A stretch of 32,000 bases of DNA from Propionibacterium ruminifibrarum (GCF_900289195.1 NZ_OMOH01000004.1:120001-152000); one strand, 5' to 3'; positions 1 through 32,000 are shown, numbered from the stretch's first letter. The notes: generated by a model not told the origin, from the sequence alone. Program-made: numbers and translations.

Positions 1-2
1 AC

Positions 3-596
3 TACTGGAACCACAACACCGCGTACCACCGGTGGATCCTGCGCACCGTCGAACGGCAGGGGCACCGCGACGTCCTCGACGTCGGCTGCGGCGAGGGGCT
101 GCTGCTGCAGCGGCTGGCGCCCCTGGTGTCGACCGTCACCGGTGTTGAACCGGATGCGGAGGCCCTAGAGAGGGCCCGGGTACGCCTCGCCGGGCTGCCC
201 ACCGCGCGCCTCGTCCCGGACCGGTTCGAGCAGGCCGCTCTGGACGAGGCGGGCTACGACCTCATCACCTTCGTCGCGAGCCTGCACCACATGGAGCCCC
301 GGCGGGCGCTGAGCCGTGCGGCGCGGCTGCTCAGGCCCGGCGGTGACCTGCTGGTGGTCGGCCTGGCGGCGAATCGCAGCCCGGTGGACTGGGCGTTCAG
401 TGCCCTGACACTGCCGGCCGCCAGGATCGGCTCACTGGCGCATCACGAGACCCGCGACATCGGCGTGCCGGTCGCCGAACCCCCGGAGGACCTGCGCGAG
501 ATCCGCCGGACGGCCGGGGAACTCCTGCCCGGCGCGCGGATCAGGCGGGGCCTGTACTACCGCTACCTACTGCGCTGGACGAGACCCGCCGACTGA
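3..596 (+). CDS. Class I SAM-dependent methyltransferase (5' end outside window)
   Basis: Frame 3 is open from the window edge and reads ...YHRWILRTVERQGHRDVLDVGCGEGLLLQRLAP..., which contains SAM-binding motif I (VLDVGCGxG). It continues ...LLRPGGDLLVVG... The ORF track lists this gene only from an internal Met at 126. The stop is at 594-596. Confidence 0.8.
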   Translation, partial: YWNHNTAYHRWILRTVERQGHRDVLDVGCGEGLLLQRLAPLVSTVTGVEPDAEALERARVRLAGLPTARLVPDRFEQAALDEAGYDLITFVASLHHMEPRRALSRAARLLRPGGDLLVVGLAANRSPVDWAFSALTLPAARIGSLAHHETRDIGVPVAEPPEDLREIRRTAGELLPGARIRRGLYYRYLLRWTRPAD

Positions 597-623
597 ACCC
601 GGAACACCCGGGCCTCGCCCTCG

Positions 624-1247
624 CTACTCCTGCAGGTGCGCGAACCCGACCGCACGGTCGCCGGTGGGCAGCAGATCCTGGTTCGCGGTCAGCGTCATGA
701 CCGCCTCCGTCGGCAGCTGCTCGGGACGCCCCGGCACCGCGTCGAGCACCCAGCCGTCGTCGGAGGCCACCGTGAGATCGCGCGGAGCCACGTCGATGAC
801 GTAGGTGTAGGTGTCCTGGCAGACCTGCACCGTGATCTCGTCGCCCTCGTCGAGGTCGAGGAGGCCGGCGAACGGTTGGCCGTAGCCGACGCGGTAGCCG
901 GCCACGGCGAAGTTGCCGACCTGTCCGGGTTCGGCGCTCGTGGGGTACCAGCCGACCCCGCCGCGCAGCGAGACACCGCCGGTGCCCTTGCGAATGGGGG
1001 CCTCGACGTCCAGCGCCGGGATGGACAGCGAGCCGATGACCTCGCCGTCGGCGGCCGCGTCGAACTCCTGCCCGGTGCAGCCGGCGCGGTAGGTAGCCAG
1101 CGCGTCCGCCTGGTGCGAGGAGGCCCAGGCCGTGGAGCCCCAGCCGACCCAGGCGATGCATGCGGCACCGGCCACGACGGCCAGCACGAGGACGCCGACG
1201 ACCACGCCGAACAGCCGTGACCGTCTCCCCTGCGCGTGCCCGACCAT
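624..1247 (-). CDS. Membrane-anchored class E sortase-like protein with substituted catalytic His and Cys (probable pseudo-enzyme)
   Basis: The sortase fold signature is clear: N-terminal TM helix LFGVVVGVLVLAVVAGAACIAWVGW, then SLSIPALDVEAPI, PGQVGNFAVAGYR, LDEGDEI and VMTLTAN...DRAVGFAHL. The start is taken at the internal Met (MVGHAQGRR, ATG at 1247) just before the TM helix. The ORF stays open up to 1370. Confidence 0.75.
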   Translation of the reverse strand: MVGHAQGRRSRLFGVVVGVLVLAVVAGAACIAWVGWGSTAWASSHQADALATYRAGCTGQEFDAAADGEVIGSLSIPALDVEAPIRKGTGGVSLRGGVGWYPTSAEPGQVGNFAVAGYRVGYGQPFAGLLDLDEGDEITVQVCQDTYTYVIDVAPRDLTVASDDGWVLDAVPGRPEQLPTEAVMTLTANQDLLPTGDRAVGFAHLQE

Positions 1248-1430
1248 GGCCCCCAGCTTATGGCCCGCCCTCTGCCGGGTGCGGACCGAACCAGACGCAA
1301 GGCCAGGGCGCAGGTCACGCCCCGCCTCGGACGATGGCGGGACGAGCACGGCAGCCGTGCGGGGCTGCACGGCATGACCGCCGCATCGTGGCCGCTCGCC
1401 TGCGGCTGCCGGCCGATGGGCACCCGGCCG

Positions 1431-3059
1431 TCATTTCTGAAGTTTGCCCTCGCAGACAAGGTCCTCGCCGGGCAGTTCGCCACGCAGCAGGTAGGTGTCC
1501 ACCGTGTCGTTGACGCAGTCGCCCAGCCGCTGGTAGGCGCCGTGCCCGTTGCCCGTCACGGTCACCAGACGGCCGTATTTGAGCTGGGAGACCAGGGCCT
1601 GGGCCCACTCGTACGGGGTTGCGGGGTCGCCGGTGACGCCGAGGACGAGGATCGGCGCGGCCCCGGTCGACGTGAGTTCGGCGGGCTCGTGCCCGCTGTG
1701 GTGGCCCCACCCCTGGCAGAAGGCGTCCTGGTAGGCGAGGCCCTCGCCCATGATCGGTGCGACCTCCTTGATCCTGGCAGCCTCGGCCTCCCAGGCGGCA
1801 TGGTCGCCCTTGACCGGGTAGTCCTGGCAGTCGACCGCCCGGTCGGCGGCCTGGTTGGCCAGCTTCCTGGCGGCCGCCTCCGGGGTCTCGTCGGGATCCT
1901 GCGGGTCGATCAGGTCGTTGAGGGCCGTGGCGTCGTTGTCGGTCATCGCCTTGCTCAGCGCCTCGTTCAGTTCCGGCCAGAGCCGGTCGTCGTAGAGCAG
2001 GTTCCCGATGCCGGTGACCATGTCCCGCCCGTTGAGGGCCTCCCCGGACTCGCCCACGGGGATCGGTTCGGCGTCGGCACGGTCGATCAGATCCTTGAGT
2101 TTGGCCTTGCCTTCCTCGAAGTCCCCGGTCAGCGGGCAGCCGAAGCCGGCCTGGCAGGACTCGATGTAGGTGTCGAGGGCCCGTTCCAGCGCGGCCGCCT
2201 GGTCGATGCGCAACTGGGCCTGCTGCAGTGAGGGGTCCTGGGCGCTGTCGAGTACCATGCGTCCGACGTTGTCGGGGAAGATCTCCGCGTACCTGGCCCC
2301 GAGGTAGGTTCCGTACGAGGCGCCCAAGTAGTGCAGCTTCGAGTCCCCGGCGAGGGCGCGCAGCATGTCCATGTCCCTGGCCACCGACGCGGTGTCCATG
2401 TGGTCGAGCAGGCCCTGCGCGGAGTTCTGCTCGCACGCCGCGGCCAGCTCGACGGCCGACTTGGTGGAGCCCTGGGCCGAGTCCTCCCCCGAACCCGCCG
2501 ATTCCTCCGCGCCCAGGGGGTCCTCCCCCTTCTTCACGGCTTCGGTCGCCTCGGTGATCTCCTCAGGGCTCAGGCAGGTCAGCGGGGTTGACTCGCCGAC
2601 GCCGCGGGGGTCGAAACCGATGATGTCGTACGACCTTCGCAGGTTCTTGGTGAAGGCCTCCTTCTCGCTGACGTATTCCAGGCCGCTACCGCCGGGGCCG
2701 CCGGGGTTGACGAGCAGGGAGCCGATGGGCTTGCCGGAGCTCGCGGGGAGCTTCTTGAGCGCCAAGTCGATGCGTTTACCCGCGGGATCGTCGTAGTCGA
2801 GGGGCGCCTGGACGGTCGCGCACTGGTAGTCCCTGTCGTCCTCGCAGGTCTGCCAGGACACCTTCTGCAGGTAGAAGTCCTCGAGCCCCTTGGGTACGGG
2901 GGCTGCGGAGGGGGATATGGCGACGGGCTCGATGGAGCCCTGGGCGCAGCCGGAGATCATGATGCCGGCCACTATGGCGGACGTCAGGGGCAGTAGCCAC
3001 GCCCTGCCGTTCTGGAAAGCGATTCGCATGAAGGGAAGCGTAGGGTCACTACTGCTCAT
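1431..3059 (-). CDS. Secreted lipoprotein alpha/beta-hydrolase, Tap-type tripeptidyl aminopeptidase (S33-like)
   Basis: The signal peptide has a lipobox (AIVAGIMISGC). LLVNPGGPGGSG and GASYGTYLG (GxSxG nucleophile elbow) are typical of the actinobacterial Tap/SlpD family. A strong SD (gaggggga) lies 5-6 nt upstream of the ATG at 3059. Confidence 0.85.
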   Translation of the reverse strand: MSSSDPTLPFMRIAFQNGRAWLLPLTSAIVAGIMISGCAQGSIEPVAISPSAAPVPKGLEDFYLQKVSWQTCEDDRDYQCATVQAPLDYDDPAGKRIDLALKKLPASSGKPIGSLLVNPGGPGGSGLEYVSEKEAFTKNLRRSYDIIGFDPRGVGESTPLTCLSPEEITEATEAVKKGEDPLGAEESAGSGEDSAQGSTKSAVELAAACEQNSAQGLLDHMDTASVARDMDMLRALAGDSKLHYLGASYGTYLGARYAEIFPDNVGRMVLDSAQDPSLQQAQLRIDQAAALERALDTYIESCQAGFGCPLTGDFEEGKAKLKDLIDRADAEPIPVGESGEALNGRDMVTGIGNLLYDDRLWPELNEALSKAMTDNDATALNDLIDPQDPDETPEAAARKLANQAADRAVDCQDYPVKGDHAAWEAEAARIKEVAPIMGEGLAYQDAFCQGWGHHSGHEPAELTSTGAAPILVLGVTGDPATPYEWAQALVSQLKYGRLVTVTGNGHGAYQRLGDCVNDTVDTYLLRGELPGEDLVCEGKLQK

Positions 3060-3267
3060 AGCAGTTCCCCCTCGTGGACGAATTGTGTCCGCCGCATGCC
3101 TCCACCGCCGGGAGGGGCGCGTCAGCCCGCGGGTGGAGCATCATGGCCCGACGTCATCGGCCGAACCTCGATCTCTCCGGCCGGGCTGACCGGCGCCGAC
3201 CCGTCCGCCGCGTACCCCATCGCACGCCGCTGCGCACGCGATGACGGCTCCGGGGTACGACCGGCCG

Positions 3268-4098
3268 TCACGAGAAGCGCGTCCGGGTGTCTCCCGATAT
3301 CGGGCTGGGTACGGGCGCCGTGTCGTCGAAGGGCTCGACCCGCCCGCGCCAGCGGGTCATCTCGTCGGGCTGGATCCAGCGGTAGGGGAAGACCGCCGAG
3401 GCGCCCCTGCGCAGCAGGTCCTCCATGGGGAGCCGCCGGTTCGAGGCGAACATGACGAGGTTCCCCATGCGGCGGCCCTTGAGGATCGCCGGTTCGGAGC
3501 TGACCGCCTGTTCGCTGAAGCGGGTGGCGGCCCCGGCCAGGACGCCGCGGGCCCAGCCGAACGGCCTGGTGTCGGTGACGTTGAGCACCACGACGCCGCG
3601 CGGGGTGAGCACCCTGGCGTACTCGGCGAAGGCCTGCCGGGTGACGAGTTCGCCGGGCACGGACAGGTCGGTGAAGGCGTCGACGATGACCATCTCGGCG
3701 TAGTCCGCGGGCATGGCGGCCAGGCCGGTGCGGCCGTCCTGGGCACGCACCTTGATGCCGGAGCGCGGCGGCAGCGGCAGCTTCTCGCGCACCTCCGCGG
3801 TCAGCCCGGCGTCCGGTTCGAGGACGATCTGCGGCGAGGTCGGGCGGGTGTGCGCGACGTAGCGGGCCAGCGTCATGCCCGCGCCCCCGACGTGGACGAC
3901 GCGGAAGCGCTCACCGGCCGGCGCCCACAGGTCGATCAGTTCGCAGATGCGTTCCATGTAGGGGAACTCGACGTGCGTGGGATCGGCCGGGTCGACGAAC
4001 GAGTGCTCCACCCCGCCGCCAGCGACGACGAAGGCACCCGGCACGTAGCGGTCGGGGACGACACGCAGGACGGAATCGCCGTGCGGCTGCTCGCCCAT
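3268..4098 (-). CDS. Spermidine-synthase-like SAM-dependent transferase
   Basis: VVHVGGAGMTLARY is a glycine-rich SAM loop, and MVIVDAFTDLSVPGELVTRQAFAEYARVLTPRGVVVLN matches the spermidine-synthase-like family pattern. The start is chosen at MGEQPHG (ATG at 4098), preceded by gggggagggg. The ORF is open to 4185. Confidence 0.75.
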   Translation of the reverse strand: MGEQPHGDSVLRVVPDRYVPGAFVVAGGGVEHSFVDPADPTHVEFPYMERICELIDLWAPAGERFRVVHVGGAGMTLARYVAHTRPTSPQIVLEPDAGLTAEVREKLPLPPRSGIKVRAQDGRTGLAAMPADYAEMVIVDAFTDLSVPGELVTRQAFAEYARVLTPRGVVVLNVTDTRPFGWARGVLAGAATRFSEQAVSSEPAILKGRRMGNLVMFASNRRLPMEDLLRRGASAVFPYRWIQPDEMTRWRGRVEPFDDTAPVPSPISGDTRTRFS

Positions 4099-4241
4099 CG
4101 CGCCCCTCCCCCACTCGACGGCCCCGGCCCGGCGGGACGTGGCCAGGCTAGCGCCGCGCTGGCGGCCGGGACGACCGGCTGGCACGATGGGGTGCGGCGG
4201 GTGCCGCCCGGCGCCCGTCTGGCCGACGAAAGGAGAACTGC

Positions 4242-4424
4242 ATGGGTCTGGATGATCTCGCGAAGAAGGCCGGGGACGCGCTCCACAGCGATCAGGTCGA
4301 GAAGGCCAGCGACCAGCTCCTCGGCAAGGCGAAGGACACGGCGAAGAAGGTCACTGGCGGCAAGTTCGACGAACAGATCGACAAGGCCGCCGAGAAGGCC
4401 GACAAGGCCATCGGCACCGAGTGA
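4242..4424 (+). CDS. Small Rv0909-family protein (family is annotated as putative antitoxin)
   Basis: The 60-aa protein MGLDDLAKKAGDAL...KVTGGKFDEQIDKAAEKADKAIG has the characteristic MG(L/F)xD..K and TGGK(F/Y)..QIDK pattern. A good SD (aaaggagaa) precedes the ATG. Confidence 0.7.
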   Translation: MGLDDLAKKAGDALHSDQVEKASDQLLGKAKDTAKKVTGGKFDEQIDKAAEKADKAIGTE

Positions 4425-4436
4425 CCTGCACATGAC

Positions 4437-4467
4437 GAGGTGCCGCACCCCTGGGGTGCGGCACCTC
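4437..4467. terminator. Bidirectional hairpin between the convergent small gene and clpB
   Basis: GAGGTGCCGCACCC-ctg-GGGTGCGGCACCTC forms a 14-bp perfect stem. It lies 13 nt after the + gene stop and 60 nt after the clpB stop. There is no U-tract, which is common in high-GC actinobacteria. Confidence 0.6.
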
Positions 4468-4526
4468 CGCCGTGTCAGTGGGAGCCGAGACGGTTCCCGT
4501 CGCCGGGGCCCACCGGCCCGGCCCGC

Positions 4527-7130
<2,604 letters not shown>

Positions 7131-7158
7131 GGGTCCTTCTTGCTCGAACGAAGACTAA

Positions 7159-7179
7159 GTTGAGTCTACCTCACTCAAC
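7159..7179. promoter_or_regulatory. HAIR (HspR-associated inverted repeat) operator upstream of clpB
   Basis: GTTGAGT-ctacctc-ACTCAAC matches the HAIR consensus CTTGAGT-N7-ACTCAAG. It lies 29-49 nt upstream of the clpB ATG. Confidence 0.8.
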
Positions 7180-7356
7180 TCTTGGGGAGGGGTATCTATT
7201 CCATCTGGGGCCACGCGGACGAGGTACGCCCTCGTGAAGGGCAGCTCCACAGGGCATGGACCGGCCCAGCCCCACGCGGCGAATTGCTCGATGACGACTC
7301 AGCTCCCAGTACGCTGAAGTCAGCCGGAACAGCGTCGCCCCGCGAGAGGAGCACCG

Positions 7357-8256
7357 ATGAGCGATACGACACCGGACAGCACCCGGACGCCAGGTCCCGC
7401 CGCCGGAACCGGGGCGGGAGCACCCGCGCTGGTGGACGTGTCCTGGCTCGCCGAGCACCTGGGCGAGCCGGGCCTGGTGGTGCTCGACGCCACGATGGGC
7501 CCGTCACCGTCCTCGCCGCGCATCCCGGGCGCCCGGTGGTTCGACCACGACGAGGCCATGGCCGCGCCCGGCTCGGACCTTCCCCACACACTGCCCGGCA
7601 TCGAGCACTTCCAGGAGCAGGTGCGCCGGCTGGGCGTCGACGATGCCGGTCACGTCGTCGTCTACGACGGCACGGGGATCTTCTCCTCGCCGCGGGCCCG
7701 GTGGATGTTGCGGCAGGCCGGGCACGGCCGGGTCAGCGTCCTCGACGGGGGCCTGCCCGCCTGGCTGGACGCCGGCCTGCCCACCGAGCCCTGGCCCGAG
7801 GAGGCCGACCCGCGCCAGGGCCCCGAACCAGGCGACTTCACGGCGACCGGGAGCTTCGAGCCGGCCGTCGTGCCCTTGGCGGGGCTGGAAGCGCTGCTGA
7901 CCGATCCGGGGTTCACCGTCGTCGACGCCCGCGCCCACGAGCGTTTCACCGGGCAGGTGCCCGAGCCGCGCCCGGGGCTGCGCTCCGGCCACATGCCCGG
8001 CGCGGTCAACCTGCCCTTCACCGAACTGCTCGTGGACGGACGCCTCATGCGTTCACCCGACGAGCTGCGCCGGATCCTCGACGCCGCGATCCCACCGGGC
8101 ACCCGGCCCGTCGCGTCCTGCGGCTCGGGGGTCACGGCGACCGTCATCCTGTTCGCCCTGGAACTGGTCGGGCGCGGTGACGGGCTGCTCTACGACGGCT
8201 CCTGGTCTCAGTGGGGGCGCCCCGACGGCGGGGCGGTCGTGACCGGCGAGGCCTGA
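7357..8256 (+). CDS. sseA: Tandem-rhodanese sulfurtransferase (3-mercaptopyruvate/thiosulfate sulfurtransferase type)
   Basis: There are two rhodanese domains. The active-site loop ASCGSGVTA (CG[ST]GVT) is typical of SseA/MST enzymes. RxGHMPGAVNLPF and DGSWSQWG are also present. The SD gagaggag precedes the ATG. Confidence 0.88.
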   Translation: MSDTTPDSTRTPGPAAGTGAGAPALVDVSWLAEHLGEPGLVVLDATMGPSPSSPRIPGARWFDHDEAMAAPGSDLPHTLPGIEHFQEQVRRLGVDDAGHVVVYDGTGIFSSPRARWMLRQAGHGRVSVLDGGLPAWLDAGLPTEPWPEEADPRQGPEPGDFTATGSFEPAVVPLAGLEALLTDPGFTVVDARAHERFTGQVPEPRPGLRSGHMPGAVNLPFTELLVDGRLMRSPDELRRILDAAIPPGTRPVASCGSGVTATVILFALELVGRGDGLLYDGSWSQWGRPDGGAVVTGEA

Positions 8257-8272
8257 GCCGGCACAGCGCAGG

Positions 8273-8313
8273 CACCCCGGCCCCTCCCCTCTGAACGCCG
8301 TGGGGCCGGGGTG
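8273..8313 (+). terminator. Candidate hairpin terminator after the sulfurtransferase gene
   Basis: CACCCCGGCCCC-N17-GGGGCCGGGGTG forms a 12-bp stem. It starts 17 nt after the stop. The loop is large and there is no T-tract. Confidence 0.4.
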
Positions 8314-8331
8314 ATGGCCCGGCCGGGAATG

Positions 8332-8367
8332 CCAGTGGCGCCCGGGCCGGAGCCCGGGCGCCACTGG
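8332..8367 (-). terminator. Hairpin terminator of the fruR-fruK-fruA operon
   Basis: CCAGTGGCGCCCGGGC-cgga-GCCCGGGCGCCACTGG forms a 16-bp perfect stem with a 4-nt loop. It lies 35 nt downstream of the fruA stop. Confidence 0.65.
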
Positions 8368-8401
8368 GTGTGCGAAGCGGAGAAGTGGTCCTTGTCGGCC
8401 G

Positions 8402-10468
8402 TCAGGCGGCTACGGCCTCTGCCTCAGGGGCCGCCTCCTGCTGGGACTCGGCGTTCTTCTTGCGCCAGGCCGCGCCCTTGAGCACGGTGACGAGCAGGCC
8501 CGCGACGATCGCGCCGACAACGATCGACAGCACGAAGGCCCAGAACCTCTCGATGGCGAAGAAGACGAAGATGCCGCCGTGCGGGGCCATGGACGCGGCG
8601 CCGAGCGCCATGGACAGGGCACCGGTGACGGCGCCGCCAGCCATCATCGAGGGGATGACGCGCAGCGGGTCGGCCGCGGCGAACGGGATGGCGCCCTCGG
8701 AGATGAACGAGGCGCCGAGCAGCCAGGCCGCCGTGCCGTTCTCGCGTTCGGCGGGCGTGTAGTACTTCGGGCGCAGGGCCGTCGACAGGGCCAGGGCCAG
8801 CGGGGGCACCATGCCGGCCGCCATCGTCGCGGCCATGACGCGCATCGAGCCGACGTTGTTGATGTCCAGGTTCGTCGTGGCGAACAGGTAGGCGGCCTTG
8901 TTGATCGGGCCACCCAGGTCGAAGCACATCATGAGGCCGAGGATGATGCCCAGGATGATCGCCGAGGTGCCGCTCATGCCCGACAGAGCGTTGTTCATCG
9001 TCGTGGTGAGCCAGGCCAGCGGCCGGCCGAGGACGACGTACATGAGGCCGCCGGAGATCAGCGAGCCGACGAGCGGGATGACGGCGACCGGCATGAGGCC
9101 GCGCAGCCAGCGCGGCGCGTTGAGCGTGGTGAACCAGTAGGCGACGAAGCCGCCGACCAGGCCGCCGACGATGGCGCCGATGAAGCCGGCGCCGGTCAGG
9201 GACGCGATCGCGCCGGCGACGAAGCCGGGCACGATGCCGGGACGCTCGGCCAGGCCGAAGCCGATGTAGCCGGCCAGTGCCGGCAGCAGGAAGCCGAAGG
9301 CTGCCTGCCCGACCGCGAAGAGCACGGCGCCGATGTAGGTCATGAGGGCCGAGCCGGCCAGGGCGTGGCCGGTGGCCTCGGGCAGGTTCGCGAGGCTGTT
9401 CTCCAGGGCGATGTCCAGGCCGTTGTCGGCGATCTCGTAGCCGCCGAACAGGAAGCCGAGGGCGATGAGCAGACCGCCGGCGGCGACGAAGGGGATCATG
9501 TACGAGACGCCGGTCATGAGGGACTGCTGGATGCGCTTGCCCCAGCCGAGCTGGGAGGCCTCCTCCTCGGCGTCGGCGCTCGCCCCCTCGGCGACGGCGT
9601 GCACCTTGTGGGCGTTGGGGTCGCCGATGGCGGCGATGGCCTCGGCGACCATGACGTCGGGCTCGTTGACGGCGCGTTTGACGCCGGACTCGATGACGGG
9701 CAGGCCGGCGAAGCGGTTGCGGCCCTTGACGCCCACGTCGGTGGCGAAGATGACGGCGTCGGCGGACTTGATGACCTCGGGCGGCAGGGGCTCGTAGCCG
9801 GAGGAGCCCTGGGGCTCGGCCTGCAACTCGACGCCGGCCTTCTTCGCCGACTCGGTGAGGTAATCGGCGGCCATGTAGGTGTGGGCGATGCCGGTGGGGC
9901 AGGCGGTGACGGCGACGATGCGGGCCTTGGGGGCCTCGCCGGACGCGGCCGGGGCCTCATCGGCCGCCTCGGTAGCGGCCGCTGCGGCCTGGGGGGCCGG
10001 CTCGGCCGCGGCGGGCTGCGGTTCGACGATGCCGCGCACCAGGGTGACGATCGCGTCGGCGTCGGGGGCCTCGCGCAGTGACTGCACGAAGTCCTTCTTG
10101 ACCATGGCGCGGGCCAGTTTGGTGAGCAGCTTCATGTGCTCCTCGCCGCCGTCGGCGCCGGCCGCGATGAGGAAGACGATGTCGGCCGGGCCGTCCTTGC
10201 CGCCGAAGTCGACGGGATTGGCGAGCCTGGCGAAACCGAGCGAGGACCTGCTCACGGCCTCGGAGCGGCAGTGCGGGATGGCGAAGCGGCCGGGCATGCC
10301 GGTGGGGAACTTCTCCTCACGGGCCAGCGCATCGCGTGTCAGACCCTCGGCCTCGGCACGCCCCGCCGCGGCGATGATGCCGGCCAAGGCGGTGATGACC
10401 TCGGTCTTGGTCGAGCCGAGATCGACGTCGAGAGCGACGATCTCCGGCTCGATGATGGACTCGGACAT
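8402..10468 (-). CDS. fruA: PTS fructose transporter, fused EIIA-EIIB-EIIC
   Basis: The N-terminal EIIA(Fru/Mtl type) has FAIPHCRS. After an Ala/Pro linker comes EIIB with VAVTACPTGIAHTYMAA, followed by a polytopic EIIC. The start is placed at the second ATG (MSESII), 7 nt after AGGAGA. The ORF track begins 6 nt earlier, at 10474. Confidence 0.95.
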   Translation of the reverse strand: MSESIIEPEIVALDVDLGSTKTEVITALAGIIAAAGRAEAEGLTRDALAREEKFPTGMPGRFAIPHCRSEAVSRSSLGFARLANPVDFGGKDGPADIVFLIAAGADGGEEHMKLLTKLARAMVKKDFVQSLREAPDADAIVTLVRGIVEPQPAAAEPAPQAAAAATEAADEAPAASGEAPKARIVAVTACPTGIAHTYMAADYLTESAKKAGVELQAEPQGSSGYEPLPPEVIKSADAVIFATDVGVKGRNRFAGLPVIESGVKRAVNEPDVMVAEAIAAIGDPNAHKVHAVAEGASADAEEEASQLGWGKRIQQSLMTGVSYMIPFVAAGGLLIALGFLFGGYEIADNGLDIALENSLANLPEATGHALAGSALMTYIGAVLFAVGQAAFGFLLPALAGYIGFGLAERPGIVPGFVAGAIASLTGAGFIGAIVGGLVGGFVAYWFTTLNAPRWLRGLMPVAVIPLVGSLISGGLMYVVLGRPLAWLTTTMNNALSGMSGTSAIILGIILGLMMCFDLGGPINKAAYLFATTNLDINNVGSMRVMAATMAAGMVPPLALALSTALRPKYYTPAERENGTAAWLLGASFISEGAIPFAAADPLRVIPSMMAGGAVTGALSMALGAASMAPHGGIFVFFAIERFWAFVLSIVVGAIVAGLLVTVLKGAAWRKKNAESQQEAAPEAEAVAA

Positions 10469-10494
10469 GAACATTTCTCCTAACCAGGATGTTC

Positions 10495-11505
10495 TCAGGA
10501 TGGGATGTGTTCGGCGCGCTGCTGGGGCCGGGCGCCTTCGGTGGGTGTCTGGACGGCCGTGACGCTGGTCTGCACCTGCGCCGCGAGGTCGGGGTCGGGA
10601 ATGGTGGATCCGGGCAGGCCGGCTGCGGCCGTGCCCCAGGCGACGGCCCCTGCCAGGGCCGCGTCTTCATCGGCGTCGCCGGTGAGCCCGATGAGCAGGC
10701 CCGCCAGGGAGGAGTCCCCCGCTCCGACGGTCGAGCGCACCTCGATGGGCGCGGAAACGGCGTGCCAGGCGCCGCTCGCGGTGACGAGCAGGGCGCCCGC
10801 GCCGCCGAGGGTCACCATGACGCGTTCGATGCCCCGGGCGACCAGGCCGCGGGCCCCGTCGAGGACGGCGTCGAAGTCGCCGCGCGCGGCGGCCTCCTCC
10901 ATGGCCTCGCCGTCGCCGCCGCAGATCTGGGCGAGTTCGGTGGAGTTGGGCTTGATCAGGTCGGGGGCGGCCTGCGGCAGCGCCTCGGCCAGTGCCAGGA
11001 GCGGGGCGTCCGAGGTGTCGACGCAGACCCGGGCGCCGCGGGCGCGGATCCTGGGCACCATCTGGGCGTACCAGTCGGCGGGGAGGCCGGGCGGCAGGGA
11101 GCCGGTCATGACGACCCAGTCGGCCCCGTCGGCCGCCGCGAGCACGGCGTCCTCGAGCCGGGCGCGTTCCGCCTCACTCAGCTCGGCCCCGGGCTCGTTG
11201 AACTTGGTGGTGGTGCCGTCGGGCTCGGTGACCGTCAGGTTCGTCCGCACCGCGTGGGTGACGGGCACCCCGCGATGGTCGATGCCGGCCGCGACCATGC
11301 CCTCGAGCAGCGGGTCGTGCTCGGGGGCCGGGACGACGGCCAGCGTCGGGACGGCCGCATTGTGCAGGGCGCGCGAGATGTTGACCCCCTTGCCGGCTGC
11401 GACGGTGGTGATGTCGGTCAGGCGGTGCACCTGGCCGCGGACGATGGGCGCGGACAGGGCCGCGGAACGGTCGAGGCTCGGGTTGGGAGTGACTGTGACG
11501 ATCAT
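10495..11505 (-). CDS. fruK: 1-phosphofructokinase (PfkB family)
   Basis: MIVTVTPNPSLD..., GKGVNISR, and the C-terminal STVGAGDSSLAG anion-hole/ATP motif are present. The start overlaps the stop of the upstream DeoR gene by 4 nt (ATGA). Confidence 0.93.
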   Translation of the reverse strand: MIVTVTPNPSLDRSAALSAPIVRGQVHRLTDITTVAAGKGVNISRALHNAAVPTLAVVPAPEHDPLLEGMVAAGIDHRGVPVTHAVRTNLTVTEPDGTTTKFNEPGAELSEAERARLEDAVLAAADGADWVVMTGSLPPGLPADWYAQMVPRIRARGARVCVDTSDAPLLALAEALPQAAPDLIKPNSTELAQICGGDGEAMEEAAARGDFDAVLDGARGLVARGIERVMVTLGGAGALLVTASGAWHAVSAPIEVRSTVGAGDSSLAGLLIGLTGDADEDAALAGAVAWGTAAAGLPGSTIPDPDLAAQVQTSVTAVQTPTEGARPQQRAEHIPS

Positions 11506-12263
11506 GCGCAGACCACCTTCAGGTCCTTGTTCTGGATGAGTTCGAGTTGACGGTGTGGGATGCCGGTGTCGGTGATGAGGACGTCGATGTCGTCGAGTGT
11601 GGCGAAACGCACTGTGGACTCGGCGCCGATCTTACGGGAGTCGGCGAGGACGACGACGGTGCGGGCCGCGCCGATCATGGCTGTCTTCGTGGCGGCCTCG
11701 TCGACGTCGGGGGTCGACAGGCCGTGCTCGACCGAGAGCGCGTTGGTCCCCATGAAGGCCACGTCGACGCGCAGCCGCTCGAACTCGCCCACATTGCCGA
11801 CGGTGGCGGCCGTCGTGCCGCGCAGCCGCCCGCCGACGAGGCGCACCTCGCAGCTCGTGCGCGCCCCGACCTGGGCGGCGATGGGGGCCGAGTTCGTGAA
11901 GACGATGAAGTGCGCGTCCGCCGGCAGGTGGGCCGCCAGCCGCGCGGCCGAGGAGCCGGCGTCCAGCAGGACCGTGCCGCCGTCCGCCGGCAGGTGTTCG
12001 ACCGCCTTGAGGGCCATGCGCTCCTTCTCGTCGACCGCGGAGGCGTCGCGGGTGTCGAGCGGGGCGTCACCCAGTTGGTCGAAGTCGGCGGGGATCGCGC
12101 CGCCGTGGACGCGCCGCAGCAGCGCCTTGGCGTCGAGCGTGTCGAGATCGCGTCGGATCGTCTCGGGAACGACGCCGAGATGGGCGGAGGCCTCGGCCAC
12201 CGAGACGCGGCCGTTCTGGCGCGCGTGCTCGACGAGCCACTTGTGGCGTTCCTGCGGATACAT
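11502..12263 (-). CDS. fruR: DeoR-family transcriptional repressor of the fructose operon
   Basis: It has an N-terminal wHTH (RVSVAEASAHLGVVPETIRRDLDTL) and a DeoR C-terminal sugar-phosphate sensor domain. It is first in a fruR-fruK-fruA arrangement. The SD ggaggtg precedes the ATG. Confidence 0.9.
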   Translation of the reverse strand: MYPQERHKWLVEHARQNGRVSVAEASAHLGVVPETIRRDLDTLDAKALLRRVHGGAIPADFDQLGDAPLDTRDASAVDEKERMALKAVEHLPADGGTVLLDAGSSAARLAAHLPADAHFIVFTNSAPIAAQVGARTSCEVRLVGGRLRGTTAATVGNVGEFERLRVDVAFMGTNALSVEHGLSTPDVDEAATKTAMIGAARTVVVLADSRKIGAESTVRFATLDDIDVLITDTGIPHRQLELIQNKDLKVVCA

Positions 12264-12603
12264 CCGCCCACCTCCTGCCCGGAACCGCCGTGGAGCCGGT
12301 GTCAGGGCGATACTCCTCGCATCGCCTTCGGAGCGGGGCCGGGAGGATCATCGCAACCCCGTCGTTGACCGCGTCACGTTCCCAGCCCACTGAATGTTGT
12401 TATGCGTTGGACATTAGCGGGATCTCCGGGAAAAAGCTAGCCCTTTGACCCACAAGAACTCACTCATCCCAACATTCAGGTTCTGAGGGCCCTCCCACCG
12501 GACGGCGGTAGGCTCGACGGGTCCGCAGCGCAGTGGTCAGGCGCCGCCCGCGCCGACGGCTCCGGCACGGACGTCCACCAGAACCGAGCGTCCAGGGCCA
12601 GGA

Positions 12604-14169
12604 ATGATCGCATATCTCGTCGCGCACCCGCTCCTCACCATCATGGGTGTCCTCGCCCTCGGGGCGCTGCTGGGCCAGATCAGATTCGGTCCGCTGCGCT
12701 TCGGTGCCGCCGGCGCGCTCTTCGTCGGCCTGCTCGTCGGCATGGTCGATCCGGGGCTGGGCGACGGGCTCGGCCTGGTCAGGCAGCTCGGCGTCGTCCT
12801 GTTCTGCTACGCGGTCGGCCTGTCGGCCGGCGCCACCTTCCTGACGGACCTGAGGCGCCAGTGGACGCTCATGGCGGCGAGCGTCGCGGCACTGATCCTC
12901 ACGGCGGGGGCGGGCGTCGTCGCCGGCAGGGCCGCCGGCCTGACCCCGGCCCACGTCTCGGGCCTGTTCGCCGGCGTGCTCACCTCCCCCGCCATCGACG
13001 CCGCCCAGCAGGCCACCGGCGACGACCCCGACACCCTGTTCGCCTATGCGGTCTCGTACCCGACCGGTGTCGTCGTCGCCATGATCATGGTCGCCCTCGT
13101 CGCCACCCGGCGCTGGCCCAGCAGGCGCGACAACGTCTCGATGGCCGAGGCCGGCATCAAGGCGGTCAGCACGAAGGTGACCCGCGACACCGCCATCGAG
13201 CAGATTCCCGGCTGGCCGTCGCGGATCCGCATGAGCTATCTGCTGCGCGACGGCCAGATGCGCGTCATGAGCCGGCGCGACGAACTGCACCGCGGCGACG
13301 AGGTCCTCGTCGTGGGCATGCCCGCCGACGTCAACGAGGCGGTCGGTTTCCTCGGCTACCGCACCCGGCACGTCCTCACCGAGAACCGCCGCGACGTCGA
13401 CTTCCGCAGGTTCGTCGTGTCGAACCCGAACCTGGCGGGACGGGCCCTCGGCGACATCGACGTCCGGGAGCAGTGCGACGGGCTGGTCACCAGGGTGCGC
13501 CGCGGGGACCTGGAGATGCTCGCCACCGACGACCTCGTCCTGCAGCCCGGCGACCGGGTACTGGCGGTCGTGCCCCGCGGGCGGCTCGGGGACGCCCAGG
13601 ACTTCTTCGGCGACTCGGAGGCCCGCGTATCCCAGGTCGATGCGCTGACACTCGGCCTGGGGATCGCCATCGGCCTGCTGGCCGGCGCCGTCTCGGTGCC
13701 GCTGCCCGGTGGCCTGCGGTTCAGCCTCGGCGCGGCGGCCGGGCCGCTCATCGCCGGCATGGTGCTCGGCGCCCTGCACCGCACGGGGCCCTTCCGCTGG
13801 CAGCTGTCACATGCGACGAACCAGGTGCTGCGCCAGTTCGGCCTCATGATCTTCCTGGCCTGCGTCGGCCTCGCGACGGGCCCGGCCTTCCGGTCCGATC
13901 TGCTCAGCTGGGACTGTCTCAAGGTCGTGCTCGTCTCGGCCGGCTGCCTGGCCCTGGGCGGCGGCGGGCTGCTCCTGGCGGCCAACCGGCTCGGGCTGTC
14001 GGCGCAGCGCGCCGCGGGCGGGTTCGCCGGATTCGTCGGCCAGCCGGCGGTGCTCGGTTACGCGAATTCGCTCGTCAACGACGAACGCATCGACTCGGCC
14101 TACGGCGCCCTCTTCGCCCTGGGCACGGTGGTCAAGATCCTGCTCGTGCAGGTGATCGCGCTGGCCTGA
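12604..14169 (+). CDS. AspT/YidE/YbjL-family transporter (aspartate:alanine-exchanger family) with central RCK_C/TrkA-C domains
   Basis: The N- and C-terminal membrane halves are duplicated (LGALLGQIRFG..., LGLGIAIGLLAG...). They flank two soluble TrkA-C-like segments (GDEVLVVGMPADV, PGDRVLAVVPRG). Confidence 0.85.
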   Translation: MIAYLVAHPLLTIMGVLALGALLGQIRFGPLRFGAAGALFVGLLVGMVDPGLGDGLGLVRQLGVVLFCYAVGLSAGATFLTDLRRQWTLMAASVAALILTAGAGVVAGRAAGLTPAHVSGLFAGVLTSPAIDAAQQATGDDPDTLFAYAVSYPTGVVVAMIMVALVATRRWPSRRDNVSMAEAGIKAVSTKVTRDTAIEQIPGWPSRIRMSYLLRDGQMRVMSRRDELHRGDEVLVVGMPADVNEAVGFLGYRTRHVLTENRRDVDFRRFVVSNPNLAGRALGDIDVREQCDGLVTRVRRGDLEMLATDDLVLQPGDRVLAVVPRGRLGDAQDFFGDSEARVSQVDALTLGLGIAIGLLAGAVSVPLPGGLRFSLGAAAGPLIAGMVLGALHRTGPFRWQLSHATNQVLRQFGLMIFLACVGLATGPAFRSDLLSWDCLKVVLVSAGCLALGGGGLLLAANRLGLSAQRAAGGFAGFVGQPAVLGYANSLVNDERIDSAYGALFALGTVVKILLVQVIALA

Positions 14170-14276
14170 GCCGGCCGCTGCGGCCCGGGCTGCTACGGCC
14201 GCCGGTCGTCCTCCCGGGGCTGGAATCCGCAGGAAACCCCCGGGTCGGGTTCACCCGTTCCGGTCGGCGATCCGGC

Positions 14277-15011
14277 TCAGCCGCCGGTGCCGTCGACCGT
14301 TTCCTCGGCGGCCGGCGGCTCGTGCACCGGCACGTCGTCCCAGCGGTCGAAGGTCAACGTGCTCGCGCCGTCGGTCATCGAGATCGGCAGTTTCGTGTCC
14401 GGGTCGATGACGAACTCGGTGTTGTGGCCGTCCGAGAACACCCAGGTCTCGGCGCCGTCCTCTGTGCTGCCGACGCTGGCGCGGTTGACCGTGCTGGTGT
14501 CGAGGTCGGCCATGACGAGGTCGATGAGCGCGCTCGGTGCGGTCGACTTGCCGAGCCGCTCGCTGTCCTCGGCACCGACCTTGACCCACTTGTCCTTGAT
14601 GAACTCGTACTGCTCGCTGGTGATCCCGTTGGCAGTCCAGTAGGCCTCGTTGCCGCGCACGTAGGTGGTGCCGTCGACGACGACGATCTCGGCGGACCGG
14701 TCGTCCTCGGTGACCATGGCGTAGACGTTCGAGCCGTCGACCGTGCCGAGGATGTCCGCGTTGCGCATCGTCCCCTCCTGGTCGATGCGCCAGCTGCCCA
14801 CCACGTGCACCGACGAGACCTGGGCGATGGCGTCGTTCATCTGCTGCAGGGCAGTCTCGGGCGCGACGGACGGGGTGGGGGTCGGGGTTGGCGTCGCGCT
14901 CGATGCGGAGGCACCGTCGGCCGAGCCGTTCTCGTCGGAGCCGCAGCCGGCGAGGCCGCCCACGGCGAGGATACCGGCCATGACGACCGCCGTCAGACGC
15001 ATCTTTCTCAT
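14277..15011 (-). CDS. Secreted lipoprotein of unknown function
   Basis: MRKMRLTAVVMAGILAVGGLAGC is a signal peptide with lipobox LAGC. It is followed by a Ser/Thr/Pro linker and a soluble domain. The start is taken at ATG 15011, after gggagc. The ORF is open to 15068. Confidence 0.75.
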   Translation of the reverse strand: MRKMRLTAVVMAGILAVGGLAGCGSDENGSADGASASSATPTPTPTPSVAPETALQQMNDAIAQVSSVHVVGSWRIDQEGTMRNADILGTVDGSNVYAMVTEDDRSAEIVVVDGTTYVRGNEAYWTANGITSEQYEFIKDKWVKVGAEDSERLGKSTAPSALIDLVMADLDTSTVNRASVGSTEDGAETWVFSDGHNTEFVIDPDTKLPISMTDGASTLTFDRWDDVPVHEPPAAEETVDGTGG

Positions 15012-15084
15012 GTCGCTCCCTGATGGACGAGGATCTCGCCTCGATCTTCCCACACCGGCCCGGTCCACCGGGCGGCCGCGGGGT

Positions 15085-16605
15085 TCAGCCCACGTATTCG
15101 CGCACCTTCCTGCCGCGGATGTAGCCGACCAGTGCGAGCAGGACGATGAAGGCCAGCGTACCCAGCGTCAGGGCCTCGAAGGAGGCGTAGGAGACGCCGG
15201 AGGCCTGTGAGAAGTCGTAGTCGATGCCGATCAGCGTCTCGAGCGTGCCGGGGAAGATGCTCACCCACGAGCCGAGGGCGACGAACGCCGTGGTGATGAT
15301 GCACAGCGCGCTGAAGACTCCGTTGGGGCCGGGCACCCGGAAGGGCCGCACGGCCTCCGGCACGGACAGGCGCAGCTTCATGGCGGCCGGGATGACGATG
15401 AGATAGCTGAACAGGTAGGTCGTGATCGAGACGCCGAGGACGACGTCGAAAAGGGCCGCGCTGGAGCCGGTGAGGCTCATGGCGGCGATCATGAAGCTGG
15501 TCGAGACGACGCCCGACAGCAGGTTGACGCGGATCGGCGTGCCGAGCCTGGGGTGGAAGCGACCGAAGAAGCCGCCGAAGAACGAGCCGTCGGCCGCGGC
15601 CATGGCCTGCATGCGGTCGGACATGATCATCCAGGCGGCGCCCTGGCCGATGTTGGCGAGCGTGAACATGGCGACGGCGAGCGTCATCATGACCGGGGCG
15701 GCCTCGCCGTAGACCGAGAAGACGGTGGACACGGCGGCCAGCAGCCCGGAGACGCCGTCGATCTGGCTCGGCGGGATGACGAGCAGGATCGTCAGCACGG
15801 GGATCGTGTAGAAGACGCCGGCCATCGCCGAGGACCGCAGCACCGAGACCGAGACGTCGCGCTGGGCGTTCTTCATCTCGCCCGAGGCGCTCGAGGAACT
15901 CTCGAAGCCGAGGAAGGCGAACAGCAGCAGCGGGATGAGGGTGATGAAGCCCTCCTTGGTCGGGACGAAGTCGGAGCCGCCCAGCGGCTGGATGCCGTCC
16001 CTGGCCCCGTAGACGATGGCGGTGCCGACGAACAGGGCGATGAAGCCGAGCTTGAAGAAGGCCCCCACCGTCGGGATCCACTTGGCCTTCGACAGCGACA
16101 AGATGGCGGCCAGCACGGTGATCCAGATGAAGCAGATCTTGAAGGCGTAGTCGGCGGCCGATCCCTCGTGGAAGTGGACGAGGTAGGTGCGGGCGGCCTC
16201 GGCGTTGAGGAAGGCCATGGACCCGCCCACCCACACAGGCTGGGTGATCCAGGTGAGGGCGGATGCGACGGCCGCGGCGGGGCGTCCGAAGGCCCGGCGG
16301 GCCCACAGGTAGACGCCGCCCTCGCCGGGGAATGCCGAGCCGGTCTCGGCGAAGATCAGGGCGTAGGGGACGAGGAAGACGATGATGAGGAAGACCAGCC
16401 AGGTGAAGGTCTCCGGCCCCTGCGCCGACACCGAGCCCAGCATCTCGAGGCCGACGACGGCCGAGAAGATGAGGAAGACGATGTCGAAGCGGCCGAGGGT
16501 GCGTTGCAGGCGCCCGGTCTGCCGCTGCGCCATGCGCGTGTCGGTGGAGTGGTCCGCCCCGGCGGGGCGGTTCGCCCTGGTGGGTTGATCCGTTGTCGCT
16601 GTCAC
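15085..16605 (-). CDS. APC-superfamily amino acid permease
   Basis: It has about 12 TM segments and the GPETFTWLVFLIIVFLVPYALIFAETGSAFPGEGGVYLWARRAFG signature of APC permeases. The start is uncertain: GTG at 16605 is preceded by gggaagg at 5 nt, and the alternative ATG at 16533 lacks an SD. Confidence 0.86.
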   Translation of the reverse strand: MTATTDQPTRANRPAGADHSTDTRMAQRQTGRLQRTLGRFDIVFLIFSAVVGLEMLGSVSAQGPETFTWLVFLIIVFLVPYALIFAETGSAFPGEGGVYLWARRAFGRPAAAVASALTWITQPVWVGGSMAFLNAEAARTYLVHFHEGSAADYAFKICFIWITVLAAILSLSKAKWIPTVGAFFKLGFIALFVGTAIVYGARDGIQPLGGSDFVPTKEGFITLIPLLLFAFLGFESSSSASGEMKNAQRDVSVSVLRSSAMAGVFYTIPVLTILLVIPPSQIDGVSGLLAAVSTVFSVYGEAAPVMMTLAVAMFTLANIGQGAAWMIMSDRMQAMAAADGSFFGGFFGRFHPRLGTPIRVNLLSGVVSTSFMIAAMSLTGSSAALFDVVLGVSITTYLFSYLIVIPAAMKLRLSVPEAVRPFRVPGPNGVFSALCIITTAFVALGSWVSIFPGTLETLIGIDYDFSQASGVSYASFEALTLGTLAFIVLLALVGYIRGRKVREYVG

Positions 16606-16801
16606 ATCTGCCTTCCCGGCCGCGCGGCCGGCGCGCGCCTGAACCGCCCCCGGTCCCGGCGGGCAGGGGCACCTGGACGATCGTAGGCCCTGCACGGGGT
16701 CCGGGGCGAGTGGCAGGGCGGGGATGGACGGGCGGCAGGCCCGGCCCGTGGCGAACGACCGGCCCGGGTTCCGTCCGCCCAGCGCCCGGTGCCCGCGCGG
16801 A

Positions 16802-17026
16802 TCAGCGGGCGATCCAGTGGATGCCGTGCGCGTCGAACCAGCTCGTGGCGGCGGTCTGCGCGTCGGCGTCGGCGTCGAACTCGACGGTCGTCACGTGCAC
16901 CGGGAAGATCTCCATGGTGGTGGTGCGGCTGCCCGTGACGCGGGAGGCGAGGCCGAGGTCGGTGGTGAGCCTGTCGAGGACGGAGCGGGTGGCGTCCTTC
17001 TGGACGAAGAACAAGTCGAGAGTCAT
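16802..17026 (-). CDS. Hypothetical 74-aa protein
   Basis: The ORF has strongly G/C-biased third positions like the neighbouring genes, and a weak SD (aggaa). I recognised no motif. Confidence 0.4.
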   Translation of the reverse strand: MTLDLFFVQKDATRSVLDRLTTDLGLASRVTGSRTTTMEIFPVHVTTVEFDADADAQTAATSWFDAHGIHWIAR

Positions 17027-17451
17027 GATCGGTTCCTGGGCGTCGTGGTGGTTGGTGCCGGGGCGGTGCCTGCTGCGTACCGACGGGCGCCGGACCGTTC
17101 ACCGGTGGGACGCCGTCAGGAGCGGGCGCAACAGCACTGACAACAACGGTCAGCGGGCATGGTGAACCGCGGCATTCGCGCACGCGTCACCTGGAACATG
17201 CCTGAGAGTGTAGGCCGGGCGGCGCGGCGAGGCCAAGTACCCCGTCCACTGGGTGGACAGGCCTCACGCCGACATCCGGCATGTAACCCGGCGAGACGGG
17301 CGCCGAGATCCTGCCGTGCCGGCCGGACCGGCCACGCCGGTCCCTCACGGCGTGGCCGTCCCGAGTCTGCGCCATCGCTCGGCACACTCCCGAGTGGCCC
17401 GGCTTGCAGGCGCGCTCCACCGCCGGCCCACCAGTCCCGGACACGCAGGTG

Positions 17452-17483
17452 CCCCCGCCCACTCAGTGGAGTGGGCGGGGGCA
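17452..17483 (-). terminator. Hairpin terminator of the mtlA-dehydrogenase operon
   Basis: GCCCCCGCCCACT-cagtgg-AGTGGGCGGGGGC forms a 13-bp perfect stem. It lies 37 nt downstream of the dehydrogenase stop. Confidence 0.6.
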
Positions 17484-17519
17484 CCGTGCCGGTCACGGCT
17501 TCACCGTGGTACGGAGCCG

Positions 17520-18566
17520 TCAGGGCTCGACGGTGACCTTGATGGCCTCACCCTTGGCCACGACGTCGAAGGCGTCGAGGGCGTTCTCCAGCGGGATGTG
17601 GCGGGTGATGAGGTCGGCGACGGGCACCTGGCCCGAGGCGATGTAGGCCAGGGCGCGCTTGTTGTGCTCGGGGGCCGAGCCGTTGGCGCCGTGGATGTGC
17701 AGCTGGCGGTAGTGCACCAGGTTGGAGTCGCAGGTGATCGTCGGGTTGGTCTTGGGCAGCCCGCCGAAGAACGAGATGCGACCGTTGCGGGCGGCCATCG
17801 CCAGCGCCTGCTCCTGCGCCACGTTGGCCGGGGTGGCGGTGATGATGACGTCGGCGCCGCGGCCGCCGGTGAGCTCCATCACCTTGGCGACGACGTCCTC
17901 GGTGGAGCCGTCGATCGTGATGTCGGGGCTGACGGCCTGGGCGGACATCGCCAGCCGCTCGGCGTTGATGTCGATCATGACGATCGTCCCGGCCTTGTGC
18001 ACGCCGCGGGCGATGCGGGTGTGCATGCAGCCGATCGGGCCGGCGCCGAAGATGACGACGAAGTCGCCCTCCTCGATACCGAGCTGCTCCTGGGCATTGA
18101 TGGCGCAGGCGAAGGGCTCGGCGGCGCTCGCCTCGTCGTAGCCGACGCCGTCGGGGATCTTGTTGAGGCCGTCGACCTTGAGCACCTCGGCCGGCACGAT
18201 CATGTACTCGGCGAAACCGCCGTCGTACTGGTAGCCGACGCTGGTCTGGTTCTGGCAGACCTGCATCCAGCCCTTCCGGCACTCGTAGCACTCGCCGCAG
18301 GGCACGGCGGCGATCGACTGGACGCGGTCGCCGATCTTCCAGTCACCGGTCACATCGGCGCCGATCTCGACGATCTCACCGGCCACCTCGTGGCCCATCG
18401 TCGTGACGCGGGTGATGTTCTGGTGCCCGTTGTGGAAGATCTTCACGTCGGTGCCGCAGGTGGAGCAGTTCTTCACCTTGATCTTGATCTGGTCGGGCCC
18501 GCACTCGGGCTCGGGGACGTCCTCGAGCCTGACGTCCTCGGGGGCGTGGAAACGCAGTGCCTTCAT
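17520..18566 (-). CDS. Zinc-dependent MDR-family polyol(-phosphate) dehydrogenase
   Basis: The catalytic Zn ligands are present (CSTCGTD, GHEVAGE), as are the structural Zn motif CGECYECRKG and the Rossmann motif IFGAGPIG. The start lies 5 nt after the mtlA stop, and the SD ggaggagg sits inside the mtlA 3' end. Confidence 0.9.
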   Translation of the reverse strand: MKALRFHAPEDVRLEDVPEPECGPDQIKIKVKNCSTCGTDVKIFHNGHQNITRVTTMGHEVAGEIVEIGADVTGDWKIGDRVQSIAAVPCGECYECRKGWMQVCQNQTSVGYQYDGGFAEYMIVPAEVLKVDGLNKIPDGVGYDEASAAEPFACAINAQEQLGIEEGDFVVIFGAGPIGCMHTRIARGVHKAGTIVMIDINAERLAMSAQAVSPDITIDGSTEDVVAKVMELTGGRGADVIITATPANVAQEQALAMAARNGRISFFGGLPKTNPTITCDSNLVHYRQLHIHGANGSAPEHNKRALAYIASGQVPVADLITRHIPLENALDAFDVVAKGEAIKVTVEP

Positions 18567-18571
18567 TGTGT

Positions 18572-20536
18572 TCAGTCCTCCTCCGGTGCAAGGAGTTCCT
18601 GCACCTGTTCAACGGTGGTGGCGGTGCGCAGCTGCTCCGCCCTGTTCTTGTCGGCCAGCACGCTCGCGAGTGCTGACATGATGCCGATGTGCTCGTCCGA
18701 GGCCGAGGCGATGGGGATGGCCACGTAGCACGTCTTGCCGTTCCAGTCGACGCCGTCGGGGAACTGCAGGAACCCCAGGGCGGCGTGCTTGATGTGGGCG
18801 CGGGCCTCGTTGGTGCCGTGCGGGATCGAGAAGCCCTCGCCCATGTAGGTGGACACCTGGCCCTCACGCTCGATCATGCCATCGACGTACTCGGGGCCGG
18901 CGGCCTGGACGTCGACGAGCACCTGACCGGCCTGGCGGACGGCGTCGTCCTTGTCCACGGCGCTCAGACCCAGCTTGATGGCCTCCGCGGGCAGGATGTC
19001 GGGCGCCAGGGACTTCTTCTTGCGGGTGGCCCGGGCGGCAGCGACCGCCACGGCGGCGTCGCCGTCACCGGCGGCAGGGGCCTCGGCGGCCTGCGAGCCA
19101 CCGGAGTGGGCGGCCTTGACCTTCTCCTCGACCTCGGTGAAGACCGGGTCGCCGACGTAGTTCTTGAACGGGACGACGGCGGCCTGCGGCACCTTGGCGT
19201 GGGCCCGTTCGGCCAGGCCCTCCTGGGTGAGGACGACGGTGGCGTCGGACGGGATCGAGTCGATCGGGGTGTGGATGACCTCGACGCCGTACGGAGCCAG
19301 CTTCTTCTTCATGGTCGAGGCGACCATGACCGAGGAGCCCATGCCGGCGTCGCAGGCGATGACCAGCCTGGTGAGGGAGGCCGCGTCGAAATCGCCGCTG
19401 GGGAGCGAGGCGGCCGTTTCGGAAGCGGTCGCCTCCGCTGCAACGGCACCGCCCTCCTCGGCGGCGGCCGCCGCCTCGTCCTTCTTCTTGTCGGGGCGGA
19501 TGAGCGCCGCGGCGACGAGGAACGAGACCGCAGTGGCGACGACGAAGTCGGCGATCATCGGCAGGTAGCCGCTGCGCGGGCACATGAGGAACCAGGCGAT
19601 GATCGAGCCCGGCGAGGCCGGGCCGGACAGGCCGGCCCCGAGCAGGGTGCCAACGGCCAGGCCGGACATGGCGCCGGCGATGGTGGCGAGGATCGTCTTC
19701 GGCTTCATGAGCACGTAGGGGAAGAAGATCTCGTGGATGCCGCCGAACAGGTGGATGATGACCGCGCCGGGCACGGACTGGCGGATGTGCTTGGCGCCGA
19801 AGGCCCAGTAGGCCAGCAGCAGGCCGAGGCCGGGGCCGGGGTTGGACTCCACCATGAACAGGATCGACTGGCCGGCGGCGTGCACCTGCTCGGTGCCGAG
19901 CGGGGTGAGGATGCCGTGGTTGATCGCGTTGTTGAGGAAGAGCACCTTGGCGGGCTCGACGAGGATCGAGGCCAGGGGCAGCATGTGGTGACCGATGAGG
20001 AAGTCGACGCCGGCGGCCATCCACCCCATGAAGAGGTTGACCAGCGGGCCGATGCCCTGGTGGCCGAGGATGGCCAGGAGCAGGCCGAGAATGCCCAGCG
20101 AGAAGTTGTCGACGAGCATCTCGAAGCCGGAGGGGACCTTGGACTCGAGGAAGCCGTCGATCTTCTTGAGCAGCCACGCCGCGAGGGGGCCCATCACCAT
20201 GGCGCCGATGAACATGGGGATCTCGGCGCCGACGATGACACCCATCGTGGCGATCGCGCCGACGACGGCGCCACGGGTGCCGTGGACGGTCCGGCCGCCG
20301 GTGTAGCCGATGAGTAGCGGGAGTAGGTAGTTGAGCATGGGATCGCTCAACGTGACGAGGTTCTCGTTGGGGATCCACCCGGTCGAGATGAACAGGGCCG
20401 CCACGAAGCCCCAGGCGATGAAGGCACCGATGTTCGGCATGATCATCCCGGCGAGGAAGCTGCCGAAACGCTGGATCGAGGCACGGACGCCCCTGCCCTC
20501 AAGGTTCTTGTTGACTGTTGCGTCAGGTAGAGACAT
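18572..20536 (-). CDS. mtlA: PTS mannitol-family transporter, fused EIIC-EIIB-EIIA
   Basis: The N-terminal EIIC(Mtl) reads VQRFGSFLAGMIMPNIGAFIAWG. EIIB carries VIACDAGMGSSVM, and the C-terminal EIIA carries FSIPHGTNEAR. The SD aggaga precedes the ATG. Confidence 0.93.
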   Translation of the reverse strand: MSLPDATVNKNLEGRGVRASIQRFGSFLAGMIMPNIGAFIAWGFVAALFISTGWIPNENLVTLSDPMLNYLLPLLIGYTGGRTVHGTRGAVVGAIATMGVIVGAEIPMFIGAMVMGPLAAWLLKKIDGFLESKVPSGFEMLVDNFSLGILGLLLAILGHQGIGPLVNLFMGWMAAGVDFLIGHHMLPLASILVEPAKVLFLNNAINHGILTPLGTEQVHAAGQSILFMVESNPGPGLGLLLAYWAFGAKHIRQSVPGAVIIHLFGGIHEIFFPYVLMKPKTILATIAGAMSGLAVGTLLGAGLSGPASPGSIIAWFLMCPRSGYLPMIADFVVATAVSFLVAAALIRPDKKKDEAAAAAEEGGAVAAEATASETAASLPSGDFDAASLTRLVIACDAGMGSSVMVASTMKKKLAPYGVEVIHTPIDSIPSDATVVLTQEGLAERAHAKVPQAAVVPFKNYVGDPVFTEVEEKVKAAHSGGSQAAEAPAAGDGDAAVAVAAARATRKKKSLAPDILPAEAIKLGLSAVDKDDAVRQAGQVLVDVQAAGPEYVDGMIEREGQVSTYMGEGFSIPHGTNEARAHIKHAALGFLQFPDGVDWNGKTCYVAIPIASASDEHIGIMSALASVLADKNRAEQLRTATTVEQVQELLAPEED

Positions 20537-20704
20537 CGAATCTCCTGATGAACGGTGCCGCGAACGGCAGGATCTGCTTTGATCTGTGTTCGATTCTGGT
20601 TGTGTTGGTTTCTGTTGTCAAGGGGACAGAACCAGAAACTTATTCGGGCAAGCTCCAACATGGATGCGCAGACCGGCACCCCACCCCGCAACCGACGCAC
20701 CAAG

Positions 20705-20945
20705 CCACCCCCGCCCCGCGCGCGGAACCCGAGGTGGCGCTGGTCGCATTCATTGCGGACGCACGGGCCCCCGCCCCGGGCGAAGACCCGAGGGGCGGCG
20801 CCACTGGCGGGTGTCGGAGGCGACGGGCCCATACCCCGCGCGAAGCCCCAGGATCCAACGGCGTCGGGCACAGCCCCTGCACGATCGCCCACGCCCCGCG
20901 CCGGACCCGAGGGCCCTTTTGGCGCAGGCGCAGCCGTTGCGGGCA
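20705..20945. repeat. Degenerate 60-bp periodic repeat, about 4 units, in a non-coding tract
   Basis: The core CCCCG(C/G)G-CG(A/G)A-CCCGAGG recurs with its CCCC at 20714, 20774, 20834 and 20894, an exact 60-nt phase. The flanking GGGCCC/CGCCC stretch is also conserved. The inter-core segments are only weakly similar. Confidence 0.65.
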
Positions 20946-21305
20946 CAGCACCGCCGCAACCCAGACGGGTCAACAGCGCCACCGCGCCCGCCCTCTGCGA
21001 GCACGGCGTACAGGAGCGCGATCCGCACGGGCGGGGACGATGGTCACGGCATCGGATCACGCGGCACGCAGCCGCCCGGCTCCCAGATCGGAGCGCCGGG
21101 CGAGTCGGGTGACCGCCCGGCCCCGGCGACCACGGACGCACCACACCCGGGGAGCCCCCGCACCCGGGGCAATCGGCACAGGCCACCCGGGGTGAGGCTC
21201 TGCGCCCTGGGCGAAATCACCGCGTGGCGGCACAGGGGTCTCACCCCCGGAAAAGCCGCTCACCTTGGTATCGCCGAGCGTACTAAGTACGGTAATTCTG
21301 GGTAC

Positions 21306-21333
21306 TTGATCCACTATCACACCGTGATATAAA
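21306..21333 (+). promoter_or_regulatory. Candidate sigma70-type promoter with a palindromic operator in the spacer
   Basis: The elements are TTGATC (-35, 21306-21311), a 16-nt spacer, and TATAAA (-10, 21328-21333), about 34 nt upstream of the ATG at 21367. The palindrome TATCAC-acc-GTGATA (21315-21329) overlaps the spacer and the -10 element. Confidence 0.45.
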
Positions 21334-21366
21334 TTACGTACACCCCGTTCCGAGTGAAAACATATT

Positions 21367-22863
21367 ATGCGTACTCCAACAATGAATACGATCATCCGGA
21401 CCATAACACAGAAAACGAAGGAATCCCCCTCCGCGAAGTCGGTTTTCGACGCCGAACGCACTCTTTCCAGGGAAGATCTCGCAGCACTCGCCGATACCAT
21501 TGCGGCACGCCTGCCGACCGACTGCGATCGTGTCGGGATCGTCATGGATCATTCCGTTGAAATGATCGCCGCCATACTCGCCGTACTGAAGAAGGGTGCG
21601 GCATATGTGCCGGCAGAACCATTCCTCCCGACCGAACGCATCCGGTTCATGATGCGCGACTCCGGGGCCCAGGTCGTCATCACGAACTCGCATCACGAGG
21701 AACTGCTCAACGGCTTTGATCTCCTGATCGTCGACCGCGGCCTACCGGTGGCCACCGATGCCGGCTACGCGACGACGACAGGCAACCAGGACCAACTGGC
21801 CTACATTCTGTACACATCGGGGACGACCGGCAGACCAAAAGGAATCGCCGTCACTGATGCGAATGTCAGCCACTACGTGCGGGCCTTCCAGAACGAGTTC
21901 CACCCGACCGATTCCGACATCATGCTGCAGCACTCGGTGTGCTCCTTCGACATATTCGTCGAGGAAGTGTTCGGCGCGCTGCTGTCCGGAGCCGCACTCG
22001 CGATCCCGAGCGTCGCGGAGCGCAACGACATCGGCTCGCTGATGGGTTTCATCGAGAAGAACCACGTGACCATGCTCACCGGCTTCCCGTATCTGCTGCA
22101 GGAAATGAATGAGCTCCCGGCGATCCCGCCGAGTCTGCGGCTGCTGATCAGCGGCGGCGACGTGATCCGGGAGGCCTATGTGACGAATCTCGTGGACAGG
22201 ATCCCGGTGTACAACACCTACGGCCCCACCGAGACGACCGTGTGCGCCTCCTACTACAACTGCTCGACCGGGAAGGCCCTGCCGGACGGCACCTACCCCG
22301 TCGGCAAACCCATCCTGGGCGTCGACGTCGTGGTCATGGACGAGGCCGGAAACATCGTGCCCGACGGCCGCCCCGGAGAACTGTGCATCCTGGGCGGTGG
22401 CGTCTCGAACGGCTACGTCGGCGACCGCGAGAAGGAGAACGAGGCCTTCGTCACCCTGGCGGACGGCCGGCGGATGTACCGCAGCGGGGACCTCGGCTAC
22501 GTGCTCCCGGACGGCAACATCGCCTTCCTGCACCGCAAGGACACCCAGATCATGATCCTCGGCAAGCGGGTCGAGGTCAGCGAGGTGGAGAACGTCCTCA
22601 TGCAGTCCGGACTCGTGCGGCAGGCCCACGTCAGCCCGAGAACGGACGACCGGGAACTGTCGTACATGGTCGCCTACGTCGTGCCGGAGCGGGAGGAGAC
22701 GACGACGGACGAGATCAGGACCTATCTGAGCGACTACCTGACCGACTTCATGATTCCCGAGTTCATCGTCAACCTGGACTCGCTCCCGCTGACCCCCAAC
22801 GGCAAGGTGGATGTGGACGCTCTTCCCGCCACACCGCGCAGGACGGCCCCGTGCCCGAGCTGA
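21367..22863 (+). CDS. Stand-alone NRPS-type amino acid adenylation enzyme (A domain only, no carrier domain)
   Basis: All A-domain cores are present: LKKGAAYVP (A2), LAYILYTSGTTGRPKG (A3), FDIFVEE (A4), YNTYGPTETT (A5), GELCILGGGVSNGY (A6), YRSGDLG (A7), GKRVEVSEVE (A8), FMIPEF (A9) and LPLTPNGKVD (A10). The protein ends about 20 aa after A10. An alternative start is ATG 21382. Confidence 0.9.
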   Translation: MRTPTMNTIIRTITQKTKESPSAKSVFDAERTLSREDLAALADTIAARLPTDCDRVGIVMDHSVEMIAAILAVLKKGAAYVPAEPFLPTERIRFMMRDSGAQVVITNSHHEELLNGFDLLIVDRGLPVATDAGYATTTGNQDQLAYILYTSGTTGRPKGIAVTDANVSHYVRAFQNEFHPTDSDIMLQHSVCSFDIFVEEVFGALLSGAALAIPSVAERNDIGSLMGFIEKNHVTMLTGFPYLLQEMNELPAIPPSLRLLISGGDVIREAYVTNLVDRIPVYNTYGPTETTVCASYYNCSTGKALPDGTYPVGKPILGVDVVVMDEAGNIVPDGRPGELCILGGGVSNGYVGDREKENEAFVTLADGRRMYRSGDLGYVLPDGNIAFLHRKDTQIMILGKRVEVSEVENVLMQSGLVRQAHVSPRTDDRELSYMVAYVVPEREETTTDEIRTYLSDYLTDFMIPEFIVNLDSLPLTPNGKVDVDALPATPRRTAPCPS

Positions 22864-22874
22864 CGATCACGCAG

Positions 22875-23342
22875 ATGACCCCCTCGGACATCACCCTGCT
22901 CGTCGCGCTGAGGATGGAGGTGCTCTCCCACGTGTTCGAGCAGGAGAAGAGGGGCATGTCTGAGCGGGAATGGGAGGACCTGGCCGAGCAGAACCGGGAA
23001 TATTATCTCCGGGAACTCCCCGCCGGGAGGCACCTCGCCTGCGTCGCGTATCTGGGCAATGATGTCGTCGGTTGCGGCGGCGTCTGCTTCCAAAGAGAAC
23101 TGCCCTCCCCCGACAACAGGAGCGGGCTGTGCGCCTATCTCATGAACATCTACACCAGAGCGGAGTTCCGGGGCAGTGGGTTCGCCCGCCGGATCTGTGA
23201 GTGGCTGATCGAGAAGGCACGAGCCGCGGGTGCCGGGAAAATCTACTTGGAGAGTTCAGCCGACGGCCGGGCGCTTTACCACTCGCTCGGCTTCCACGAC
23301 ATGGCGGACTACATGGCGCTGCCGACCGCGACCCCGGCCTGA
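22875..23342 (+). CDS. GNAT-family N-acyltransferase
   Basis: The acyl-CoA binding motif A is present (RAEFRGSGFARRICEWLIEKA), as is the C-terminal ALYHSLGF. The ATG at 22875 is 11 nt after the A-domain stop. An in-frame GTG at 22851 would instead overlap that gene by 13 nt. Confidence 0.85.
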   Translation: MTPSDITLLVALRMEVLSHVFEQEKRGMSEREWEDLAEQNREYYLRELPAGRHLACVAYLGNDVVGCGGVCFQRELPSPDNRSGLCAYLMNIYTRAEFRGSGFARRICEWLIEKARAAGAGKIYLESSADGRALYHSLGFHDMADYMALPTATPA

Positions 23343-23582
23343 CCCGGCACCCATGCCGGTTCCCAGCCACGGGCCTCGGCCGCCCAGCAGCCGCTCGGCC
23401 CGCGGCGAATGCCCCGCCCCGTTCCGATTGCCGGTACCGGCCGTGCCGATTCTGCCGGGCGCCTTCCCGGCGTTCGACGCCCGAGCCGGGGTTCCGGCCC
23501 CGGCGCGTCGCGTATGATGCGGGAAGCGGCAGCGCCCTGACGATCCCTCCCCGCCGCGCGGTGCGGGGAACCGAGGAGCACA

Positions 23583-23987
23583 ATGGCTGACAGCACCGGT
23601 GACTACATGTCGTACGAGGAATATCTCACCCGGGTCAAGGAGGGTGTGCTGACCGAGAGCGGGAACTGCCCGGTGACGCCCTTCCTGCTCATGGTGCAGG
23701 GCAAGTGGAAGGCTCAGCTGCTGTACGAGATGTGCATCTACGACAGTGTCCGCTTCGGCCAGCTCAAGAGGGACCTGCCGGGCATCACGAACACCATGCT
23801 CACCAGGAGTCTGCGCGAACTGGAAGAGGACGGACTCATCAAACGCGAACAGTTCAATGAGATCCCTCCGCACGTCGAGTACTCCTTCACCGACATGGGG
23901 AAGGACCTTCTCCCGGTTTTCTACGCCATCACGAACTGGGGCTTCCGGCACGAGCAGGAACTCTACAAGGACGCGCCCGATGAGTGA
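23583..23987 (+). CDS. HxlR-family winged-helix transcriptional regulator
   Basis: CPVTPFLLMVQGKWKAQLLYEM, RFGQLKRDLPGITNTMLTRSLRELEEDGLIKRE and VEYSFTDMGKDLLPV form the canonical HxlR pattern. The SD gaggag precedes the ATG. Confidence 0.88.
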   Translation: MADSTGDYMSYEEYLTRVKEGVLTESGNCPVTPFLLMVQGKWKAQLLYEMCIYDSVRFGQLKRDLPGITNTMLTRSLRELEEDGLIKREQFNEIPPHVEYSFTDMGKDLLPVFYAITNWGFRHEQELYKDAPDE

Positions 23988-24681
23988 ACACGACAACCAG
24001 CCGGGGCGACGTGCCATGCGCGTCGGCGGAAAGGACGTGACGGTCTTCCCGGCCACCGGGCAGGACGCGCCCCTCGTCCTGCTCCACACGGTCAGGGGCG
24101 AGGGCCCTCTCGTGCACGATGCCGTGCGCGAGCTGACCGATTCCCCCTTCTCCCTGGCCGCCATCGGGGATCTGAACTGGGACGACGACATGACGCCATG
24201 GCCGATCCCGCCGATCTCGGCCGATGATTCCCCGTGCGCCGGGCTCGCGGATCACCACCTCGCCACGCTCACCCAGGAGATCCTCCCCGAGGTCGGGGCA
24301 GGATTGCCCTCCGAGCCGTCCTTCATCGCCCTGTCGGGGTATTCGCTCGCCGGGCTCTTCGCCGTCTACGCCCTGTACCGGACAGACGTCTTCGACCGGG
24401 TCGCGAGTGCCTCCGGCTCGTTCTGGTACCCGGGATTCATCGACTTCGCGACGACGCACGAACCCGTGAAAAAGCCCGACTGCGTGTACTTCTCGCTCGG
24501 CGACACCGAGGAGAACAGCCCGTACCCGATCCTGCAGCCCGTCCGAACCAATACGGAACGGCTTGCCGAGTGGTACCGCGGGCAGGGCGTCAGGACGACA
24601 TTCGAGCTGAACCCGGGGGATCATTTCAGGCAGGGCGTCGAGCGCCTGGCGAAAGCCATCGCCTGGGTGCTGGACCACTGA
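23980..24681 (+). CDS. Alpha/beta-hydrolase of the 'putative esterase' type (Fes/IroE/esterase-D-like fold)
   Basis: The nucleophile elbow is LSGYSLAGLF (GxSxG). A downstream acidic residue lies in SLGDTEE and a His in NPGDHF. The ATG at 23980 overlaps the HxlR stop by 8 nt (ATGAGTGA). Confidence 0.8.
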   Translation: MSEHDNQPGRRAMRVGGKDVTVFPATGQDAPLVLLHTVRGEGPLVHDAVRELTDSPFSLAAIGDLNWDDDMTPWPIPPISADDSPCAGLADHHLATLTQEILPEVGAGLPSEPSFIALSGYSLAGLFAVYALYRTDVFDRVASASGSFWYPGFIDFATTHEPVKKPDCVYFSLGDTEENSPYPILQPVRTNTERLAEWYRGQGVRTTFELNPGDHFRQGVERLAKAIAWVLDH

Positions 24682-24835
24682 CGCCGCTCAGCGGGTGCGT
24701 GCGCCGAATCGGCCCCGGAACGCGCCCGGTCCGCCGCCTGCACCAGCCCGGTCCGTGCGGGCCGGGCGCGCCGCGGGAACAACAGGACCGGCTGCTTTCT
24801 GCGGCCCGGATCGGCCGGTGCGGCCGGGCGTGCCC

Positions 24836-25261
24836 TCACATCTCGATGGCGCGTGGCCTGGGGGGTCTGCGGTACCGGCTGTAGTCGACCTCGCCGCCCG
24901 GGCCGGCCAGGAAGACCCGCTGGGCCTCCTCCTGCACCTCGGTCATCCGCGCCATGAGTTCGGCCATCTGGTCGAGTTTGCGCTGCATCTGGTCGAGCTC
25001 GTCCTGCATGTCGATGATGCGCCGGATGCCGTTGAGGTTGATGCCCTCCTCCTGCGACAGCTGCTGGATCAGCCGCAGCCGGGAGATGTCCCGCGGCGAG
25101 TAGCGCCTGCCCCGCCCCTTCGCGCGTCTGGGCACGACGAGACCCATGCGGTCGTAGCCGCGCAGGGTCTGCGGGTGCATGCCGGCCAGTGAGGCCGCCA
25201 CCGAGACGGTGAAGATCGGGGCGTCCGGGTCGATGACCTGGGGCAGTCTGTCCTCGAACAT
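24836..25261 (-). CDS. hspR: Heat-shock repressor HspR (MerR family)
   Basis: The MerR-type HTH reads FTVSVAASLAGMHPQTLRGYDRMGLVVPRR. It is the last gene of the dnaK-grpE-dnaJ-hspR operon. The SD gaggtga overlaps the dnaJ stop. Confidence 0.92.
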   Translation of the reverse strand: MFEDRLPQVIDPDAPIFTVSVAASLAGMHPQTLRGYDRMGLVVPRRAKGRGRRYSPRDISRLRLIQQLSQEEGINLNGIRRIIDMQDELDQMQRKLDQMAELMARMTEVQEEAQRVFLAGPGGEVDYSRYRRPPRPRAIEM

Positions 25262-25265
25262 TGCG

Positions 25266-26420
25266 TCACCTCATCGCTGCCTTCGCGGCCAGGCCGGCCC
25301 TCGGGTCCGGCTCGTTGACCGCCCGTGCGTAGTCCTCCAGTGCGGCGCGGGCCGCGTCCGACAGGTGCGGCGGCACCTGCACCTCGACGCTCACGAGCAG
25401 GTCGCCGTAACCTCCCCGGGCCTTGCTGATGCCCTTGCCGCGGACGCGGAAGGTGCGCCCGTTCGGGGTGCCGGCGGGGACACGCAGCCGCACCTGGCCG
25501 CCCTCCAGGGTGGGCACCTCGATCTCGGCGCCGAGCGCCGCCTCGGCGTAGGTGACCGGGACGGTGACGGTGAGATTGTCCCCGCTGCGGCCGAACAGCG
25601 GGTGCTCGGCGACATGCACCAGGACGTACAGGTCGCCGGGCGCTCCTCCGTTCTCGCCCTTGCTGCCCTTGCCCTTGACGCGGATGCGCTGGCCGTCGGT
25701 GACGCCAGCGGGAATGCGCACCTGCATGGTGCGCTGGCTCTTGGCCCGCCCCGAACCGTGACAGTTCGTGCACGGGTCGTCGACGATCATGCCGCGCCCG
25801 CTGCACGTCGGGCAGGGCTCGGTGAGCCCGAAGACGCCCTGGGCGCTGCCGGTCTGCACGCCCGAGCCCTGGCAGTTGGGGCAGACGCGCGGGACGGTGC
25901 CCGTCTTGGCGCCGGTTCCCCGGCAGGTCGGGCAGGCCTCGTCGGAAACCATCTGCATGCCGACCGTGGTGCCCTTGACGGACTCCCCGAAGGAGATCGA
26001 TACCTCGCCCTCGACATCGGCGCCGCGACGGGCGTGGCGGACGTTCGTGCGGCGGGTTGCCCCCGTGTTGAACAGGCCGCCGAACAGGTCGCCGAGTCCG
26101 CTGTCGCCCATGGTGCCGGTCATGTTCCTGAAGACGTCGTTGACGTTGCCGCCGCCGGCCCCGCCCGGGCGGGAGAAGTGGAAGCCGCCGCCGGCGCGCA
26201 GTTCGTCGTACTCCTTGCGCTTGGCCGGATCGGACAGCACGTCATGGGCCTCGGAGGCCTCCTTGAAGCGTTCCTCGGCCTTCTTGTCACCCGGATGCTG
26301 ATCGGGATGGTTCTCGCGGGCGATCCTGCGGAACGCCTTCTTGATCTGCTCGGGCTTGGCGTTCTTGGAGACGCCCAGGACCTTGTAGTAATCCTTCTCG
26401 AGCCAGTCCTTCGTGCTCAT
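25266..26420 (-). CDS. dnaJ: Co-chaperone DnaJ (Hsp40)
   Basis: The J domain (DYYKVLGV...HPD), a G-rich region and four CxxCxGxG zinc-finger repeats (CPTCRGTG, CPNCQGSG, CPTCSGRG, CTNCHGSG) are present. Confidence 0.97.
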   Translation of the reverse strand: MSTKDWLEKDYYKVLGVSKNAKPEQIKKAFRRIARENHPDQHPGDKKAEERFKEASEAHDVLSDPAKRKEYDELRAGGGFHFSRPGGAGGGNVNDVFRNMTGTMGDSGLGDLFGGLFNTGATRRTNVRHARRGADVEGEVSISFGESVKGTTVGMQMVSDEACPTCRGTGAKTGTVPRVCPNCQGSGVQTGSAQGVFGLTEPCPTCSGRGMIVDDPCTNCHGSGRAKSQRTMQVRIPAGVTDGQRIRVKGKGSKGENGGAPGDLYVLVHVAEHPLFGRSGDNLTVTVPVTYAEAALGAEIEVPTLEGGQVRLRVPAGTPNGRTFRVRGKGISKARGGYGDLLVSVEVQVPPHLSDAARAALEDYARAVNEPDPRAGLAAKAAMR

Positions 26421-26492
26421 CGTGGCGCCTCCTCACCGTGCCGTGCCATTGCGAACGTCATCCCGGTTCTCCCCGACGGATCGTCTGCGTCC

Positions 26493-27158
26493 CTAGGCGC
26501 CCTCCGGTTCGTCACCGTCCTGCGACTGTTCGCCCTCAGCGGCCGTGTCGTCCTCCCCGCCCGCGGGAACGGCGACGACGACGCGCGCCGGACGCACGAT
26601 GGTGCCGGCCAGCTCGAAGCCGCGTTGCATGACCTCGTGGATGGACATCTCATCACTGCCCGGCACGGGCACCTGCATGAGGGCCTCGTGACGGCGCGGG
26701 TCGAACTCCTCACCGGGCTCGCCGAAGGCGACCAGCCCGTGCCGGGACGTGACCTTGGCGAGTTCGTCGGCGACGAGCCGGAAACCGCCGGTCAGCTCGC
26801 CGTGGGCCTCGGCCTGGACGATGGCGTCGAGCACCGGCATGAGGTCCCGGACGATCGACTCGACGCCCTGGGTGCGGGCGACGTCGCGGTCGCGTTCGAC
26901 GCGCTTGCGGTAGTTGACGTACTCGGCCTGCAGGCGTTTGAGGTCCTCGGTGCGCTCGGCGAGTTCGGTGCGGGCGGCCGTGAGCGGATCGGCGGACTCC
27001 TCCTCCCCCTCGGCCGCTGGCTCCGCTGCGGCCGGCTCGGCGGCCGTGTTGTCCGCGGTCCTCGCGAGGAACTCCTCAGGGGTGAGACCGGCGAACTCCT
27101 CGCCGATGCCCTCGGCGGGCTCGTTCTGCTCGGCGCCCGGGTCCGGGGTCTGGGTCAT
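26493..27158 (-). CDS. grpE: Nucleotide exchange factor GrpE
   Basis: LKRLQAEYVNYRKRVERD and the C-terminal FDPRRHEAL...V.QRGF signature are present. The start is placed at the second ATG (MTQTP), 7 nt after gaggag. The ORF is open to 27173. Confidence 0.95.
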   Translation of the reverse strand: MTQTPDPGAEQNEPAEGIGEEFAGLTPEEFLARTADNTAAEPAAAEPAAEGEEESADPLTAARTELAERTEDLKRLQAEYVNYRKRVERDRDVARTQGVESIVRDLMPVLDAIVQAEAHGELTGGFRLVADELAKVTSRHGLVAFGEPGEEFDPRRHEALMQVPVPGSDEMSIHEVMQRGFELAGTIVRPARVVVAVPAGGEDDTAAEGEQSQDGDEPEGA

Positions 27159-27206
27159 GTGCTCGCTCCTCATGCGCTGGCACCGGGTGATCGTCCGGTG
27201 CGCTGC

Positions 27207-27232
27207 GGCCGTGCGGGGCGACCCGCACGGCC
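27207..27232 (-). other. Intra-operon hairpin (dnaK-grpE spacer), proximal to grpE
   Basis: GGCCGTGCGGG-gcga-CCCGCACGGCC forms an 11-bp perfect stem with a 4-nt loop. Confidence 0.55.
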
Positions 27233-27287
27233 AGTGGGTACTAGTTCAGTTCTGTTCGGCACTGCTGGGCGGGCGGGGGATGACGGC

Positions 27288-27321
27288 CGGGAGGCCGTCC
27301 GGGTGACTGGACGGCCTCCCG
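27288..27321 (-). terminator. Intra-operon hairpin / possible partial terminator after dnaK
   Basis: CGGGAGGCCGTCC-gggtgact-GGACGGCCTCCCG forms a 13-bp perfect stem. It lies 64 nt downstream of the dnaK stop. There is no U-tract. Confidence 0.5.
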
Positions 27322-27384
27322 CCGTGATCCCGCTGGAGCCGCGCTCTCAGCAGGTCTGGAACGCCGCTCGGCGACGCTCGACGG

Positions 27385-29232
<1,848 letters not shown>

Positions 29233-29415
29233 TGTTGTTCCTCCACTAGTGGGACGGCCTTCACCGCCCTGCTTCCATGCCTCCCGGACCGCACCTGGTG
29301 CGACCCGGGCGAGTGTTGAATTGTTCGGGCCGGCTACGCCGGGCTACTGTTCGTATCCGGCCCGCAAGCCTTGTTCGCTCCTGCGGTGCGTCCAACGCCC
29401 GCCGAGCGGCACACC

Positions 29416-29436
29416 GTTGAGTGTAGCGCACTCAAC
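29416..29436. promoter_or_regulatory. HAIR operator 1 upstream of dnaK
   Basis: GTTGAGT-gtagcgc-ACTCAAC is a perfect HAIR-type repeat, about 185 nt upstream of the dnaK ATG. Confidence 0.8.
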
Positions 29437-29443
29437 CCGTCAC

Positions 29444-29464
29444 GTTGAGTCCACATGGCTCAAC
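29444..29464. promoter_or_regulatory. HAIR operator 2 upstream of dnaK
   Basis: GTTGAGT-ccacatg-GCTCAAC has one mismatch. It starts 7 nt after the end of operator 1. Confidence 0.75.
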
Positions 29465-29667
29465 CGTTTCATGACGGTGATTATTCCGGATCGGCGGCGC
29501 AACCGTGCAGTCGCCCCGGGCGCGTCGCGCGGATCGCAACATCGCCCGGGGGCAGTGGCCGTGGCCAGGCAGTCGCTCCTGGCGCGCCGCGCGGATCGTG
29601 CGGCCGCCGCAGGCGCCGCGTCCATCCCGGACTCCCCCGGTGCCGTCGGCTGCCGCGGTGTGACGGG

Positions 29668-30024
29668 TCACCAGATCCAGTCGGGCCCGTCGGAGTGCGT
29701 GCCGGGACGATGCAGGACGGCGTGATCGGGTCGGACGCGGATGTCCTCCCCGTCGACACGGCCCCACCCGTCGAGGACGAGGCTGTGGCCGTGGCGCGCC
29801 GGCGACGGCCACACGAGGGTGACGAGGGGGTTCCCGGCGACGCGGCGCAGACCGGCCGGGTGGGGCGCGACGATGACGACCTCGACGCCGCCGGCCGTGC
29901 CCTCGGCGCGGGCGTCGACGGTGAGCACCCGCGACCAGCCGTCGGGCCGGGGCGTCACCATGACGGCCGAGCCGAACCGGTCGAGGACGGCCAACAGGGC
30001 CTCGTCGGGAACGGGAATGGTCAT
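29668..30024 (-). CDS. Small split-barrel (pyridoxamine-5'-phosphate-oxidase-like) protein; function tentative
   Basis: The 118-aa ORF has the SD gaaggag and G/C-rich third positions. The pattern AVMVTPRPDGWSRV...GNPLVTLVW...LVLDGWGRV resembles PPOX/F420-binding split-barrel proteins. This is a weak recognition. Confidence 0.5.
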   Translation of the reverse strand: MTIPVPDEALLAVLDRFGSAVMVTPRPDGWSRVLTVDARAEGTAGGVEVVIVAPHPAGLRRVAGNPLVTLVWPSPARHGHSLVLDGWGRVDGEDIRVRPDHAVLHRPGTHSDGPDWIW

Positions 30025-30093
30025 CGTCGGCTCCTTCGTCCGGATATCAGCACCATCATCGCGCCGAAGGGGCGCCCACGGTTCGCGACAGTG

Positions 30094-30245
30094 CCACCCC
30101 CGCGGGGCGCCGGGCGGCCCTCCACTGCGACCCGGTCATGGCCTGCTGGTGGACCGCGCCCCAGCGGGGCACGGGGCGGCCCTCCACTGGGACCCGGTCA
30201 TGGCCTGCTGGTGGACCGCACCCCCGCGGGGCGCGGGGCGGCCGG
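30094..30245. repeat. 62-bp tandem direct repeat, about 2.4 copies
   Basis: The units begin at 30112, 30174 and 30236 (GGGCGGCCCTCCACTG(C/G)GACCCGGTCATGGCCTGCTGGTGGACCGC...) and are near-identical. Each unit boundary carries CCCCGCGGGG (30098-30107 and 30222-30231) or a degenerate CCCCAGCGGGG (30159-30169). Confidence 0.85.
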
Positions 30246-30421
30246 AGGCAGCTGCTCAGCCGGCGCCGGCCGCGCCCCGGTCGGATGAGGGGCCTGGCGC
30301 ACAACGACGCCCCGTCCGACCGCGGAACGCCGCGCAGCTGTCGTCGGCGCCGAGGCGTGGCACGATGTCGAGCACGAAGGCATCACGGCCGTGCGTGGCG
30401 CACCCGGGATGGAGGAATGCC

Positions 30422-30862
30422 ATGACGGATCCCTGGCACCTGTACGAACGTCTCGTAGACGGGGTGCCCGCCGGTATCACGGTGACGCGGGCGCTGGTGA
30501 ACCGCTGGACCGTGGTCGGCACCGATGACGGCACGATGGGTGTCGCCATGACCTGCCGCGGTGGGCCCCGGCTCCCCGAGCCGGTGATCGTGGGCGCCGA
30601 GCTGCGCGAGGTGGCCGCGCTCGTGACGAGCTGGGACCTGCGGCTGGCGAGCCTGGGCGTGGCCGCGCTCAACGCCTGGTATGCCCAGCCGGCGCGCCTG
30701 GAGGGTCTGGCGGGGCTGGTCTGGGACGAGCAGGCGGACTGGGCGGCCCGGCTCGCGCCGCACCTGGGAGCCAAACCGAGTGCGGTCGTCGGGCACTTCC
30801 CGGTCGCCCGGCGGTTCGCCTCGCCCTGCCCCAGGCTTCGTCCTGCGGTCTTCGTGAAATGA
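30422..30862 (+). pseudogene. DUF4213/DUF364-type (putative metal-chelation/Rossmann) gene, C-terminally truncated
   Basis: After the SD ggagga, the ATG at 30422 opens MTDPWHLYERLVDGVP...WTVVGTDDGTMGVAMT...SLGVAALNAWY...VVGHFP, which is the N-terminal DUF4213 pattern. The reading frame stops about 20 aa after GHFP. Family members continue with about 110 aa of Rossmann-like domain. Confidence 0.55.
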
Positions 30863-30880
30863 CGCACAAGAAACGCGGGG

Positions 30881-31802
30881 CTATGCCGCCGAGGCGGTAC
30901 GGCAGCGGGGGCAGCGGGCGAGCCGGCCCGACCAGCCCTTGCGATGCAGCACCGCGGCGATCTGCGCCGCGACGTCACAGGGTCGCCCAACCACATCGGC
31001 CCAGCCATAGCGGAGCGTCTCGATGCCCAGCTCCGCTGCACTGAAGTTGTCGCGTTCCATGTCACGGAACCGGCGGTCCTTGTGATAGCGCTCACCGTCC
31101 AGTTCGACTGCGAGCCCGAACCACGGCCAGTAGCAGTCGAGCCGCGCGAAGAAGAACGGGACCTGCCGCAGCGGGCGCACGAGCTGGTGGGCCTCCACCA
31201 CGTCCTTCGCGAAGCGGAGCTCCAGCGGGCTGTCGACCCCCACCAGGTCAGTGCACAACTCGGTGATGAGCCGTCGATGACTCACCCTTGCCCTGCGGTC
31301 CATTGCCTCGAGAAGCCGCTCGCGGGTCGTCGCCCTCGACCGCATGACCTGTCCCAGGACGTCGATGACCTCCCCCCTGCGAGGCGCCGCGGGCCAGATC
31401 GAGGATGCTGTCCTCCGGGTAGGTGCGCACCGGGTGTCCATGAGCGGGACGCGATCCCTCACGGAAGACGACCCCCGGGCAGTGCGCCCGCCTGGCCGTG
31501 TGGGTGCGCCAGATGAGGATCGACGCCGGCTCGTCGCTGAGCGCGCCGTCCAGGTAGAGGGCGGCGGCCCCGCCGATCACCGCGTCGCCGCGGCAGCACA
31601 GCACTCCGGCCCAGACCCGGGACCGCCACGTGGGCTCCTTGATGCAGTAGACGCCGCGGGCGAGGGTCACCCAGCCGCGCGCCAGGCCTCGCGTCTGCTC
31701 GGCGCTGAGCCCGGCGGCGAGGCACTGCCGGCGGGTGAGGCACCCGCCCTGTGCGTTGGCGAGGGAGATGAGGCGGGCTGGTGGGGTGGCGTGGCGTCGC
31801 AT
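30881..31802 (-). pseudogene. DUF559 (Vsr-like endonuclease domain) protein, frameshifted
   Basis: The N-terminal part sits in ORF 31248-31802 (LTRRQCLAAGLS...GVYC...PEDSILDLA). The C-terminal part sits in ORF 30881-31462 (EVIDVLGQVMRSRATTRERL...AVELDGERYHKDRRFRDMERDNFSAAELGIETLRYGW). The two frames join if one G of the G6 run (plus-strand C6 at 31372-31377) is removed. Confidence 0.75.
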
Positions 31803-32000
31803 GCACGTACTGTGTCCAGGACGGATCCCGCCCGATCAGGCGGCACCGCCCTGTGTACAGCGGTCGCACCGCGCTCTCACTCTGCGGTTCTCGTGTGTCA
31901 TTCCACGACGACCGCAGGACGATTATCGCGAAGCTCGCGGGACGAACCTCGGACAGGCTCCGCACCGGCGGCAGCCGCGTCCCGCACCCCACCTCACCCT

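Follow-up and report, generated by a model that had tools for sequence, protein, structure and literature searches.

A four-gene cassette was found in Propionibacterium ruminifibrarum, with the genes for an adenylation (A) enzyme, a GNAT, an HxlR regulator and an esterase in this order at positions 21367-24681 of the window, the 32,000-nucleotide stretch of DNA that was analyzed. The genes and the features surrounding them are as follows:

20623-24835, no strand: acquired island with the cassette, present in P. ruminifibrarum, without counterpart in P. australiense
20623-21270, no strand: left part of the island, GC-rich (74%), gene-less, with degenerate direct repeats of 25-27 nt
21281-21308, plus strand: conserved operator-like element TACTAAGTACGGTAATTCTGGGTACTTG with two GTACT boxes 22 bp apart
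21306-21333, plus strand: sigma-70-like promoter read from the sequence, with -35 TTGATC (21306-21311), a 16-nt spacer and extended -10 TGaTATAAA (21325-21333)
21367-22863, plus strand: stand-alone NRPS-type A enzyme of 498 aa without carrier domain (Pfam, NCBIfam, motifs)
22851-23342, plus strand: GNAT acyl-CoA N-acyltransferase of 163 aa with GTG start (PF00583, AF2 model)
23583-23987, plus strand: HxlR/DUF24-family winged-helix regulator of 134 aa (PF01638, 95.2 bits, cutoff 20.8)
23980-24681, plus strand: alpha/beta-hydrolase esterase of 233 aa, IroE/EstB/Fes-like (PF00756, AF2 model)
24714-24777, no strand: GC-rich inverted repeat I5 between the esterase stop and the convergent hspR stop, possible bidirectional terminator

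Comparison of the window with P. australiense (L092) by blastn showed that homology stops at 20622 and restarts at 24836. In the window 4213 bp (~4.2 kb) stand in place of ~455 bp in P. australiense, where the empty site is the syntenic hspR/mannitol-PTS intergenic region. The GC content of the island is 0.63-0.65 compared to 0.69-0.72 in the flanks, and GC3 is 0.80-0.85 in the cassette genes and 0.91-0.97 in host genes. The cassette in the window is a horizontally acquired, mobile unit inserted into Propionibacterium. A recent transfer, as the low GC might suggest, was rejected, since the cassette of the closest relative (L021) likewise has 63% GC and a more distant Propionibacterium has a diverged cassette allele at the same site. 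The acquisition is therefore probably old, and P. australiense would have lost the cassette. Within the left part of the island a gene was rejected, because coding periodicity is absent and its two long ORFs have no Pfam match; the direct repeats located there are D4 and D6 of the repeat search. Rfam gave no match for a structured RNA in the non-coding parts of the island, and the repeat search found no convincing terminal repeats or att sites at its edges. Inverted repeat I5 has arms of 21 nt with 81% complementarity and a loop of 22 nt; its role as a terminator is tentative, because the terminator scan missed it.

The A enzyme matches Pfam AMP-binding (1.5e-69, 235 bits) and AMP-binding_C (1.3e-12, 49 bits) and, in NCBIfam, the amino acid adenylation domain TIGR01733 (346.4 bits, cutoff 317.4). 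The core motifs were read in the translation: A2 LKKGAAYVPAEP, A3 LAYILYTSGTTGRPKG, A4 FDIFVEE, A5 NTYGPTE, A6 GELCILGGGVSNGYV, A7 YRSGDLG, A8 HRKDTQIMILGKRVEVSEVE, A9 LTDFMIPE and A10 PLTPNGK (residues 474-480). The protein ends 18 residues past the A10 lysine, its LPxP linker motif is kept at 486-489, and all motifs for the thioester-forming half-reaction are present. LgrA, TycA, ApnA and GrsA are the best PDB matches. Translation and TIGR01733 score agree with the initial annotation, which had reported all cores from A2 to A10 including the A4 Asp; the protein is indeed an amino-acid adenylation domain of the NRPS type and has the A4 Asp, the contact for the alpha-amino group. PP-binding, condensation and thioesterase domains gave no match in the 498-aa protein. 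Like DltA, it is a stand-alone enzyme of ~500 aa near the NRPS A domains, and both align over their full length (PDB 7r27, 2.7e-57; 3fcc and 3dhv, ~6e-55). DltA, however, loads its carrier DltC with D-Ala and has DltB and DltD as partners; none of their genes occurs here, and no MBOAT, DltC or DltD gene was present in any related locus examined. LgrA and TycA are closer to the window enzyme than DltA is, and the enzyme has a Lys-like code. It stays below the cutoffs of the DltA models (TIGR01734, 257.8 versus 559.85 bits; NF003417, 265.1 versus 476 bits) and of the acyl-CoA ligase models, the best of which was the long-chain-fatty-acid--CoA ligase NF004837 (198 bits, cutoff 476; others lower). 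By these thresholds the protein lies outside both groups, a result in favor of the initial annotation.

The specificity code of the A enzyme is D195 I196 E199 T238 I261 G263 T284 V292 C293 K480, with the mapping of positions verified against the Val and Gly modules of LgrA. Across the family the code reads DIE(S/T)IGTVCK, all ten positions being invariant or S/T, and the 12 family members compared all have D195 and K480. The lysine-activating module BacB-M1-Lys has the code DAESIGSV (PMC3207962). DIE(S/T)IGTV is identical to it at 6/8 positions in most members and at 5/8 in the window (T238); the other changes are conservative, and the acidic residue at 239 is shared. We infer a lysine-like basic amino acid as the predicted substrate, with the restriction that the code predicts only the substrate class and that 2-3/8 positions differ from the Lys code. 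Of the earlier proposal that the A4 Asp suggests an amino acid substrate, the amino acid part is upheld by the match to the A-domain model, and the lysine-like class is a prediction from the code.

A carrier protein was searched for at several levels. None of the GC3-supported genes of the window matched PP-binding (PF00550), and precomputed Pfam annotations list no such domain for any related locus. A HMM/phmmer scan of 12,386 stop-to-stop segments with carrier sequences as queries, a weak test run without positive control, returned nothing. No carrier-sized family recurred within 6 kb on either side of 80 loci, nor did any carrier, condensation or thioesterase gene recur across loci. The claim that no carrier gene is adjacent thus held in every genome examined.

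In the neighborhood analysis, for which counts refer to the best 80 loci at species level, the A gene is directly followed on its 3' side by the GNAT gene in 79 loci; at the remaining locus the contig stops 192 bp past the A match. This pairing is far above chance. Junctions between both genes are mostly -7 to +4 nt across loci. In the window, the TGA stop of the A gene is located at 22861-22863, the GNAT ATG follows 11 nt downstream at 22875, and an in-frame GTG at 22851 gives a 13-nt overlap with the A stop. Rereading of the junction agreed with this geometry and with the translational coupling initially annotated. Translation of the GNAT starts at the GTG, since the first beta-strand of the GNAT fold (residues 4-8 of the 163-aa form) and the aligned N-termini of homologues lie 5' of the ATG; the 163-aa form was also picked by the gene callers on four near-identical contigs. 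In 7/80 loci both genes are fused, at no fewer than four positions in the tree. The fused GNAT begins ~12 residues past the A10 lysine, right behind the LPxP motif, and so sits in the position of a thiolation domain. Other GNAT fusions (to thiazole kinase, transglutaminase, DUF4303 or M50, and a tandem GNAT) are mixed, low-scoring outliers, and some of these architectures may be gene-calling artefacts.

In 61/80 loci an esterase gene lies no further than 3.5 kb from the A gene, and in 19/80 it is missing from this range; for HxlR the numbers are 33/80 and 47/80. The strictly required set thus consists of A and GNAT only, and these two form a real, obligately paired and sometimes fused unit without a carrier. 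The two-gene unit of the initial annotation stands as far as the pair is concerned; the restriction to two genes does not, since HxlR with its own operator and the IroE/EstB-like esterase belong to the cassette too. Co-occurrence outside the source genome, which had been made a point of the earlier proposal, was found in hundreds of genomes, with fusion in some of them.

These data bear on the suggestion that the A enzyme is a conventional stand-alone A domain, loading a carrier or NRPS module encoded elsewhere in the genome, while the GNAT would serve for tailoring or resistance. Stand-alone A enzymes acting in trans are well known, DltA and EntE being examples, and the window protein has kept both its LPxP motif and those for thioester formation. 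Nevertheless, we regard this suggestion as quite improbable, because the carrier-less unit of two to four genes crosses at least five phyla and has reached a plasmid, and because the GNAT holds the carrier position in fusions. The lack of a recurring carrier-sized family around the 80 loci, the DltA scores far under threshold and the absence of dltBCD argue in the same direction.

The GNAT matches Acetyltransf_1 (PF00583) with 1.8e-14 and 54.5 bits (cutoff 20.7). Its AF2 model (pLDDT 94.3) shows the canonical order of strands and helices, and the R-x-x-G-x-A CoA-binding motif (R-G-S-G-F-A) and the conserved Tyr143 are kept. A fold search yielded 693 PDB GNAT matches at E <= 1e-3. The nearest are acetyltransferases for cationic small amines (PaiA, SSAT, AAC(3), thialysine acetyltransferase and DpA), fold similarity being a poor guide to the substrate for GNATs as for alpha/beta-hydrolases; the top match, 3mgd, is a crystal with acetyl-CoA. 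In NCBIfam only rimI was hit, below its cutoff (22.4 versus 86.4 bits). Among the 50 best fold matches there was no MccE or RimL structure, and a RimI-type enzyme appeared only at rank 49. This result weighs against the earlier suggestion of an immunity of the MccE/RimL type, in which the GNAT would acetylate the alpha-amino group of an aminoacyl-adenylate-like toxin and the A enzyme would be incidental or the toxin maker. Such GNATs are known (PMC4010828), and the cassette resembles the accessory, resistance-type cargo of mobile elements; yet MccB-like, MccF-like and peptide-precursor genes are absent, and the strict A-to-GNAT order and the fusions would be left without a reason. We consider this explanation extremely unlikely.

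A further option, absent from the initial annotation, is a regulatory one: the GNAT would acetylate the A10 lysine (PLTPNGK) of the A enzyme as an off-switch, comparable to the action of Pat and AcuA on AMP-forming CoA ligases, and sirtuins would undo the modification. ANL enzymes are classic targets of reversible lysine acetylation by GNATs (PMC4053389, PMC11619455), the P-x4-G-K motif is present in A10, and in ~10 Clostridiales loci two to four CobB-like sirtuin genes are located directly upstream of the A gene. This sirtuin linkage is, however, limited to one lineage, and the cassette GNAT has no Pat/AcuA match in Pfam, NCBIfam or the top 50 folds, where small-molecule acetyltransferases dominate. 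In addition, it is hard to rationalize why an enzyme would repeatedly become covalently joined, one to one, to the protein that inactivates it, and the esterase, HxlR and the function of the A enzyme itself would still have to be accounted for. The regulatory option is therefore improbable. AcsA-AcuA and Pat likewise link an ANL enzyme genetically to a GNAT, but there the GNAT regulates via the A10 lysine, whereas the cassette GNAT has no such signature and is like the small-molecule acetyltransferases.

The HxlR protein is the most conserved of the four cassette proteins, being 62-81% identical to homologues in other phyla. Of 38 homologues, 95% have Cys29, the putative sensing cysteine in an N-terminal CPV motif; for Cys51 the value is 89%. 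The operator-like element is located 58 nt 5' of the A start in the window, and its second GTACT box overlaps the -35 region. A pattern derived from this element, TACTWNRT-N9-CTGSGYACTTG, occurs once each in 35/80 loci and always 5' of the first gene of the operon: it is present in 30 of the 33 HxlR-positive loci versus 5 of the 47 HxlR-negative loci, which links HxlR, operator and operon. The TTGA...TATAAT arrangement comes after the operator in other loci too; the promoter is nevertheless a proposal from reading the DNA, because the consensus scanner missed it. A palindrome TATCACaccGTGATA (21315-21329) was rejected as the operator, since it is specific to the window while GTACT-N17-GTACT is conserved in other loci. 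The signal sensed by HxlR is suggested to be an electrophile or redox, that is a thiol-based, stress signal.

The esterase gene overlaps the HxlR stop by 8 nt. The protein matches PF00756 (27.9 bits, cutoff 22), and its AF2 model has a pLDDT of 95.9. Ser122 (in GYSLAG), His215 and Glu177 are invariant, and the acid residue is Glu177 or Asp175. In Foldseek, siderophore esterases (EstA/EstB, IroE-like, PfeE, BesA and Fes) make up all of the first 29 PDB matches, and all these nearest folds cleave N-acyl-aminoacyl esters; sequence similarity to Fes and EstB is marginal (E ~1e-3). No genes for siderophore synthesis, receptors or iron regulators were located beside the cassette among the related loci. 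An Actinomyces homologue is operonic with a polar-amino-acid ABC importer.

The closest relatives of the A enzyme (55-66% identity) come from rumen and gut Bacillota. By pattern scan, 517 relatives were confirmed in species-representative genomes; related proteins number in the thousands in metagenomes. The family is restricted to gut and rumen anaerobes, and its cassette of two to four genes was found in at least five phyla, with one copy on a plasmid. Across loci the cassette is surrounded by integrases, a relaxase, transposases and a radical SAM mobile pair. A radical-SAM neighbor seen in 15/80 loci looked SplB-like but belongs to TIGR04470 (radical SAM mobile pair protein B) and so marks mobile elements; a DNA-repair theme was therefore rejected. 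UvrA2-like genes recur in five lineages and in one case lie within the operon, but they are not common enough to indicate what the cassette does, and YjbR and RNase T homologues are found beside it in just one or two loci. Anti-phage defence was likewise rejected, as PADLOC gave no match for the four proteins or for one fusion protein; no family members were found in a phage collection.

Our preferred interpretation, which we advance tentatively, is that the locus is a self-contained, mobile operon under control of an HxlR-type regulator and encodes a three-enzyme, carrier-independent aminoacyl-conjugation module. The A enzyme would adenylate a lysine-like basic L-amino acid and hand the aminoacyl group straight to the hydroxyl or amine of a small non-protein nucleophile. 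The GNAT, coupled to the A enzyme by gene overlap or fusion, would then N-acylate the free amino group of the aminoacyl product with an acyl-CoA, most simply acetyl-CoA, as donor. The IroE/EstB-like esterase would cleave the (N-acyl)aminoacyl ester for turnover or release, and HxlR, bound to the operator overlapping the -35 region, would switch the operon upon a thiol-reactive signal. The chemistry past adenylation rests wholly on inference, including direct transfer to a small acceptor, acetyl-CoA as donor and an ester as the bond that is made and cleaved, and an operon that both makes and cleaves one bond needs an extra rationale. Of the three candidate explanations raised initially, the first, in which two enzymes make an aminoacyl or N-acyl small molecule, agrees best with the data.

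An alternative is an aminoacyl-CoA relay. The A enzyme would make lysyl-CoA on free CoA, and the GNAT, with lysyl-CoA instead of acetyl-CoA as donor, would move the aminoacyl group to an amine or hydroxyl; here the GNAT would be the bond-forming catalyst and CoA a diffusible carrier in place of the phosphopantetheinyl carrier. A domains can form aminoacyl-CoA in vitro, and the A enzyme has kept all thioester-forming motifs. The location of the fused GNAT at the thiolation-domain position, behind the retained LPxP linker between A and T domains, is consistent with such a relay, and a coupling or fusion that has arisen repeatedly would channel an unstable aminoacyl-CoA. A relay of the same type was proposed for GouK/GouJ of the gougerotin pathway (PMC11641026, PMC12835213). 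That proposal is itself based on sequence, however, and the literature examined gave no demonstrated example of a GNAT using aminoacyl-CoA. Structurally, the GNAT is closest to enzymes working with acetyl-CoA, and the relay accounts for the esterase no better. We consider the relay unlikely. Slightly more doubtful still is its widest form, a minimal carrier-free bond-forming machine in which free CoA replaces the phosphopantetheinyl arm, aminoacyl conjugates are made by a so far uncharacterized route independent of NRPS and tRNA, and electrophile-induced protection against a habitat-specific toxin spreads on mobile DNA among gut and rumen anaerobes.

All components of the cassette belong to well-known superfamilies, and their combination matches no characterized pathway that we found. 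ORF19 is a stand-alone beta-lysine A enzyme of streptothricin/nourseothricin biosynthesis. NpsA is such an enzyme of the same biosynthesis as well (PMC11641026). As proposed here for the cassette, the beta-lysine A enzymes and the ANL amide-bond synthetases transfer a basic amino acid to a small nucleophile without a carrier; compared by description, they belong to large clusters and are not known to be obligately paired or fused with a GNAT or to form a mobile cassette of three to four genes. That the A/GNAT pair has no nameable pathway, as initially stated, needs to be qualified, since the proposed gougerotin relay is a named precedent and the only named pathway found. There, GouK and GouJ combine amino-acid activation with a GNAT-type transferase without carrier or condensation domain; an aminoacyl-CoA followed by an acyl-CoA N-acyltransferase step was proposed from the gene cluster (PMC11641026, PMC12835213). 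Again compared by description, GouK differs in being described with an acetyl-CoA-binding domain instead of an NRPS A domain and in being part of a 15-gene Streptomyces cluster for a nucleoside antibiotic.

The fungal fusarinine/TAFC system resembles the cassette in its ornithine derivative, its aminoacyl esters, N2-acetylation by the GNAT SidG and hydrolysis by the esterase EstB; EstA and EstB, the latter from the TAFC system, come closest in structure to the cassette esterase. The esters of the fungal system, however, are the product of a complete NRPS with carriers, and the system serves iron uptake under iron regulation; an iron regulator, a transporter and a hydroxamate-forming enzyme are all lacking in the cassette. 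In mycothiol biosynthesis (MshC/MshD) and in the NAGGN synthase Ngg, ATP-dependent ligation of an amino acid is followed by, or fused to, acetylation by a GNAT, giving N-acetyl-aminoacyl products for stress protection. Their ligases are class I tRNA-synthetase-like and ATP-grasp enzymes, not ANL or A enzymes, and have no known sequence relationship to the cassette. An analogy to puromycin (Pur6 ligase, Pac GNAT and NapH hydrolase) was dropped because Pur6, taken at first for an adenylating enzyme, has no recognizable domain and probably uses aminoacyl-tRNA (PMC11641026). Searches of open-access text for a description of A-GNAT, HxlR or the esterase yielded nothing relevant, so that a description elsewhere could have been missed, and the chemistry of the cassette has apparently never been described.

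Restriction to the gut and rumen together with the crossing of phyla on mobile DNA argues for strong habitat-specific selection, for example by a dietary, host or microbial toxin. As a leading guess, the benefit of the aminoacyl-conjugation module would be a response to a xenobiotic or toxin specific to the habitat of these anaerobes. Once solved, the chemistry would reveal how an A domain finishes its second half-reaction without a carrier. For livestock and human microbiomes, it could bring to light an undescribed way of detoxification or resistance, or else a small metabolite. Genome-mining rules that demand a carrier domain probably miss the A-GNAT family.

Since the GC content of the window is about 70%, third-position GC was used to choose the real genes within it. 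The following features make up the cassette (21367-24681) and its putative control site:

21281-21308, operator-like element, 58 nt before the start of the A gene
21367-22863, plus strand, stand-alone adenylation (A) enzyme of 498 aa (Pfam AMP-binding, 1.5e-69; AMP-binding_C, 1.3e-12)
22851-23342, plus strand, ORF downstream of A, a GNAT acetyltransferase of 163 aa (Acetyltransf_1, 1.8e-14)
23583-23987, HxlR-family regulator downstream of the GNAT gene (PF01638, 95 bits)
23980-24681, esterase, an alpha/beta-hydrolase "Esterase" gene whose start overlaps the HxlR stop by 8 nt

With 346 bits at a cutoff of 317, the A enzyme passed TIGR01733, a curated NCBIfam model of amino-acid adenylation domains. 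The full set of core motifs from A2 to A10 that the initial annotation had described, including A4 (FDIFVEE), was readable in the translation (A10 is PLTPNGK), and the protein ends 18 residues past the A10 lysine. The closest solved structures are the NRPS A domains LgrA, TycA, ApnA and GrsA, DltA being a clearly weaker match; the curated DltA and acyl-CoA ligase models scored far under threshold on the A enzyme, which speaks against the DltA or acyl-CoA synthetase identity considered earlier. Pocket positions were placed from the motifs and then checked on a residue-level alignment to LgrA. At the mapped positions LgrA has D-I-.-N-L-.-I-I-Y-K in its Gly module and I-G-G at 299/301/322 in its Val module, both close to the canonical Gly and Val codes. 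The specificity code of the family is D195 I196 E199 (S/T)238 I261 G263 T284 V292 C293 K480, each position being invariant or S/T. It is identical to the eight-residue lysine signature of BacB-M1, DAESIGSV (PMC3207962), at six of eight positions (five of eight with the window's own T238); the differences that remain are conservative substitutions, with the acidic residue still present at position 239. On the basis of this likeness, a lysine-like basic amino acid is predicted as the substrate.

The A stop codon (22861-22863), the downstream ATG (22875) and the in-frame GTG (22851) noted by the initial annotation were confirmed to the nucleotide. The GTG is the real GNAT start: in alignments the N-termini of homologues, like the first beta-strand of the predicted GNAT fold, fall upstream of the ATG, and gene prediction on near-identical contigs settled on the 163-aa form. 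Thus, the A and GNAT genes overlap by 13 nt. No PP-binding, condensation or thioesterase domain was found among the credible genes of the window, and all-against-all clustering of every ORF of 80 loci yielded no recurring family of carrier size, in agreement with the earlier view that the A enzyme has no carrier nearby. Short "families" in this clustering were rejected as antisense shadow ORFs within the A gene. An extra scan with a hand-entered set of carrier sequences, run without a positive control, gave no match. Loading of a carrier encoded elsewhere in the genome is quite unlikely.

If a 99%-identical cluster from four syntenic metagenome contigs is set aside, the A proteins nearest to that of the window are 55-66% identical and belong to Lachnospira, Butyrivibrio, Oribacterium, Selenomonas and further Bacillota of gut and rumen. 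When each species was represented by a single genome, a pattern scan confirmed 517 relatives. Among the best 80 there are also members of the Eggerthellaceae, Treponema and other Spirochaetia, Endomicrobia, and one gammaproteobacterial MAG; one further copy each was found in Duncaniella (Bacteroidota) and on a Clostridium estertheticum plasmid. The co-occurrence of A and GNAT in other genomes, proposed before as a test of the pairing, is nearly complete: in 79 of the 80 species-level loci the A gene is directly followed by a GNAT homologue, and the remaining contig ends early. The two genes are separate in 72 of the 80 loci, with junctions mostly between -7 and +4 nt and a 4-nt ATGA overlap in 21 loci, and are fused into one protein of 600-680 aa in seven.

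In a neighbour-joining tree built from the A domains (without bootstrap support), these fusions fall at four or more distinct places. The fused GNAT starts about 12 residues past the A10 lysine, right behind a retained LPxP A-T linker motif, and this is the thiolation-domain position of an NRPS module. Such a placement favours an aminoacyl-CoA relay: free CoA would act in the carrier's stead, and the GNAT would transfer the aminoacyl group. Gougerotin GouK/GouJ is a proposed precedent (PMC11641026, PMC12835213). We regard this relay, the main rival to the chemistry proposed below, as doubtful. An exhaustive GNAT profile search returned 152 representative clusters at E <= 1e-30, among which the A domain is the only recurring fusion partner. 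Within 3.5 kb of the A gene, the esterase is present in 61 of the 80 loci and HxlR in 33. The gene orders of the cassette are AGE (27), AGHE (12, fusions included), hEAG (6), hAGE (5), EAG (5) and others, and ORF clustering of the 80 loci showed no other widely recurring family beyond the cassette genes.

The nearest solved structure to the AF2 model of the GNAT (pLDDT 94.3) is the uncharacterised 3mgd with bound acetyl-CoA. It is followed by enzymes that acetylate cationic small amines, namely PaiA, SSAT, DpA, AAC(3)-Ia with related aminoglycoside enzymes, thialysine N-epsilon-acetyltransferase, and the tabtoxin-resistance protein. For the esterase model (pLDDT 95.9), the top 29 matches in the PDB are siderophore esterases without exception (EstA/EstB, IroE-like, PfeE, BesA, Fes), enzymes that cleave esters of N-acylated amino acids, and Ser122, His215 and Glu177 are invariant. 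An Actinomyces homologue of the esterase, 53% identical, occurs without A and GNAT genes (L097:5556-9964 and L098; CP027862.1 / FQTT01000009.1); there its translation is coupled to that of an ABC importer for polar amino acids (SBP_bac_3, permease, ATPase), and a DUF3027 gene follows. This coupling fits an amino-acid-derived esterase substrate. As the most economical chemistry we tentatively propose that the A enzyme would adenylate a lysine-like amino acid and hand it straight to a small acceptor, a hydroxyl or an amine, that the GNAT would N-acylate a free amino group of the aminoacyl product, and that the esterase would cleave the (N-acyl)aminoacyl ester. Immunity of the MccE type, in which the GNAT would acetylate an aminoacyl-adenylate-like product, is very unlikely.

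HxlR is the most conserved protein of the cassette, with up to 81% identity between phyla, and its N-terminal CPV cysteine is kept in 95% of homologues. In the HxlR/YodB/HypR class this cysteine is a sensor of electrophiles or oxidants, and the signal here is presumably of that nature. Loci of different phyla have in common a 28-nt element, TACTWNRT-N9-CTGSGYACTTG, upstream of the first operon gene. It contains two GTACT boxes with a spacing of 22 bp, and its second box overlaps a TTGA -35 that is followed by a TATAAT-like -10. A search of both strands (about 0.9 Mb) found the element once per locus in 35 of the 80 loci, namely in 30 of 33 HxlR-positive but only 5 of 47 HxlR-negative loci; HxlR probably binds to it. 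The Propionibacterium copy, GGTATCGCCGAGCGTACTAAGTA, is nearly identical to that of the Clostridia MAGs, GGTATCACCGAGCGTACTATGTA. A perfect 6-3-6 palindrome, TATCACaccGTGATA, at 21315-21329 in the spacer and -10 of the cassette promoter is confined to the Propionibacterium copy and not conserved in the other loci.

Genes flanking the cassette in Bacillota encode tyrosine integrases, a relaxase with MobC, transposases and an aminoglycoside nucleotidyltransferase. The plasmid copy lies on the 344-kb pCF002-344, where the names in the reference annotation are generic. TIGR04470, "radical SAM mobile pair protein B", adjoins the cassette in 15 of the 80 loci. At one locus it is paired with a DUF5131 protein (L011:10-1607), and at another YjbR/MmcQ-like and RNase T-like genes come after it, with integrase genes on either side (L007:10980-13159); the associated genes at both look like hitch-hiking cargo of integrative elements. 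ABC exporter pairs are a minority accessory (13 loci). UvrA2-like genes accompany the cassette in five lineages, and UvrA2-type proteins are resistance factors against DNA-binding toxins. In Duncaniella sp. (JAIDSN010000397.1, L099:141-4533) an 839-aa UvrA paralogue that lacks the profile segment expected to hold the UvrB-binding domain is encoded within the operon, between A and GNAT; its homologues in the four other lineages (L025, L058, L062, L087) are 59-70% identical and adjoin the cassette. PADLOC anti-phage models gave no match, and the phage collection contained no family member.

Immediately upstream of the A gene, about ten loci of one Clostridiales MAG lineage (L066, L068-L070, L072, L074, L085, L086, L090, L091) carry two to four tandem genes for CobB-like sirtuins together with a TIGR02452 (PARG-like) gene, which could hint at reversible acylation or ADP-ribosylation tied to the cassette. 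Together with the literature on ANL acetylation, these sirtuins would favour a regulatory role of the GNAT like that of Pat/AcuA; the repeated A-GNAT fusions and the fold neighbours of the GNAT, with no Pat/AcuA-type enzyme among its top 50 fold matches, argue against such a role, which we consider improbable.

In P. ruminifibrarum, a rumen species, the cassette is flanked by core chromosome, with a mannitol PTS and Zn-dehydrogenase on one side and hspR-dnaJ-grpE-dnaK on the other. In P. australiense hspR and the PTS gene directly adjoin. Homology between the two ends at 20622 and restarts at 24836; thus, 4213 bp in the window replace about 455 bp in P. australiense. This island has a lower GC (0.63-0.65 versus 0.69-0.72 in the flanks) and a lower GC3 (0.80-0.85 versus 0.91-0.97 for host genes). 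Two metagenome contigs (ERZ1029114 and SRR32376327; L095:1-1565 and L096) from a more distant Propionibacterium, about 85% identical in cassette and flank, have a diverged form of the cassette at this very site near hspR (esterase protein 74% identical); the closer relative P. australiense has no cassette. An old acquisition with later loss in P. australiense is therefore the probable history, although repeated gain may be an alternative.

The left 650 bp of the island (20623-21270) have 74% GC, with no coding periodicity and no Pfam or Rfam match, and contain degenerate 25-27-nt direct repeats at 20710/20888 and 20763/20823. A 16-nt tandem repeat, TGTGTTCGATTCTGT (2.2 copies, 20585-20618), lies in the mannitol-PTS upstream region just within the segment shared with P. 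australiense, beside a promoter-like minus-strand site (20621-20593). Other genes of the window are a DeoR-PfkB-PTS (fructose-type) operon (8402-12263) and the mannitol PTS with Zn-dehydrogenase (17520-20536), and P. australiense has an additional zeta-toxin-like gene block upstream of dnaK (L092:5059-6597).

Taken together, these results firmly establish the architecture: a carrier-less NRPS-type A domain is obligately coupled to a GNAT and has been fused with it repeatedly, an IroE-like esterase is usually present as well, HxlR with its own operator often joins them, and the unit as a whole is mobile among gut and rumen anaerobes. Full-text searches of the open-access literature found no description of the A-GNAT family or pairing, and the reference annotation of its members is generic. 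The components are ordinary but their combination is not, and the cassette is best filed with the carrier-independent adenylating ligases, here having a GNAT partner.
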